This document shows positions 1 through 64,000 of a DNA stretch of 64,000 nucleotides, one piece after another. The notes below the pieces were generated by a model, which was not told where the DNA came from, did not search any database, and was given only the letters and a program-made list of their open reading frames with translations. How positions within the stretch are numbered: position 1 is the stretch's first letter; each line of letters starts with the position of its first letter. A program made the translations under genes and the position numbers. The DNA comes from Bacilli bacterium (GTDB lineage: Bacteria > Bacillota_I > Bacilli_A > Izemoplasmatales > Hujiaoplasmataceae). Location: the NCBI GenBank assembly GCA_018399755.1, contig JAGYOE010000002.1, forward strand, positions 6,531 to 70,530, given 5' to 3'.

Positions 1-3000
1 GAATAAATATCTTCTTTTTTTAAATTGATAACTTCAGTTCCAGATAATAATCTGTAAACATCATTATCATCAACTGGAATATCTTTAGGATTAGAAAATG
101 GTACATCTTCTTTATATTGTTTGATTAAATCCATTAAATACCTTATCATGGTTGGATCATCATGTCCCAAAACATCTAACTTAAATAGATTATTTTCAAT
201 CGAATGATATTCATAATGAGTAGTTTTCCAAGATCTATCTTTTGAATCACCAGGATATTGAATTGGAGTAAAATCAAAAATGCTCTTATTATTAGGCACA
301 ACCACAATTCCACCAGGATGTTGTCCGCTAGTTCTTTTAGAACCTTCAATACCTAGAGCTAATCTTTCCATTTCAGCTCTTCTAATAAATAAAGTTTCTT
401 GCGCTTGACGTTTGCGTTTAACATTTAGTTTTTCATAATAATCTCTTACCATAGCGTAAGATGTTCTCGCAGCACATGTGGAAATTGTTCCACCTCTAAA
501 AGCATGATTTTTGCCAAATAACTTACGGATATATTCGTGAACTATCCCTTGATAATCACCTGAGAAGTTTAAATCTATATCAGGTACTTTATCCCCGCTA
601 AAACCTAAGAATGTTTCAAACGGTATATCATGTCCATCACGTTTCATTTCTGCATTACAAACTGGGCAATCTTGTTTTGGTAAATCCCAACCACAATCTG
701 TATCATTTAATAAGTCGCGATTTTCTTTTTCAAAGTCATTTTCGCCATACATTGTTTTTTGTTCTTCAGTCTTTTTAAAAGCAGTAAAATGGCACTTAGG
801 ACAAACATAATGTGGTGGTAAAGGATTAACTTCAGTTATATCCATTAAAGTAGCAACAAATGAAGATCCCACTGAGCCTCGAGACCCTACTAAATAACCA
901 TCTTCTAAAGATTTCTTAACTAGTAAATGCGATATGTAATATACGGTAGAAAATTTATGTTCAATAATATTCCCTAATTCTCTTTCCATTCGTTTTTTTA
1001 CTAATTCAGGTAAAGGATCGCCATATAATTCTAAAACTTTATCCTTAACCATTTTCTCAACTTTTTTGCTTATCGAAGGAACGCCTTGCTCAGCTAAAAA
1101 CTCATCAGTTGGCGCAGAAAGACCATCAGGAATAATTTGTACCTTATCAACCATATCTGCAATAAGGTTTGAATTCTTTACAACCACTTCATAAGCTGTT
1201 TCCTTACCTAAAAACTCAAATTCAGCTAACATTTCTTCTGTTGTTTTATAATATTGATTTGGTTTTGATTTTCTACCATGTAATGGATGAAATCCACCAC
1301 CAACTAAAGGAGTATTTATCAATATTTCACGATATAATAAATCACTAGGATCTAAGTGATGAACATCACCTGTAGCTACAACAGGAATATTCAATTCTTT
1401 ACCAACATCTACAATTGATTTTATTACTTTTTGAATTATATGTTGCCAATTTGGTCTTTCTTGTTCTAAATATCGGAAATGGCTAACTGGTGGGATTTCT
1501 AAGTAATCATAATACTTAGCTGCCTTAACCAATTCTCTTCTGGTTTTATTTAAGGCTATATCAAAAAAGTGCGAATCATGCCCACCACTTGAAATTAAAA
1601 TTCCTTCGCGATATTTATCTAAATAGGATTTAGTTATCTTAGCTCCGCGATCAAAATAAGTTGTTAAAGCTTCAGAAAGAAGTTTATAAAGATTTTTTAA
1701 CCCCACTTGTTGTTTAACTAATAAATTTATTTGTTTAGGATAAGGATATTTAAATACTTCGTCTTTATTTATTAATAAGTTTAAATCAGAAAATTTATTA
1801 AATCCATTTTTCTTTAATTGTTTTAATAAATGTAAAAATATTTCAAAAGTTGCTTTAGCATCATTAACCGCTCTATGATGGTTTTCTAGTTTCACCTTGA
1901 AATATCTAGCCATTGAATCCAGTCCATATCTAGTTCTTTCAGGTAATAAAGCTTTTGCAAGATTTAAAGTATCTATAGAAGGATTAATTTGATTTGTTAT
2001 ACCATACTTTCGATAATTATAATCTAAAAAACCAATATCAAAATCAGCGTTATGAGCGATTAAAACCGTCCCCTTAGAGAACTCTAAAAAATCCTCAAGA
2101 ACAGCTTTAGCTTTTCTTTTTCCACTAACCATACTTTGAGTAATGCCAGTCAAACTTGTGGTGAAACTAGTAATTTTACTATCAGGCTCGATAAGTTCTC
2201 CAAACTCGCCTAATATAGCTCCATTTTTTACCTTTACAGCTCCTATTTCAATTAAATAATCATGATTAACACTTAATCCAGTTGTTTCAATATCAAAAAT
2301 TACAAAGGTAGTATCAGTTAACAAACCATTATGACTACCTCTAGTAATAGTTACTTCTTCATCATCGACATAAACTAATTCCAGCCCATAAAGCGGTTTT
2401 AGCTTTGAATTAGCTATTGCTTTTTCAAAAATCGGATAAGCTTGAACTGAACCACTATCACTAATACCTATAGCTTTATGTCCCCATTTTTCAGCTCTTT
2501 GAACATATTCTGTAACATCATTAACTCCATCAAGAGCCGACATTTTTGTATGTGTATGAAGTTCAACCCGTTTTTCTTCTGAATCATCTTTTCTTAAGTC
2601 TTTGGATAAAACAATATTAGAATGAGCAAGATTAATTGGATGCAATACTACTTCACCTAGATATTGATCATATAAACCAAAACTTTTAGCAATTAAACCC
2701 ATTCCTGGTTTTATGTTCTTATAAAAATCAATATCACTAGCTTTTATATTTCTTTTTGTAATATAGATAGAATCAACATGATTAGTAATAATAATTTTAA
2801 CATTTGATTTATTATTTGATTCATCAATTTCTGAGTATACAACTATTCCTTGTACGTTAAAAATTGCTTTTCCACCATTTTTTTCCTTATGTTCTTCTAA
2901 TTCAATTTCAGTTCTTGGCAGTTTATTAATATCAATAAAATTATTGATATTATTTGAATTACTCAAATAAACATATTTAATTTTTTCTTGATTTAGTACT

Positions 3001-3527
3001 TCCTTATTTTGTTCGATAAACTCATCAGTATGTTTTTTTATTTCTTCTTCTATAGAAGATTTATCTTCATCAATAAGTACTTGAATCGTAAAATCAAAAC
3101 CTAACTTCTGTAATTGCTTTTCAATAATATTTCTATATGTCGTTGGTGTAATAGCCCCTTTAGGAACATATATTTTAATAATATCTTCTTCTAAATCTTT
3201 TGGATAATGTTTTAATGGAGTAATTCTTTTATCATTTTCGGCTAATAGATCAATTGCATAATCATAATAATCTAATATTTCTCCATCAATATTTTCAAAC
3301 CTAACTTTAAAATCAATTTTTTCTAAGCTACTGTAAGTTGATTTTAAAGTTGCTAGTTTTTGTATAAAATTTCGAAAATGAAATATTGGAATTACTTTTT
3401 CAAAAACAAAAGAAAAAAACCAAGTTTTTGACACTTCGTCTACTTCTATATATTCAATTTGACCATAATCCTCAAGAATATCATCTTCGAGTTTTATTTG
3501 TTCTAGCAACTTAGTTATTTTTTCCAA
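1..3527 (-). CDS. polC: DNA polymerase III alpha subunit, PolC type (3' end runs off the window)
   Basis: Missing from the ORF track because there is no stop in the window. Manual translation from TTG at 3527 (GGAG upstream) gives the PHP motif ELHTHTKMS, exonuclease VIFDIETTG, GSRGSVGSS, a CxxC...CxxC zinc finger, KVPDIDLNFSG and KLDVLGHDDPT. The start and KLDVLGHDDPT are in the same frame. Confidence 0.97.
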   Translation of the reverse strand, partial: MEKITKLLEQIKLEDDILEDYGQIEYIEVDEVSKTWFFSFVFEKVIPIFHFRNFIQKLATLKSTYSSLEKIDFKVRFENIDGEILDYYDYAIDLLAENDKRITPLKHYPKDLEEDIIKIYVPKGAITPTTYRNIIEKQLQKLGFDFTIQVLIDEDKSSIEEEIKKHTDEFIEQNKEVLNQEKIKYVYLSNSNNINNFIDINKLPRTEIELEEHKEKNGGKAIFNVQGIVVYSEIDESNNKSNVKIIITNHVDSIYITKRNIKASDIDFYKNIKPGMGLIAKSFGLYDQYLGEVVLHPINLAHSNIVLSKDLRKDDSEEKRVELHTHTKMSALDGVNDVTEYVQRAEKWGHKAIGISDSGSVQAYPIFEKAIANSKLKPLYGLELVYVDDEEVTITRGSHNGLLTDTTFVIFDIETTGLSVNHDYLIEIGAVKVKNGAILGEFGELIEPDSKITSFTTSLTGITQSMVSGKRKAKAVLEDFLEFSKGTVLIAHNADFDIGFLDYNYRKYGITNQINPSIDTLNLAKALLPERTRYGLDSMARYFKVKLENHHRAVNDAKATFEIFLHLLKQLKKNGFNKFSDLNLLINKDEVFKYPYPKQINLLVKQQVGLKNLYKLLSEALTTYFDRGAKITKSYLDKYREGILISSGGHDSHFFDIALNKTRRELVKAAKYYDYLEIPPVSHFRYLEQERPNWQHIIQKVIKSIVDVGKELNIPVVATGDVHHLDPSDLLYREILINTPLVGGGFHPLHGRKSKPNQYYKTTEEMLAEFEFLGKETAYEVVVKNSNLIADMVDKVQIIPDGLSAPTDEFLAEQGVPSISKKVEKMVKDKVLELYGDPLPELVKKRMERELGNIIEHKFSTVYYISHLLVKKSLEDGYLVGSRGSVGSSFVATLMDITEVNPLPPHYVCPKCHFTAFKKTEEQKTMYGENDFEKENRDLLNDTDCGWDLPKQDCPVCNAEMKRDGHDIPFETFLGFSGDKVPDIDLNFSGDYQGIVHEYIRKLFGKNHAFRGGTISTCAARTSYAMVRDYYEKLNVKRKRQAQETLFIRRAEMERLALGIEGSKRTSGQHPGGIVVVPNNKSIFDFTPIQYPGDSKDRSWKTTHYEYHSIENNLFKLDVLGHDDPTMIRYLMDLIKQYKEDVPFSNPKDIPVDDNDVYRLLSGTEVINLKKEDIY

Positions 3528-3649
3528 AATATCAACTCCATTATTAAAATATTATATCATAAAAACACTTATATTTCTTGCAAATATTTAGAGATTATGA
3601 ATAAAAAATCTTAGATATTATCTTTTATTAAAGCAAAAAAAAAGCCAAA

Positions 3650-4045
3650 TTATTCAAATTTGGCGGTTACTTTTTTAGCAAGTATTTCTTCTAAAGCCTT
3701 ACCTACAGGCTTAACACATTTATTTTCGACTGAAGAATGATTTGTTTTCTTAATTATTTTCGCTCTTTTAGCTGATATATATGCTAATTTATATTTTGAA
3801 TCAACAACTTCTAACAAATCATCAATCGAAGGATATCTTAATCCATCTTCATTTTTAATTTGTTGTTTTTCTTCTTCTGCATAATCATTATATACTCCAC
3901 CAAAATGATAATCTCCAAAACGATTTTCTTTAATTGGTTCATATTTTTGATTATTCTTCTTAAATGATTTTCCAACTACTTCATCATTATTATCAGCTTC
4001 TTCTTTCATTTTTGAAAGTTTTTCAATCTCTTTATCATCAAACAT
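3650..4045 (-). CDS. rpoZ: RNA polymerase omega subunit with N-terminal extension
   Basis: C-terminal YPSIDDLL..SKYKLAYISAKRA..KPVGKALEEI is the omega signature; conserved position after gmk; GGAGG before the ATG at 4045. Confidence 0.9.
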   Translation of the reverse strand: MFDDKEIEKLSKMKEEADNNDEVVGKSFKKNNQKYEPIKENRFGDYHFGGVYNDYAEEEKQQIKNEDGLRYPSIDDLLEVVDSKYKLAYISAKRAKIIKKTNHSSVENKCVKPVGKALEEILAKKVTAKFE

Positions 4046-4667
4046 CTTTTTCTTCCTCCATTAACTTATAGTATCTATGAATTGATCTTTCAGTTTTTGC
4101 ATGTTCAGCTCTAATAATTGCATAGATTCTATCAGCTGCATTATTAACTTCATCATTAACAACAATATAATCATACTTATAAGCTAAACCAAATTCTCTT
4201 TTTGCTTTTTCAATTCTTTCTTGAATTTTAGCATCTTCTTCTGTTCCTCTTACTTTTAAACGATCAATTAAAGATTTTTTAGAAGGAGGAACAATAAAAA
4301 TAAAAACAGCATCAGGCGATTTTTCTCTAACCTGTAAAGCGCCTTGAACTTCAATTTCAACAATAACTTCTTTACCTTTGTCTAATTGTGTTTCAATATA
4401 ATCAATTGGTGTACCATAATACTCACCAACAAATTCTGCATATTCTAAAAACCCGTTATTTTTTATTCGTTCTTCAAATTCTTCACGACTTACAAAAAAG
4501 TAATCAATCCCATCAACCTCGCCTATTCTTGGCTTCCTTGTGGTCATTGAAACTGAATAACAGAAATTATTATCAGGAATATTAAATAAAGCTTTTCTAA
4601 TAGTGCCTTTCCCGACACCACTTGGCCCACTTATTACAACTAATAAGCCTCTTTCATTTAACTTCAG
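4038..4667 (-). CDS. gmk: Guanylate kinase (probable CTG start at 4667; the ORF track start at 4547 is too far downstream)
   Basis: In-frame upstream extension encodes KLNERGLLVVISGPSGVGKGT (P-loop); TTRKPR..EVDGIDYFF, YYGT and EIEVQGA motifs. Confidence 0.95.
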   Translation of the reverse strand: MKLNERGLLVVISGPSGVGKGTIRKALFNIPDNNFCYSVSMTTRKPRIGEVDGIDYFFVSREEFEERIKNNGFLEYAEFVGEYYGTPIDYIETQLDKGKEVIVEIEVQGALQVREKSPDAVFIFIVPPSKKSLIDRLKVRGTEEDAKIQERIEKAKREFGLAYKYDYIVVNDEVNNAADRIYAIIRAEHAKTERSIHRYYKLMEEEKDV

Positions 4668-4820
4668 TTTAATCCCTCCATTAAAAATTATAATAAATAA
4701 TTATTATCCTTTATCATAACACATAAAAAGTAATTAGTAAAATTTTTTCATAAAGAAAACATTAAAAAAATCCTGATAAATATATGTTATAATATATTTT
4801 AGAACCAAGATAGTTTTGAG

Positions 4821-6494
4821 GTGAAAAGAATGAGTGCAGATGGAAGATTTTTAAAATACTTATCTAAAGAATTAAATCTAGAGTTAGCTAATGGTAAAAT
4901 CCAAAAAATATCTCAGATATCAAAAACGGATTACCTATTTTCAATACGTTCACAAGGTGAAAATAAAAATTTATATATTTCTTTATCTACTTCACTATCA
5001 AGAATACATTTAATTAATAAAAATTGGGATAATTTAATTACTCCCGGTGGATTTTGCATGTTTATGCGTAAACACCTAGAAAGTGGATTGATTGAACAAA
5101 TTACCACACTTAATAATGATAGAATTATAGAAATACAAATTAAAAATATAAATGACCTTGGCGATAAAATCAATTATAAAGTTATTATTGAACTATTTGG
5201 AAGATATGCAAACTTAGTGGTTGTCGATAATCAAAATAAGATAATTAACGCCTACAAACATATTAATCCCTTTGACAATATTGATCGCATTATCGTAAAT
5301 GGAGCTAAATATAAGCTACCCAAAGATGAAAAAATTGATCCTGAAGATTTTGATAAAATTAAAGAATTCTTTAAAAAAGCAGAACCTAATTATAAAGATA
5401 TAATTAATAATATCAGAGGTATTTCTCCCCTCCTAGCAAAACATATATTAAAAAAAGCAAATTATGATAGTGATAAAATATTCAATATTTATATTGAATT
5501 ATTTGAAAAACCAATAAAACCAACTTTAAAAATTAATGATAAACCTAAATTCTATTTTATTGATATTTTTGAAGGAAGGAAACAATATTTTAATTCAATA
5601 TCCGCTTTACTTGAAAATTATTATCAAGCGAGATCTAATAAAGAAAAGGTAAAACAAATTCATAAATATTTATTAACATTCGCTAAAAATTATCTTAATC
5701 GCAACAAGAATAAATTGGAAAAACTCACAAAAGACTATAAAAACGCGCAAAAATATGATGCATTTCGTCAAAAGGCAGATTTATTAATCCAAAATCAGCA
5801 CAAAATCAATTTTACTGACTTAGAATATATCGGTTACTCTTACGAATTAAACAAAGAAATTAAAGTTAACTTAGATCGCAAACTGTCAGTAATTGAAAAT
5901 GCTAATAAATATTATAAACGCTATAAAAAATTAAAAAGCGCATTAAAACATATTAAACGTCAAATCATTTTAACCAAACACGAGATAAATTATTTTATAA
6001 ATTTAAAACAACAAATTGATACTAATTATAATTTAAATGACCTAGAAGAAATTAAAGAAGAATTAATCGATTTAAAGTATTTGCCAAAGAAAAAAAGCAA
6101 AAAACAGACTTTGAAAGGATTTAATTATGATAGTTATATAGATCCTTTAGGAGTTAAAATAGTAGTTGGTAAAAACAACTTGCAAAACAATTATTTAACT
6201 CATAAATTTGCCAAAAAAGATTTTATGTGGTTCCATGTCCAAAATCAATCAGGTTCGCATACAATCGTTTGTAATAACAACTTAAAAGAAGCGACCATTC
6301 GTCATGCAGCTAATCTAGCAGCTTATTATTCAAAAAGCAAAAATTCTAGTTCTGTAGCTGTTGACTATACCTTAGTAAAAAATATTAAAAAAATTCCTGG
6401 AGAATTAGGTTCTTATGTCTCATACACAAATCAAAAAACAATCTATATTGATCCGAGCATTGAAAAAATAAATCAACTTAAAAAAATAAAATAA
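4821..6494 (+). CDS. rqcH: NFACT family / RqcH (FbpA) ribosome quality-control protein
   Basis: N-terminal DG, ELFGRYANL, coiled coil with ENANKYYKRYKK, C-terminal VGKNNLQN..WFH...GSH..AAYYSK..VDYT. Confidence 0.9.
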   Translation: MKRMSADGRFLKYLSKELNLELANGKIQKISQISKTDYLFSIRSQGENKNLYISLSTSLSRIHLINKNWDNLITPGGFCMFMRKHLESGLIEQITTLNNDRIIEIQIKNINDLGDKINYKVIIELFGRYANLVVVDNQNKIINAYKHINPFDNIDRIIVNGAKYKLPKDEKIDPEDFDKIKEFFKKAEPNYKDIINNIRGISPLLAKHILKKANYDSDKIFNIYIELFEKPIKPTLKINDKPKFYFIDIFEGRKQYFNSISALLENYYQARSNKEKVKQIHKYLLTFAKNYLNRNKNKLEKLTKDYKNAQKYDAFRQKADLLIQNQHKINFTDLEYIGYSYELNKEIKVNLDRKLSVIENANKYYKRYKKLKSALKHIKRQIILTKHEINYFINLKQQIDTNYNLNDLEEIKEELIDLKYLPKKKSKKQTLKGFNYDSYIDPLGVKIVVGKNNLQNNYLTHKFAKKDFMWFHVQNQSGSHTIVCNNNLKEATIRHAANLAAYYSKSKNSSSVAVDYTLVKNIKKIPGELGSYVSYTNQKTIYIDPSIEKINQLKKIK

Positions 6495-6525
6495 CCCTAT
6501 ATAGTAAAATATAGGGTATTTTTTT
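6494..6525. terminator. Bidirectional intrinsic terminator between rqcH and thrS
   Basis: ACCCTATAT-loop-ATATAGGGT flanked by A and T runs, between convergent genes. Confidence 0.8.
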
Positions 6526-8428
6526 AAGCTTTTTCAGTGATTTCTGTTTTAATCATCTCAATAAAATCTTCAATTTTAACAGTTGTTTGTTTTTTCTCAC
6601 CATATTTTCTGTATGTTACTTCATTAGACTCTAATTCATTGTCTCCAATAACGATTTGATAAGGAATTTTTTTAGTTTGTGCTTCTCTAATTTTATAGCC
6701 AAGTTTTTCATCTCGATCATCAAGTTTAGCTCTAACCTTATTTGTTTTTAAATTATTAACAAATTTTTCTGAAAAATCTAAATGATATTCGTTATTAACC
6801 GGGATAACCTCTACTTGAATTGGTGCTAACCAAGTTGGAAAAGCTCCTGCATAATGTTCGATTAATATCCCAATAAACCTTTCAATTGAACCAAATAAAG
6901 CTCTATGTAACATAACTGGTCTTTGTTTTTCTCCATCGGCATTTATATAGTGTAAGTCAAATCTTTCAGGCAAATTCATATCTAGTTGGATTGTTCCGCA
7001 TTGCCATAATCTTTTCATTGAATCTTTAACAATAAAATCTAGTTTCGGTCCATAAAATGCTCCATCACCTTGATTAATAGTATATTCTTGATTCATTGAA
7101 TCTAAGGCTTCAGCTAAAGCTTTTTCTGATTTATCCCAAGTTGATATTTCCCCGATATATTTATCTTCAGGTCTTGTTGATAATTCAATCTTATAATCTA
7201 AATCAAATGTTTTATACATAAAATCATATAGTTTTACTAACTCTTTTACTTCATTTTTTATCATGTCTTCTGTCATATAAATATGGGCGTCATCTTGAGT
7301 AAAATTTCTCACTCTAAATAAACCACTTAATGCCCCACTTGCTTCATGTCGATGTACTAAGCCCAGTTCTCCTACTTTAAGAGGAAAATCTTTATATGAA
7401 TGTAGATCTCTTTTATATACTAATATGCCACCTGGACAATTCATTGGTTTAATTGCAAATTCTCTATCATCAACCTTAGATGTATACATATTATCTTGGT
7501 AATTTTTCCAATGGCCAGATATTTCCCATAATTCTTTGCTTAACATAATTGGTGTCTCTATTAATTCATAGTTGTGTTTTAGATGTTCTTCATACCAGAA
7601 ATTTTCTAGTTCTCTTCTTAGAATCATTCCATTCGGTAACCAAAAAGGAAATCCCGGTCCATACTCACTAATCATAAATAAATCTAATTCTTTTCCAATT
7701 TTTCGATGGTCACGTTTTTTTCGTTCTTCAAGATTTTTTAAATGATTGTCTAAATTTTGTTTAGAGAAAAACGCAGTACCATAAACTCTAGTAAGTTGTT
7801 TATTGTTGCTTTTACCGCGCCAATAGGCTCCTGCTAAACTTAAAAGTTTAAAATGTTTAATCCATTTCGTTCCTGGTAAATGTGGTCCTCGACATAAATC
7901 AATAAAATAATCTTGCTTATAAATACTTATTTCTTCATCCTTTGGTAAGTCTTGAATTAATTCTCTTTTATATTCATCATTTTTAAATAATTCCATCGCT
8001 TCATCATAAGAAAGAACACTTCTTTCAATTTTAGCATTTTGAGAAGCGATTTTTTTCATTTGTTTTTCTATCTTTGGTAAATCTGATTCTGTTAAAACTT
8101 CCTCACCTAAATCAATATCATAATAAAAGCCATCTTCAATTACTGGCCCAACTCCAAATTTAGCTTGAGGATACATTTGTTTAACAGTTTCAGCTAGTAA
8201 ATGTGCAGTTGAGTGTCTCAAAACCTCTAAGGCTTCTAGGTCTTTATCGGTTAAAAAAGCAACTTCTGCATCGTTAGTTATAACTCTATCCATATCCATT
8301 AGTTGATTATCAACTTTAGCTACAATACTATTCTTCCTTAAAGATATTGAAATATCATTAGCTATTTCAGTTAATTTTTTTGGCTCATCGTAAGTTAATT
8401 TTGAACCATCAGGTAAAGTGATTTTCAT
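6524..8428 (-). CDS. thrS: Threonyl-tRNA synthetase
   Basis: TGS domain, RHSTAH, DLCRGPH, KPMNCP, HRHE, RVRNFTQDDAH, GAFYGPK, QCGTIQLD. Confidence 0.99.
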   Translation of the reverse strand: MKITLPDGSKLTYDEPKKLTEIANDISISLRKNSIVAKVDNQLMDMDRVITNDAEVAFLTDKDLEALEVLRHSTAHLLAETVKQMYPQAKFGVGPVIEDGFYYDIDLGEEVLTESDLPKIEKQMKKIASQNAKIERSVLSYDEAMELFKNDEYKRELIQDLPKDEEISIYKQDYFIDLCRGPHLPGTKWIKHFKLLSLAGAYWRGKSNNKQLTRVYGTAFFSKQNLDNHLKNLEERKKRDHRKIGKELDLFMISEYGPGFPFWLPNGMILRRELENFWYEEHLKHNYELIETPIMLSKELWEISGHWKNYQDNMYTSKVDDREFAIKPMNCPGGILVYKRDLHSYKDFPLKVGELGLVHRHEASGALSGLFRVRNFTQDDAHIYMTEDMIKNEVKELVKLYDFMYKTFDLDYKIELSTRPEDKYIGEISTWDKSEKALAEALDSMNQEYTINQGDGAFYGPKLDFIVKDSMKRLWQCGTIQLDMNLPERFDLHYINADGEKQRPVMLHRALFGSIERFIGILIEHYAGAFPTWLAPIQVEVIPVNNEYHLDFSEKFVNNLKTNKVRAKLDDRDEKLGYKIREAQTKKIPYQIVIGDNELESNEVTYRKYGEKKQTTVKIEDFIEMIKTEITEKA

Positions 8429-8446
8429 AATTTTCCTCCTTTAAAT

Positions 8447-8640
8447 TAAAAAACTCACCCTTATAAAAGGGCGAGATAATCGCGGTACCACCTTAGTTTA
8501 TTACTTAGACCGTTAACGCCTGGTACGTGCTTTATTAAGGCAAACTCCAAGTTAGTAATTATTATTGATTAATAAGTAGCTTTCACCATCCTACCTTCGC
8601 TTTAATTAAAACTAATAATAATCATATCCTCTTCATCGTT
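8447..8640 (-). promoter_or_regulatory. T-box riboswitch leader of thrS
   Basis: Minus-strand AAGGTGGTACCGCG T-box (8481-8494), terminator CTCGCCCTT..AAGGGTGAG-TTTTTT, stem I elements GATGAAGAG, AGCGA and GGTGAAAG. Confidence 0.92.
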
Positions 8641-8649
8641 TCTATCTAT

Positions 8650-8677
8650 ATTATACTTGTGTTTTAGAATTTGTCAA
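8650..8677 (-). promoter_or_regulatory. SigA promoter of the thrS leader
   Basis: TTGACA-16 nt-TATAAT on the minus strand; the -35 overlaps the dnaI stop codon. Confidence 0.75.
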
Positions 8678-9573
8678 GATAAACGAGGCATATCCTTTAA
8701 AGTAAACTCTTCTGTCATGCGTTTAATTCTTTGAATGATTCTAATTGAATTTATTGCTTCTAGAGAAGATTCTGAATCTCGCATTACCTTAGATAGTTCA
8801 TTTAAATTAAGATTGCTAGAGAAAAAAGTTGGCAGTTTATCTAAAAGTCTATGTTGCAAAATTGGCCCCATAACTTCATCACGAATAAATCTAGAGAAAA
8901 ACTCTCCACCAATATCATCTAAAAACAAGATATCAGTTTGCTTTAGTTTTAATATTTTTTCCTCTAAATTGCCTTTAGATATACTTGATTTTAGTTCTCT
9001 AACTAAATCTGGATAATAAGCAAAAATTACTTTATAGTTTAATTTTGCTAATTCATTAGCTATTACTGCTAGGATATAAGTTTTGCCAGTACCATATTTT
9101 CCTGAAAGGTAAATCCCTTTCATATAATTATCTTTATTATATTTTTTTAGAAAATCTAAAATATAATTATGAATAGTTTTACGACTATCGCCGATTAAAT
9201 CAAAATCATCTAAAGTAGATTCAAATATCCTTTTTGGCACATATAACGCATCAATATTGCTAGTGACATAATCTTGTTTATTATATCTACAAGATTTATA
9301 TTCTAAAGCTATTTTTTTGTTTTTATACACTAAACTTGAGTTATAACCAGTTGTTTGTAATTTGCAATATTTTAGGCCTTGACATTGGTTACAGATATTA
9401 TTTTCTTCATAAAAAATTAATAAGGGATTAATTCCTTTAATTATTTCATTATGTTTTAAATCGTTATCTAAAATAAACTTATTAATTATTGGATTTTCCA
9501 TAAATTTATCAATAAGGTTATCATAGTCAACTTTTCTATCAAGATTTTTTAAATAATCATCTATTTTTTTCAT
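8674..9573 (-). CDS. dnaI: Primosomal helicase loader DnaI
   Basis: N-terminal CxxC zinc ligands, Walker A GKYGTGKT, LFLDDIGGE, PTFFSSN; dnaB-dnaI-thrS synteny. Confidence 0.9.
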   Translation of the reverse strand: MKKIDDYLKNLDRKVDYDNLIDKFMENPIINKFILDNDLKHNEIIKGINPLLIFYEENNICNQCQGLKYCKLQTTGYNSSLVYKNKKIALEYKSCRYNKQDYVTSNIDALYVPKRIFESTLDDFDLIGDSRKTIHNYILDFLKKYNKDNYMKGIYLSGKYGTGKTYILAVIANELAKLNYKVIFAYYPDLVRELKSSISKGNLEEKILKLKQTDILFLDDIGGEFFSRFIRDEVMGPILQHRLLDKLPTFFSSNLNLNELSKVMRDSESSLEAINSIRIIQRIKRMTEEFTLKDMPRLS

Positions 9574-10805
9574 CAGTTATTATCCTCTAAGTTTAAATAT
9601 TCATCTAACCATTCAACATCAACATCTGGTTTATTTTTTTGTTTATAATTATATCCTGGCTTTTTATTTTTCATTGAATCAATATGCTTAATATATTGTA
9701 AAGCATTTTCAACCGAATTTATCTTATTGCGCTTCCAACTAAGAGCAACTTTTTGAAAATATGCATATCCAGGTAACTTATTGTCCTTTTGTTTATAAAT
9801 ATAGGCGAGTAAAACATTTATAACTCCAGTGTCTAAACCCACTTCATCAAGTAAACGCTCTGCAATTTTTAAGTCTGAAGTTAAAACAACGCCATCATTT
9901 AATTCTTCTAATAAAACTTTGGGAGAAATATTTTTAAAATATTCTTCAATATTATCAGTATTTACTTCAGTTTCTTTATAAATAGATTTTTTACTGACTT
10001 TATCACTAACAGCATCTGCTTGTAATTCGTCAAATCGATGGCGGGCATTTCTTGCTAAGTCTTCAATATTTAAGTTATTATTATTGTCGATAGATTTAAT
10101 CATAATATTTTTCATTTCAATTTCATTTAAATCATATACATAACTTAATTGATTAATCTTGTTTTTTATCGCTTCGGTCAGCTTATTAATATCTAATAAT
10201 TCTACAGGAACACTGTCTTTTAAAAATCGCCAATCTAAATCATGCCCATTTAATTTGCGAAATGTTTGTGCTTTTCCTGATAACAAGGCTGTTTCATAGT
10301 CAGTTTTATAAATTTTATCAATTTGGGGGAATATTTCATTAAACGCTTTTGAAATATTATATTTTTGTTTTTTATTAGGTTGTTTTACTTTAAAAATTTT
10401 AAGTAGTTTTTTAAATCTTGTTTTAGTGATGTTTGAAATTAAATATTCACCTAATATCCCATCATTAACAAAACTTCTAGCGCTTAATGGAAGTTTAATT
10501 TCATAGGTAAAACTATCACTAGCAAAAAAAGTAACTAATAAACCTATCGCCTCTAACTTATATCTTGCTTTTTCAATATCACTTGCTTCAAGATCTAACA
10601 AACTTTCAAGATCAGAGTGTAAATATTCATCCGAAACAAAAGATTGTCTATCGACTAGGTTAATTAAGGTTAAATATAATGTTAAAGCTGTTTTCCCAAT
10701 AATTGGCTGATAAAGTAATGTTAATACTTGATAATCAACTGTAGAACACATTCCTTCAGCCGAAACAACAAAAACATCATTTCTTTTTATATTTTCCAAA
10801 AACAC
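9573..10805 (-). CDS. dnaB: Replication initiation / helicase co-loader DnaB (Firmicutes type)
   Basis: LYQPIIG..LY, LEAIGL, VINVLL.Y, C-terminal YxxKVAxSW; synteny. Confidence 0.85.
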   Translation of the reverse strand: MFLENIKRNDVFVVSAEGMCSTVDYQVLTLLYQPIIGKTALTLYLTLINLVDRQSFVSDEYLHSDLESLLDLEASDIEKARYKLEAIGLLVTFFASDSFTYEIKLPLSARSFVNDGILGEYLISNITKTRFKKLLKIFKVKQPNKKQKYNISKAFNEIFPQIDKIYKTDYETALLSGKAQTFRKLNGHDLDWRFLKDSVPVELLDINKLTEAIKNKINQLSYVYDLNEIEMKNIMIKSIDNNNNLNIEDLARNARHRFDELQADAVSDKVSKKSIYKETEVNTDNIEEYFKNISPKVLLEELNDGVVLTSDLKIAERLLDEVGLDTGVINVLLAYIYKQKDNKLPGYAYFQKVALSWKRNKINSVENALQYIKHIDSMKNKKPGYNYKQKNKPDVDVEWLDEYLNLEDNN

Positions 10806-10810
10806 CCCTC

Positions 10811-11407
10811 CTAGTCTAAAACTTTTATTTTAGCTAATATTTGAATAAATTGCAGATAACTATTATCTCTTGAATAAGAGTTATCAATAACATAGTCAGC
10901 TTTTACTTTTTTTTGATTTAAATCCATTTGTGATTCTATACGTTTTAATGCTACTTCTCTATCTAAATTACTTCGATTCAATAACCGTTCAATTTGTGTT
11001 TCACAATCAAGATAAACACAAATAATTTTATCGCATAAATATTCCATTTTAGCTTCAAATAATAAAGGTACAGCTAAAATTATAATATCTTCGCCTTTTT
11101 GCTTATATTCAGTAATCATTTTTTCGATTTTTTTTATTACATAAGGATGGGTTATTTTATTTAATAATTCCAATTTTGATTTATCATTAAATACTATTCT
11201 TGCGAGCAATTTAAAATCTAAACGATTATTTTCGTTTTTTTCTAGGTTAAATGCATTTGTAACTTCATTATATAAGTTATTATCAACTTTTAATAGGTTT
11301 TTATAAACACTATCTGCATCAATAACCTTTATATGAACTTTTCTAAACCAATCACTTACAAGACTTTTCCCGGAAGCAATTCCGCCAGTTAATCCAATTA
11401 CCTTCAT
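10811..11407 (-). CDS. coaE: Dephospho-CoA kinase (start ATG 11407)
   Basis: IGLTGGIASGKS, IDAD, HPYV, VPLLFE; GAGGAG before ATG 11407. Confidence 0.95.
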   Translation of the reverse strand: MKVIGLTGGIASGKSLVSDWFRKVHIKVIDADSVYKNLLKVDNNLYNEVTNAFNLEKNENNRLDFKLLARIVFNDKSKLELLNKITHPYVIKKIEKMITEYKQKGEDIIILAVPLLFEAKMEYLCDKIICVYLDCETQIERLLNRSNLDREVALKRIESQMDLNQKKVKADYVIDNSYSRDNSYLQFIQILAKIKVLD

Positions 11408-11409
11408 AA

Positions 11410-12234
11410 TTACTCCTCTTCTTGACAATTAGGACAAATATAAGTTCCTCTGCCGGCAACCTTTATTTTTTTAATTAATGTATTACATCTTTTACATTGT
11501 TTTCCTGCTAGAGTATGTACATTTAATTCATTCTGAAATCTTCCATCTACACCTAAAGAAGATTGATAAGATCTTATTGTTGTCCCACCAAGTTTAATAG
11601 CTTTATTTATCACTTCTTGAGCCGAATTTATAATAATTTTTAACTGTTTTAAACTAATAGTTTTAGCTTGTTTATTTGGATGAATTTTAGCTAAAAATAA
11701 AGTTTCATCTACATAAATATTACCTAATCCAGCTACGATAGTTTGATCTAATAAAACAGCTTTTATCGGTCTAGATGAAGTTTTTATTTTTTGGTAAATA
11801 CTATTAATATCAATATTAGGATTATTTATTTCTGGTCCTAATTTACTAAGACTTTTTAGAAAGAATTCTTCCCCTTTTTTAGTTAATTCCATTGTACCAA
11901 ATTTTCTAACATCATGGTAGGTTAAATAAATATCATTTTCTAAAGTGAAAATAATATGGTCGTGTTTAGTAATGTCAGCCAGATTCTTTCTAATAAAATA
12001 TTTACCCTCCATACGCAAATGACTAACTAAAGAATTTTTTTCAAACTTAAATATCAGATATTTTCCATATCTATCTATATCCATAAAGGTTTGATCAATT
12101 AACGCGTTTTTGAAATCTTTATTATCATATTTAATAATTTTGTCGTAATTAATTATTATATCTTTAATTTTTTTTCCTAAAAGAAAATTTTTCAAAGTGT
12201 TTTTAACGGTTTCCACTTCAGGTAATTCAGGCAT
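11410..12234 (-). CDS. mutM: Formamidopyrimidine-DNA glycosylase
   Basis: N-terminal PELPEVET, HLRMEG, GLGNIY, C-terminal zinc finger. Confidence 0.98.
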   Translation of the reverse strand: MPELPEVETVKNTLKNFLLGKKIKDIIINYDKIIKYDNKDFKNALIDQTFMDIDRYGKYLIFKFEKNSLVSHLRMEGKYFIRKNLADITKHDHIIFTLENDIYLTYHDVRKFGTMELTKKGEEFFLKSLSKLGPEINNPNIDINSIYQKIKTSSRPIKAVLLDQTIVAGLGNIYVDETLFLAKIHPNKQAKTISLKQLKIIINSAQEVINKAIKLGGTTIRSYQSSLGVDGRFQNELNVHTLAGKQCKRCNTLIKKIKVAGRGTYICPNCQEEE

Positions 12235-14855
12235 TATTTCACCTCATATAAGCTCTTGCCAGAACTGTAATGAACTGCCAATTTACTATCAAAATCAACA
12301 ATATTTTCCATAATATCTTTGGTGATTTCAATAACCCTTTTTAACTCTTCTTGTAATACGTCTAAAACAATTTCGTCGTGAATTTGTAAAATAATTTCTG
12401 ACTTTATTTTCTCTTCAGCAAATTTTTGCGAAATTTTAACCATAGCAAGTTTTAAAATATCCGCTGCACTACCTTGAATAGGTGCATTCATCGCAATTCG
12501 TTTTCCAAATTGTCTAGTTTGATAATTTTTAGAATTTAATTCAGGAATAAAGGTTTTTCTTGAAAACAATGTTTCCACATAGCCTTTTTCTTTAGCTTTA
12601 TTTATCTGTTCATTAGTATATTTTTCAATTTCAGGATAAGTTTTGAAATAACTATTAATGAATTTTTCAGCTTCCTTAGGAGAAATATCTAACTCTTCAG
12701 ACAATCCCCAAGCGGTTTTTCCATAGATTATACTAAAATTAATCGCTTTTGCGATTGATCTTTGATTATCGGTAATTTCATTTTTATCAAAAATCTTCTT
12801 AGCAGTTTCTAAATGAATATCTTTATCTGATTTAAACGCTTCTTTTAAGTTTTTAACATTAGCTAATTCAGCAACTACTCTTAATTCTATTTGTGAATAA
12901 TCAAGTGATAATAAACTGTTATTATTTTCGCCAACAAATATTTTTCTTAATTCACGCCCTATTTCGGTTTTAATTGGTAAATTCTGTAAGTTAGGTTCTT
13001 TTGAAGATAAACGTCCTGTTTTAGTTAAAGCTTGTTGGTAAATAGTATGGATTTTATTATCACCTTTTAAATTTAATGCTTCTAGCAACCCAACATAATA
13101 AGTTGATTTCAATTTCGAATAAGTTCGATAATTAATCAAATCATTAATGATAGGATGAATATTTTTAAGTTTCTTTAATACTGAAATATCAGTTGAGTAT
13201 CCATTTTTTGTCTTTTTCTTTGATGGCAGATTTAACTTATCAAATAAGATTTCACTTAATTGCTTTGGTGAATTTATATTGAATTGTTCATCTGCTTCTC
13301 GATAAATATTTTCTTGTAACTTAGCAATTTTTTTATCTAATGTTTTTCCAAATTCAATTAATTTTTCTTTATCAACATTTATTCCTGCAAACTCCATTTT
13401 AGCTAAAGTATTAGCTAATGGAAGTTCAATTTCATTAAATAATTTTTCTTGATTATTTTCTTTAATTTTTGTTAAAGCAATATCTTTCAACATTTTAATT
13501 GCTTTTACTTTTGTAATTATATGTTTAATATATTTTTCTTTATCTGGAATATGTTTTTTTGCGCCTTTCCCATAGATAATATCATCAGAAATTACCTCAT
13601 CATGATTTAATGATTTAGCAACATAAGCAAAATCATCTTGATTTATACTTGCATCAATCAAGTATGCGGCAAGTAAAAGATCAAATTTAATATTTTCAAA
13701 CTCATAACCATCCCAAAGTAAAATTACTTTTGTTTTTTTTAAGTCGTAAACATACTTTTCTTTTGTTTTTGATTTTAACCAATTAGTGAATTTTTTTGAT
13801 TTTAAACCTAACTCATAGTCAAAGAAAAATGTTTGATTATTAGTGATTAAACCAAAGCCTAATTTTTCAGCTATATGGTAATTATTCTCGTATGTTTCTA
13901 AAACTAAATATCCATCATTTAACTCAACCTTTTCTAAATCATCAACTGATTTAATATGGGTATAATCATAATTCTCGATTTTTTTATCCTTGTTTATTTG
14001 TTTAAGAAAAGAATTGAAATTCATTTTTTGGTAAAACTTTCTTAATTTTTCAATGTCAAATCCATTATATTTAGCTTTAGTTATCTCTAATTTATTTTCA
14101 AAGTCAGTTTCAATAGTGGCTAATTCTTTAGAAAATTTAGCTATTTCTTGATTTTCTTCAATTCTTTCTTTTAATTTCCCTTTTAAATTGGAAATATTTT
14201 GAATTATATTCTCAATATTTTCATATTGGCTTAGTAGTTTTTGGGCTGTTTTTTTACCTATTCCTTTTATACCAGGAATATTATCTGAGCTATCTCCTAC
14301 TAGCCCTTTATAATCTGGAACTTGATTTGGAGCAAGTTTCATTTTTTCAAATAATCCTTTTTTATCAAGAATTTCAACTTCACTTAAACCTTTTTTAGAA
14401 ATAAGTTGGTATACATTATCATCAATTAATTGCATTAAATCTTGATCATTACTATAAATTGTTACTTTATCAAATTGGTTTTTATAATGTTCAGTAATAT
14501 ATCCAATAATATCATCAGCTTCATAACTTTCTTCTCGATAATAATATACCCCAGCTGCTTCAAGGTACTCTTCCATATAAGGAAATTGTTCCTTTAACTC
14601 TTCAGGTGCATCTACTCTTGTGCCTTTATAATCTTCAAATTTTTCATGACGATGAGTCTTTCCGATTGAATCTAAAGCAACTACTATATGTGTATAATCT
14701 CTATCTAATAAATTATTCATAGCTCTAACAAATCCAAAAACGCCATTAGTATAACGGCCGTCTTTTGTTTGCATTAAGTTGCCTGAATAAGCTGTTGCAT
14801 AATAAGATCTAAATAATAAATTACTAGCATCAATTAATAATAAATTCTTTTTCAT
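12234..14855 (-). CDS. polA: DNA polymerase I
   Basis: 5'-3' exonuclease EADD and GDSSDNIPG; TGRLSS.EPNLQN, DYSQIELR, NAPIQGSAAD, QIHDE. Confidence 0.99.
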   Translation of the reverse strand: MKKNLLLIDASNLLFRSYYATAYSGNLMQTKDGRYTNGVFGFVRAMNNLLDRDYTHIVVALDSIGKTHRHEKFEDYKGTRVDAPEELKEQFPYMEEYLEAAGVYYYREESYEADDIIGYITEHYKNQFDKVTIYSNDQDLMQLIDDNVYQLISKKGLSEVEILDKKGLFEKMKLAPNQVPDYKGLVGDSSDNIPGIKGIGKKTAQKLLSQYENIENIIQNISNLKGKLKERIEENQEIAKFSKELATIETDFENKLEITKAKYNGFDIEKLRKFYQKMNFNSFLKQINKDKKIENYDYTHIKSVDDLEKVELNDGYLVLETYENNYHIAEKLGFGLITNNQTFFFDYELGLKSKKFTNWLKSKTKEKYVYDLKKTKVILLWDGYEFENIKFDLLLAAYLIDASINQDDFAYVAKSLNHDEVISDDIIYGKGAKKHIPDKEKYIKHIITKVKAIKMLKDIALTKIKENNQEKLFNEIELPLANTLAKMEFAGINVDKEKLIEFGKTLDKKIAKLQENIYREADEQFNINSPKQLSEILFDKLNLPSKKKTKNGYSTDISVLKKLKNIHPIINDLINYRTYSKLKSTYYVGLLEALNLKGDNKIHTIYQQALTKTGRLSSKEPNLQNLPIKTEIGRELRKIFVGENNNSLLSLDYSQIELRVVAELANVKNLKEAFKSDKDIHLETAKKIFDKNEITDNQRSIAKAINFSIIYGKTAWGLSEELDISPKEAEKFINSYFKTYPEIEKYTNEQINKAKEKGYVETLFSRKTFIPELNSKNYQTRQFGKRIAMNAPIQGSAADILKLAMVKISQKFAEEKIKSEIILQIHDEIVLDVLQEELKRVIEITKDIMENIVDFDSKLAVHYSSGKSLYEVK

Positions 14856-14894
14856 AGCCCACCTCTTTAATTAATTTATTTTATCATAATTAAG

Positions 14895-14922
14895 AAAAAA
14901 ATGCACTTAGACAAGTGCATTT
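14895..14922 (-). terminator. Intrinsic terminator after coaX
   Basis: ATGCACTT-AGAC-AAGTGCAT hairpin with U tract on the minus strand. Confidence 0.7.
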
Positions 14923-14933
14923 CATTTTATTCT

Positions 14934-15683
14934 TTAGTTTTTATTTTTTTTCAAAATTATCAACAATCCTTTTAAAATTAATAAATCATCGCGTATAATT
15001 TCTTGATGGCATAAAGAATGAATAAATCTAGCGTGTCCACCTGTCATTATTACTGTTAAATCTTCGTTTTTAACCTCATCGCTGATTCTTTTTATCATTC
15101 CATCTACCATAGCCGCATGTCCATAAATTAACCCCGATTTAAATGCATCAACTGAGTTTTTACCAAGGGTATTTTTTGGAGCTTGTAATTCTACTTGTGG
15201 TAATAAAGAAGTCTTAGAAAATAATGCATCCTTACTAGTTGTTAAACCAGTCGCAATTGCTACACCTTTTAATGTTTTATTTTGGATATATGTAAAAGTT
15301 GTAGCTGTACCTAAATCTATAATTAAACAAGTCTTATTATAAACACTTGTAGCCCCAACAGAATTCCCTATTAAATCAGCTCCAACTTCTTTAGGATTAT
15401 CTGAATTAATTTGAATTCCTGTTTTAATACCTTGACCAACAAATAATGGTTTAATAGAAAATTTACTTAAGAAATAGTCACGAAAAACTTCATTTAACTC
15501 TGGAACAACTGAAGCAATTATTGCTTCATTACATTCATTAATGTAATCATTTAATATAATCATATATTCATCAGTTGATCTTGATTTATCAGTATTTATT
15601 CGATAGATTTTATCAATTTCTTCACCAGTTTTTGATAAACCAATCGCTATAGTAGTATTACCAATATCAATGGCAATTTTCAT
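14934..15683 (-). CDS. coaX: Type III pantothenate kinase (start ATG 15683)
   Basis: IDIGNT, ASVVP, EVGAD, IDLGTATT, TGG; GAGGAG upstream of ATG 15683. Confidence 0.95.
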   Translation of the reverse strand: MKIAIDIGNTTIAIGLSKTGEEIDKIYRINTDKSRSTDEYMIILNDYINECNEAIIASVVPELNEVFRDYFLSKFSIKPLFVGQGIKTGIQINSDNPKEVGADLIGNSVGATSVYNKTCLIIDLGTATTFTYIQNKTLKGVAIATGLTTSKDALFSKTSLLPQVELQAPKNTLGKNSVDAFKSGLIYGHAAMVDGMIKRISDEVKNEDLTVIMTGGHARFIHSLCHQEIIRDDLLILKGLLIILKKNKN

Positions 15684-15699
15684 AATATATCTCCTCGCC

Positions 15700-16368
15700 T
15701 TATTGTTGGTCTGAGTCAAATTTATCTAATTCAGTTTTGGTCATATATTTTCTAATACCAAAATCCTTAGCAAGACGAATCACTATTACAGAACCAATTA
15801 TACCTGCCGCAACTGCTTCAAGAAATTGAACCCATGGAAAACCAATCAAGAAGATCCATGTAAATATAAAGTATTCTAATGTTTCTAGATTAAAAGGAAG
15901 TTCAAAAACCATTGGGAATACAGTATATAGTAATGATAATGTGATTATAGTATGAATTAAACTCAAAACAAAAAAGCTAATAAAAAGCGCAATTGATTTT
16001 GTTGGGAAGATTTTTAATGCAAAATTAACCACATACACAATCAAAAAGCCAAAAATAAATCTTGGTAATATAGCTACCCAAGGATAGTAAAATAAAGGCG
16101 ATCCATATATAAAGGCTGCTATATTAGAAATAATCCCAAAAGCTAGACCTAAATATATTCCAAAACGTTTTCCCATTAAAGCAGCGCCTATTAAAACCGG
16201 GATATGAATTATTGTAGCTTCTACTGTACCAACAATTCTAAAAAATCCCCAAGTGGTTCCCCAAGGCGCTGGAACTAATCCTAGTAAAGCAATTATCGCA
16301 ATAAACATTGCCAAAATTGTCATTTCTCTAGTTTTTTCTTTGTTACTTAAAACTTTTTTTTCTTTCAT
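15700..16368 (-). CDS. ECF transporter S component, probably pantothenate-specific (PanT-like)
   Basis: Multi-TM protein with TIIHIPVLIGA and ILPR motifs; adjacent to coaX. Confidence 0.8.
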   Translation of the reverse strand: MKEKKVLSNKEKTREMTILAMFIAIIALLGLVPAPWGTTWGFFRIVGTVEATIIHIPVLIGAALMGKRFGIYLGLAFGIISNIAAFIYGSPLFYYPWVAILPRFIFGFLIVYVVNFALKIFPTKSIALFISFFVLSLIHTIITLSLLYTVFPMVFELPFNLETLEYFIFTWIFLIGFPWVQFLEAVAAGIIGSVIVIRLAKDFGIRKYMTKTELDKFDSDQQ

Positions 16369-16383
16369 TATTTTTCCCTTTCC

Positions 16384-16402
16384 AAGCCACTAACGTGGTC
16401 TC
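16384..16402 (-). promoter_or_regulatory. Candidate pan-like cis-regulatory RNA hairpin
   Basis: GAG-A-CCAC-GTTA-GTGG-CTT hairpin with a bulged A, next to the ribosome-binding site of the pantothenate genes. Confidence 0.4.
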
Positions 16403-16428
16403 ATAAGTTATATTTTAAAACAAATTAT

Positions 16429-17493
16429 TTAAACATTTGCTTTAATTTCTTTAATTGTTTCTTTATCAATAGTTTCTAAAATTGCTAAAATAATAGCTTT
16501 AACAGCTTTATAATCATCTTTATGTATTATAGAAGTTGTTGAGTGGATATAACGAGCTGGCATACCAATAGTACAAGCTAAAGTTCCGCCGCGAGATAAC
16601 TGTGCAGCAGCTGCATCAGTCCCTCCTTTTGAACTGTAATATTGATAGTTTATATTATGCTTATTTGCTAAATCTTCAATAAATTTCTTTAAACCTTGAT
16701 GCATTAATGTTCTTGGGTCATAGAAACGAACTAAAAAACCATCTCCTAAAGTCCCGCCAACTTCTGTTTTATCAAAAGTATCACTACAAGGGGAACAATC
16801 AACTGCAATAAATAAATCAGGATTTAATTTATATGATGAAGTGATAGCTCCTCTTAAACCAACTTCTTCTTGTACTGATGCCCCAGCATAGAATTTCGAT
16901 TTTAATTTAGATTTATCGATACTTTCTAAAATATCAAGCGCCATAGCTGATCCAAAACGATTATCCCACGCTTTAGAAAATATCTTTTTGTTATCAATTG
17001 ATTCTTTATAATCATTTTCAAATACAATTTGTTGGCCAATTTTTATTCCAATTTCTTTTGCATGTTCATCATCATCAGCGCCAATGTCTAAATGAAAATC
17101 CTCAAAACTTGATACTTGTTTATTAGATTTATCTTTCATTAAATGCGGTGGTTTAGCTCCAACTACACCAGGAACAAATGAACCGTCATCTCTAACAATA
17201 TTCATGTGTTGGGAAATAACTACTTGTGGGTCAATTCCACCGATAGCCATCATTTTAATTGTTCCATTTTTATTTATTCCAACAACCATCGCACCTATCT
17301 CATCCATATGCCCAGCCAACATGATTGTTGGTCCATCATAATCAAGGTTTATTCCACCAAAAATTGAACCAAGATTATCTTCTATTATTTCTTCTGATAA
17401 TTTTTCAAGGTGATTTCTCATGTATTTTCTGACATATTTTTCATGGCTAGAAACTCCAGGTATTTCCACTAAATCTTTATAATATTTTTTCAC
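16429..17493 (-). CDS. M42 family aminopeptidase (glutamyl aminopeptidase-like)
   Basis: GHMDEIG, KAWDNR, QEEVGLRGA, GGTDA, RYIHS. Confidence 0.93.
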   Translation of the reverse strand: MKKYYKDLVEIPGVSSHEKYVRKYMRNHLEKLSEEIIEDNLGSIFGGINLDYDGPTIMLAGHMDEIGAMVVGINKNGTIKMMAIGGIDPQVVISQHMNIVRDDGSFVPGVVGAKPPHLMKDKSNKQVSSFEDFHLDIGADDDEHAKEIGIKIGQQIVFENDYKESIDNKKIFSKAWDNRFGSAMALDILESIDKSKLKSKFYAGASVQEEVGLRGAITSSYKLNPDLFIAVDCSPCSDTFDKTEVGGTLGDGFLVRFYDPRTLMHQGLKKFIEDLANKHNINYQYYSSKGGTDAAAAQLSRGGTLACTIGMPARYIHSTTSIIHKDDYKAVKAIILAILETIDKETIKEIKANV

Positions 17494-17494
17494 T

Positions 17495-18142
17495 CTAAAC
17501 TCCTTTATGTATTATATTTAGATAATAAATCGGTTTATTTTCTTCAATAAATTTAATTTCAAATTCAGTTTGAATATTATCTTCCATTAAATTTTGATAT
17601 AAATCTAAAGATAAATCTTCTATAGAATAATGAATTGAATTATTGAATTGCATCATAGAATATTCAAAAAATGAATAATTATCCGTCTTTAAGTATATCT
17701 GCCCAAAATTTTGTAAAATCATATGATATCGATTTAAAAACTTCGGTGAAGTAAGTCTTCTTTTGATATGTCTTCTTTTTGGCCAAGGGTCTGAAAAGTT
17801 TAAGTAAATTTTACTAATTTCATTTGAAGCAAATATATTTAAAATATTATTAGCATCAAAACGAATTAATTTTATATTATCAAGTGGTTTAAGGATTATT
17901 TTTTCTAAAGCACGAACAATAACAGAATCAAATTTTTCAATTCCAATATAATTTATATCAGGATTTTTTTCAGCTTTCTTATAGATAAACTTCCCTTTTC
18001 CACAACCAATTTCTACTTCTATCGGATTATCGTTGTCGAAAATATCATGCCATCTACCTTTGTTAATCTTTGGTTTTTCAACTATATAGTTAGGATAAGA
18101 ATGTATCAATTCTTTGGCATATTTAACATTACGTAATCGCAT
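17495..18142 (-). CDS. trmB: tRNA (guanine-N7)-methyltransferase
   Basis: MRLR start, EIGCGKG, NFSDPWPK.RH.KRRLT, KTDN, TEFE. Confidence 0.97.
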   Translation of the reverse strand: MRLRNVKYAKELIHSYPNYIVEKPKINKGRWHDIFDNDNPIEVEIGCGKGKFIYKKAEKNPDINYIGIEKFDSVIVRALEKIILKPLDNIKLIRFDANNILNIFASNEISKIYLNFSDPWPKRRHIKRRLTSPKFLNRYHMILQNFGQIYLKTDNYSFFEYSMMQFNNSIHYSIEDLSLDLYQNLMEDNIQTEFEIKFIEENKPIYYLNIIHKGV

Positions 18143-18144
18143 TT

Positions 18145-19506
18145 TTATTCTCCCGCCAGACGTACTATTCCTTCAGCATAAATCGCAATAGCTGTTATCA
18201 TATCATCAATTTTTAAATGTTCATTTGGTTGATGAGCTAAATCAGTATCTCCTGGTAAAGCTGGACCAAAAGCTACTGCTTTTTTTAATATTCTTGAATA
18301 TGTTCCGCCACCAATACTCATTATCTTACTCTCGGTATCATTGGTATATTTAATATAAGCTTCATGTAATTCCTTTACTAAGTTATCTTCAGGTGAAACA
18401 TAATGTGGTTTAGAATCAGAATTTTTGTGATAGTTCAATGCAAATTCTTTTCCAGCTTTAATTATTTTTGTTTCACCAGCTTCAAAATCATAATTTTTAG
18501 GATAGCGAATATTTATTCCAATTTCTACATCTTTACCATCATAATGAATAAAAGCTAAGTTAAGTGTTAGTTCATCCATTTCTTTATCAGTAACATCAAT
18601 ATCTAGTTTTTTACCAAGATAATCATTGGTTAAATATTTATTTAACATATTTATAAATGGGTTATTAGTTTGTTTAATTAGAAACTTAACCATCAAAGAA
18701 ATCGCATTAACTCCTAGATGTGGCCATGCAGCATGTGCGTTTTTTCCATAAACAATATATTCGTTGTCTTTAATTTCTCCACTAATTTTGTGATCTTTTA
18801 AAAACTTATTAAATTCTTTTTCTTTGTTTTCGCTTAACTTGGCCACGCATTTATCAGGAACTACGTTAAATCTATCTCCAGATTCAAGCGACTCAATTAA
18901 TTTATCAGTTGCTCTTCCCTTATAGGTGAAAGCATAAATTCCTTTTTCAGCATAAATAAGAGGAAACTCAGCATCAGGAGCAAAACCTAAATCAGGCATA
19001 GATTCCTTTTCAAGATATCTAACTATGCCTCTCATTCCTGATTCTTCATCACAGCCTAAAATTAGTCTAACTTTTTTATTTAATTTTATTCCGTGGTCTT
19101 TTATCATTTTCATAGCTATATAAGCAGCTATTGTTGGTCCTTTATCATCCATAGCGCCTCTAGCATAAATCTTGCCATCTTCTTCAAATGCAGAAAAAGG
19201 CGGATTATCCCATTTGCCTCCGGCAGGAACAACATCTAAATGTCCTAAAACGCCTAATACTTCATCGCCTGAGCCTATTTCTATATGGCCAGCGTAATTA
19301 TCAATATTTTTAACAGAAAACCCGTCATTTTTACCTAAATCTAACATATAATCTAAAGCTTTTTTGATTTCTACACCGAATGGTGCTTGTTTATTCTCAG
19401 GAGTATATTTTTCTAAAACTGTAGGAATCTGTAATAATTTCTTTGTGATTTCTATATATTCTTTTTCATATTTTTTAGCTATCTCTAACCAATTCATTTC
19501 TATCAC
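18145..19506 (-). CDS. pepV: M20 dipeptidase PepV (start may be ATG 19497)
   Basis: GHLDVVP, RGAMDDKGP, DEESG, PDAEFP, GGGTY, AHQPNE. Confidence 0.92.
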   Translation of the reverse strand: MIEMNWLEIAKKYEKEYIEITKKLLQIPTVLEKYTPENKQAPFGVEIKKALDYMLDLGKNDGFSVKNIDNYAGHIEIGSGDEVLGVLGHLDVVPAGGKWDNPPFSAFEEDGKIYARGAMDDKGPTIAAYIAMKMIKDHGIKLNKKVRLILGCDEESGMRGIVRYLEKESMPDLGFAPDAEFPLIYAEKGIYAFTYKGRATDKLIESLESGDRFNVVPDKCVAKLSENKEKEFNKFLKDHKISGEIKDNEYIVYGKNAHAAWPHLGVNAISLMVKFLIKQTNNPFINMLNKYLTNDYLGKKLDIDVTDKEMDELTLNLAFIHYDGKDVEIGINIRYPKNYDFEAGETKIIKAGKEFALNYHKNSDSKPHYVSPEDNLVKELHEAYIKYTNDTESKIMSIGGGTYSRILKKAVAFGPALPGDTDLAHQPNEHLKIDDMITAIAIYAEGIVRLAGE

Positions 19507-19582
19507 ATCCTATCATAGTTATTTTATCACAAGGTTTGTTTTTTGCAAACCAAAAACCATATTCTTTTAATCTAAACTTAAT

Positions 19583-19612
19583 TTGACTTTGATATATGAA
19601 TATTAGTATAAT
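19583..19612 (+). promoter_or_regulatory. SigA-like promoter of the heavy-metal ATPase
   Basis: TTGACT-18 nt-TATAAT. Confidence 0.6.
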
Positions 19613-19647
19613 ATTAAAGAGACTATTAATATTGTTTCTGACATGAG

Positions 19648-21816
19648 ATGAAAGGAAAAGTGAACATAATGGTAAGAAAGATTAATATGAAAAACCTCAC
19701 TTGTTCAAATTGTATTGCAAAAGTTGAAAGAAGAGTCTCTAGATTAAAATATGTTAATAGTGCTTCTTTCAATTATGCTAAGCAAATCTTACTTGTGGAT
19801 TTTAAAGAAAATTATGATGAAGAAAAAGCTCTAAAAGAAATTAAAGGGATAGTTGATATCCTTGAAGATAATATTATAACCCATTATTTAGAAGATAAAG
19901 TTGAATATAAAAAAAACACATTTATTAAAGAGTATAAATATGTATTAATTGGGGTATTTATTATTTTACTTGATTTAATTGGTTATCGGTTATTTCCGTT
20001 AATAAATGATTTGTTTAATATTCAAATACCACAAATCGATTCTCCTATTAGTGATATTTTATATTGGTTAGGTTACTTATTCTTAATATCTAAGATGTTA
20101 ACTTTACAAATCAAAGGAATAAAAAACTTTAATATTTTAAATGAAAATACATTAATGATTATTGCTACTGTAGCCGCAATGGCGATTGGTCAATACGAAG
20201 AAGCTATTGCTGTTGTTATATTTTACTCTGTTGGTGAATTTTTACAAAATCGCGCTGTTCAGAAATCACGTGATGAAGTTTCATCTTTAGTTAATTTAAA
20301 AGTTGATTATGCTAATGTATTAGTTGATAATGAAGTTATAATAAGAGAACCATCACAAGTCGAAATAGGCGATATCATAGTTATTAAAAACGGCGAAAGA
20401 ATCCCGCTTGATGGTATAATAGTTGAGGGATCAACATCACTAAACACTGCAGAATTAACTGGTGAAGCAAAACTTCGAACTGTTAATATGGGTGATGAAG
20501 TTTTAAGTGGAAATATTAATGTTGGTGATATAATTCATTTAAAAGTCACCAAAACTTATGAAAATTCAACTCTAGCAAAAATAATTGATTTAATTGAAAA
20601 TTCAACTAACAAAAAATCAAAACGCGAACTTATGATAACTAAATTCGCTAGAATTTATACTCCTATTGTTGTTGGCCTAGCGGTTATTCTTGTTTTATCT
20701 GGAGCATTATTTGATTGGAGTAATGAAGGCAGTATTGAACCGTATATTTATCGAGCTGCAATATTTTTAGTTATTTCTTGTCCTTGTTCTCTTGTTTTAT
20801 CTGTTCCTTTATCATATTATGCTGGTATAGGAACAGCTGCTAAACACGGAATTTTATTTAAAGGTTCTTCTTATTTACATTCTATAACTGAAGTTGAAAC
20901 AATTGCCTTAGACAAAACCGGGACTTTAACCCATGGTGATTTCTTCATTCAAGAGTATAGCAATGATGAAACATTGCAATTAGCTGCTTCTATTGAAAAA
21001 TTCTCGAATCACCCAATTGCTAAAGCGATTGTAGACTTTAATCATCAACCTGTATTAGAAGTTGTAGATATTCAAGAAGTTCCAGGATATGGAATTAAAG
21101 GTAAAATTAAAGATAAAGAAATCTTAGCCGGCAGTAAATCTTTTCTTGCAAAAAATAATATTTTAGTTGAAGATGAAAAACTACCAATTGGTTCTTATAC
21201 ATTTGTTGCTTTCGATAATAAATACATCGGCTACATTATTATTAAAGATGAACTAAAAGAAACCTCTATGCAAACAGTTAGAGAACTTACCCAAGACTAT
21301 GATACTGTAATGTTAACCGGTGACAATGAAAAATCAGCTCGAGACATTGCTATGCAATTAGGAGGAATTGAATATTATTCAGAATTATTACCTGAAGATA
21401 AAATTCGCCAGTTTGACAATATTAGAACAAACTCAATATCAATGTATATTGGTGATGGCATAAATGATGCTCCGTTATTAAAAAATGCTGATATAGGTGT
21501 TTCTATGGGTTCTGCATCTGATATTGCAATTGAAGTATCTGATGTTATTATTATTAACAATGATATTCGTTTATTAGATAAAGCTTTTAGAATCGCTAAA
21601 AAAACTCGCTTATTATCAGCCGAAAATATTATCTTCTCAATTGCCATAAAAGTAATATTCTTAATAATGTCTACAATCGGTTTTATGTGGATGTGGTTAT
21701 CAATATTTGCTGATGTTGGCGTTGCTATTCTTTGTGTTTTAAATGCACTTAGGATTATTTATCAAAAAAAATATTTAACCAAAAAGAAAAAAGATAAAAA
21801 TCAATATCTCACTTAG
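19648..21816 (+). CDS. cadA: Heavy-metal translocating P1B-type ATPase (Zn/Cd, CadA/ZntA-like; start possibly ATG 19669)
   Basis: HMA motif TCSNC, LTGE, SCPC, DKTGT, HP, GDGINDAP, C-terminal ADVG. Confidence 0.9.
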   Translation: MKGKVNIMVRKINMKNLTCSNCIAKVERRVSRLKYVNSASFNYAKQILLVDFKENYDEEKALKEIKGIVDILEDNIITHYLEDKVEYKKNTFIKEYKYVLIGVFIILLDLIGYRLFPLINDLFNIQIPQIDSPISDILYWLGYLFLISKMLTLQIKGIKNFNILNENTLMIIATVAAMAIGQYEEAIAVVIFYSVGEFLQNRAVQKSRDEVSSLVNLKVDYANVLVDNEVIIREPSQVEIGDIIVIKNGERIPLDGIIVEGSTSLNTAELTGEAKLRTVNMGDEVLSGNINVGDIIHLKVTKTYENSTLAKIIDLIENSTNKKSKRELMITKFARIYTPIVVGLAVILVLSGALFDWSNEGSIEPYIYRAAIFLVISCPCSLVLSVPLSYYAGIGTAAKHGILFKGSSYLHSITEVETIALDKTGTLTHGDFFIQEYSNDETLQLAASIEKFSNHPIAKAIVDFNHQPVLEVVDIQEVPGYGIKGKIKDKEILAGSKSFLAKNNILVEDEKLPIGSYTFVAFDNKYIGYIIIKDELKETSMQTVRELTQDYDTVMLTGDNEKSARDIAMQLGGIEYYSELLPEDKIRQFDNIRTNSISMYIGDGINDAPLLKNADIGVSMGSASDIAIEVSDVIIINNDIRLLDKAFRIAKKTRLLSAENIIFSIAIKVIFLIMSTIGFMWMWLSIFADVGVAILCVLNALRIIYQKKYLTKKKKDKNQYLT

Positions 21817-21828
21817 TAAAGGAAAATT

Positions 21829-23121
21829 ATGGATATAGGTATTATATTAATCTTTATAGTAATTTTAATTTTAATCAATGGCTTTTACGCCGCTAGTGAA
21901 ATGGCTTTAGTATCATTAAACCCTGCTAAGATTGCTAAATTAGCTAAAGAGGGAAATAAAAACGCCAAATTAGTACGTAAAGTTCAAACCGATTCAACAA
22001 GGTATTTATCTACAATTCAAGTAGCTATTACCCTTGCTGGATTTTTATCAAGTGCCTTGGCAGGTTCAAAATTAGGAAATAGTTTTGTTGAATTATTTCT
22101 CTTTATTGGTATTGTAATACCAGAAACTGTTGCGGTTGTAATAATAACGGTTATTCTATCTTATATTACCTTAGTTTTAGGAGAGTTAGTGCCTAAAAGA
22201 GTAGCTTTAAATAGCCCTGAGAAATTTTCGATGTTTTCAATTAAAATCGTATATTTAACTATGATCTTAACTAAACCTTTAGTTTGGTTATTAACTGTTA
22301 CTACTAAAGGAGTTTTAAAATTAATTGGCTATGATAAAGTTAGTCGCAATAAAGATATATCTGAAGATGAAATTAAACGACTTATTAGGCACGGGCATTC
22401 AGAAGGTTTATACCAATCTGAAGAAAAAGATATGTTAGAGAGCATTTTTAGATTTGATGATATCCGCGCAGAAGCTATTATGACACCTAGAACAAATGTT
22501 TATGCTATTAATATTGATGATGATAACTCTAAGATTATTAGCGAAATAATCAATTCAAGTTATTCAAGAATTCCAGTTTACAAAAATAAAATTGATAACA
22601 TACAAGGTATTATTCATGTAAAAGATGTGCTTATACAAGCTAATAATCTCGGATTCGAAAATGTTGATATTGCAAAAATATTAAGAAAACCATTTTATGT
22701 GCCAACCAGTATAAAAATAAATGATTTATTTAAAAGAATGCAAGAAGAAAAACATCAAATCTCAATAATTTTAGATGATTATGGTGGAATGGAAGGCGTT
22801 ATTACCATTGAAGATTTAATAGAAGAAATAGTTGGTAATATCTATGACGAATACGATAATATCGAAGAAGAAATTAAACAAGTTGATAATAATCAATACT
22901 TAATTAATGGAACTTTACCAATTCAAGATATCAATCGCTATTTAAAATTAAATATTAGTGACAAATATGAAACTCTCAATGGTTTGATTATTGATAAACT
23001 AGAATATATTCCTAAAGCCAATAAAAATGATATAGTTTATTATCAGAATTTAGTAATTGAGGTAAAATCAGTAGTTAATAATCGTATTGAAAAAGTTTTA
23101 TTAACAATAGAAAAAAAATAG
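21829..23121 (+). CDS. Hemolysin-family / CNNM (DUF21-CBS-CorC) Mg2+/Co2+ transport protein
   Basis: NGFYAASEMA, GELVPK, MTPR, YSRIPV, DDYGG..IEDLIEEIVGNI.DEYD. Confidence 0.9.
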   Translation: MDIGIILIFIVILILINGFYAASEMALVSLNPAKIAKLAKEGNKNAKLVRKVQTDSTRYLSTIQVAITLAGFLSSALAGSKLGNSFVELFLFIGIVIPETVAVVIITVILSYITLVLGELVPKRVALNSPEKFSMFSIKIVYLTMILTKPLVWLLTVTTKGVLKLIGYDKVSRNKDISEDEIKRLIRHGHSEGLYQSEEKDMLESIFRFDDIRAEAIMTPRTNVYAINIDDDNSKIISEIINSSYSRIPVYKNKIDNIQGIIHVKDVLIQANNLGFENVDIAKILRKPFYVPTSIKINDLFKRMQEEKHQISIILDDYGGMEGVITIEDLIEEIVGNIYDEYDNIEEEIKQVDNNQYLINGTLPIQDINRYLKLNISDKYETLNGLIIDKLEYIPKANKNDIVYYQNLVIEVKSVVNNRIEKVLLTIEKK

Positions 23122-23145
23122 TTTGGCGAATTGCCAAACTATTTT
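23111..23145. terminator. Bidirectional terminator between CNNM gene and tyrS
   Basis: AAAATAGTTTGGC-GAATT-GCCAAACTATTTT. Confidence 0.8.
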
Positions 23146-24382
23146 AATTATGTTTAATTACTCCGTATTTCTTTTTACCTTTTCTAATAACAGTATACTT
23201 CTTACCAAAGGCTAATGATTTATCAATTTGATGGTAAGTATCATTTATTTTCTCACCGTTAATTGATACAGCATTATTTTTAATCATTTCTCTTGCTTCT
23301 CGTTTAGAATTGACTAAAGATAATTTAATTAAACCATCTACTAAATTTATTGGTTCATCAACTAAAATAGAAGGTAAATCTTTAAAGCCCATTTCTATTT
23401 CATCTACATTTAAATTTTTGATATTTCCACTAAATAAAGCTTCACTAACATTAATAGCTTTTTTTAATTCCTTCTCGCCATGAACAAGTTTAGTTAATTC
23501 TTTAGCAAGAATATTTTGAGCCAAACGTTTTTCAGGCTCTTTTTTTAATGATTCTGCAATTTCTTCAATTTTACTTTTTTCTAAAAATGTAAATTGTTTT
23601 AATCTATTAATTACATCATCATCACTAGTGTTAATCCAGTATTGATAAAATTCGTAAACTGAAGTTTTATCTTTATCTAACCATATCGCTCCTGATTCGG
23701 TTTTTCCAAATTTAGTTCCATCAGCTTTTGTTACTAAAGGAAAAGTCAATCCATATACTTTAGCATCACTAGAATGAACTCTTCTTATTAATTCAGAACC
23801 TGAGGTAATATTTCCCCATTGGTCTTGTCCACCGATTTGCAATTTACAATTGTAATTTTTAAAAAGATGTTCAAAATCCCATGCTTGAATTATTTGATAA
23901 GAAAATTCAGTAAAAGAAATCCCTTTTTCAATTCGCGATTTAACTGAGTCTTTAGCCATCATATAATTAATGCTAAAATGTTTTCCAATATCTCTTAAAA
24001 ATTCAATAGCGTTTAACTTTGATAGCCAATCGTAGTTATTTACTATTGTAGCAGTTGGTAATATTCTTTTTACTTGTTTTGTAATTCCATCAGCATTTTT
24101 TAGTGATTCTTCAATTGTAAGTAATTTTCTCTCTTCACTTTTATAGCTTGGATCACCAATTAAACCTGTTCCGCCACCAATAACTAAGATTGGATGATGT
24201 CCAAATAATTCTAATCTTTTAGCAACTAAATAAGCTAAAAGGTGCCCTACATGTAAACTATTTGCGGTTGGATCTGCGCCTAAATAAAAATTAAATTTTT
24301 CAATCTCTAGTTTTTGTTCTATTTCTTTATCAGTGACTTGATATATCAGGCCGCGCCATTTTAAGTCTTCGAATAAATTCAT
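23144..24382 (-). CDS. tyrS: Tyrosyl-tRNA synthetase
   Basis: GADPTA.SLHVGH, QIGGQDQWGNI, KFGKT, C-terminal S4 domain RKGKK. Confidence 0.98.
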   Translation of the reverse strand: MNLFEDLKWRGLIYQVTDKEIEQKLEIEKFNFYLGADPTANSLHVGHLLAYLVAKRLELFGHHPILVIGGGTGLIGDPSYKSEERKLLTIEESLKNADGITKQVKRILPTATIVNNYDWLSKLNAIEFLRDIGKHFSINYMMAKDSVKSRIEKGISFTEFSYQIIQAWDFEHLFKNYNCKLQIGGQDQWGNITSGSELIRRVHSSDAKVYGLTFPLVTKADGTKFGKTESGAIWLDKDKTSVYEFYQYWINTSDDDVINRLKQFTFLEKSKIEEIAESLKKEPEKRLAQNILAKELTKLVHGEKELKKAINVSEALFSGNIKNLNVDEIEMGFKDLPSILVDEPINLVDGLIKLSLVNSKREAREMIKNNAVSINGEKINDTYHQIDKSLAFGKKYTVIRKGKKKYGVIKHN

Positions 24383-24400
24383 TTTTTCCTCCTGAGTAAA

Positions 24401-25417
24401 TTATTTTTTTGTTGTATCTCTATGAATAATGCTATGTGGTAATTCAAAATATTTTTGTTTAGAAATATTCCCATCAATTTCTTGTTTCAATAATGACATT
24501 GCCTTAACACCAATATCAGTAATTGGAATATCTATACATGATAATCTTGGTCTTGATAAAGAAGCATATTTTGTGTTTTGAAATCCAAACACAGAAATAT
24601 CTTTAGGAACTTTTCTGCCTTTAGATATCATTGAATTTATAAAAGATACAGCTATTGAATCCCTTACGGCTACGACACCATCAAGTTTTTTTCCCGCTTC
24701 TAAATATAATTCATCAAAGTGAACAGTATTTATTGATATATCGCCACTTGTACGATAAATATGTGGTTCTAAGTTTGCTTCATCGATTGCTTTTAAATAT
24801 CCAGATTCCTTTAAATCGTTAACCATGTATTTTCTTGCGGTAGTTAACATATAAATGTTTTTTCTTCCTTCTTCTATTAACTCTTTTGTAATTTCATAAC
24901 CCGCTTTATAATAATCTATTGAAACAGTAGTTAATTTATTTTCATATGGATATAATGTGTTCGCTAAAATTATCGGAATAGTGTAATCTTCTTTGATTTT
25001 ATTTAGCATTTGGTATTGTTGTTCGTTTATTTCATCATTCATATAAAGAATTCCATCTGCTTGAGAAGCTACAACTTCTTTTAGCATTTCTGATTCTTCT
25101 TCATACTCATCTTTTAAAACATAAAGAATTAATGAATAATTATATTTTCTCGCTTCAATGGCAATTCCATTAACCATCTCAGCAATTGATGATCTTGTCA
25201 TATCAGGAACCATTACCGCTACTGAAGTTGATCTTCTGCTAGCTAAACCACGTGCAAAAGCATTGGGTTTATAACCCAATTCTTCAATGACTTTTAAAAC
25301 TTTTTCTCTAGTTTCCTTTTTTACTTTTTCAGGATTATTTAAGGTTCTTGATACTGTAGCCAAGGATACATCGGCTCTCATAGCTACATTATAGATAGTC
25401 GCTTTAGTCTTTGCCAT
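24401..25417 (-). CDS. ccpA: LacI-family regulator, catabolite control protein A
   Basis: TIYNVA..ADVSLATVSR HTH, YKPNAFARGLASRRS; position beside tyrS. Confidence 0.8.
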   Translation of the reverse strand: MAKTKATIYNVAMRADVSLATVSRTLNNPEKVKKETREKVLKVIEELGYKPNAFARGLASRRSTSVAVMVPDMTRSSIAEMVNGIAIEARKYNYSLILYVLKDEYEEESEMLKEVVASQADGILYMNDEINEQQYQMLNKIKEDYTIPIILANTLYPYENKLTTVSIDYYKAGYEITKELIEEGRKNIYMLTTARKYMVNDLKESGYLKAIDEANLEPHIYRTSGDISINTVHFDELYLEAGKKLDGVVAVRDSIAVSFINSMISKGRKVPKDISVFGFQNTKYASLSRPRLSCIDIPITDIGVKAMSLLKQEIDGNISKQKYFELPHSIIHRDTTKK

Positions 25418-25504
25418 ACTATCATCTCCATTCTTATCACCTTATATTTTACCATAAAATAGCAATCTTTCAATTAAGAATGAAAAAATTTTCATAAAGC
25501 AAAT

Positions 25505-25538
25505 AAAAAATGAGACAATAATTGTCTCACTTTTTTTT
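25505..25538 (-). terminator. Intrinsic terminator after rplS
   Basis: TGAGACAAT-A-ATTGTCTCA flanked by A and T runs. Confidence 0.75.
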
Positions 25539-25884
25539 AGCGTTTTTCTTTAATTCTTGATTTTTTAGTAGATAGTCCACGAATATATCCTAGATATGCT
25601 CTACGAACTTTTCCACGACGTTTAACCTTGATACTATCAATAACTGGTGAATGTAATAAGAAAGTTTTTTCAATTCCAACTCCATAAGAAATTTTTCTTA
25701 CAGTGAAAGTTTCACTAACTCCTCCACCTTGTTTTTTGATGCACAAGCCTTCAAAAACTTGGATACGTTCACGGTTACCCTCTTTAATTTTTAATGCAAC
25801 TTGTAAGGTATCTCCTGAACGAAAATCAGGTAGGTCTTTTTTAAGATATTCTTGAGTAATATCTTTGATTAATTGCTGCGACAT
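25537..25884 (-). CDS. rplS: 50S ribosomal protein L19 (start ATG 25884)
   Basis: [38 protein letters not shown]. Confidence 0.98.
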
Positions 25885-25907
25885 TTTGGTCAACTCCTTT
25901 TAAAATC

Positions 25908-25942
25908 TCCTCGGTTCTTAGATAATCCATCGGAACAAAGGG
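25908..25942 (-). promoter_or_regulatory. L19 ribosomal protein leader-like RNA
   Basis: Minus-strand TGTTCCGATGGATTATCTAAGAACC resembles the GUUCCGCUG...AAGAGC core of the Firmicutes L19 leader (recalled); it lies between a TTGCTT-17-TATAAT promoter and rplS. Confidence 0.6.
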
Positions 25943-25999
25943 TTATTCAATTCTTTTCAGCATTACGATTATAGCATATGCTAGTTGTAAAAGCAAATA

Positions 26000-26689
26000 T
26001 TATTTCGTGTTTTTTTGATACTTTTTATATAAATCAGGTCGCCTAATTTTAGTTCTTTCTATTTGTTTGTTTTTTCGCCATTCTTCAATTAATTTATGAT
26101 TACCATTTAATAAAACATCAGGAACTTTTAAACCATTAAATTCACGTGGTTTTGTATATTGTGGATAATCTAATAAACCATTATAAAACGAATCATTAAT
26201 ATATGAGTCTTTGTCACCAATAGCTCCAGGTATCATCCTAACCACTGAATCAACTATAGCTAAAGCTCCAATTTCACCACCAGATAAAACAAAATCTCCT
26301 ATCGATATTTCAGCATCTACATATTCTCTAACTCTTTCATCAAAACCTTCATAATGGCCACATATTAGAATAATATGATCTTTTTTTACAAATTGATTAG
26401 CCAGCTTTTGATTATAAGTTTTGCCCTGAGGGGTTAATAAAACTTTATATGCTGATTTATAGTCTTCAATGCTTTTTAATGCAAAATATATCGGTTCAAC
26501 AGAAAGCACCATTCCAGCACCCCCGCCATAAGGAGTGTCATCAACTGTTTTATGTTTATTTTGTGAAAAAACTCGATAGTTAATGATTTCGAATTCTACT
26601 AAGTCTTGTTCTTTTGCACGGTTAATAATCGAAGCGTTTAATGTTGGTAAAATCATTTCTGGAAATAAAGTTAAGATTGTAATCTTCAA
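26000..26689 (-). CDS. trmD: tRNA (guanine-N1)-methyltransferase
   Basis: VDDTPYGGGAGM, CGHYEGFDER, SIGDFVLSGGE, YPQYTKP. Confidence 0.99.
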   Translation of the reverse strand: MKITILTLFPEMILPTLNASIINRAKEQDLVEFEIINYRVFSQNKHKTVDDTPYGGGAGMVLSVEPIYFALKSIEDYKSAYKVLLTPQGKTYNQKLANQFVKKDHIILICGHYEGFDERVREYVDAEISIGDFVLSGGEIGALAIVDSVVRMIPGAIGDKDSYINDSFYNGLLDYPQYTKPREFNGLKVPDVLLNGNHKLIEEWRKNKQIERTKIRRPDLYKKYQKNTK

Positions 26690-27180
26690 AATAAACCCTC
26701 CATTTCAATTATATCAATTCTATTGCTATCCATTGCTACAATAAATTCATCCCTAAAAGGTATCAATATCTTTTTTTCTTTGGTTTTGATAACTAAATAA
26801 TCATCACTAGGATAATTTTTAATATCTACTACTTCGCCTTTAAGTTGTTTATTCTGATATACCTTAAGTCCAATTAAATCATCTTGATGAAATTCATTTT
26901 CTGGCAAAGAAAAATCATAGTCTAAATCCATATATAAATTAAATTTATTATATTTTTTTACTGTATCAATATTATCTAATCCTTCTAATGTTAAAAGATG
27001 ATGTTTTCCTTGTTGGAGATATTTTTTTACATTAAATTTAATATAGTTATTATCTTCATTTAAAAAAACAGTATTTCCTGGTTTTAATCTTTCCGGTAAA
27101 AATGCTGAAAATGGCTTAATTTTAATTTCTCCCTTTAAGCCTTTAAAGCCAATTATTTTTCCTATTAGTTGATATTCCAT
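26686..27180 (-). CDS. rimM: 16S rRNA processing protein RimM (start ATG 27180)
   Basis: IGKI..GLKGEIK, DLIGL.V, ILIPF; rimM-trmD-rplS synteny. Confidence 0.92.
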   Translation of the reverse strand: MEYQLIGKIIGFKGLKGEIKIKPFSAFLPERLKPGNTVFLNEDNNYIKFNVKKYLQQGKHHLLTLEGLDNIDTVKKYNKFNLYMDLDYDFSLPENEFHQDDLIGLKVYQNKQLKGEVVDIKNYPSDDYLVIKTKEKKILIPFRDEFIVAMDSNRIDIIEMEGLF

Positions 27181-27312
27181 AAAAATCACCTTCAATATTA
27201 TTATGATTAGATTATACTATAAATAAAAATTTTATTAAACCTATTAAATCCTAAATAGATATTTATTATTCTTTCATTATAAGATATAATAATAAATTAA
27301 AGAGAGGTTCTT

Positions 27313-28434
27313 ATGAAAAAAGCATTAAAAATTACTTTTATAACATTTACTGTAATTTTGGTTTTTATTGTTGGTTTTGTCTTAACTTTACATGTTTTTG
27401 AATTTAGACCAAATGAAACTAAAAACATTGCGATAACGAATAATTTGGATAACGAAAATAATAATTATGTAGAACTTAATAAAGAAATCTCAATCTTAAC
27501 TTTTAATACTGGTTATGCTTCTTTAAGTGAAACTGAAGACTTTGTTATGGATGGTGGAACAAAAACTAAAATGGATTCACAAGCTGAGGTTGAAGTAAAT
27601 CTTGAGGGAATAGAAACAATTCTTACTAGAGAAAGCGTAGACATCTATCTTTTACAAGAAATTGATATTGACTCAAAAAGATCTTTTAATATCAATCAAT
27701 ATGAAATATATCAAGACGCGCTAATAGAGTACAATTCAACTCTTGCCTATAATTACCGCGCTATATTTGTACCTTTTCCATTTAATCCGACAAAAATGTT
27801 AGGTAAAGTCAATTCTGGGATTGCTACTTTTAGTAATTTTTACTTAGAAGAATCAACTAGATTTCAACTTCCTGGCAGCTTTCCCTGGCCAGTAAGATTA
27901 GCCAATCTAAAAAGAGCACTATTAATTAATAGATACCCAATTGCTTCTTCTGATAAAGAATTAGTTATTATTAACCTACATTTATCAGCATATGACGATG
28001 GCACAATGAGAAAACAAGAAATGGAAGCTTTAAAAACAATTATGCTGGAAGAAAAAAATAAAGGAAATTATGTTATAGCAGGCGGAGATTTCAATCAAAG
28101 TTTTCCTAGTGCATATAGTGACTACCAAAATGAAGAGGATTTTCAATATAAAGATATTTATACATTAAAAGAAGCTTTTTATTGGCAAGCTTATCCACTA
28201 GAAGAATTATGGTTTGAAGATAATGACTTTATTTTTGGAGTTGATTCATCAACTCCAACATGTAGATTATTAAATAAGCCATTAGATACAGAAAATCCAA
28301 ACAACAATCAATATTATTTAATTGATGGTTATATAGTATCAAATAATGTAACACTTATCTCTGTAGATACTTTAGACGAGAATTTTAAATACAGTGATCA
28401 TAATCCTGTTAAACTAGTTTTAAAATTAAAATAA
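27313..28434 (+). CDS. Membrane-anchored endonuclease/exonuclease/phosphatase (EEP) family protein
   Basis: N-terminal TM segment; TFNTGY, LQEID, NLHLSAY, GGDFN, IDG, SDHNPV. Confidence 0.85.
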   Translation: MKKALKITFITFTVILVFIVGFVLTLHVFEFRPNETKNIAITNNLDNENNNYVELNKEISILTFNTGYASLSETEDFVMDGGTKTKMDSQAEVEVNLEGIETILTRESVDIYLLQEIDIDSKRSFNINQYEIYQDALIEYNSTLAYNYRAIFVPFPFNPTKMLGKVNSGIATFSNFYLEESTRFQLPGSFPWPVRLANLKRALLINRYPIASSDKELVIINLHLSAYDDGTMRKQEMEALKTIMLEEKNKGNYVIAGGDFNQSFPSAYSDYQNEEDFQYKDIYTLKEAFYWQAYPLEELWFEDNDFIFGVDSSTPTCRLLNKPLDTENPNNNQYYLIDGYIVSNNVTLISVDTLDENFKYSDHNPVKLVLKLK

Positions 28435-28470
28435 AAAAAAGATCAAAGCGAAAATTGCTTTGATCTTTTT
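28433..28470. terminator. Bidirectional terminator between EEP gene and peroxiredoxin
   Basis: AAAAAGATCAAAGC...GCTTTGATCTTTTT. Confidence 0.8.
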
Positions 28471-28479
28471 ATATCTAAT

Positions 28480-29163
28480 TTACTTTTTATCTTTTTTAAA
28501 ACACATGAACCAATCTAAACAATATACATCTTTATCTTTGGTGTTAACTCTTTCTTTAGCTGAACCACAAGATCCAGGTGGTGGAAGTATTACATCATCT
28601 CCTGGTCTCCAATCTGCTGGTGTAGCAACTCCATCTGAATCTGCTTTTTGTAAAGCTTGTATAATTCTTTTTAATTCATCAAAGTTTCTACCAGTAGAAA
28701 GTGGATAATAAAGAATAGTTCTAATAATTCCTTTAGGGTCAATAACAAAGACCGCTCTAACCGCTTGGGTAGATGATTGATTAGGTTGAATCATTCCGAA
28801 CTTGTTAGCTACATCCATTTTAATATCTTCGATTAAAGGGAAAGTAACATCTAAGTTTTTCATGTCTTTCCATTCCAAATCATTAATTTTTCTTAACCAA
28901 GCAATGTGTGAATGTAATGAATCCACAGATAATCCAATAAGTTCAGTATTAAGTTCTTTAAATTCATCTAACATTTTTGTAAATGTCATAAACTCAGTAG
29001 TACAAACCGGGGTGAAATCTGCTGGATGTGAGAAAAGAATCACCCATTTTCCTTCATAATCAACTGGAAAGTTAATCTCTCCTTGTGTTGTGACCGCAGA
29101 AAAACTTGGTGCTGGATCACCTATCAAAGGCATTTGATAAAAATCATTTTTTTCTTCTTCCAT
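28480..29163 (-). CDS. Peroxiredoxin (Prx6 subfamily)
   Basis: HPADFTPVCTTEF, GRNFDE, TPADW, C-terminal CLDWFMC. Confidence 0.93.
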   Translation of the reverse strand: MEEEKNDFYQMPLIGDPAPSFSAVTTQGEINFPVDYEGKWVILFSHPADFTPVCTTEFMTFTKMLDEFKELNTELIGLSVDSLHSHIAWLRKINDLEWKDMKNLDVTFPLIEDIKMDVANKFGMIQPNQSSTQAVRAVFVIDPKGIIRTILYYPLSTGRNFDELKRIIQALQKADSDGVATPADWRPGDDVILPPPGSCGSAKERVNTKDKDVYCLDWFMCFKKDKK

Positions 29164-29242
29164 AATTTCCTCCTATTATTTTAATTTTATATTTAAATTA
29201 TAACATATTATGTTAGAGTTGTCTAACTTTTTTTACTTAGAA

Positions 29243-29581
29243 TTAATGTTTACTCTCCGTACAAGGTTCTTGTTTATAGTTTAAATTTCCTTTAACAAAT
29301 GTTTTAATTACTTCTTGAGCTTCTCCAACCACATTCATATAACATTTGATGCCTAAATCCTCTAAATATTCAACTGCCATTTTTCCAATTCCACCAGTAA
29401 TAACAACATCTACTTCATTATCTTTTAAAAACTTTGGTAAATAGCCTTTTTGGTGTGGAGGATTTTTAAGTACATATGATCCTAAAATTTCATTATCAGA
29501 AACCTTATAAATCAGAAAATAATCACAATGTCCAAAATGCTCAGTAATCATATTATTTTTTACACTTAAAGCAACTTTCAT
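29243..29581 (-). CDS. NifB/NifX-like (dinitrogenase FeMo-cofactor family) protein
   Basis: HFGHCDYF, NPPH, VITGGIG..A. Confidence 0.85.
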   Translation of the reverse strand: MKVALSVKNNMITEHFGHCDYFLIYKVSDNEILGSYVLKNPPHQKGYLPKFLKDNEVDVVITGGIGKMAVEYLEDLGIKCYMNVVGEAQEVIKTFVKGNLNYKQEPCTESKH

Positions 29582-29590
29582 ATTTTACTC

Positions 29591-29956
29591 CTATCTACGG
29601 TTATTAAACCGGTTTCTTTTTCCTCTTCTATGTGGCAAAGAACAACTTTCGCAATCTTCTTCATCACAAAATATATAGTCTCCGCCTTCAATAATTAATA
29701 CTTTTCCATTAATAATTGCATCAGCTAATTTTTTTCTAGCATTATTATAAATTCTTTGAACTGTTGTACGCGCAACACCTAATTTTTCAGCTGATTCAGC
29801 TTGAGTTAACCCTAATTGATCCATTAATCTGATTGTTTCATATTCATCAACTAGCATTGAAACCTTTTCTAAATTGTTAGCTCTTTTACCCTTAGGTCCG
29901 TACATAAAATATTTAGGCATTTCACAAATAATGCGTGGTTTATTCGGTCTTGGCAT
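29591..29956 (-). CDS. DUF134 family HTH protein with Cys-rich tail
   Basis: MPRP..R.IC, DEYETIRLMD..GLTQ..A..GVARTT, ARKKLA.A..GK.L.IEGGDY, C-terminal CxxxxCxxC. Confidence 0.88.
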   Translation of the reverse strand: MPRPNKPRIICEMPKYFMYGPKGKRANNLEKVSMLVDEYETIRLMDQLGLTQAESAEKLGVARTTVQRIYNNARKKLADAIINGKVLIIEGGDYIFCDEEDCESCSLPHRRGKRNRFNNRR

Positions 29957-29974
29957 AACTTTCTCCTTACTTAA

Positions 29975-30005
29975 ATTATATAGTCATTCTTGACATATGT
30001 CAAGA
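29975..30005 (-). promoter_or_regulatory. Consensus SigA promoter with a perfect 18-bp palindromic operator
   Basis: Minus-strand TTGACA-17 nt-TATAAT; TCTTGACATATGTCAAGA (29988-30005) covers the -35. Confidence 0.8.
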
Positions 30006-30082
30006 TATAAAGGTAAATATAATTTTACATTTTACCTTCTCTTATAGTATAATAGATTTAATTGAAATTATCGAGGTGTTTA

Positions 30083-30394
30083 ATGGATACTATTAAAAAT
30101 TATCAAGAATTCGAAGAAAAAATCAACTCAGAATTAGTTGTGATTATCGCAAAAACTAAACATTGTGGTGTATGTAAGCCATTAACTGAAAAATTAAAAA
30201 CTTTTATGGTGGGTTATCCAAAAATACCTGCATATCAACTATATTTAGAGGATGTAGAAATATTTCAAGGTCAACATTTGGTTTTTACTGTCCCTACTGT
30301 AATTGTTTTCAGTGAGTCTAAAGAAATATTACGGGAATCTCGTTTTATTGATTTTGATAAAATTGAAAGATTATTTAAACTGTACTTGGGCTAG
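30083..30394 (+). CDS. Thioredoxin-family protein (start ATG 30083)
   Basis: HCGVCKP, VFTVPT, RESRF; GAGGTG upstream. Confidence 0.85.
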   Translation: MDTIKNYQEFEEKINSELVVIIAKTKHCGVCKPLTEKLKTFMVGYPKIPAYQLYLEDVEIFQGQHLVFTVPTVIVFSESKEILRESRFIDFDKIERLFKLYLG

Positions 30395-30397
30395 ATT

Positions 30398-31567
30398 ATG
30401 TTTTTAAGTCTAACTTTAATAATATTATTAAGTATTATAATATATGGAGTTTTTATTAAAATTCATTTACCTGGTTTACTTGCGTTTATTATTACTGGGA
30501 TAATTCTTGGTCCATTTGTGCTAGATTTAATATCTGATGATATTATAAATATTTCAGCGGACTTAAGAAAAATTGCTTTAGTAGTAATTTTAATTCGTGC
30601 TGGATTATCTTTAGATTTGACCGACCTAAAAACAGTTGGTAAATCAGCAATATTATTAAGTTTTATTCCTGCATCCGTTGAAATTATTGCGATAGGATTA
30701 ATCAGTCCCTTATTATTTGATATCACAACTATAGAAGCTTTTATTTTAGGTAGTGTAATTGCGGCTGTTTCTCCAGCAGTAATTGTTCCTAGAATGATTA
30801 ATCTAATCAACAAGAAACTTGGCACGGATAAAAAAATCCCTCAATTAGTTCTAGCTTCTTCTTCAGTTGATGATATTTTTGTTATAATAGTTTTCACTAT
30901 TTTACTACAGATTTACGAAACAAATACAGTTGAACTAAATCAAATACTATTACTGCCAATCTCATTAATTTTAGGAATTATATTAGGGGTTGTGAGTGGC
31001 TTTATATTGGTATATGTTTTTAAAAAATTCCATTTTCGCGATACCTTAAAGGTTTTATTAATTTTTGGTTGGTCATTTTTCTTGATTTATATTGAAGATT
31101 ATCTACCTATATCAGGCTTACTAGCTATAATTGCTTCAGCAATTACTATTTTAGAATTATATCCTATTTTAGCTAAACGTTTAACAAGTAAATTCTCTAA
31201 AATTTGGGTTATTGCAGAAATAATGTTATTTGTTTTAATTGGCGCAGCTGTAGATATCTTTATCTTTAAAGAAATTGGTTTACTAGCATTGTTATTAATA
31301 TTTATTGGTATAAGTTTTAGATCGATTGGGGTAATTATCAGTTTAGTAAAAACCAAGCTTAATGCAAATGAAAAAACTTTTGTTGTATTTTCTTACTTAC
31401 CAAAAGCAACTGTACAAGCCGCAATCGGCGCTATTCCACTTGCAATGGACTTGCCAAGTGGAAAATTAATATTGGCAATATCTGTATTATCCATTTTTGC
31501 AACTGCACCAATCGGCGCTATTTTAATTGATAATACCGCAAACCAACTATTAACAATATATAAATAA
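30398..31567 (+). CDS. Cation:proton antiporter (Na+/H+ exchanger family)
   Basis: About 12 TM segments; ILIRAGL, AVSPAV, SSVDD, PKATVQAAIG. Confidence 0.88.
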   Translation: MFLSLTLIILLSIIIYGVFIKIHLPGLLAFIITGIILGPFVLDLISDDIINISADLRKIALVVILIRAGLSLDLTDLKTVGKSAILLSFIPASVEIIAIGLISPLLFDITTIEAFILGSVIAAVSPAVIVPRMINLINKKLGTDKKIPQLVLASSSVDDIFVIIVFTILLQIYETNTVELNQILLLPISLILGIILGVVSGFILVYVFKKFHFRDTLKVLLIFGWSFFLIYIEDYLPISGLLAIIASAITILELYPILAKRLTSKFSKIWVIAEIMLFVLIGAAVDIFIFKEIGLLALLLIFIGISFRSIGVIISLVKTKLNANEKTFVVFSYLPKATVQAAIGAIPLAMDLPSGKLILAISVLSIFATAPIGAILIDNTANQLLTIYK

Positions 31568-31593
31568 AATCCACTTAAAAGTGGATTTTTATT
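31564..31593. terminator. Bidirectional terminator
   Basis: AAAATCCACTT-AA-AAGTGGATTTT between convergent genes. Confidence 0.75.
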
Positions 31594-32722
31594 TTGGTTT
31601 AGGGCCATAAAATTGATAATATGTCGTCTTTATTCTTCCGTTAAATAATACTCGTTTACGGTTTGCTTGCATTTTTAAATACTTTTCTAAATTTTCTTCA
31701 TCAGTAATAATATATTTTGACCATGTTTTTAATCTTCTAAATACCTTCTTCATATCTTCATATAAATCAGTTAAATTATTATCATTAGCTAATCTTGTTC
31801 CATAAGGAGGATTAGATATAATAATTCCGTAATCACCTTTATATTTTGCATATTTAAAATCACATTGTTCAAATTCAATTGTATCTAAAACTCCAGCTTC
31901 ATCAGCGTTTTCTATTGCTGCTTTTAGGTTATCTTCGTCTATATCTGAAGCTCTAATATCTAATTTAGCATTATAATCGATTTGTTTATATGCTTCTCTA
32001 ATACTAACTTGCCAAATATTTTTATCAATTAAGGGCCAGTGTTTTGATGCAAAATCTCTAGTTAAACCTGGAGCAATATTTCTGCCTATCATTGCCGCTT
32101 CAATAGGAATAGTTCCTGAACCACAAAAAACATCTTGTAAAATTCTTTCTTTATTCCAAAAACTTAAGTAAATTAATCCCGCTGCTAGAGTTTCTTTTAT
32201 TGGTGCTTTAATAGCTTGAATACGATATCCACGTTTATGTAAGGCCTCTTCACCGGTAGTATCAATTGTTAAAGTAGCTATATCATTTAAAAGCGAAACC
32301 TTTACAGTAAAATCTGGACCAGTTTCTTCAAACCAATCGATTTTATACTTTGCTTTCATTTTCTCTACTATTGCCTTCTTGACAATACTTTGTGAATCAG
32401 AAATACTGAAAAGTTTTGATTTTACAGATTGTCCTAATACGGTAAACTTACCGTTTTTAGTAATATAATAAGGCCAATTTAAATTCTTCGTTTTATCAAA
32501 AAGTTCATCAAATGTTAAAGCTTTAAACTCCCCAACTTTCAACAATACTCTATCAGCACATCTCAGCCATAAATTTGCCTTAGCAATCCCAGCTAAATCA
32601 CTATAAAAGTTCACTTTGCCATTTTCAACTGATTTTATTTCAAAATTCAATTGTTCTAGTTCGTGTTTAACCACTGCTTCTAATCCAAAAGTTGTGGTCG
32701 CAATTAATTCATATTTTTCCAT
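31589..32722 (-). CDS. THUMP-domain RNA methyltransferase (RlmL/YpsC-like)
   Basis: FGLEAV, NLWLR.ADR, LHKRGYR, APIKETLAA, FCGSGTIPIEAA, NPPYG. Confidence 0.92.
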   Translation of the reverse strand: MEKYELIATTTFGLEAVVKHELEQLNFEIKSVENGKVNFYSDLAGIAKANLWLRCADRVLLKVGEFKALTFDELFDKTKNLNWPYYITKNGKFTVLGQSVKSKLFSISDSQSIVKKAIVEKMKAKYKIDWFEETGPDFTVKVSLLNDIATLTIDTTGEEALHKRGYRIQAIKAPIKETLAAGLIYLSFWNKERILQDVFCGSGTIPIEAAMIGRNIAPGLTRDFASKHWPLIDKNIWQVSIREAYKQIDYNAKLDIRASDIDEDNLKAAIENADEAGVLDTIEFEQCDFKYAKYKGDYGIIISNPPYGTRLANDNNLTDLYEDMKKVFRRLKTWSKYIITDEENLEKYLKMQANRKRVLFNGRIKTTYYQFYGPKPK

Positions 32723-32880
32723 AATATCTTCCTTTAAAGTTATTATAACTAATATTTAAGTCTTAATCAATTTTATTCAGCTATATTTTTTTAAAATTAA
32801 TAAGCATGCTATAATAAATGTAATAGAGATTATATTTCAAATATTTATAAATTGATTTAAAATAGTCGAGGTTTAATACT

Positions 32881-32922
32881 ATGAAAACAAAGAAAAAACG
32901 ATTTAGTATTTTTAGATACTAA
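32881..32922 (+). CDS. Candidate small ORF MKTKKKRFSIFRY (13 aa)
   Basis: TGCTATAAT extended -10 at 32807-32815, GAGG at 32868-32871, ATG at 32881; overlaps a terminator hairpin. Confidence 0.25.
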   Translation: MKTKKKRFSIFRY

Positions 32923-32931
32923 ATCGTTTTT
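32894..32931. terminator. Long intrinsic terminator after the OsmC gene
   Basis: AAAAACGATTTAGTAT-TTTTAG-ATACTAAATCGTTTTT. Confidence 0.8.
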
Positions 32932-32943
32932 ATATGCAAATTA

Positions 32944-33336
32944 TTAATTAAATTCAACGTTTAATTTAATTTGGGCTGTCCGCGAAATCAATTCATGAAT
33001 TGAACAATATTGCGTTCCTAATTTTGCGCTTTTTAATAATTTTTCTTTGTCACTTGGGTTTTTAATTTCCATATTCATTTCTAAATATTGAATTACTTTT
33101 GAATCATCATCAAGTTTTTTTCCACTGACTTCTATAGATGCATTATCAAATGTTAAACGCATTTTTTTAGCAACAGAAACAAAAGTAGCATAAAAGCATG
33201 AACCTAGAGCACCAAATAATAAGTGATAAGGCATTAATCCTTTTTCACTATCGCCTAAATTTGCTTTTCCAGATGGAGATATTATCTCTCCCTTAAAATC
33301 ATAATCCCAGTTTAAATTTATTTTGTCGTAAGCCAT
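32944..33336 (-). CDS. OsmC/Ohr family protein
   Basis: PYHLLFGALGSC and YCSI, the two conserved Cys. Confidence 0.8.
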   Translation of the reverse strand: MAYDKINLNWDYDFKGEIISPSGKANLGDSEKGLMPYHLLFGALGSCFYATFVSVAKKMRLTFDNASIEVSGKKLDDDSKVIQYLEMNMEIKNPSDKEKLLKSAKLGTQYCSIHELISRTAQIKLNVEFN

Positions 33337-33443
33337 TTTTCCACCTCAAAAACATTATACTATATTCAATTGTAAAATGCTAATAATTAGCCTAGTTACA
33401 ATAAATTAAATTTATCACAATTTTTAACAATTTATGGTTTATT

Positions 33444-33466
33444 TGTAAGCGCTTTAGTGTTATAAT
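33444..33466 (+). promoter_or_regulatory. cre-like site abutting the extended -10 of the arcB-orr operon
   Basis: TGTAAGCGCTTTAG followed directly by TGTTATAAT. Confidence 0.6.
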
Positions 33467-33515
33467 CTAGTTGTTATGTTTTACGGATATTTAGATACTT
33501 ATAAGGAGGAAAATA

Positions 33516-34517
33516 ATGATCGAAAAATTAACAGGAAGAAGTTTTCTAACTCTATTGAATTATACTACTGAAGAGATACAAAAACTTCTTAATTTAGCAG
33601 GTGAACTAAAGGCAAAAAAACACGCAGGTATTGTTTTTGAACCTTTAAAAGGGAAAAACATAGTATTATTATTTGAAAAGGATTCTACTAGAACAAGATG
33701 CGCATTTCAAGCTGGTGGAAATGATTTAGGTATGAATGTTACTTATCTTGGCCCTACTGGCTCACAAATGGGTAAAAAAGAAAGTATTAAAGATACCGCT
33801 AGAGTATTAGGTAGAATGTATGATGGAATTGAATATCGTGGTTATAAACAAGAAACTGTAGAAATTTTAGCGGAATATTCTAATGTACCAGTATGGAATG
33901 GTTTAACCGATTTATATCATCCTACCCAAATACTTGCGGACTTTTTAACTATTATTGAAAAATTTGGTAACTTAAAAGGAATCAATTTTTCTTATTTTGG
34001 CGACGCAAGAAATAATATGGGTAATTCTTTAATGATTGGGGCAGCTAAAATGGGAATGAATTTCACTGCTGTAGCTCCAAAAGAATTATGGCCAAATGAA
34101 GATCTTGTAAAAAAATGTCGCGAAATTGCTAAAGAAACTAATGCGAGTATTAATTTAACTGAAAATGTTGAAGAGGGCGCTAAATCAGCGGATGTAATCT
34201 ATACTGATGTATGGGTATCTATGGGTGAACCTGAACATGTTTGGAAAGAACGAATTGATAAGTTATATCCTTATCAAATTAATAAAAAAGTAATGGAGTT
34301 AGCTGGTAAAGATAGTATTTTTATGCATTGCTTACCTGCTTTCCATAACCGTGATACAATTATTGGCGAAGATATTTATAATAAATTTAATTTACCTGCT
34401 TTAGAGGTAACTGAAGAAGTTTTTGAATCTAGTCAATCAGTTGTTTTTGATGAAGCAGAAAATAGACTTCATACAATAAAAGCTGTAATGTACGCTACCT
34501 TAGGTGATGACAAATGA
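33516..34517 (+). CDS. arcB: Ornithine carbamoyltransferase (catabolic context)
   Basis: [25 protein letters not shown]; followed by carbamate kinase. Confidence 0.95.
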
Positions 34518-35455
34518 AAAAAATTGTAGTTGCTTTAGGAGGAAATGCCCTAGGAAATAACCCAAAAGAACAATTAGAACAAGTAAAACATGCCGCAAAG
34601 GCAATTGTTGATTTAGTTAGTGAAGGTAATGAAGTTATTATCGCTCATGGAAATGGCCCACAAGTTGGTATGATAAATAGCGCTTTTGCGGAAAGTCATT
34701 TAGTAGATGTTAATAATCCCGAAATGCCTTTTCCAGAATCTGGAGCTATGAGTCAAGGTTATATCGGTTATCATTTACAAAATGCAATAACCACTGAATT
34801 AAAAAACAAAAAATTAACTAAAAACGTCGCAACTATTATTACTCAAGTTGTTGTAGATAAAGAAGATCAAGCATTTAAAAATCCTACCAAACCTATTGGT
34901 AACTTTGTAAATCTTGAAACTGCAAAAACTTTAGAAAAAGAAAAACAATATATTATGGTTGAAGACGCTAATCGAGGATATCGTAGAGTTGTACCTAGTC
35001 CTAAACCAAAAGGCATAGTTGAAATCGATATAATCAAAACCCTTGTAGAAGCAAACCATTTAGTTATTACAGTTGGTGGTGGGGGAATTCCCGTAATACA
35101 AGAAGACAATAAATATATTGGTGTTCCAGCCGTAATTGATAAAGATTTTGCAAGTGCAAAATTAGCTGATTTATTGGATAGTGATATGTTGATAATTTTA
35201 ACTGCTGTTAGTAAAGTTAAACTTAACTTTGGCAAACCATACGAAAAAGATTTATCAACACTAACAATTTCAGAAATTGATGATCATATTGCAAATAATG
35301 AATTTTCTCCCGGTTCAATGTTACCAAAAATTGAAGCTTGTAGAACTTTTGTAAAAGGCAATAAAAAAAGAGTAGCTTTAATCGCTGCTTTAGAAGAAGC
35401 TAAAGAAGCCTTGTTAGGAAAAACTGGCACAAGGATTACAGGTGATAATAAATGA
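34514..35455 (+). CDS. arcC: Carbamate kinase
   Basis: [40 protein letters not shown]. Confidence 0.98.
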
Positions 35456-36507
35456 GAAAAGATAAAGTAAAAGTTGCAATCTGGGGATTTGGAGCTATGG
35501 GTTCAGGCATGGCGAAAATGATTCTAAATAAACAAGGTTTTGAAATAGTTGGTGTTTGCGATTTATATGAAGGTTATATTGGCAAAAGCATCTTTTCAAT
35601 TCTTAAACTAGATAATCCTCAAGATAATGATGTAATTATTTCAAATAATATTGAATCAATCTTAACTGAAAAGAAACCTGATATTGTTTTATTAGCTACA
35701 GATTCTTTTACTAAAAGTGCTTATCCTAAAATCAAAACTATTATTAACCATAAAGTTAATTGTATATCAACTGCCGAAGAAATGGCTTATCCAAAAGCAA
35801 ACGAACCAGAACTTACTAAAGAAATGGATAAACTTGCCAAAAAGAATGGTGTTAGTATCTTAGGTACAGGAGTTAATCCTGGAATGATGATGGATTTATT
35901 AGCAGTTTGTATTAGCGGTGTAATGGAAGATGTTAAAGATATGAAAATATCAAGAATTAATTCCTTATCCCCTTTTGGTAAAACCGTTATGGAAGAACAA
36001 GGCGTAGGATTAACTGTAGCTGAATTTAATAAAAGATTAAAATCAGGCAATATGGCTGGGCATGTTGGCTTTAAAGAATCAAGTTTCATGATAGCTGATG
36101 CATTAGGTTTAGAAGTTGATGATTTTAATCAACAAATGAAACCGATAATAACTGATATTGACCGTAAATCTCCACATGGTTTTGCAGCAAAAGGTGATGT
36201 ATGCGGCGTAGAAATGTCTGCTAAAACAAAATTAAATAATAAAACAATAATAGATATGTACCATCCGCAACAAATTGAACCAGAGATGGTTGGTACTTCT
36301 ACTGGCGACTATATAAAAATTAATGGCACACCAGAAATTAATCTTTCTAATGTTCCTGAAGTTGAAGGAGGAATAGGCACAATTGCAATTTGTGTAAATA
36401 TGATTCCTCATGTAATAAATGCAAAACCAGGATTAAAAACAATGATTGATTTACCTGTCCCAAGAGCAATTATGGGTGATGTTAGAAATATGCTTGATGA
36501 GGAGTGA
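35452..36507 (+). CDS. ord: 2,4-diaminopentanoate dehydrogenase
   Basis: WGFGAMGSG, TAEEM.YP, GTGVNPG, GHVGF.ES; position in the ornithine cluster. Confidence 0.92.
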   Translation: MRKDKVKVAIWGFGAMGSGMAKMILNKQGFEIVGVCDLYEGYIGKSIFSILKLDNPQDNDVIISNNIESILTEKKPDIVLLATDSFTKSAYPKIKTIINHKVNCISTAEEMAYPKANEPELTKEMDKLAKKNGVSILGTGVNPGMMMDLLAVCISGVMEDVKDMKISRINSLSPFGKTVMEEQGVGLTVAEFNKRLKSGNMAGHVGFKESSFMIADALGLEVDDFNQQMKPIITDIDRKSPHGFAAKGDVCGVEMSAKTKLNNKTIIDMYHPQQIEPEMVGTSTGDYIKINGTPEINLSNVPEVEGGIGTIAICVNMIPHVINAKPGLKTMIDLPVPRAIMGDVRNMLDEE

Positions 36508-36511
36508 TAAT

Positions 36512-36820
36512 TTGATTAAAAAAGATAGTTGGGTTCTTATTGAAAAAGAAATACTAAGCCCTAATGAAAGATCTAATAATTTACCAGAGGAAACAAAAAA
36601 AGTTCCCTTAATAATGTGGGTAAAAGGATATTTGTTAAACGATAGCAATCTCAATGAAATTGTTAAAGTAAAAACTTTGACCGGAAGAATTGAATCTGGC
36701 AAACTAAAACAAGTAAATCCTGCTTATATGCATACATACGGTGAATTTATTCCTGAATTATTAAAAATCGATCAAATAGTTAAGTCTGAATTAAAGGACG
36801 GTGATGATAATGATGGATAA
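36512..36820 (+). CDS. ortA: 2-amino-4-ketopentanoate thiolase alpha subunit (TTG start 36512)
   Basis: WV.I...L.P.ER..LPEETK.VPL.MWVKG.L, T.TGR, NP.Y.H..G; GAGGAG upstream. Confidence 0.9.
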   Translation: MIKKDSWVLIEKEILSPNERSNNLPEETKKVPLIMWVKGYLLNDSNLNEIVKVKTLTGRIESGKLKQVNPAYMHTYGEFIPELLKIDQIVKSELKDGDDNDG

Positions 36821-38225
36821 TTCTTATAACGCTGTTATGGCTAGAAAAAACAATATTATGCGCAAATCAGTAGGTATTGACTATGATAAATACGAACAAG
36901 ATTACTTAAGTTTCGATTATGAAAAAATGCTTAAAGACTGTAATTTTTCCTTATCTGAAATCAAAAAAATTCAATTAGAAAACGGTGTAGGTAATACACC
37001 GCTTAAAGAATGCAAAAATATAACAAAACTTGCTCGTAAAGTCGCAAAAAAAGGATATGGAGCACGTATTTTTATTAAAGATGAAGCTTTAAATGATTCA
37101 GGTAGTTTTAAAGCAAGACGCGCTAGTATATCATGTTATCAAGCAAAAAAACTCGGCTATAAAGGCGTCATCGCCGCTACTTCTGGTAATTATGGTGCTG
37201 CAGTAGCTTCTCAAGCTGCTAAATACGGTTTGAAATGTATTATTGTTCAAGAATGTTATGATTCTCAAGGTATTGGTCAACCAGAAATTATTGAAAAGGC
37301 AAGAGCATGTGAAGCTTACGGAGCTGAAGTTGTCCAATTAAGTGTTGGCCCTGAATTATTCTATAAATTTTTACTTTTATTAGAAGAAACAGAATATTTT
37401 AATGCATCTTTATATACCCCTTATGGAATAATGGGAATTGAATCATTAGGTGCAGAACTTGTTGAAGATTCAATAAATTTAACTGGCAAAGAGCCAGATA
37501 TGGTTGTTGTAACTAATGCTGGTGGCGGTAATCTTACTGGAACTGCTAGAGGAATAAAAAAGGTTACTGATAAAAATATCGAAATTGTCGGTTCAAGTGT
37601 AAATTTGAAAGGTTTACATATGGCAAGTGATACTGATTTCAATAAGAAATCATTCACCACTGGACACACTGGCTTTGGTATTCCTTTTATTATGAACCCG
37701 GATCGCTCAGATGTTCCTAGATCAGCCGCTAGAGCCCTTAGATACATTGACAGATATGTTACCGTCAATCAAGGCGAAGTATTCTTTATAACAGAAGCTC
37801 TTGCTGTTTTAGAGGGTATTGAAAGAGGTCCTGCTGGTAATACTTCTTTAGCTGCAGCTTTTTCTTTAGCCCAAGAACTTAAAGAAGATCAAATTATAGT
37901 TGTCCAAGAAACCGAATATACTAGTGCTGGAAAACATCACCAAGCACAACTAGCGTTTGCTAGAAAAAATGGTATAAATATTTACTTTGGTAACCCTCAA
38001 GAAGAAATACCAGGAAAATCAATTGTATTTCCTGATAATATTAGAAAAATTAAAGCAAAAGATTTAAATCTTGAAACGATTAAAAGGAAGTATATTATTA
38101 ACCATTTAAACGGTTATAAAACTATTTCCAGAAAAGATATAGAATTTTTAGCAATAGAAACGAACTCTTCTGCTAAATTTGTTAAAGAAATCGTACAGAA
38201 AAATAATATTAAAGTGGAGGAATAA
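36810..38225 (+). CDS. ortB: 2-amino-4-ketopentanoate thiolase beta subunit (PLP; start 36810 or 36813)
   Basis: GNTPL, KDEALNDSGSFKARR, ATSGNYG, GGGNLTG, QETEY. Confidence 0.93.
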   Translation: MMDNSYNAVMARKNNIMRKSVGIDYDKYEQDYLSFDYEKMLKDCNFSLSEIKKIQLENGVGNTPLKECKNITKLARKVAKKGYGARIFIKDEALNDSGSFKARRASISCYQAKKLGYKGVIAATSGNYGAAVASQAAKYGLKCIIVQECYDSQGIGQPEIIEKARACEAYGAEVVQLSVGPELFYKFLLLLEETEYFNASLYTPYGIMGIESLGAELVEDSINLTGKEPDMVVVTNAGGGNLTGTARGIKKVTDKNIEIVGSSVNLKGLHMASDTDFNKKSFTTGHTGFGIPFIMNPDRSDVPRSAARALRYIDRYVTVNQGEVFFITEALAVLEGIERGPAGNTSLAAAFSLAQELKEDQIIVVQETEYTSAGKHHQAQLAFARKNGINIYFGNPQEEIPGKSIVFPDNIRKIKAKDLNLETIKRKYIINHLNGYKTISRKDIEFLAIETNSSAKFVKEIVQKNNIKVEE

Positions 38226-38226
38226 T

Positions 38227-38601
38227 ATGCAAAAAAAGAATGTAAGACCAGATGATTTTGAAAAACGCAGAAAGCACTTAAAGAATCTATCTGATGCCAA
38301 ATTAAAACAAAAATTTTGGGAATTAGCAGAAAAAACTGTTGACCCATTAGTAAAACTAGCTTATAAAAATACAACTCCAGCAATTGAAAGATCAGTGCTT
38401 TTAAGAATGGGTTTTTCTAGTTTAGAAGCAAAAGCTTTAGTAGAAAAAACCATAAAGCACGGATTAATTTCAAAAGGCGCTGGACATGTAGTTTACCGTT
38501 TATCTAAAATTAAAAACCTTGAAATTAGAGATGCTGGATTAGCGCTTATTAAAGATAAATACTGGAAAATGGTTAAGGATAGTTTTGAGGTGAAAAAATG
38601 A
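38227..38601 (+). CDS. oraS: D-ornithine 4,5-aminomutase alpha (S) subunit (start ATG 38227)
   Basis: R.DDFE.RR.HL, FWELA, TTPAIERSVLLRMGFSSLE, KGAGH. Confidence 0.93.
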   Translation: MQKKNVRPDDFEKRRKHLKNLSDAKLKQKFWELAEKTVDPLVKLAYKNTTPAIERSVLLRMGFSSLEAKALVEKTIKHGLISKGAGHVVYRLSKIKNLEIRDAGLALIKDKYWKMVKDSFEVKK

Positions 38602-40790
38602 AACCTAATGAAAAATTAGACATCAGAGAAATATTAAAAGATTTAGATAAATATGAACCAAGACGTAGAGGTTGGACTTGGCGAAAGCCAGTTAAAAATT
38701 TAGAACTTGAAGGCAATCAATATTCAGATGTATCAGAACCTTTAAAAAATTCTATTCCTTTGCCTGGCGCAAAATATTTTAATGATATTGATCCACAACC
38801 TATTCAAGTGATTACTTCCGAAATTGCATCTGGTAGGTTTGAAGATGATATTAGAAGAATGAGAATGGCTGCTTGGCATGGAGCTGATCATCTTATGGTT
38901 ATAAGAACAGCTGGTCAATCACATTTTGATGGATTAATTGAAGGAACACCACAAGGTGTTGGCGGAGTAGCTATTACTAGAAAACAAGTTAGAGCCCAAA
39001 GAAAAGCCCTAGATATTATTGAAGATGAAGTTGGCAGAAAAATTAATTATCATTCATATGTTTCAGGAGTAGCCGGGCCTGATATTGCCGTTATGTTTGC
39101 TGAAGAGGGCGTAAATGGTGCTCATCAAGATCCGCAATATAATATCTTATATAGAAATATAAATATGATTAGATCATTTGTTGATGCTGCTGAGTCTAAG
39201 AAAATTATGTCATGGGCAAATATTTTACAAATTGATGGAGCTCATAATGCTAATGCAACCGCAATGGTTGCTTGGAAGGTAATGCCAGAATTAATGGTAC
39301 AACATGCAATTAATAGTCTTTTTTCTGTTAAATCAGGTATTAAAAAAGAAAATATTGCCTTATCTACAGTGCCTCCTACTGCTGTTCCAGCTCCAGATTT
39401 AAAAATCAATTTGCCTTATGCAAAAGCTTTAAGGGACTTTTTTGATGAGTACAAAATGCGAGCACAAATGAATACTAAGTATATGGAGTCTTCTACTAGA
39501 GATGCGACTGTTACTCATGTTCTTAATATGATGATATCTAAATTAACTTCTGCTGATATTCAATCTACTATTACTCCAGACGAAGGCAGAAATGTTCCTT
39601 GGCATATGTATAATGTTGAAGCCTGTGATACCGCTAAACAATCATTAATCGGTATGGATGGATTATTAGAATTAGTAGAATTAAAAACAGATGGATACTT
39701 ACCTAAAAAAGTACGAGAGTTAAAGGAAAGAGCTATTCTTTTCTTTGAAGAAATGCTTTTAGATGGCGGATATTTTCAAGCTGTTGAAGATGGTTATTTT
39801 ATCGATTCAGGTATTTATCCTGAACGAAACGGCGATGGGATATCTCGGGAAATTAATGGTGGTATTGGTGTAAATACAGTTTATGAAAGAGATGAAGATT
39901 ATTTTGCCCCAGTAACTGCTCACTTTGGCTATAATAATACCTCACAATATAATTTAAAAGCTAATGAATCACCTAGTAAATTGATTAATGGTTCAACCTT
40001 TGAAAATAGATCAAAAATTCAATATATTGATGAATTAGATCAAGAAGACAATGTAAATCAAAGATTAGCTGAAAAAGAAAAATACCTTAATTCAAATTTA
40101 ATTAAACCTGAAGTTGAATGGCTTGCTGATGGTACAATTGTTTTAGATGTAACTTTACCTACTTCTATTAGATATGCAGAAGCTGCTGGGTTAGTACTTG
40201 CAGAAAAAATGAATCTATTAGAACCAGAAGTAATCCATAAGGAAATTTTACACATAGCCGAAGCAACAAGAATCCAAATAAAAGGTAAAGTAGATTTTGA
40301 TATTAATCTTAACGATTTAACATTACCTGAAGAACCTGATATATTATCAGATAATGAAATCAAAGAATTTGTAAATGAACACGGAATGAAAATTGTTGCT
40401 GGTACTGTTGGTGAAGACGAACATTCTGTAGGATTAAGAGAAATTATTGATATAAAACATGGTGGAATAGAAAAATATGGTATCGAATGTATTTATCTAG
40501 GAACTTCAGTACCAATCACCAAACTTGTTGATGCAGCTATTGAAGCCAACGCAGATGCAATTTTAATGTCTACAATTATTTCTCATGACGAAGTACACTA
40601 TAAAAACATGAAAAAAACTCATGAATATGCAATTGAAAAAGGCGTTAGAGATAAGTTGCTAATAATTGCTGGTGGAACACAAGTGACTCCTGAACTTGCA
40701 AGAAATCAAGGAGTAGATCAAGGATTTAGTCGCGGAACTAAAGGACAACATGTTGCCTCATTCTTAGTTAAAAATAAAAAGGAAGATTAA
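38598..40790 (+). CDS. oraE: D-ornithine 4,5-aminomutase beta (E) subunit (AdoCbl/PLP)
   Basis: EIASGRFEDDIRRMRMAAWHGADH; B12-binding DEHSVG (DxHxxG); PLP lysine in DIKHGG. Confidence 0.96.
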   Translation: MKPNEKLDIREILKDLDKYEPRRRGWTWRKPVKNLELEGNQYSDVSEPLKNSIPLPGAKYFNDIDPQPIQVITSEIASGRFEDDIRRMRMAAWHGADHLMVIRTAGQSHFDGLIEGTPQGVGGVAITRKQVRAQRKALDIIEDEVGRKINYHSYVSGVAGPDIAVMFAEEGVNGAHQDPQYNILYRNINMIRSFVDAAESKKIMSWANILQIDGAHNANATAMVAWKVMPELMVQHAINSLFSVKSGIKKENIALSTVPPTAVPAPDLKINLPYAKALRDFFDEYKMRAQMNTKYMESSTRDATVTHVLNMMISKLTSADIQSTITPDEGRNVPWHMYNVEACDTAKQSLIGMDGLLELVELKTDGYLPKKVRELKERAILFFEEMLLDGGYFQAVEDGYFIDSGIYPERNGDGISREINGGIGVNTVYERDEDYFAPVTAHFGYNNTSQYNLKANESPSKLINGSTFENRSKIQYIDELDQEDNVNQRLAEKEKYLNSNLIKPEVEWLADGTIVLDVTLPTSIRYAEAAGLVLAEKMNLLEPEVIHKEILHIAEATRIQIKGKVDFDINLNDLTLPEEPDILSDNEIKEFVNEHGMKIVAGTVGEDEHSVGLREIIDIKHGGIEKYGIECIYLGTSVPITKLVDAAIEANADAILMSTIISHDEVHYKNMKKTHEYAIEKGVRDKLLIIAGGTQVTPELARNQGVDQGFSRGTKGQHVASFLVKNKKED

Positions 40791-42161
40791 ATGAAAATTG
40801 ATAGTTTAGTCGCTGAAATTGGTTCAACTACTACAGTAATAAACGCATTTGATGGATTAGAAACTGATAATCCAAAATTTTTAGGTAGCGGTTTTTCTCC
40901 TACTACTGTTTTAGAAGGCGATGTTAATATCGGTTTAGATAATGCTTTAAATGATCTTAAAGAAAAACTTAATGTAGATAGCTTACTGGCAAAAGAATCT
41001 TTTGCCAGTTCTAGTGCTGCTGGCGGTTTAAAGATGAGTGTTCATGGTCTTGTCTATGATATGACAGTAAAAGCTGCAAAAGAAGCTGCTCTTGGAGCTG
41101 GCGCTAATTTAAAAATGATTACATCAGGCATTCTCGACAACTATCAATTAGATGAAATCAAAAGTTTAAATTTAAATATTATTATGATTGCTGGTGGAGT
41201 TGATTATGGCGAAAGAAAAACCGCCATAGAAAACGCTAAAAAAATTGCTGAATTAAAATTAAATATTCCAATTATTTATGCCGGCAACATTCAAAACCAT
41301 AATATTATTAAAGAGATATTTGCTTATCACAACCAAATAGAATATCTATATATTTCTGATAACGTTTATCCGAAAATTGACTCGCTAAAAGTTGAAAAAA
41401 CTCGCGAAATAATTCAAGATGTTTTCCATAAGCATATAATTAAAGCTCCTGGTATGTATAAGGTTAAAGAATTTATAAAAGAAGATATTATTCCAACACC
41501 TGGTGCTGTTATGGAAAGTTCTAAATTATTGCAAAAAGAAATCGGCGATTTACTAACAATTGATATTGGTGGAGCTACTACTGATATTCATTCTGTAACT
41601 AGGTCAAGTGAACAAATCGAAAAAATTCTCTTAGCACCTGAACCATTTGCTAAAAGAACCGTCGAAGGCGATCTAGGAGTCTTTATTAATAAAGATAATA
41701 TTATTAATATTATTGGTTTTGATAAATTAATGACTGAGTTAAATCTCACAAAGAAACAGTTAACTACTCTTATAGATAACTATCAAGTAATCCCTGATGA
41801 TAATCAACTTGCATTAACAGAAAGATTAGCATTTGAAGCATTTAACCTTGCTTTAAATAGACATAGTGGCAGGTTAATTAAAATGTATACTGCAAGTGGA
41901 AAAATACTTTACGCAGAAGGAAAAGACTTAACTAACGTTAAACACATTATTGCTACAGGTGGTGCACTTACTAGATTAAAAAACCGCAAAACTATTATTA
42001 AAGCTATTATTAATACTCAGAATGAATTAATTCTTCGACCACCAAAATCTGCACAATACCATATAGATAATGACTATATTATGGCATCTTTAGGAGTTTT
42101 ATCCAAAAAGCATCCTCAAGCAGCATTGTACTTACTTAAAAAAAGTTTGGAGTTGATATAA
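40791..42161 (+). CDS. GlmL/MutL-like mutase reactivating factor of the ornithine cluster
   Basis: AEIGSTTT, SSAAGGL, PTPGAV, DIGGATTDIHS, KRTVEGDLG (ASKHA ATPase fold). Confidence 0.88.
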   Translation: MKIDSLVAEIGSTTTVINAFDGLETDNPKFLGSGFSPTTVLEGDVNIGLDNALNDLKEKLNVDSLLAKESFASSSAAGGLKMSVHGLVYDMTVKAAKEAALGAGANLKMITSGILDNYQLDEIKSLNLNIIMIAGGVDYGERKTAIENAKKIAELKLNIPIIYAGNIQNHNIIKEIFAYHNQIEYLYISDNVYPKIDSLKVEKTREIIQDVFHKHIIKAPGMYKVKEFIKEDIIPTPGAVMESSKLLQKEIGDLLTIDIGGATTDIHSVTRSSEQIEKILLAPEPFAKRTVEGDLGVFINKDNIINIIGFDKLMTELNLTKKQLTTLIDNYQVIPDDNQLALTERLAFEAFNLALNRHSGRLIKMYTASGKILYAEGKDLTNVKHIIATGGALTRLKNRKTIIKAIINTQNELILRPPKSAQYHIDNDYIMASLGVLSKKHPQAALYLLKKSLELI

Positions 42162-43225
42162 TGTATCCTCGAGTTAATATAAATATAGATAATTTAATCG
42201 CTAATACCAAAAAAATGGTTGATTTAGCTAAACAAAACCATATTGATTATGTAATGGCTATAGTCAAGGTATTTGCTGGTGATATAAATATTATAAAAGA
42301 AATTATCAACACCGGAATAACTCATATTGGAGATTCACGTATTCAAAATTTAAAAAAATTTCAATCATTAACTTTACCTAAATTATTGGTTAGAATTCCG
42401 ATGTTATCAGAAGTCAAATCAGTAATAGAATATAGTGATATGTCTTTAAACTCTGAACTAAAAACAATTGTGTCTTTGAATGAAGAAGCAAAAAAACAAA
42501 ATAAAAAACATGAAATAATTATCATGTTTGATTTAGGAGATTTAAGAGAAGGTTATTATTACTCACATTCATTTATTAATGATATTAATAAAATATTAAA
42601 ACTAGAAAATATAATCATTAAAGGTATTGGAACAAATTTAACCTGTTATGGCGGTTTAGTTCCAAATAGAGAAATCCTTTCAAGATTAGTTGAAGTTAAA
42701 CATACTATTGAAACCAACACAAATATTCATCTAGATATTATCTCTGGCGGAAATTCTTCTAGTGTTAATTTATTTGGAACAAATGAAATTCCTAAAGAAA
42801 TTAATAGTTTACGTTTAGGAGAATCAATCTTTTTTGGAAAAGAATCTTCGTATTCTACTTATATAGCAGGATTCAACCATAAAAATTTTTCTTTAGAAGC
42901 TGAAATTATTGAAGTTAAAACTAAACCTAGTTATCCTGAGGGTAATACTAGTATTAATTCTTTTGGTGAAGAAGTGGAGATTGAAGATAAAGGTTTAATG
43001 AAAAGAGCAATTTTAGCAATTGGTAAACAAGATGTAATTTTAGAAAATTTACAACCAGTAGATACTAATATTGAAATTATTGGTGGCTCTTCTGATCACT
43101 TAATATTGGATATAACAAACACTGATTATAAACTAGGAGATATAATTGAATTTAATGTTAACTATCCAGGTTTATTACATTTAATGAATTCCAATTATGT
43201 TTATAAAAATTATTTAAAAAAATAA
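42161..43225 (+). CDS. orr: Ornithine racemase (alanine racemase family)
   Basis: VKVF PLP lysine, DSRIQN, DLGDLREG, GTNLTCYG, ISGGNSS, GGSSDH. Confidence 0.88.
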   Translation: MYPRVNINIDNLIANTKKMVDLAKQNHIDYVMAIVKVFAGDINIIKEIINTGITHIGDSRIQNLKKFQSLTLPKLLVRIPMLSEVKSVIEYSDMSLNSELKTIVSLNEEAKKQNKKHEIIIMFDLGDLREGYYYSHSFINDINKILKLENIIIKGIGTNLTCYGGLVPNREILSRLVEVKHTIETNTNIHLDIISGGNSSSVNLFGTNEIPKEINSLRLGESIFFGKESSYSTYIAGFNHKNFSLEAEIIEVKTKPSYPEGNTSINSFGEEVEIEDKGLMKRAILAIGKQDVILENLQPVDTNIEIIGGSSDHLILDITNTDYKLGDIIEFNVNYPGLLHLMNSNYVYKNYLKK

Positions 43226-43246
43226 AAGCCAATTATATTGGCTTAT
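43224..43246. terminator. Terminator hairpin between orr and the NYN gene
   Basis: AAGCCAAT-TAT-ATTGGCTT. Confidence 0.6.
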
Positions 43247-43983
43247 TATTTGTTTCTTATATAAATAACTGTATTTTGTTTTTTAACATCAAAGTCATGC
43301 ATTTTTTCAAAAAAATCAATCGGTCTAATGTTTTTACCATAATTACGAGGATGAAATCCCGGGAATTTCTTTTGTAATAATTGCGCTATTAAACTCCAAT
43401 AAGCCCAGCCATCATCTTCAAGATTTGAATTTATTATATTTTTAAGTTCTTGTTTGACTTTTCTTAAAGGAGTGATTGAAGTTGTTGTAGTTTCAGTCGT
43501 TTTACTGTTTTTGCGTTTAGTTGTTTTTGAATCTGGATTTGAAGCAGCTAACATTTTATCCAGGTAAGAAAAAGATTCACAAGAATTAACTAATGATATG
43601 GGTGTTTTTGATTCACCCATACCAAAGACAAACATGTTATCCTCTCTTAATCTTGTAACTAACTTGGTAAAATCACTATCACTTGAAACAATACAGAAAC
43701 TATTTACTTTTCCTGAATATAATATATCCATTGCATCAATTATTAATGAAAAATCAGAAGAATTTTTCCCTGAAATATATGCATATTGTTGAACAGGAGT
43801 TAATCCAAATTCGTTCATCTTCTGTTTCCAAGGATTTAATTGGGGTGTAGTCCAATCTCCATAGACTCTCCTATAATTTATTTTTCCATACTTATTTGCT
43901 TCATCAATAATAATTTCAATATAATTTGGGGTAATATTTTCTGCATCAATTAATAAAGCAATACTTTTATCTTTAATTTCCAT
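43246..43983 (-). CDS. NYN (LabA/DUF88) domain protein with C-terminal OST-HTH/LOTUS
   Basis: LIDAEN, YGDW, GKNSSD..LIIDAMD, VSSDSDF..L..RLRE; tail GWA..F.PRNYG. Confidence 0.88.
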   Translation of the reverse strand: MEIKDKSIALLIDAENITPNYIEIIIDEANKYGKINYRRVYGDWTTPQLNPWKQKMNEFGLTPVQQYAYISGKNSSDFSLIIDAMDILYSGKVNSFCIVSSDSDFTKLVTRLREDNMFVFGMGESKTPISLVNSCESFSYLDKMLAASNPDSKTTKRKNSKTTETTTTSITPLRKVKQELKNIINSNLEDDGWAYWSLIAQLLQKKFPGFHPRNYGKNIRPIDFFEKMHDFDVKKQNTVIYIRNK

Positions 43984-44090
43984 AATTCACCTCATCGTAT
44001 CTATTATAACAAAATTATCACTAAGATAAATAAAAAAATTAAAATTTATACAGAAAGGAGCCGCATATCTTAAAAAATATGCGCATTAAC

Positions 44091-45878
44091 ATGATTAAAA
44101 ATCAAAAACTATTAACTTGGATTGAAGAAATTAAATCTTTATGTAGTCCCAAAGAGGTTGTTATTTGGACAGGTACACAAAAACAATATGATGAAATTGC
44201 TGATTTAGAAGTAAAAAATGGCAAAGCAATTAAATTAAATCCCAAAAAGCGCCCAAATTCTTTATTATATTGCTCTCACCCTAGTGATGTTGCAAGAATC
44301 GAAAAACGAACTTTTATCTCAACAACAAATCAAAACGATGCGGGGCCAACTAATAACTGGATACCACCTAATAAATTAAAACCGAAAATGTTAGAACTTT
44401 TTAAGGATTCTATGAAAGGCAGAACAATGTATATTATCCCTTTTTCAATGGGTCCGATTGGTTTAGATATGTCTCGATTAGGAGTAGAGATTACTGATAG
44501 TGCATATGTGGCTTTAAACATGCATATCATGACAAGAACAGGAAATAAAGTTCTAGATTTAATTAATGATGATGAAGTTTTTATTAAGTGTTTGCACTCT
44601 GTGGGTTATCCACTTGAACCAGGAATAAAAGATCCAAGCTGGCCTTGTGCACCAATAGAGAAAAAGTATATATCACATTTTCCAGAAGAAAATATGATTT
44701 GGTCATATGGTTCTGGTTATGGTGGAAATGCTTTATTAGGGAAAAAGTGTTTAGCATTACGAATTGCTAGTTCTATGGCTAGTAAAAATAATTGGTTAGC
44801 TGAACATATGTTAATATTAAAACTTACTAATGATAATAATAAAGTTAAATATATTACTGGTGCATTCCCAAGCGCTTGTGGCAAAACAAATTTAGCAATG
44901 ATCAACCCAACATTAAAAGGTTGGAAAGCTGAAACTATTGGTGATGATATAGCTTGGATGGAAGTTAAAGATGATGGAAAAATGTATGCAATAAACCCTG
45001 AAGCTGGTTTCTTTGGAGTAGCACCGGGCACATCATATAAATCAAACCCTAACGCTATGGAAACTATTAGTAAAAATACAATATTTACCAATGTAGCCCT
45101 TACTGATGATTTTGATGTTTGGTGGAAAGGTTTAACTAAGGAAGCGCCTGATCACTTAATAGATTGGCTCGGAAATGATTGGGATAAAACCAAGCCAACT
45201 AGACCAGATCATCCTAATTCGAGATTTACAGCTCCTTTAACTAATTGTCCTACCCTAGCAGATAACTATGAATCACCTGTTCCAATATCAGCTATTCTAT
45301 TTGGCGGTAGAAGACCTACAACAATCCCTTTAGTTCATCAAAGTTTTAACTTTGAACACGGTATTTTTCTTGGCTCTATTATGGGTTCTGAGGTTACTGC
45401 TGCTATTTTAGATGATGGAATTGGAACTATTAGAAGAGATCCTTTTGCGATGTTGCCATTTATTGGCTACAATATTTCTGATTATATAAACCATTGGGTA
45501 GAAATGGGTAAAAAATCAACGGATGAATTACTTCCAAAAATATTTTATGTTAATTGGTTTAGAAAAGATGAAAGTGGATTTTTATGGCCAGGATTTGGAG
45601 AAAATTCTCGTGTTTTAAAATGGATTTTAGAAAGAACTGAGGGAAAAGATAATTACAATAAAACACCAATTGGCTTAATCCCTGATTTAAATAAATTTGA
45701 TTTATTTAATTTAGATGTTAGTCAAGATAAAATGCAAGAACTTGTTAAAGTAGATAAAAATATTTGGCAAGAAGAAATCAAATCAATTGAAAATTATTAT
45801 AGTAATCTCTATAAAGATAAACTACCTAATGTTTTAAGAAATCAACTTGATAATCTAAAAAGACGTTTTGCTTTTTAA
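44091..45878 (+). CDS. pckG: Phosphoenolpyruvate carboxykinase (GTP); start ATG 44091 preferred, 44079 possible
   Basis: DVAR.E, GSGYGGNALLGKKC, WLAEHM, FPSACGKTNLAM, GDDIAW, NPEAGFFGVAPGT, WPGFGEN. Confidence 0.97.
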   Translation: MIKNQKLLTWIEEIKSLCSPKEVVIWTGTQKQYDEIADLEVKNGKAIKLNPKKRPNSLLYCSHPSDVARIEKRTFISTTNQNDAGPTNNWIPPNKLKPKMLELFKDSMKGRTMYIIPFSMGPIGLDMSRLGVEITDSAYVALNMHIMTRTGNKVLDLINDDEVFIKCLHSVGYPLEPGIKDPSWPCAPIEKKYISHFPEENMIWSYGSGYGGNALLGKKCLALRIASSMASKNNWLAEHMLILKLTNDNNKVKYITGAFPSACGKTNLAMINPTLKGWKAETIGDDIAWMEVKDDGKMYAINPEAGFFGVAPGTSYKSNPNAMETISKNTIFTNVALTDDFDVWWKGLTKEAPDHLIDWLGNDWDKTKPTRPDHPNSRFTAPLTNCPTLADNYESPVPISAILFGGRRPTTIPLVHQSFNFEHGIFLGSIMGSEVTAAILDDGIGTIRRDPFAMLPFIGYNISDYINHWVEMGKKSTDELLPKIFYVNWFRKDESGFLWPGFGENSRVLKWILERTEGKDNYNKTPIGLIPDLNKFDLFNLDVSQDKMQELVKVDKNIWQEEIKSIENYYSNLYKDKLPNVLRNQLDNLKRRFAF

Positions 45879-45898
45879 ATTTGTATATAATAAGTATT

Positions 45899-45927
45899 AC
45901 AGGTAAAGAATGATTCTTTACCTGTTA
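45899..45927 (+). terminator. Hairpin terminator after pckG
   Basis: ACAGGTAAAGAAT-G-ATTCTTTACCTGT. Confidence 0.65.
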
Positions 45928-46072
45928 GTTATTAGTTTAAAAAACTTGCTTTCTAATTAATAATTTAATTATAAGCTATAGTTTAACTTATGTTTTTTAA
46001 TCAATTCATTAGATTATGTTAATAGTTTCGTGTATAATATTTGTGTTTGTATAAGCAACTAGGAGGTTTTGC

Positions 46073-47284
46073 ATGAAAAAGCCTATAATAATAGCTTTAT
46101 TAATATATCTTGTTCAAGGTTTAGTTCATAATCTTGGCCATCCCGTAACTCCAGCATTTGTAAAAGCGTTAGAAATTCCTGATTACATGTTTGGAGTTTT
46201 TTATGCAACTATGAGTTCAGGTATTGTTTTAGGTGCTCCTGTCTGGGGAATCGTCGCTGATAGAGGCAATAAAAAACTAGCAATGATAATTGGATTGATG
46301 CTTTATAGTATTGGTCAATTTTTCTTTGGATATTCCGGAAATATGTACTGGATGATTTTCTTTAGATTTGTAAGTGGTTTTGGGGCAAGTGCAAGTCTTA
46401 CTTTGTTTGTTTCACATATGGTGGAAATATCTGAGCCAAAAGACAGAGCAAAACATCTAGCTTGGTTAGCTGCTGCTTTAGCATTAGGACGAAGCTTTGG
46501 ATATTTTGTTGGCGGTTTTATTAGTTCAAATCCTACTGCAATTAATTTATTAGGTACAGGAATAACCTCATTAGAAAGAGTTTTTTTAATACAAGCTTTA
46601 ATTAATTTAGGCTTAGTAGTTTTAATTTTATTCTTTATTAAAGCAGTTAAAATTTACAAACAAAACGTTAATAAGCCGAATTTCTTTGAAAGTTTTAAAA
46701 ATATAAAAACAATCAATAAAACGGTTCTAATCTTTTTAATTTCATTAATATTTATGTCTATAGCTTTTACTAATTTAAGCAAATATCTTGATGTGTATTT
46801 TAATGCCGAGGGGTTTTCAACCGGTCGTATTGGTAATTATAATTTAATTATCGGAATTGTTGCAATCTTAACCAGTATTTTTATCGTTCCTTTGGTAACT
46901 AAATTAAGAAAGAATTTATTGATTTTAGAATTAGTACAGATAACAAGTATAATAGCCGTTATTTATGTTTTTAGAGCAAATAATTTTATTGTTGCGGTAT
47001 ATTCGGTATTTATGATATTTGTAATCGGAAAAGCTATTTTCCAACCACTTGAACAGAATTTTATAGCTGATCATGCAAAACCAGGGCTTTATTCAACAAC
47101 TATGGGTGTTAGACAATCATTTTTCTCTATTGGGATGGTAATAGGTCCTTTAATTGGTGGTTTCTTATTTGATATTAACCCACGTTATGTTTTTGATTTT
47201 AGTGCAATTATGATTTTTATTGCTTTAATCTTAGTATTTATTGTAAATTTGAGAATAAAAAGACAAGAAAATCAAACTTCCTGA
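46073..47284 (+). CDS. Major facilitator superfamily transporter
   Basis: 12 TM segments, G..ADR.G motif, RFVSG, G..IGPLIGG. Confidence 0.88.
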   Translation: MKKPIIIALLIYLVQGLVHNLGHPVTPAFVKALEIPDYMFGVFYATMSSGIVLGAPVWGIVADRGNKKLAMIIGLMLYSIGQFFFGYSGNMYWMIFFRFVSGFGASASLTLFVSHMVEISEPKDRAKHLAWLAAALALGRSFGYFVGGFISSNPTAINLLGTGITSLERVFLIQALINLGLVVLILFFIKAVKIYKQNVNKPNFFESFKNIKTINKTVLIFLISLIFMSIAFTNLSKYLDVYFNAEGFSTGRIGNYNLIIGIVAILTSIFIVPLVTKLRKNLLILELVQITSIIAVIYVFRANNFIVAVYSVFMIFVIGKAIFQPLEQNFIADHAKPGLYSTTMGVRQSFFSIGMVIGPLIGGFLFDINPRYVFDFSAIMIFIALILVFIVNLRIKRQENQTS

Positions 47285-47344
47285 GTTAAAATATTAGTAT
47301 TTCTTCACTTTTTTTGCTAAAATAAAGTTAAAGAGGTGAGTTAT

Positions 47345-47872
47345 ATGTCAGTATATGATTATAAAATTAAAAATATTAAAGGTAAAAATGTTAGTCTCAA
47401 AGACTATAAAGGCAAGGTATTATTAATTGTCAATACAGCAACAAAATGTGGATATACACCTCAATATGAAGGCCTTCAAAACCTATATGATAAATTTAAA
47501 GATGACGGTTTTGAAATTATTGACTTGCCTTGTAATCAATTTATGTCCCAAGCTCCAGGATCTAACGAAGAAATCGCTAATTTTTGTCAGTTAAACTATG
47601 ACACTACATTTGAAACCTTTGCTAAAGTTAAGGTTAATGGGAAAGATGCAATTGACCTTTACAAATATCTTAAAGAAGAAAAACCATACGATGAAATTCC
47701 TGGCGAAGAAGGTCATAAACCTAAGATCTTAAACAAACTTTCAGGTTCAAGAATCAAATGGAATTTTACGAAATTTCTTATCGATAAAGAAGGCAATGTT
47801 TATGGAAGATATGGTTCAAGAGTTGAACCTGAAAAATTAGAAAAACCAATTAAAAAATTGCTAAAAAAATAA
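47345..47872 (+). CDS. Glutathione peroxidase family protein (Cys type; start ATG 47345)
   Basis: VNTATKCGYTPQY, PCNQF..Q.PG, IKWNFTKFL. Confidence 0.95.
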   Translation: MSVYDYKIKNIKGKNVSLKDYKGKVLLIVNTATKCGYTPQYEGLQNLYDKFKDDGFEIIDLPCNQFMSQAPGSNEEIANFCQLNYDTTFETFAKVKVNGKDAIDLYKYLKEEKPYDEIPGEEGHKPKILNKLSGSRIKWNFTKFLIDKEGNVYGRYGSRVEPEKLEKPIKKLLKK

Positions 47873-47902
47873 GACTTAGTTTTTAAACTAAGCCTTTTTT
47901 TT
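47870..47902. terminator. Bidirectional terminator
   Basis: CTTAGTTT..AAACTAAG hairpin followed by a T tract, between convergent genes. Confidence 0.6.
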
Positions 47903-48821
47903 ATAGTAAAAATTTTATCTTTTCGCCTTTGAGATATCTTGTTAAATTGTCTTTAGTTAATTCATATAGTCTTTTTTTCATATATTCACTAGAAGATGCA
48001 TTATGTGGAGTTATAAAAACATTGTCTAATTCCCATAATTTTGAAGTTTTCTCTAAAGGCTCAGGATCTGTAACATCTAGAGCTGCGCCTATAATTTTTC
48101 TTTCTTCTAGTATTTTAACTAAATCTGATTGAACAACAACTTCTCCTCTAGCAATATTAATTAGTAAAGAACTTTCTTTCATTAGTGATAATTTTTCATA
48201 ATCAAACAAATATTTTGTATCTTTATTTAAAGGCATAGCTAGAATTAAATAATCAGCTTGTTTAATAACCTTTTTTAGTCCTAATTCACCTGTGTAAATA
48301 TTGTCAAAATATTTTACTGGTTTATTCTTGCGTCTATGCCCATTGATTTTTTTCGGAGAGAAACTTTGAAGTCTTTTAGCAACTTCTTTACCAATAGACC
48401 CTGTACCGATAATTCCTATAGTAGAATTATAAATTTCTTTTTCTTCATGAATTGGTTGCCAAACTTTCTTTGCTTTATTATTTACAAAAGCTAGGGTATC
48501 TCTATTAAAATAAAGCATTTTTGAAATAACGTCTTCAGCGATTGTAATTGAAAAAATATCCCTGGCATTACTAATCATAATCCCTTTTTCTTTATATCCA
48601 TTAACATCAACATTATCAAAACCTGCCATATATAATTGAATCCATTTTAAATCTTTGTATTCTTTAATATTAGCTTTTGTTAATATCGAATTTAAACCAA
48701 AGAAAACTTCAATATCTTTAGATTTTGAAAAATCATCTGTAAAATCAATACTTGGAAACTGTTTTTTTAATTTTAAATAATCCTTTTCTTCTATTAATCT
48801 TGTATCTACAAAAACCTTCAT
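47901..48821 (-). CDS. D-isomer-specific 2-hydroxyacid dehydrogenase (start ATG 48821)
   Basis: GTGSIG, NIARG, DVTDPEP, ITPHNA. Confidence 0.9.
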   Translation of the reverse strand: MKVFVDTRLIEEKDYLKLKKQFPSIDFTDDFSKSKDIEVFFGLNSILTKANIKEYKDLKWIQLYMAGFDNVDVNGYKEKGIMISNARDIFSITIAEDVISKMLYFNRDTLAFVNNKAKKVWQPIHEEKEIYNSTIGIIGTGSIGKEVAKRLQSFSPKKINGHRRKNKPVKYFDNIYTGELGLKKVIKQADYLILAMPLNKDTKYLFDYEKLSLMKESSLLINIARGEVVVQSDLVKILEERKIIGAALDVTDPEPLEKTSKLWELDNVFITPHNASSSEYMKKRLYELTKDNLTRYLKGEKIKFLL

Positions 48822-48837
48822 AATTAACCCCTTAATT

Positions 48838-49632
48838 TTATCCGTATAGTTTTCTAACAATATATAAAACTAATCTTTCAGATAAAATTTTGTTTAAAAA
48901 TCTAATCATTTTATATGAAAAACCAACGGTTTTAGTAATTGGTAGTGTTTTTCTTTTTAATAATTTATGGATTGATTTAGCAATAACTAATGGTTCCATT
49001 CCCTTAGTTTCATCTAACTCCATTTTTTTTATTGATTTTTCTACGCGATTTTTGTATAGGTCATTTTCTACAACTAATGGTTTTTTTCTATTCTTAGTAA
49101 AATCAGTTTTAATATCTCCTGGTAATAAAGACATTACTTGAATATTAAATGGTTTTAATTCAACTCTTAAAGCTTTTGTAAACGCATCAATACTAGCTTT
49201 AGTCATAGAATAAAAACCCTGAAATGGTAAAGCAATTTCTGAGGCAATTGAACTCATATTTATTATTTTAGCGTCTTCTGATTTTCTTAATAATTTTAAA
49301 ACCGCTTTTGTTAGTAAAAAATGCCCAAAAACATTTACATTAAAAATTAATTTAACATCTTCTAATGGCGTATTTTCTATAGAACCGGAAATGCCAATTC
49401 CAGCAGAATTTATTAAATAGTCTACTTTTTCATATTTTTCTTCTATAATTTTAGTTGTTTTTAAAATCGAAGATTCATTAGTTATATCACATAATATATA
49501 ATTGAAATCATAACTTTCCTTAGGATAAGATCTTGAAAGACCGATAACAGTATAATCTTTTTTATATAGATAGCTTGCGGTTGCAAAGCCAATACCTGAA
49601 GAAGCTCCTGATATTAAGACAACTTTATTCAT
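48838..49632 (-). CDS. Short-chain dehydrogenase/reductase, candidate 3-ketosphinganine reductase
   Basis: SGASSGIG, NSAGIG, catalytic YSMTK, PGDIKTDF; overlaps the SPT-like gene by 8 bp. Confidence 0.85.
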   Translation of the reverse strand: MNKVVLISGASSGIGFATASYLYKKDYTVIGLSRSYPKESYDFNYILCDITNESSILKTTKIIEEKYEKVDYLINSAGIGISGSIENTPLEDVKLIFNVNVFGHFLLTKAVLKLLRKSEDAKIINMSSIASEIALPFQGFYSMTKASIDAFTKALRVELKPFNIQVMSLLPGDIKTDFTKNRKKPLVVENDLYKNRVEKSIKKMELDETKGMEPLVIAKSIHKLLKRKTLPITKTVGFSYKMIRFLNKILSERLVLYIVRKLYG

Positions 49633-50845
49633 TATCTTTCAAAACCTTAAGTAATGCTTCATCATCCTCAGGTAAGTTATTAAGTACTCCTACAATTATA
49701 TCAATAGCTTCATCCATTAACTCATATGTATGAGTTGATGTATAACTTGTTCTTATTAAGCACTCTCCTTCAGGAGCCGCAGGTGGTAAAACAGGATTAA
49801 CATAAACTCCTTTTTCATATAATAATTTACATGCAACAAGTGTTCTTAAAAATGAGTAGGTGTAAATAGGAATAATCGGAACAATTGAATGATCAATTAT
49901 TTCTAGACCTTTATTTTTTAATCCTTTTCTAACATATTCAGCTATTTCTAATAAGCGTTTTGGTCTTTCTGGTTCTTTTATTAAAATCCTTAAGGCTTCT
50001 AAGGCTGTCATAGCATTTGCTGGGGTAATTGCAGCACAGAATATAAATGGTCGAGAATTATGTTTAACAAATTCTACCACTTCATTACTAGCTGCCATAT
50101 AACCACCTAAACTAGCAAGTGATTTAGAGAAAGTTCCCATAATAATATCAACTTCATCTTCTAAATCAAAATATTCAGCTGTACCACGGCCATTTTTTCC
50201 CAATACACCAAAACCATGAGCATCATCAACCATAACTCTTGCTTCATATTTTTTTGCGAGTTTTACAATTTCAGGAAGTTTAGCAATATCACCAGTCATG
50301 GAAAATACCCCATCAGTTACGATTAACTTTCCTTGCTTAGGATCAGCATTTTTCAGTTTTGTTTCTAAATCTTCCATATCTTGATGTTTATATCTAACTA
50401 ATTTACCAAAAGATAATCTTGCACCATCATAAATACTTGCATGGTTTTCTCTATCACAAAAAATTAGATCATTTCTTCCTGCAATTGCAGAAATTATGCC
50501 TAAATTAGTTTGGTATCCCGTAGAAAAAGTTAAACAAGCCTCTTTATGTAAGAAATTTGCAAGTTCTCCTTCAAGTTCTTCATGAACTGTTAAGGTCCCA
50601 TTTAAAAATCTAGATCCAGAAACTCCAGAACCAAATTGTTTAATTGCTTTCACACCAGCATCTATAATTCTTGGATCTCCAGTTAAACCTAAATAATTAT
50701 TAGACCCAATCATTATTCGTCTTTTGCCTTCCATAACAACTTCAATATCTTGTTTTGTTTCAAGTGCATGAAAGTATGGGTAAACTCCTAGATCCTTATA
50801 CTTTTTTGTTAAATCGTAATTGTAACATTTCTTAAATAAATCCAT
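49625..50845 (-). CDS. Alpha-oxoamine synthase, serine palmitoyltransferase-like
   Basis: GVYPYF, GSNNYLGL, SRFLNGT, NHAS, DDAHG, PLP lysine in MGTFSKSL. Confidence 0.75.
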   Translation of the reverse strand: MDLFKKCYNYDLTKKYKDLGVYPYFHALETKQDIEVVMEGKRRIMIGSNNYLGLTGDPRIIDAGVKAIKQFGSGVSGSRFLNGTLTVHEELEGELANFLHKEACLTFSTGYQTNLGIISAIAGRNDLIFCDRENHASIYDGARLSFGKLVRYKHQDMEDLETKLKNADPKQGKLIVTDGVFSMTGDIAKLPEIVKLAKKYEARVMVDDAHGFGVLGKNGRGTAEYFDLEDEVDIIMGTFSKSLASLGGYMAASNEVVEFVKHNSRPFIFCAAITPANAMTALEALRILIKEPERPKRLLEIAEYVRKGLKNKGLEIIDHSIVPIIPIYTYSFLRTLVACKLLYEKGVYVNPVLPPAAPEGECLIRTSYTSTHTYELMDEAIDIIVGVLNNLPEDDEALLKVLKDNE

Positions 50846-50856
50846 CTAGTCCTCCT

Positions 50857-50900
50857 AAAAAAAAGTGGTATAATCTGTTATAGATTATACCATATTTTTT
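50857..50900 (-). terminator. Hairpin terminator of the TetR-ABC unit; each arm contains TGGTATAAT
   Basis: TGGTATAATCT-GTTAT-AGATTATACCA with U tract on the minus strand just before the spt-like gene's GGAGG. Confidence 0.65.
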
Positions 50901-50922
50901 ATTTATTTAAACGCAAAATTTT

Positions 50923-53136
50923 CTATTCTGTTCTTAATGCTACTACTGGATCTTTCTTAGCTGCCATTCTAGCTGGAATTAATCCCGCAACAAACGCTAA
51001 GAAGATTGATATCAGAACTAACGAGATAATATGAATAGGTGCTAATTTAGCTATATTAGGAATATCTGATAAATTTTCTAGAATTATATTTATCGGTATA
51101 ATTAACAATAAAGCAATTACTATTCCAGTTAATCCAGCACTAAATCCGATAATAATATTTTCTGTATTAAATACGCGTGAAACATCTTTCTTTCTTGCGC
51201 CTAGTGCTCTTAATACTCCGATTTCTTTAGTCCTTTCAATAACTGATACATAGGTAATAATCGATATCATAATTGAAGATACAACTAAACTAATTGAAGC
51301 AAAAGCAATTAAGACAATTGATATAGCATCAATTATTCCACTTGATATCGAAATAAACACTTCTGATTGATCCGTATAATAAACGCTTGATTCTTCATCG
51401 AGACCAATATTATATGAATCCAAATACTCAATTAATTTTTCTTTATCATCAAAATTATTTGGATATAAGGAAATTGTTTTTATTCCTCCAATTTCACTAG
51501 GATGAGTATCTTGTAAATACTGTGATACTTCTGGAGTATAAACTAGACCGTTTCTCATAAATAATGAAACTTTGCTATCAGGTAAAGTTCTAGTTATTCC
51601 AGAAATTCTTACTGTATAAACATCAGATAAATCACTTTCCGCATTTACTTCACCAACGTATAATTGAAATTCTTTACCTATGATATCTGCATAATTAATT
51701 TGCGTGTTTTCATCAATGTTATCACTGTCATAACCTAAAGCTTCTAAAATATCTTTGGAGAGTTGGTTATAACTACTTATTGATAATAATACTTCAATTT
51801 CCTTATCATCAAAATTTTGAACAGGACTATCGCCAAATACTATTTCATAGTTTTCTTCATATATTTCACCCTCAGGCATTAGATGAAAATTAATTAAATT
51901 TGGGTTAAAGAAAGGTGGCATAGCCCCGCCTGAAGAGTCAATCGTTTCAACATAAACTACTTCTTGAGTGTCGTCAATATCAGCTAGTAAAGCCATATTC
52001 ATTTTGTGTTCAAAAGAATATCCTGATAGTGTATCTTCTCCTTCGCCTTCAAGATAATCATTAATAAATCTTTCATAATCAACATCAATTGTGTTTTCTA
52101 TCATATTATCTTCAGCAATATCTTTTTCAGGAGTAATGTAATCTATATCTGGATGACTTTCTAAATCATCTCTAGAACTCTGCTGATTCATAATACCTAA
52201 AATATCAAAAGAAGCTTCTTCGATTAATACTGGATAGCTTGATAAAGTATCTTTTTCAAATTTATCAATTTCTTGGTCCATACCATTTGATAAAGATAAA
52301 ATTAAAGCAATACCAATAATACCAATACTACCTGCAAAAGCAGTGAGAATTGTTCTTCCTAATTTGGTTTTTATATTATTAATTGAAGAAACAAAAGCTG
52401 TAGCATAAGACATAGACGTTTTCTTTAAATTAAGTGTTCCCGTTTCGTCTAAATCTTTTTTTACAGGATTAGAGTCATCTATAACACTACCATCTTTTAA
52501 TTTAATAACACGATTTGCATATTTATATGCCATATCCGAATCATGAGTTACCATAATAACTAGTTTTTCTTTAGCTATTTCTTTAATTAAATCTAAAATT
52601 TGTGTTCCAGTTTCAGTATCCAAAGAACCTGTAGGTTCATCAGCTAAAATAATATCAGGATTATTAGCTAAAGCTCTAGCTACGGCTACTCTTTGTTGTT
52701 GCCCGCCAGATAATTGATTAGGTTTTTTATGAATATGATCTTTTAATCCAACTCTTTCTAATACTTCAAGTGCTCTAGTTTTTTTATCTTTTGCACTAGC
52801 CCCACTTAAAGACAAACCCATTTCTACATTATGCAATACACTTAAATGAGAAATTAAATTATGGTTTTGAAAAACAAAACCAATGGAATTATTACGGTAC
52901 ATATCCCATTCTCTATCAGAAAATTTCTTAGTTGATTTACCGTTGATAATTAAATCTCCATCATCAGCTCTATCTAATCCACCAATAACATTTAATAATG
53001 TTGTTTTCCCACAGCCTGACGGTCCTAAAACAGAAACAAATTCTGTTTGTCTAAATTCTAAACTCACCTTATCAAGTGCATCTTGATAAAACTCTCCTAT
53101 TGAATACGATTTACTTACATTAGTTAATTTTAACAT
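50923..53136 (-). CDS. Fused ABC transporter ATP-binding/permease (MacB/FtsX-like)
   Basis: GPSGCGKTT, LSGGQQQR, LADEPTG; FtsX-type permease SVIERTKEIGVLRALGA, A.KDPV.ALR. Confidence 0.92.
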   Translation of the reverse strand: MLKLTNVSKSYSIGEFYQDALDKVSLEFRQTEFVSVLGPSGCGKTTLLNVIGGLDRADDGDLIINGKSTKKFSDREWDMYRNNSIGFVFQNHNLISHLSVLHNVEMGLSLSGASAKDKKTRALEVLERVGLKDHIHKKPNQLSGGQQQRVAVARALANNPDIILADEPTGSLDTETGTQILDLIKEIAKEKLVIMVTHDSDMAYKYANRVIKLKDGSVIDDSNPVKKDLDETGTLNLKKTSMSYATAFVSSINNIKTKLGRTILTAFAGSIGIIGIALILSLSNGMDQEIDKFEKDTLSSYPVLIEEASFDILGIMNQQSSRDDLESHPDIDYITPEKDIAEDNMIENTIDVDYERFINDYLEGEGEDTLSGYSFEHKMNMALLADIDDTQEVVYVETIDSSGGAMPPFFNPNLINFHLMPEGEIYEENYEIVFGDSPVQNFDDKEIEVLLSISSYNQLSKDILEALGYDSDNIDENTQINYADIIGKEFQLYVGEVNAESDLSDVYTVRISGITRTLPDSKVSLFMRNGLVYTPEVSQYLQDTHPSEIGGIKTISLYPNNFDDKEKLIEYLDSYNIGLDEESSVYYTDQSEVFISISSGIIDAISIVLIAFASISLVVSSIMISIITYVSVIERTKEIGVLRALGARKKDVSRVFNTENIIIGFSAGLTGIVIALLLIIPINIILENLSDIPNIAKLAPIHIISLVLISIFLAFVAGLIPARMAAKKDPVVALRTE

Positions 53137-53138
53137 TT

Positions 53139-53747
53139 TTAGCTCCTCTCATAGCCTGTTTTTAATATATTTAAAAGGTCTTGATATATTGCTCGAGATT
53201 GATTCATTGGATAATTTTTAATCATTGTTTCAATTAAAATATCAGTTAATATGGTCTGAGCTATTCTTAAAAGACGCTTTATAAATTCATCACTATTATC
53301 TATAAATTGGGATTTATCAATATATTCTATCACCAAATTATTTTCTTGATTTGATTCAAACACTTTTTTATTTGTATTATTAACAATATTGTTGTGAAAA
53401 AATAAAGTTACATGTTTAATAAAGTTTCTGTATTTATCATTATCTAATAGATCATAAACTTCATCATGAACAATTAACATCATTTCTACAAATTCTCGTT
53501 TAGATTCAAAAAATTTATGTTTAATCTTCATTTCTAAAGGAGATTTTATTAGTTTAATTAAATAATCTAATAAATCATACTTATCTTTAAAATAGGTATA
53601 AAAACTACCTCGAGATATATTTGCAGACTTAACAATTTTATTAATAGAAGCTTTATCAATATTACAAGTTGAAAATTCATCTACTGCCGCTGCAATTATT
53701 TTATTTCTTTTATCCTCAGATAAATTTAAAAATGTAAACGTGGGCAT
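53139..53747 (-). CDS. TetR/AcrR family transcriptional regulator
   Basis: ASINKIV..ANISRGSFY.YF.DK.DL HTH. Confidence 0.92.
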   Translation of the reverse strand: MPTFTFLNLSEDKRNKIIAAAVDEFSTCNIDKASINKIVKSANISRGSFYTYFKDKYDLLDYLIKLIKSPLEMKIKHKFFESKREFVEMMLIVHDEVYDLLDNDKYRNFIKHVTLFFHNNIVNNTNKKVFESNQENNLVIEYIDKSQFIDNSDEFIKRLLRIAQTILTDILIETMIKNYPMNQSRAIYQDLLNILKTGYERS

Positions 53748-53777
53748 AATTTCATCTCCTAAAAAACATCTAATTCA

Positions 53778-53806
53778 AGTTTATATGACAGGGTGTCAAA
53801 TTGCAA
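53778..53806 (-). promoter_or_regulatory. Promoter with probable TetR operator
   Basis: TTGCAA-17 nt-TAAACT on the minus strand; the spacer holds the inverted repeat TGACA-GGG-TGTCA (53786-53798). Confidence 0.7.
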
Positions 53807-53836
53807 GTATTATGCTTCAAAACACAAAAAAATCAC

Positions 53837-53870
53837 AAAAAAACACCAATTTTTAAACAATTGGTGTTTT
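53837..53870 (-). terminator. Terminator of the hut-tal operon
   Basis: AAAACACCAATT...AATTGGTGTTTT. Confidence 0.75.
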
Positions 53871-53885
53871 AATATGTATAAATTT

Positions 53886-54530
53886 CTATTTCTCTTGTGC
53901 TTCAGCAAATATTTTTAATCCTTTAGTAGTTAATTCGTGTTTAACCATTTTTTTTAAAACTTTATAAGGTATTGTTGCTATTTCAGCACCAGCTTTCATA
54001 GCTTGTTCTACATGGTTTATATGCCTTATTGAAGCAGCAATAATCTTGGTTTTAAAATTATAAGTTTTAAACATTTCTTTAATATCTTTGACTAGTTTAA
54101 ATCCAGCATCATCTTTTTCTGTTAGATCATCAATTCTTCCCATAAACGGTGAAACATAAGTTGCGCCAGCACTAGAGGCCATTAAAGCTTGGGACATTGA
54201 AAAAACTAAAGTAACGTTAGTTTTGATGTTTAATTTGGTTAATTCTTTAACAGCTTTAACCCCTTCAATTGTCATTGGAATTTTAATCACAATATTTTTG
54301 TGTATTTTAGCATAGGTTTTTGCTTCTTCAACCATAGCTTCTGCGTTGCTTTCTTTTACTTCAGCGCTAATAGGTCCATCTACTAGATTAACAATTTTAT
54401 CTATCGCTTCAGTTAAAGTAATTCCTGATTTTGCAATTAAACTTGGGTTAGTAGTAACACCACTGATAATTCCCCAAGAACTTGCTTCTTCAATTTCTTT
54501 AATAATAGCAGTATCTGCAAATATTTTCAT
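53886..54530 (-). CDS. tal: Transaldolase (short TalC/FSA family)
   Basis: [27 protein letters not shown]; SAEV (Glu) and SPF (Phe) indicate transaldolase rather than FSA. Confidence 0.88.
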
Positions 54531-54551
54531 AATTTCTCCTTCTTAAACTTT

Positions 54552-55184
54552 TTATAATTTTACTTTTTCTAGTAACATCTCTTTTAAATCGTTAGCTTCA
54601 TCTTTTATATCAGCTACTACATCTTGATATTCTTTTACAAGCTGAATATCACTTAATCCTGTTAAATTAATTAAAACATTCATAGCTGCACCTTCAATTG
54701 CAGAATGTAACATCAATACAGCAACTCCTTGATCTGAAATAGTATTTTTATTTGATTTTTCCATAATACTATCTACCATTCTAAGCGATTGTATCGCTAA
54801 ATTGCATACTTCCATTGGAACTCGAATAGTTTCCATAGTTGCTTTTTTAATGGCAAGTCGCCTTTTTCTGCGATCTTCTTCACTTTCTTTTGACATTTTA
54901 AAAGCATCCATTAACGAGTTAAAAACTTTAGTGTCTTCGTCAATATAATCAACAAACTTATCCTTATTAACACGGTATTTTTCAATAGTATCAATAAATT
55001 CTTTTTGTTTTTCTGCTTTCATTTCTTTAAATTTTTTCTTTTTAAAAGTTAATTCGCCTGCCATAACCATTAGTCCAACTCCGTTAGCTGCGGCTAATGC
55101 ACTTACACTTCCGCCACCAGGTGCTGGAGAATTTGAAGCCAGTTTTTCAAGAAAATCTTTTACTTTCATATCAACTAATTTCAT
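54552..55184 (-). CDS. Formiminotetrahydrofolate cyclodeaminase
   Basis: PAPGGGSVSAL, D...FN..M.AFK, N.ISD, A..NV.INL. Confidence 0.9.
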   Translation of the reverse strand: MKLVDMKVKDFLEKLASNSPAPGGGSVSALAAANGVGLMVMAGELTFKKKKFKEMKAEKQKEFIDTIEKYRVNKDKFVDYIDEDTKVFNSLMDAFKMSKESEEDRRKRRLAIKKATMETIRVPMEVCNLAIQSLRMVDSIMEKSNKNTISDQGVAVLMLHSAIEGAAMNVLINLTGLSDIQLVKEYQDVVADIKDEANDLKEMLLEKVKL

Positions 55185-55186
55185 AA

Positions 55187-56446
55187 TTATTCACCTACTA
55201 TCCTTCTTTTTTCTATAACTAATTTTCCATTTTTAAATACACTATAAGTATGATTAATTCCATAGTGATAGATAAAGTAATCTAAATTCTTACAATCTAA
55301 AAGTAATAAATCTGCATTTTTACCTACTTCTATACTACCAACTTTTCCGGAAATATCCAAGCTATATGCCGGATTAATCGTTGCAGCAGTTAAAATTTCA
55401 TTTGGTAACATTCTTAATTTATTACCAGAGATTTGTAAAGTTAATTGATAATTTTCAGATGGTGTTGAACCCGGATTATAGTCACTTGATATAGCAAGTG
55501 CTACACCTGAATCAATCAGTTTTCTAGCTGGAGCATAATCTTTATTTAAAAAGAATGAAGTTGAAGGCAATAGATTAGCAATTGTATTTGATTCTTTTAA
55601 TAATTTAATATCACTATCATTAATTGCCATTAAATGATCAATTGTTTTAGCTTTTAAATCGATACTAACTTTTGTGCCACCAATTGATTTTATTTCATCA
55701 GTATGTACTCTTAACTTAAAGTTTAAATCTTTAGCTGCTTTTAGAATCTTTTCTGTTTCTTTAGCATTAAATACTCCAACCTCACAGAAAACATCAACAT
55801 AATCAGCTAAATCTTCTTGTTTTATTATTTGTAAATCTTTTATAACCTGATTAATATATTCATCCCGTTTTTCTTTATATTCTTTTGGTAAAGCGTGTGC
55901 GCCTAAATATGTAGTATATATATCAATCGGGTGATTTTCATTAAGTTTTTTTGCAACTTTTAATTGCTTTATTTCAGTTTCTAAATCAAGTCCATATCCT
56001 GATTTCACTTCAAGTGAAGTAACCCCATATAGTAACATCTCATTTAAAGATTTTTTTGCTTGGTTATATAATTCTTCAAAACTAGCTTTTTTAGTTGCCT
56101 CTACAGTACTTAATATTCCTCCTCCTGATGCAAGAATATCTAAGTAAGGAACACCAGCTATTTTTTTACTAAATTCATGTTCTCTAGAACCACCAAACAC
56201 TAGATGAGTATGTGAATCTACTAATCCAGGAATAATAATTTTTTGTTTAGCATCATAAAGTTTTGTATTATTGTTCTTTAATTGAGAAAAATCTCCGGTT
56301 GCTATTTTAATGATTTTTTCATTTTCAATAACTATATAGGGATTATTTATAACTTCAATATTTTTCATATTTTCTCCTTTAACAGGAGGTTTATTTATTG
56401 AAGTATATATTGCTTTTATATTATGAATAATTAATTTATTTTTCAT
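55187..56446 (-). CDS. hutI: Imidazolonepropionase
   Basis: PGLVDSHTH, GGGILSTV, KSGYGL, GAHA, DVFCE, SSDYNPG. Confidence 0.97.
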   Translation of the reverse strand: MKNKLIIHNIKAIYTSINKPPVKGENMKNIEVINNPYIVIENEKIIKIATGDFSQLKNNNTKLYDAKQKIIIPGLVDSHTHLVFGGSREHEFSKKIAGVPYLDILASGGGILSTVEATKKASFEELYNQAKKSLNEMLLYGVTSLEVKSGYGLDLETEIKQLKVAKKLNENHPIDIYTTYLGAHALPKEYKEKRDEYINQVIKDLQIIKQEDLADYVDVFCEVGVFNAKETEKILKAAKDLNFKLRVHTDEIKSIGGTKVSIDLKAKTIDHLMAINDSDIKLLKESNTIANLLPSTSFFLNKDYAPARKLIDSGVALAISSDYNPGSTPSENYQLTLQISGNKLRMLPNEILTAATINPAYSLDISGKVGSIEVGKNADLLLLDCKNLDYFIYHYGINHTYSVFKNGKLVIEKRRIVGE

Positions 56447-56453
56447 AAGCTAC

Positions 56454-57416
56454 CTACAAGAAATAATCTATTATTTTTTCAGCATCAAAATCTCTAAGTT
56501 TTAAATACTTTTTGCATCCTTTAACAACCTCAGTAATTGACATTTCTTTGTCAAATTCTAAATTATTAACGCCGTAATAATATCTTAAAGATCTAATTAA
56601 CGCATCTTTAGGGATCAAACCAACTATTTCAGCTGAAGGAACGTTATAATGATATCTTTTAGCTTCCATTTTTACAGTTTCAAATATTCGATAAATTGGA
56701 TTTTTTTTATAATTTAAGATATTCATTGTAACTTGAGTATGACCGCGTTTTTCTAAATATACCGGACCAGCTTGAACATATTGAAAACCACCACTACTTT
56801 GTCTAATAGCTCTAGCAAATCTATTGGTGATTTTTTCATCATCTGTATCAATATCTATATTATAAGCGATTAAAAAATCTCTTGCGCCAATCGCTAAACT
56901 TCCAAAAGTTTCATGACGTTTGCTTGGTCCAAAATCAGGTTTCCAATTAGGATCTTTAATTTTCTCTTTCATTCCTTCAAATTCACCTTTACGAATATTA
57001 GGCAATTTCTCTCTATCAGCTTTTTTAGCTGCTTCTGCATATAAAAAGCACGGTATTGAAAACTTATCTGCTATTTTTTCAGCTAAGATTTCACTGTATT
57101 TAACACATTCTTTCATCTTAATATTACTTATAGGAATAAAAGGAATTACATCAATTGCGCCCATTCTTGCGTGTTCACCAGAATGATTATTTAAATCAAT
57201 TTCTTGTAAACACACTTCGGTTAAATCCATTAAAGCATCAAGCATTTTATCTGGGTTGCCAATTAAAGTTACTACTGTTCGATTATAATCACTATCGGCT
57301 TCATAGTTTATTAGTTTTATATCTTTGTGTTTATCAAATACTTTAATAATTCTTTGAATTTTTTCTTTATCTCTTCCTTCAGAAAAATTTGGTACACATT
57401 CTACAATTTTAGGCAT
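56454..57416 (-). CDS. ftcD: Glutamate formiminotransferase
   Basis: ECVPNFSEGR, NRTV.T, H.RMGA.DV.PF, GAR..LIAYN, EIVGL.P. Confidence 0.95.
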   Translation of the reverse strand: MPKIVECVPNFSEGRDKEKIQRIIKVFDKHKDIKLINYEADSDYNRTVVTLIGNPDKMLDALMDLTEVCLQEIDLNNHSGEHARMGAIDVIPFIPISNIKMKECVKYSEILAEKIADKFSIPCFLYAEAAKKADREKLPNIRKGEFEGMKEKIKDPNWKPDFGPSKRHETFGSLAIGARDFLIAYNIDIDTDDEKITNRFARAIRQSSGGFQYVQAGPVYLEKRGHTQVTMNILNYKKNPIYRIFETVKMEAKRYHYNVPSAEIVGLIPKDALIRSLRYYYGVNNLEFDKEMSITEVVKGCKKYLKLRDFDAEKIIDYFL

Positions 57417-59428
57417 TATTTTCCTCCCTTTTGAAATTTATTTTCTACTAGTTTATCAATAAGGTCTTCATCGGTAATATTAGGCAAAGTAATAAATGAA
57501 TCATTATCTAAACTATTATATTCTTCGCTAGTTGAAATTGCATTTATATTTCTTGCCCAAGCTCTTCTTGATACGCCTGTCATTACATCATGTAACATAG
57601 CAGTTTTTAATATTTCATCTTTTTCATAACTTCCATCTAAAACCATTCCATAACCACCGTTAATTACTTTTCCAATACCAACTCCACCGCCATTATGTAA
57701 AGTAACTAAACTCATTCCTCTAGCACTATTGCCTAGAGCAACTTGAGTAGCCATATCAGCCATAATATTTGAACCATCTTTAATATTTGATGTTTCCCTA
57801 AATGGAGAATCAGTTCCGCCAGTATCATGATGGTCTCTACCAAGCATCACTGGACCGATTTCTTTATTTCTTACCATCTCATTAAATTTTAAAGCAATTT
57901 TCAATCTACCATAAGCATCTTGATAAAGTATTCTTGCTAGAGTACCAACAACTAATTTGTTTTTCTTAGCATCTTTTATCCAGTTATAATTATCTAAATC
58001 TTGGAATCTTCGATTAGGATCAATACAATCCATTGCGGCTTTATCGGTTTTATCTAAATCAATTTGTTTATGTGACAAACAAACCCATCTAAATGGACCA
58101 TAACCATAATCAAATAATACTGGTCCCATGATATCTTCTACATAACTTGGCCAAATAAAACCATCAAGATCATTTTCACCATTCTTGCAAATTTCCTTTA
58201 TACCTGAATCATAGATTGCTTTCATAAAAGAATTTCCGTAATCAAAAAAGTAGGTACCTTGTTTAACCATGCCTTTAATTGCTTTAAAATGTCTTTTTAA
58301 AGTTTCATCTACAATTTTTTTAAATTTTTTAGGATTGTTTTGTAATAATTCCGTTCTTTCTTCAAAACTAATCCCTACAGGACAATATCCGCCATCATAA
58401 ACAGCGTGACAACTTGTTTGATCACTTAATAAATCAATTTTAATTCTATTATTCAGTGAATATTCTAATAAATCCACAATATTACCATGATAAGCAATTG
58501 CCATTGTTCTTTTCGCTTTCATTGCTTCTTTAGCAAACCTAAAAGCTTTTTCTTCACTATCAGTTATTTTATTAACCCAGCCTTGGTTTAAACGAGTTTC
58601 AATTCTTGAATAATCAACTTCCGCAACAATTCCAACTCCACCAGCAATCTCTATAGCCTTGCCTTGAGCTCCACTCATTCCTCCTAAGCCACTGGAAACG
58701 AAAAGTTTACCTGTCAAATCCTTATCATCAGGAATGCCTAGTTTCATTCTTCCCGCATTTAATAGTGTAGAATAAGTTCCATGTACAATTCCTTGTGGGC
58801 CAATATACATCCAACCACCAGCAGTCATTTGACCATAATTAGCAACTCCTAAAGATGATGCCCGGTTAAAACTTTTTAGATTATCGAATTCTCCTATCAT
58901 TAATCCATTAGTGATTATTACTCTTGGAGAACTTTTACTAGATTTAAATAAGCCTAAAGGATGACCAGACATAATAACTAAAGTTTGGTTATCGTTTAAT
59001 TCTTGTAAATATTTTTTTACTAAATTATATTGCATCCAATTTTGAAATACTGATCCAGTTTCCCCATAAGTAACTAACTCATAAGGATAAAGAGCAATGT
59101 CATTATCAAGATTATTATCAATCATTACTTGAAAAGCTTTACCTTCTATGGTTTTTGCTTGATACTCGTCAATTGGTTTGCCATAAATTTTTGTTTTTGG
59201 ATAAAACCTATAACCATAGATTTTTCCTCTAGTTAATAACTCATCTAAAAATTCAGGCGCTAGTTTATCATGCCATTTTTTAGGAATATACCTAAGTGCA
59301 TTTTTAAGAGCTAATTTAGTTTCTGATTTTGTAAGTGAAAAATCTCTTTTAGGAGCTCTTCTTATTCCTTTTTTAAATTTGATAGGTTCTGGCAATTCTT
59401 TAAATATTTCGTCAATTGTAAATTCCAT
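57416..59428 (-). CDS. hutU: Urocanate hydratase (long, 670-aa form)
   Basis: YGQMTAGG, GPQGIVHGT, GLGGMSGAQ, DQTSCH, GPFRW, GRDHHD, HNGGGVG. Confidence 0.98.
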   Translation of the reverse strand: MEFTIDEIFKELPEPIKFKKGIRRAPKRDFSLTKSETKLALKNALRYIPKKWHDKLAPEFLDELLTRGKIYGYRFYPKTKIYGKPIDEYQAKTIEGKAFQVMIDNNLDNDIALYPYELVTYGETGSVFQNWMQYNLVKKYLQELNDNQTLVIMSGHPLGLFKSSKSSPRVIITNGLMIGEFDNLKSFNRASSLGVANYGQMTAGGWMYIGPQGIVHGTYSTLLNAGRMKLGIPDDKDLTGKLFVSSGLGGMSGAQGKAIEIAGGVGIVAEVDYSRIETRLNQGWVNKITDSEEKAFRFAKEAMKAKRTMAIAYHGNIVDLLEYSLNNRIKIDLLSDQTSCHAVYDGGYCPVGISFEERTELLQNNPKKFKKIVDETLKRHFKAIKGMVKQGTYFFDYGNSFMKAIYDSGIKEICKNGENDLDGFIWPSYVEDIMGPVLFDYGYGPFRWVCLSHKQIDLDKTDKAAMDCIDPNRRFQDLDNYNWIKDAKKNKLVVGTLARILYQDAYGRLKIALKFNEMVRNKEIGPVMLGRDHHDTGGTDSPFRETSNIKDGSNIMADMATQVALGNSARGMSLVTLHNGGGVGIGKVINGGYGMVLDGSYEKDEILKTAMLHDVMTGVSRRAWARNINAISTSEEYNSLDNDSFITLPNITDEDLIDKLVENKFQKGGK

Positions 59429-59437
59429 AATATCCCC

Positions 59438-60943
59438 CTAATTCAATAAACTAATAAATGCTTTTGTTTTAACCAAAGCTTCTATTTTATGAATAGATTT
59501 ATACATGATTTCATCATGCTCTATAAATTTGATACTTTTTCTTATATAATCATAAATTTCCCTTGTTTTTGTACTTAATTTATCTATATCATGAAAATCG
59601 ACTGCTTGTAAGTTAGTAAATAATTCCATTGAAATAACTTTATAAGCATTATCAACCACTTCACTTGCTTTTCTTGCGGCATGATTACCCATTGAAACAT
59701 GATCTTCTTGATTAGCCGATGATGGAATTGAGTCTACACTAGCAGGGTGAGACAATACTTTATTTTCACTTACTAAAGCAGCTGCACTATATTGAACTAT
59801 CATAAATCCAGAATTTATACCTGAATTTTTAACTAAAAATGGTGGCAACCCATTGCTTAAACTAGCATTAACCATTCTTTCCAATCTTCTTTCAGAGATA
59901 TTAGCTATTTCACTGACAGCGATTGCAAGATAATCCATAGCTAATGCAAGCGGTTGCCCATGAAAATTCCCGGCACTAATAACCTTTTCTCTATCTGCAA
60001 AAACCAAAGGATTATCAGTTACTGCATTCATTTCTCTTTCGATAATATCGTAGACATAATTTAATGTATCTAAACTAGCTCCTAATACTTGTGGCGAACA
60101 ACGTAATGAATAAGCATCTTGTACTCGTAATTCACCTTGTTTAGTGGTTAGTTTAGAATCTTTTAAAATCTCTTTTACAGCCTTAGCAACATATATTTGC
60201 CCAGATTGATTTCTTAATTCATGTATTTGATTATCAAATACATCAGTTATCCCTCTTAAAGCTTCCATTGTCAATGCATAAGTATATTTTGTCAGGTTAA
60301 ATAAATTAAGTGCTTCAAATAAGGTTAAAGCCGCAATGCTAGTAATGGCTTGAGTTCCGTTTATTAAAGCTAATCCTTCTTTTGCTTCTAGGTTAGATAA
60401 AGGTTTAATCCCTGCTTTTTCTAAACCTAGTTTAGCATCGTATTCTTTACCTTGATAGATTACTTCACCTAAACCAATTAAAGGTAAAGACATATGCGAC
60501 AATGGTGCTAAATCACCACTAGCCCCTAAAGAACCTTTGGCATAAACAACTGGAGTAATACTCTTATTTAAAAATTCTACCATTTTCTCAATTGCTAAAT
60601 AGCGGATTCCACTATAACCTTTAATTAACGCATTAACTCTTAATAAAAGCATACCCCTTACAATTGTTTCTGACAGTTTTTCTCCAACACCACAGGCATG
60701 AGATTTAATTAAATTTTCCTGTAATTGGTTTGTTTTATCTTTACTGATAGAAATATCGCTTAACTTCCCAAATCCAGTATTAATTCCATAGGTTGGTTCA
60801 CCTGAATCTAGGACTTTTTGGACATATGCTTGTGCTTTATTTACTTTTTGTATTGCAAATTTAGCTACTTCTACTTTTTCTTTATCTATAACTATTTTTA
60901 TAAATTTTTCAAAGTTTAGATTATCACCATTTATTGTTATCAA
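59438..60943 (-). CDS. hutH: Histidine ammonia-lyase
   Basis: YGINTGFG, SH, MIO motif GASGDL, NGT, QDAYSLRC, GNFHG, QEDHVSM. Confidence 0.98.
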   Translation of the reverse strand: MITINGDNLNFEKFIKIVIDKEKVEVAKFAIQKVNKAQAYVQKVLDSGEPTYGINTGFGKLSDISISKDKTNQLQENLIKSHACGVGEKLSETIVRGMLLLRVNALIKGYSGIRYLAIEKMVEFLNKSITPVVYAKGSLGASGDLAPLSHMSLPLIGLGEVIYQGKEYDAKLGLEKAGIKPLSNLEAKEGLALINGTQAITSIAALTLFEALNLFNLTKYTYALTMEALRGITDVFDNQIHELRNQSGQIYVAKAVKEILKDSKLTTKQGELRVQDAYSLRCSPQVLGASLDTLNYVYDIIEREMNAVTDNPLVFADREKVISAGNFHGQPLALAMDYLAIAVSEIANISERRLERMVNASLSNGLPPFLVKNSGINSGFMIVQYSAAALVSENKVLSHPASVDSIPSSANQEDHVSMGNHAARKASEVVDNAYKVISMELFTNLQAVDFHDIDKLSTKTREIYDYIRKSIKFIEHDEIMYKSIHKIEALVKTKAFISLLN

Positions 60944-60965
60944 AATATCACCATCTTTCCTTTAT

Positions 60966-61003
60966 ATTATATCAATGCAAGGGCAAAAAATAAAGCGCTT
61001 TCT
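60966..61003 (-). promoter_or_regulatory. hut operon promoter with cre-like site
   Basis: Minus-strand AGAAAGCGCTTTAT (60990-61003) over the -35 region, then TGATATAAT extended -10. Confidence 0.55.
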
Positions 61004-61019
61004 AAAACATAAAACAAAC

Positions 61020-61056
61020 AAAAAGTTGCTAAAATTAATTAGCAACTTTTATTTTT
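61020..61056 (-). terminator. Terminator after the lipoprotein gene
   Basis: AAAAGTTGCTAA-AATTAA-TTAGCAACTTTT. Confidence 0.8.
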
Positions 61057-61065
61057 AATCTTTAA

Positions 61066-62055
61066 TTATTCAACTTTTGCGAATACTGCTTCTAATACAG
61101 TTTCGTATGCATTAGTAGTTACTGTAACACCAGCTACAGAGTCTTGAACGTTAAATGAACTTTCCCAGCCGTTTTCTTCAATATAATCAGTAATCATATT
61201 TACTTGTTCGAACCATTCAAGTTTATTATTGTCTTCTAACCAAGTTTCATATTCAGCCATTGTTGGAGTATCATCAGTTTCAGAATAAGTACCATAATGC
61301 ATTTTGTAATCATAACCTAATTCTTGTTTAGTGTTATCTTTCCATGCAAATGTTCCTTCATCTACAGTAGATTGTAAAGTATCAATAACTAATTCTTCAA
61401 TATCTCCGTTGTCATCAAGATCTAATGTTGCCCATACTACTTGAGGAGCACCATAATTAACTGAAACAGAGTAAGCTTTAGTAATACCATCTTTAGCTTG
61501 TTGAACAGCTTCAGCAGCTAAAGTAGTATATCCACCATCAGATACAGTTACACCAGCAACATTGTCAATTTCTCCATCAACAACATCTACTGAATCAAAA
61601 CCATTTTCTAACCAATATTCTTCAATTAGTTCAGCTTGTTCAAACCATTCAAGTTTGTCATTCTCATCTAACCAAGTTTCATATTCAGCCATTGTTGGTG
61701 TATCATCAGTTTCAGAATAAGCATTGTAATGCATTTTATAATCATATCCTAATTCTTTCTTAGTATTTTCATTCCACTCGAAAGTTTCACCATCTGATTG
61801 TAAAGCATCAATGAAATAGTCAACTACTTCACCATCTTCTACTGTTACTGTTACACTAGTAATCATTGGAGCACCATAATGTTCTCCAATTTCAAAAGCC
61901 ATGAATTCTCCGTCTACTTTAAATTCTGTAGCTTCTGTTGTTTCTTCTGTTGTTTGTTTTGTTGTTTCATCTGTTTCTGTTGTATCGTCACCGTTACATG
62001 CAGCAAATCCCAATACCAAGAAAGCCGCAAACAAAACCATTAATAATTTTTTCAT
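61066..62055 (-). CDS. Lipoprotein with two tandem FMN-binding-like (PplA-type) domains
   Basis: Lipobox FAA-C, Thr/Glu-rich linker, two copies of TK.ELGYDY.M...EWFEQ...D.VAGVT. Confidence 0.65.
   Translation of the reverse strand: MKKLLMVLFAAFLVLGFAACNGDDTTETDETTKQTTEETTEATEFKVDGEFMAFEIGEHYGAPMITSVTVTVEDGEVVDYFIDALQSDGETFEWNENTKKELGYDYKMHYNAYSETDDTPTMAEYETWLDENDKLEWFEQAELIEEYWLENGFDSVDVVDGEIDNVAGVTVSDGGYTTLAAEAVQQAKDGITKAYSVSVNYGAPQVVWATLDLDDNGDIEELVIDTLQSTVDEGTFAWKDNTKQELGYDYKMHYGTYSETDDTPTMAEYETWLEDNNKLEWFEQVNMITDYIEENGWESSFNVQDSVAGVTVTTNAYETVLEAVFAKVE
61208..61775 (-). repeat. Intragenic direct repeat (about 135 bp copies at ~61208-61343 and ~61640-61775, period 432 bp)
   Basis: Near-identical segments TCTAACCAAGTTTCATATTCAGCCATTGTTGG(A/T)GTATCATCAGTTTCAGAATAAG. 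Confidence 0.9.
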
Positions 62056-62375
62056 TCTGTAAACCTATCCCTTCTAAAAATAATTTATAAATTTAAGTCC
62101 ATATAAAATATAACACATTCGTTATGTTATTGCAACTAAATTTCAGTGATTTATTTACTTTTTTGTTAACATTTTATCTATTAATAAACAGCCTTTTATT
62201 CAATATATAGTTAATTTAAAACATATGTCAATTAACTGAAATTGATTATCTTTATATTTAGGCATTTTTGTATCTATATATAATATGTTATTTCATTCAA
62301 ATCATATATTTTTCATTATAATAAAAGACTGTATTTCAAATGAAACACAGCGCCTATATTTTTTATTATTTATTT

Positions 62376-62668
62376 TCAAATGTTCTTTAAAAATTGTTGT
62401 AATTCTTCTGCGGCATCTTTTCTTAATCGGCTTGCCAACCATGACTTTGCTCTCTTTATTCAATAAAGCAATTGCCATTTCTTTACAAACCAGATGCCCA
62501 CAAGCACCACAATTGTATTTTGGTAATACACTCTACAACTTCATCAATTATAGTGGGATCTTCTTCTACATAGAAGACTTTTGCAACAAAACTAATTAAT
62601 AATCCTAAAACAAAGCCTATAGCAGCTAAAACACCTGCAGGTACAAGTATACTTATTATAAAATCCAT
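62376..62668 (-). pseudogene. rnfB: Short RnfB (membrane anchor plus N-terminal FeS domain), frameshifted
   Basis: Frame 1 reads MDF..FYVEEDP..; a shifted frame continues VLPKYNCGACGHLVCKEMAIALL..KP; a second shift gives DAAEELQQFLKNI*. It directly follows rnfA. Confidence 0.7.
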
Positions 62669-62672
62669 TCAA

Positions 62673-63242
62673 TCAATCCCCAAATCTAGTAAAGATGATT
62701 GCTAACACTGCTGCAACAATTAAAGCTATCGGTGCGCCTTTAAAAGCTTTTGGAACTGGCGCACGACCCAGTTTTTCTCTCATCATTGAGAAAATATAAA
62801 TCACGAATAAGAACCCTAAGCCAATGAATGTTGTATAAACTAACATCTCAATAAAGCTATGGCCATTAGTAATATTTAATACCGCAACCCCTAAGACCGC
62901 ACAATTAGTTGTGATAAGCGGTAAGTAAATACCTAAAGCCTTATATAAAGATGGGGATACTTTTTTTAAGAAGGTTTCAACCATTTGAACTAATGCTGCA
63001 ATCACTAAAATAAACACAATTGTTCGCATATATACTATATCTAGCGTTTCTAACACATATGTATATAACACCCATGTTACTGAAGAAGATATTAGCATTA
63101 CAAAGATTACCGCAAAACCCATTCCTAGAGCAGAACTTCTTTTAGTTGAAACTCCAATAAAAGGGCAAATTCCTAAAAATTGGGTTAAGATAATATTTTG
63201 TAATATAAAAGCCGAAAAAGCTAGTGCAATTAAATTATCCAT
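62673..63242 (-). CDS. rnfA: Rnf electron transport complex subunit A
   Basis: FLGICPFIGVS, LGIYLPLITTNCAVLG, P..FKG.PI. Confidence 0.95.
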   Translation of the reverse strand: MDNLIALAFSAFILQNIILTQFLGICPFIGVSTKRSSALGMGFAVIFVMLISSSVTWVLYTYVLETLDIVYMRTIVFILVIAALVQMVETFLKKVSPSLYKALGIYLPLITTNCAVLGVAVLNITNGHSFIEMLVYTTFIGLGFLFVIYIFSMMREKLGRAPVPKAFKGAPIALIVAAVLAIIFTRFGD

Positions 63243-63912
63243 TAGATTTCACTTCCTTTTCTTTCTCTGCCATTCTTGCTTTGAAACGATTAGTAATCGC
63301 AATAATAATTGCTAGAATAAATCCTAAAGAAATAAATGCTCCTGCAGGTTTAATAAACATATCTATTGGTTCTATTCTTAGAAAATCAAAGATAAAGGTT
63401 AAATCCACTTGTAAACTTTTCCAAATTGTTAATACTCCTGCCCCTAAAAATTCTCTAAAAATACTTACTAACATTATCGCTAAACCAAATCCAAATGCCA
63501 TTCCTAAACCATCAATTACTGAATCAATTGGTTTATTCTCAGAAGCAAATGCTTCTGCTCTACCTAAGATAATGCAGTTAACCACAATCAAAGGAATAAA
63601 GATGCCTAAAGAGTTATATAGTTCTATTAAATAAGCATGCATTAACATCTCAACCACTGTAACTAAAGTTGCAATTACTACAATATATACAGGTATTCTA
63701 ACCGGTTTAACAAGGTTTGCTAGTTTATCATTATGCATAATTAATGAAATTATAAAATTTGATAAAACTAAAACAAAAATTACCGCAATAGTCATGCCAA
63801 TCGCATTTTCTAGCGAGGTTGTAACTGCTAAAGTCGGACATAATCCAAGTAATGCAACAAATATAGGGTTTTCTTTAAATATACCTTTTAAGAAATTTTC
63901 TTTTTTAGTCAT
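63235..63912 (-). CDS. rnfE: Rnf electron transport complex subunit E
   Basis: ENP.FV.LLGLCPTLAVT, RIP, FIPLIVVNCIILGRAEAFA, P.GAF. Confidence 0.96.
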   Translation of the reverse strand: MTKKENFLKGIFKENPIFVALLGLCPTLAVTTSLENAIGMTIAVIFVLVLSNFIISLIMHNDKLANLVKPVRIPVYIVVIATLVTVVEMLMHAYLIELYNSLGIFIPLIVVNCIILGRAEAFASENKPIDSVIDGLGMAFGFGLAIMLVSIFREFLGAGVLTIWKSLQVDLTFIFDFLRIEPIDMFIKPAGAFISLGFILAIIIAITNRFKARMAEKEKEVKSNG

Positions 63913-63915
63913 CTG

Positions 63916-64000
63916 TTACACCCCCATATCACTTTCAACTCTGTCAGCTATGGTACTAAATATCTCTCTCATAGCATTAGAAGTATAAGTGGCTCCAGCT
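63916..64000 (-). CDS. rnfG: RnfG C-terminus (partial)
   Basis: Manual translation AGATYTSNAMREIFSTIADRVESDMGV*, containing the flavinylation-type GAT.TS motif; immediately upstream of rnfE. Confidence 0.8.
   Translation of the reverse strand, partial: AGATYTSNAMREIFSTIADRVESDMGV

What the first reader, a model, noticed from the sequence alone, without database searches (positions are those of the whole stretch)
47901..50845. Candidate sphingolipid biosynthesis operon (SPT-like, ketoreductase, 2-hydroxyacid dehydrogenase) in a Mollicutes-like bacterium
Seen: three tightly linked minus-strand genes (8-bp overlap, 16-bp gap). The first is an alpha-oxoamine synthase with GVYPYF, GSNNYLGL, SRFLNGT and the PLP motif GTFSKS. 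No other bio genes or threonine dehydrogenase are nearby. The second is a classical SDR. Known: GTFSKS is typical of serine palmitoyltransferases (Sphingomonas, Bacteroides), whereas BioF and Kbl usually read GTL(S/G)KA. From memory, the N-terminus resembles Bacteroides SPT. 3-Ketosphinganine reductases are SDRs. Bacterial sphingolipids are mainly known from Bacteroidota and some Proteobacteria, with old chemical reports in Acholeplasma axanthum (recalled, unverified). Inference: SPT plus a coupled reductase make sphinganine, and the third enzyme may supply serine or 2-hydroxy precursors. This would be a way to stiffen a wall-less, sterol-independent membrane. No ceramide synthase is visible in this window.
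Basis: partly seen in the sequence, partly recalled or inferred. Interest (0 to 1): 0.8.

Follow-up and report, generated by a model that had tools for sequence, protein, structure and literature searches.

The report
Sphingoid-base synthesis operon in a mollicute
A wall-less marine bacterium (Izemoplasmatales) carries a tightly coupled gene pair that most likely makes sphinganine, the backbone of sphingolipids. The same pair is widespread in Acholeplasma relatives and uncultured Clostridia, groups not usually counted as sphingolipid producers.

Summary
Three minus-strand genes lie between a promoter-like site and a terminator-like hairpin, with an 8-bp overlap and a 16-bp gap.

- **Gene 1** is an alpha-oxoamine synthase. 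It scores far better against serine palmitoyltransferase (SPT) of the Bacteroidota type than against Kbl or BioF, but stays below the curated cut-off. It keeps the serine-SPT active-site residues and falls in an SPT-like clade that excludes Kbl and BioF. The genome has a canonical tdh-kbl pair elsewhere.
- **Gene 2** is an NADPH-type short-chain dehydrogenase (SDR). Its best family is the Bacteroides 3-ketosphinganine reductase KdsR, also below the cut-off. It sits next to the SPT-like gene in 62 of 63 carrier genomes of the order.
- **Wider spread.** The pair also occurs in Acholeplasmataceae, including Haploplasma (Acholeplasma) axanthum, and in many Clostridia MAGs. From memory, H. axanthum is the one mollicute with chemically described sphingolipids.
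- **Gene 3**, a 2-hydroxyacid dehydrogenase, is adjacent in only three genera and is probably not a pathway component.
- **Missing step.** No bCerS-type ceramide synthase was found, so any N-acylation step is unidentified.

No biochemistry exists for this clade. Verdict: a probable SPT-KDSR cassette and a new variant of a known pathway.

The parts
49625..50845 (-). SPT-like alpha-oxoamine synthase, 406 aa, PLP lysine K241
   Evidence: - NCBIfam: NF047600 SPT (CFB type) 514.8 bits (cut-off 640), against 381.9-387.3 for the next three families (beta-proteobacterial SPT 387.3, BioF/Kbl 385.4, Kbl 381.9) and 368.4 for BioF.
- PDB: Sphingobacterium SPT 406.8 bits, against Kbl 263.6 and cysteate acyltransferase 236.8.
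- 49% identity to an NCBI-named SPT.
- SmSPT active-site residues are kept.
- Lies in an SPT-like clade that excludes Kbl and BioF.
48838..49632 (-). KdsR-like classical SDR, 264 aa, candidate NADPH-dependent 3-ketosphinganine reductase
   Evidence: - Best NCBIfam family is NF049977 KdsR, 212.8 bits (cut-off 400, next family 178.5).
- Motifs: G9xxxG13xG15, R34, N75SAG, S127/S128, Y141xxxK145.
- 8-bp overlap with the SPT-like gene.
- Adjacent to the SPT-like gene in 62 of 63 carrier genomes of the order.
- Adjacent or close in most loci of other families and of Clostridia.
47901..48821 (-). D-2-hydroxyacid dehydrogenase of the glyoxylate/hydroxypyruvate-reductase type, 306 aa. Co-transcribed here, but probably not a conserved pathway member.
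   Evidence: - Pfam 2-Hacid_dh_C and 2-Hacid_dh.
- NF041369 208.4 bits, below its cut-off.
- Nearest PDB entries are glyoxylate reductases 5aov and 2dbq.
- Adjacent only in genus codes g1, g2 and g4; elsewhere in the genome or absent in others.
- None within the flanks of 80 named loci.
50866..50911 (-). Promoter-like site TTTAAA-16-TGnTATAAT (50911-50884). Its -10 element lies in the 5' arm of a hairpin plus T-run (50892-50866), just upstream of the AGGAGG site and the ATG.
   Evidence: Consensus scan and sequence. A comparable hairpin containing TATAAT stands at the same place in two relatives. Function is inferred, not shown.
47871..47896 (-). Terminator-like hairpin plus T-run directly after the third gene's stop codon
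   Evidence: Consensus scan and sequence.
50923..53747 (-). Upstream neighbours: a TetR regulator (53139-53747) and a fused ABC ATPase/FtsX permease (50923-53136). Probably a separate unit.
   Evidence: Pfam. The hairpin lies between the ABC gene and the SPT-like gene. This synteny was seen only in close relatives. H. axanthum has non-orthologous ABC-FtsX genes upstream of its pair.

Best explanation
Genes 1 and 2 form a two-gene cassette for long-chain (sphingoid) base synthesis.

**Proposed mechanism.**
1. The PLP enzyme condenses L-serine with a long-chain acyl thioester to give 3-ketosphinganine. The donor would be acyl-CoA or acyl-ACP; the genome has FASII, ACP and a FadD-like ligase.
2. 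The translationally coupled NADPH-type SDR reduces the 3-keto group to give sphinganine. This is the Bacteroides order of steps (SPT, then KDSR).

**What is shown.** Gene structure, family affinities, conserved catalytic residues, phylogenetic placement, and co-occurrence and adjacency of the two genes.

**What is inferred.** The substrates (serine, chain length, CoA versus ACP), the product, and its fate. Any later N-acylation or head-group addition would need enzymes not identified here, because no bCerS-type ceramide synthase was found.

**Third gene.** The 2-hydroxyacid dehydrogenase is co-transcribed in this genus but is a lineage-specific passenger of unknown role.
For: **Gene 1 family affinity.**
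- The best NCBIfam model is the CFB-type SPT, at 514.8 bits. The next best families (another SPT type, BioF/Kbl and Kbl) score about 127-133 bits lower.
- The best solved relative is Sphingobacterium multivorum SPT at 406.8 bits, against 263.6 for Kbl.
- Across 121 genomes of the order the model's scores are bimodal: 498-534 bits against 362-395 bits, with nothing between.

**Active site.**
- Residues named for SmSPT (PMC10196870) are kept: N49, G77-S78, F80, H135, S182, D207, H210, T238, S240, K241, and Y24/F25 of the acyl wall.
- Two main-chain contacts change conservatively: M271 to I268 and F114 to Y111.
- At four positions where cysteate acyltransferases differ from serine-SPT, the window has the serine-SPT residue: Ser81, Ser185, Ser243 and Ala274 in SmSPT numbering.

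**Phylogeny.**
- A 62-row SPT-like clade (SH-aLRT 99) holds the window protein and an NCBI-named SPT.
- It excludes E. coli Kbl, E. coli BioF and the genome's own paralogue.

**A true Kbl exists elsewhere.** The paralogue passes the Kbl and BioF/Kbl cut-offs and overlaps a Zn-ADH (Tdh-type) gene.

**Gene 2.**
- KdsR is the best family for the window SDR and for five SPT-adjacent SDRs from other lineages, at 213-267 bits.
- It is adjacent in 62 of 63 carrier genomes of the order.
- It is adjacent in 16 of 19 loci from other families, in both gene orders.
- It lies within 260 nt in 52 of 79 named loci.

**Link to chemistry.** H. axanthum carries the pair, at 64% and 45% identity. That this species makes sphingolipids is my recollection of Plackett et al. 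1970 and Mayberry et al. 1973; I could not retrieve either paper here.

**Substrate supply.** The genome has a FASII cluster, ACP, PlsX, a FadD-like ligase and SHMT.
Against: - Both enzymes score below NCBI's equivalog cut-offs: 514.8 against 640, and 212.8 against 400.
- The SDR's margin over generic SDR subfamilies is modest, from about 12 bits (H. axanthum-type relatives) to 34 bits (the window's own SDR) and about 42 bits.
- No enzyme of this Bacillota clade has been assayed.
- Amino-acid specificity cannot be read from sequence. The CFAT study found that pocket swaps do not convert specificity.
- No bCerS-type ceramide synthase was found in this 80%-complete genome or in complete relatives. 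A full sphingolipid pathway is therefore not shown.
- The two papers on cultured Izemoplasmatales do not mention sphingolipids.
- 23 of 79 named loci have no SDR within 3 kb although there is room for one.
Confidence: 0.72

Rival explanations
1. The same chemistry with a different amino acid. The synthase would condense alanine, glycine, threonine or another amino acid with a fatty acyl thioester, and the SDR would reduce the ketone. The product would be a 1-deoxy-type or other amino-alcohol lipid, or a signalling molecule, rather than a true sphingoid base.
For: - SPTs accept Ala and Gly at low efficiency, and specificity is not readable from first-shell residues.
- Scores lie below the SPT equivalog cut-off.
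- No ceramide synthase or conserved head-group enzyme accompanies the pair.
Against: - All residues that contact the serine side chain or its water network in SmSPT are conserved: N49, G77, S78 and S240.
- H. axanthum, recalled to make ceramide-type lipids, carries the pair.
Confidence: 0.14
2. A cysteate fatty acyltransferase that makes capnine or sulfonolipid-type bases.
For: CFATs belong to the same superfamily and make long-chain bases. A CFAT structure is matched at 236.8 bits.
Against: - The match to serine-SPT is much stronger, at 406.8 bits.
- The window has serine-SPT residues at positions where CFAT differs.
- CFATs share only about 30% identity with serine-SPTs, whereas this protein is 49% identical to a named SPT.
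- A cysteate-synthesis gene was not looked for.
Confidence: 0.04
3. A housekeeping Kbl or BioF (threonine catabolism or biotin synthesis) that merely sits next to an unrelated SDR.
For: Public annotations call relatives '8-amino-7-oxononanoate synthase'. The Kbl and BioF models still score 368-382 bits.
Against: - Those scores are below the Kbl and BioF cut-offs.
- A separate paralogue passes them and sits in a tdh-kbl pair.
- The tree separates the two paralogues.
- No bio genes are nearby.
- SDR adjacency is kept in 62 of 63 carrier genomes and through a swap of gene order.
Confidence: 0.03
4. All three genes form a functional pathway, with the 2-hydroxyacid dehydrogenase feeding serine (via hydroxypyruvate) or 2-hydroxy precursors into sphingolipid synthesis.
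For: - The 16-bp gap carries a Shine-Dalgarno site.
- No terminator-like site lies before the third gene, and one lies directly after it.
- Its nearest solved relatives are glyoxylate/hydroxypyruvate-type reductases.
Against: - It is adjacent only in genus codes g1, g2 and g4.
- In other carriers the homologue lies tens of kilobases away or on other contigs.
- It also occurs in genomes without the SPT-like gene, such as G007, G013, G043 and G024.
- It is absent from all 80 named loci and from the loci of other families.
Confidence: 0.12

Closest known systems
Serine palmitoyltransferase of Bacteroidota (Sphingobacterium multivorum SPT, PDB 3a2b/8guh; NCBIfam NF047600)
   Same: - Soluble, single-domain enzyme of about 400 aa with the alpha-oxoamine synthase fold.
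- GTFSKSLASLGG lysine motif.
- All named PLP- and serine-contact residues are kept.
- It is the best family and the best structure match.
- 49% identity to an NCBI-named member.
   Different: - Scores below the equivalog cut-off (514.8 against 640).
- Forms a separate Bacillota clade (Clostridia plus Mollicutes).
- Is translationally coupled to its reductase, whereas the Bacteroides genes (BT_0870 from my recollection; BT_0972 per PMC9278070) carry locus numbers about 100 apart, which I did not check for adjacency here.
- Activity is untested.
Bacteroides thetaiotaomicron 3-ketosphinganine reductase BT_0972 (KdsR, NF049977; PMC9278070)
   Same: A classical SDR of about 265 aa with GxxxGxG and YxxxK motifs. 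It is the best-scoring family for this SDR and for five SPT-adjacent relatives. The implied pathway order is the same: SPT, then reduction.
   Different: - Only 212.8 bits against a cut-off of 400.
- The margin over generic SDR subfamilies is modest.
- No solved structure matches at E of 1e-25 or better.
- Here it is encoded in an operon with the SPT-like gene.
Caulobacter-type bacterial ceramide pathway (Spt, bCerS, CerR, dedicated ACP and ACP synthetase)
   Same: It starts with an SPT-family condensation.
   Different: - No bCerS-type GNAT (PF13480/PF04339) was found.
- No dedicated ACP or acyl-ACP synthetase stands beside the gene.
- The reductase here resembles KdsR, which acts before N-acylation. 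CerR homologues were not searched for separately.
Kbl (glycine C-acetyltransferase) and BioF
   Same: The same superfamily and the same catalytic Lys, His and Asp set.
   Different: - A separate tdh-kbl pair exists in the genome.
- The lysine motif, N-terminal motif and acyl-wall motif differ.
- The tree separates the two paralogues.

Membership tests
Serine palmitoyltransferase (CFB type, NF047600) | Alpha-oxoamine synthase fold with the PLP lysine and the His/Asp/His catalytic set | tested here: met
   Pfam Aminotran_1_2 at 185.9 bits. K241, H135, D207, H210, S182 and T238 align with SmSPT K244, H138, D210, H213, S185 and T241.
Serine palmitoyltransferase (CFB type, NF047600) | Score at or above the curated equivalog cut-off (640 bits) | tested here: not met
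   514.8 bits. No genome of the order or class sample passes the cut-off, while the Bacteroides thetaiotaomicron control does.
Serine palmitoyltransferase (CFB type, NF047600) | Phylogenetic placement with known SPTs, apart from Kbl and BioF | tested here: met
   A 62-row clade (SH-aLRT 99) holds the window protein and an NCBI-named SPT. Kbl and BioF fall outside. These are quick IQ-TREE searches with no proteobacterial SPT or CFAT references included.
Serine palmitoyltransferase (CFB type, NF047600) | Residues of the serine-binding network, and residues that differ from cysteate acyltransferases | tested here: met
   N49, G77, S78, S240, S182 and A271 match serine-SPT. This is not proof of specificity.
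Serine palmitoyltransferase (CFB type, NF047600) | Catalysis of L-serine plus palmitoyl thioester to 3-ketosphinganine | not testable with these tools
   Needs an enzyme assay or lipid analysis.
3-Ketosphinganine reductase KdsR (NF049977) | Classical SDR cofactor and catalytic motifs | tested here: met
   G9xxxG13xG15, R34, N75SAG, S127/S128 and Y141xxxK145 in the translation. Pfam adh_short at 146 bits.
3-Ketosphinganine reductase KdsR (NF049977) | Score at or above the curated cut-off (400 bits) | tested here: not met
   212.8 bits. It is the best of 215 families, and the next scores 178.5. Five relatives score 224-267 bits.
3-Ketosphinganine reductase KdsR (NF049977) | Functional linkage to an SPT | tested here: met
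   - 8-bp overlap with the SPT-like gene.
- Adjacent in 62 of 63 carriers of the order.
- Adjacency survives a swap of gene order.
- Within 260 nt in 52 of 79 named loci.
3-Ketosphinganine reductase KdsR (NF049977) | NADPH-dependent reduction of 3-ketosphinganine | not testable with these tools
   Needs an enzyme assay.
Kbl / BioF | Score over the family cut-off and a tdh or bio gene context | tested here: not met
   Kbl 381.9 against 460, and BioF 368.4 against 426. No tdh or bio genes are nearby. The paralogue on contig C2 meets both criteria.
Caulobacter-type ceramide pathway | bCerS-type GNAT ceramide synthase (PF13480/PF04339) in the genome | tested here: not met
   No match in G000, which is 80% complete. 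In G017, G029 and H. axanthum G367 there are only weak hits, at E of 0.01-0.08, to GNATs of about 155 aa. CerR was not searched for.
D-isomer-specific 2-hydroxyacid dehydrogenase (third gene) | Catalytic and NAD-binding domains | tested here: met
   PF02826 at 163.8 bits and PF00389 at 48.2 bits. No NCBIfam equivalog cut-off is reached.
D-isomer-specific 2-hydroxyacid dehydrogenase (third gene) | Conserved association with the SPT-SDR pair | tested here: not met
   Adjacent only in three genus codes of one family. Elsewhere it is unlinked, and it is present in genomes without the SPT-like gene.

The most novel reading that the evidence does not exclude
A Bacillota-wide SPT-KDSR cassette makes sphingoid bases in wall-less free-living Mollicutes (Izemoplasmatales, Acholeplasmatales) and in many gut, rumen and digester Clostridia. 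It would be the long-missing genetic basis of the Acholeplasma axanthum sphingolipids. N-acylation would be done by a ceramide synthase unrelated to both the eukaryotic and the bCerS types.
Probability: 0.45. Interest if true: 0.78.

Novelty: new variant of a known kind. Interest (0 to 1): 0.64.

Why it matters
**Current view.** A 2023 review states that detection of sphingolipids in bacteria is largely limited to Bacteroidota and certain Alphaproteobacteria (PMC10191378). The papers I could search never pair Acholeplasma or Izemoplasma with SPT.

**What would change if the cassette works as inferred.**
- It assigns genes to a chemical observation in a mollicute that, by my recollection, is about 50 years old.
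- It suggests that many uncultured Clostridia in guts and rumens may make sphingoid bases. That would matter for studies that attribute microbial sphingolipids in hosts to Bacteroidota alone.
- It points to an undiscovered bacterial ceramide synthase.

**Testability.** The prediction can be tested in cultured strains: Hujiaoplasma nucleasis, Haploplasma axanthum and Peloplasma aerotolerans.

Tried and rejected
- **bCerS search.** PF13480 and PF04339 found nothing in the own genome. Five further genomes gave only weak small-GNAT hits, plus one unlinked 25-bit hit in G005.
- **Conserved third gene.** All-against-all clustering of ORFs in 23 and then 80 loci found only the SDR. Other recurrent 'families' were antisense ORFs inside the SPT or SDR genes.
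- **Lineage-limited neighbours.** These are hints only.
  - A PAP2 gene directly upstream in two Acholeplasmataceae loci.
  - An FNT-like membrane protein in four loci.
  - DAGK_cat beside the pair in H. axanthum only.
  - DegV genes within the flanks of several loci, immediately upstream of the SPT-like gene in one (L033).
- **PAP2 homologue of this genome as a pathway marker.** Rejected. It is present in 102 of 121 genomes of the order, whether or not they carry the SPT-like gene.
- **TetR and ABC-FtsX as pathway members.** Not supported. A hairpin separates them from the SPT-like gene, and the synteny was seen only in close relatives.
- **'Fused SPT-SDR' in G046.** The 670-aa open frame did not hold up. 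The two ORFs overlap in different frames.
- **First tree.** It used the wrong ORF for the paralogue. This was corrected.
- **Literature not retrievable.** The 1970 and 1973 J Bacteriol papers on A. axanthum lipids could not be fetched. Stankeviciute et al. 2022 is not held. What I say about them rests on memory or on citing papers.
- **Not run.** Structure prediction and complex prediction.


Full report
**1. Observation**

The three minus-strand ORFs exist as described.
- AOS: 49625-50845, 406 aa.
- SDR: 48838-49632, 264 aa.
- 2-hydroxyacid dehydrogenase: 47901-48821, 306 aa from the ATG that relatives use.

The first two genes overlap by 8 bp, as ATGAATAA. The third follows after 16 bp that carry an AAGGGG ribosome-binding site.

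A promoter-like site, TTTAAA-16-TGnTATAAT, lies upstream of gene 1. A hairpin with a T-run lies directly after gene 3. No terminator-like site lies between the genes on that strand. The three genes therefore look like one transcription unit. This rests on consensus scans only.

Pfam gives Aminotran_1_2, adh_short and 2-Hacid_dh_C.

**2. Organism**

Close homologues, at 77-98% identity, come from Izemoplasmatales, including Hujiaoplasma nucleasis at 83%.

The genome is a 1.23-Mb assembly in 76 contigs, about 80% complete. It shares a genus code with complete genomes of 1.8 and 1.6 Mb. NCBI places Hujiaoplasma in Mollicutes, Candidatus Izemoplasmatales.

All ORFs read open under table 11.

**3. 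Gene 1 is SPT-like, not Kbl or BioF**

*Family and structure scores.*

| Comparison | Bits | Source |
|---|---|---|
| NCBIfam CFB-type SPT (cut-off 640) | 514.8 | |
| NCBIfam beta-proteobacterial SPT | 387.3 | |
| NCBIfam BioF/Kbl subfamily | 385.4 | |
| NCBIfam Kbl | 381.9 | |
| NCBIfam BioF | 368.4 | |
| PDB Sphingobacterium multivorum SPT | 406.8 | |
| PDB Sphingomonas SPT | about 280 | |
| PDB Kbl | 263.6 | |
| PDB cysteate acyltransferase | 236.8 | |

Identity to an NCBI-named SPT from Marinoscillum is 49%.

*A second paralogue is the real Kbl.* The genome has a second alpha-oxoamine synthase on contig C2. It passes the cut-offs for BioF/Kbl (562 bits), Kbl (497 bits) and BioF (431 bits). 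It also overlaps a zinc-ADH gene of the threonine-dehydrogenase type. So the canonical tdh-kbl pair exists elsewhere, and the window gene is a distinct paralogue.

*Score distribution.* Across 121 genomes of the order, the SPT model's scores fall into two separate groups: 498-534 bits and 362-395 bits.

*Trees.* In IQ-TREE quick trees the window protein lies in a 62-row clade (SH-aLRT 99). That clade also holds the Bacteroidota SPT group. E. coli Kbl with the own paralogue, E. coli BioF and four BioF-scoring representatives all fall outside.

*Active site.* The residues described for SmSPT (PMC10196870) are conserved. These are the PLP set, the serine-contact network (Asn52, Gly80, Ser81, Ser243) and the acyl-wall residues Tyr27 and Phe83. 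Only two main-chain contacts are conservatively changed. At positions where cysteate acyltransferases differ from serine-SPT, the window has the serine-SPT residue (PMC13692747). That paper also shows that pocket residues alone do not set specificity, so this is supporting evidence and not proof.

**4. Gene 2 is linked to gene 1 far beyond chance**

Its best NCBIfam family is KdsR, the Bacteroides 3-ketosphinganine reductase (BT_0972, PMC9278070). The score is 212.8 bits, against 178.5 for the next family and a cut-off of 400. Five SPT-adjacent SDRs from other lineages also have KdsR as best hit, at 224-267 bits.

The translation shows classical SDR motifs and an arginine after the second strand, which is typical of NADPH users.

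*Within the order.*
- By my count from the tables, 63 of 121 genomes carry the SPT-like gene: 48 of 56 in family code f1, 15 of 55 in f2, and 0 of 10 in f3.
- In 62 of those 63, an SDR orthologue lies immediately beside it.
- Four genomes have the SDR but no SPT-like gene. In each, the SDR lies within the first 850 bases of a contig, where the SPT-like gene would fall beyond the assembled sequence.

*Outside the order.*
- In 19 loci taken from other families of the class sample and from other genera of the order, 16 keep the pair adjacent.
- Two families have the reversed gene order.

**5. Wider distribution**

In a 399-genome class sample, 81 genomes have an SPT-like match.

| Family code | Genomes with a match |
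|---|---|
| f7 | 10 of 12 |
| f15 | 21 of 30 |
| f12 | 11 of 25 |
| f10 | 4 of 40 |
| f19 | 3 of 23 |
| f5 | 2 of 8 |
| 21 other families | 0 |

Exact look-ups name f15 members as Acholeplasmataceae. One locus is the complete genome of Haploplasma (formerly Acholeplasma) axanthum, where the gene is annotated as BioF. Its SPT-like gene is 64% identical, and the SDR (45% identical) overlaps it by 4 bp.

From memory, A. axanthum is the mollicute in which ceramide-type phospholipids with amide-linked 3-hydroxy fatty acids were described (Plackett, Smith and Mayberry 1970; Mayberry et al. 1973). I could not retrieve these papers, so this link is a recollection and not a checked citation.

A scan of species-representative genomes found at least 598 relatives. 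The best 80, at 59-78% identity, are mostly Clostridia MAGs from guts, rumens and digesters: Christensenellales, Oscillospiraceae, Lachnospiraceae and Ruminococcaceae. They also include Acholeplasmataceae, Peloplasma aerotolerans and Candidatus Coproplasma. In 52 of 79 of these loci an SDR homologue lies within 260 nt.

In the tree the Bacillota sequences form one clade of 43 rows (support 99). Within it, Izemoplasmatales plus Acholeplasmatales form an 18-row group (support 98) beside a Clostridia group. The cassette is therefore a Bacillota feature and not special to Mollicutes.

**6. Gene 3 and the neighbours**

The 2-hydroxyacid dehydrogenase is nearest to glyoxylate/hydroxypyruvate-type reductases.
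- It is adjacent to the pair in about 29 genomes, all in genus codes g1, g2 and g4.
- In other carriers its homologue lies tens of kilobases away or on another contig.
- It also occurs in genomes without the SPT-like gene.
- None of the 80 named loci has it.

I read it as a lineage-specific passenger. A role in serine supply is possible but unsupported.

The TetR and ABC-FtsX genes upstream are separated from gene 1 by the hairpin. They are syntenic only in close relatives.

**7. What is missing**

No bCerS-type GNAT was found in this genome or, convincingly, in two complete genomes of the same genus code or in H. axanthum. No third gene is conserved beside the pair.

Some lipid-related neighbours appear in single lineages:
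- a PAP2 gene directly upstream in two Acholeplasmataceae loci;
- DAGK_cat and an FNT-like protein beside the pair in H. axanthum.

These are hints only. The window genome's own PAP2 homologue is near-universal in the order and uninformative.

Acyl donors and serine are plausibly available. The genome has a FASII cluster, ACP, PlsX, a FadD-like ligase and SHMT.

**8. Literature**

- A 2023 review limits detection of bacterial sphingolipids largely to Bacteroidota and some Alphaproteobacteria.
- A Black Sea study predicts Spt-like proteins in 40 phyla, but its main text does not mention Firmicutes, Bacilli or Tenericutes. Its figures are not held, and the two supplementary files held as text gave no hits.
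- No paper in the library pairs Acholeplasma with 'bacterial sphingolipids', and none pairs it usefully with SPT.
- The papers describing Hujiaoplasma nucleasis and Xianfuyuplasma do not mention sphingolipids.

**9. Verdict**

The pair most likely makes sphinganine-type bases, with confidence of about 0.7. It is a new variant of a known pathway, for four reasons:
- the enzymes belong to known families but sit in a distinct Bacillota clade below the equivalog cut-offs;
- they are organised as a coupled two-gene cassette;
- there is no known ceramide synthase alongside;
- the host lineages are not recognised as sphingolipid producers.

All functional statements are inferences from sequence and gene context.

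Noticed in passing
window 50866-50911 (minus strand); L001 7950-7990; L003 7935-7985: The -10-like TATAAT of the putative SPT promoter lies inside the 5' arm of a perfect 11-bp-arm hairpin, which is followed by a T-run. Two relatives have a hairpin containing TATAAT at the same place, although one differs in sequence. It could terminate the upstream TetR-ABC unit while transcripts started inside it escape termination. Alternatively it could be an operator.
   Followed up: partly
G000 contig C2:28030-30300 (locus L005 1495-3781, minus strand): A canonical tdh-kbl pair. A Zn-dependent ADH-family gene overlaps a second alpha-oxoamine synthase that passes the NCBIfam Kbl and BioF/Kbl cut-offs.
   Followed up: yes
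loci L059-L135 (genome-contig scan): Relatives at 59-68% identity are abundant in uncultured gut, rumen and digester Clostridia: Christensenellales, Oscillospiraceae, Lachnospiraceae and Ruminococcaceae. Most have the SDR beside them. One hit sits in a bin labelled Kiritimatiellae on a 3-kb contig, which may be a binning error.
   Followed up: partly
L021 4878-5909 and L026 8190-9188 (Acholeplasmataceae): A PAP2-family membrane protein lies directly upstream of SPT-SDR on the same strand, with a 2-nt gap in L021. It has weak PAP2_3 and PAP2_C signals, domains also seen in sphingomyelin and IPC synthases. It is a candidate head-group enzyme in that genus.
   Followed up: partly
L025 2206-10688 (Haploplasma axanthum): The pair is flanked by lipid-related genes. 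Two fused ABC-ATPase/FtsX genes lie upstream. An FNT-like membrane protein and a DAGK_cat lipid kinase lie downstream. DAGK_cat is the family that includes sphingosine and ceramide kinases.
   Followed up: partly
window 53786-53798 (minus strand), upstream of the TetR gene: The palindrome TGACA-CCC-TGTCA overlaps a TTGACA hexamer in front of the TetR gene. It is a possible autoregulatory operator of the TetR/ABC-FtsX unit.
   Followed up: no
G090 contig C34:383-2915: This is the one carrier genome of the order without a detected SDR. Only about 450 nt lie between the SPT-like gene and the 2-hydroxyacid dehydrogenase gene, which is too short for the SDR. This suggests a deletion or an assembly fault.
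   Followed up: no
ENA contig holding P0121 (no DNA available): The nearest relative outside the main groups, at 56% identity, has SPT-SDR followed by a 151-aa GNAT acetyltransferase on the same strand, on a contig with PTS genes. The small GNAT is a possible N-acylating enzyme.
   Followed up: no
window 53886-59428: By synteny with L003, the genes upstream of the TetR gene are a transaldolase-family gene and histidine-utilisation genes (urocanase, formiminotransferase, imidazolonepropionase, cyclodeaminase). They are unrelated to the lipid genes.
   Followed up: no
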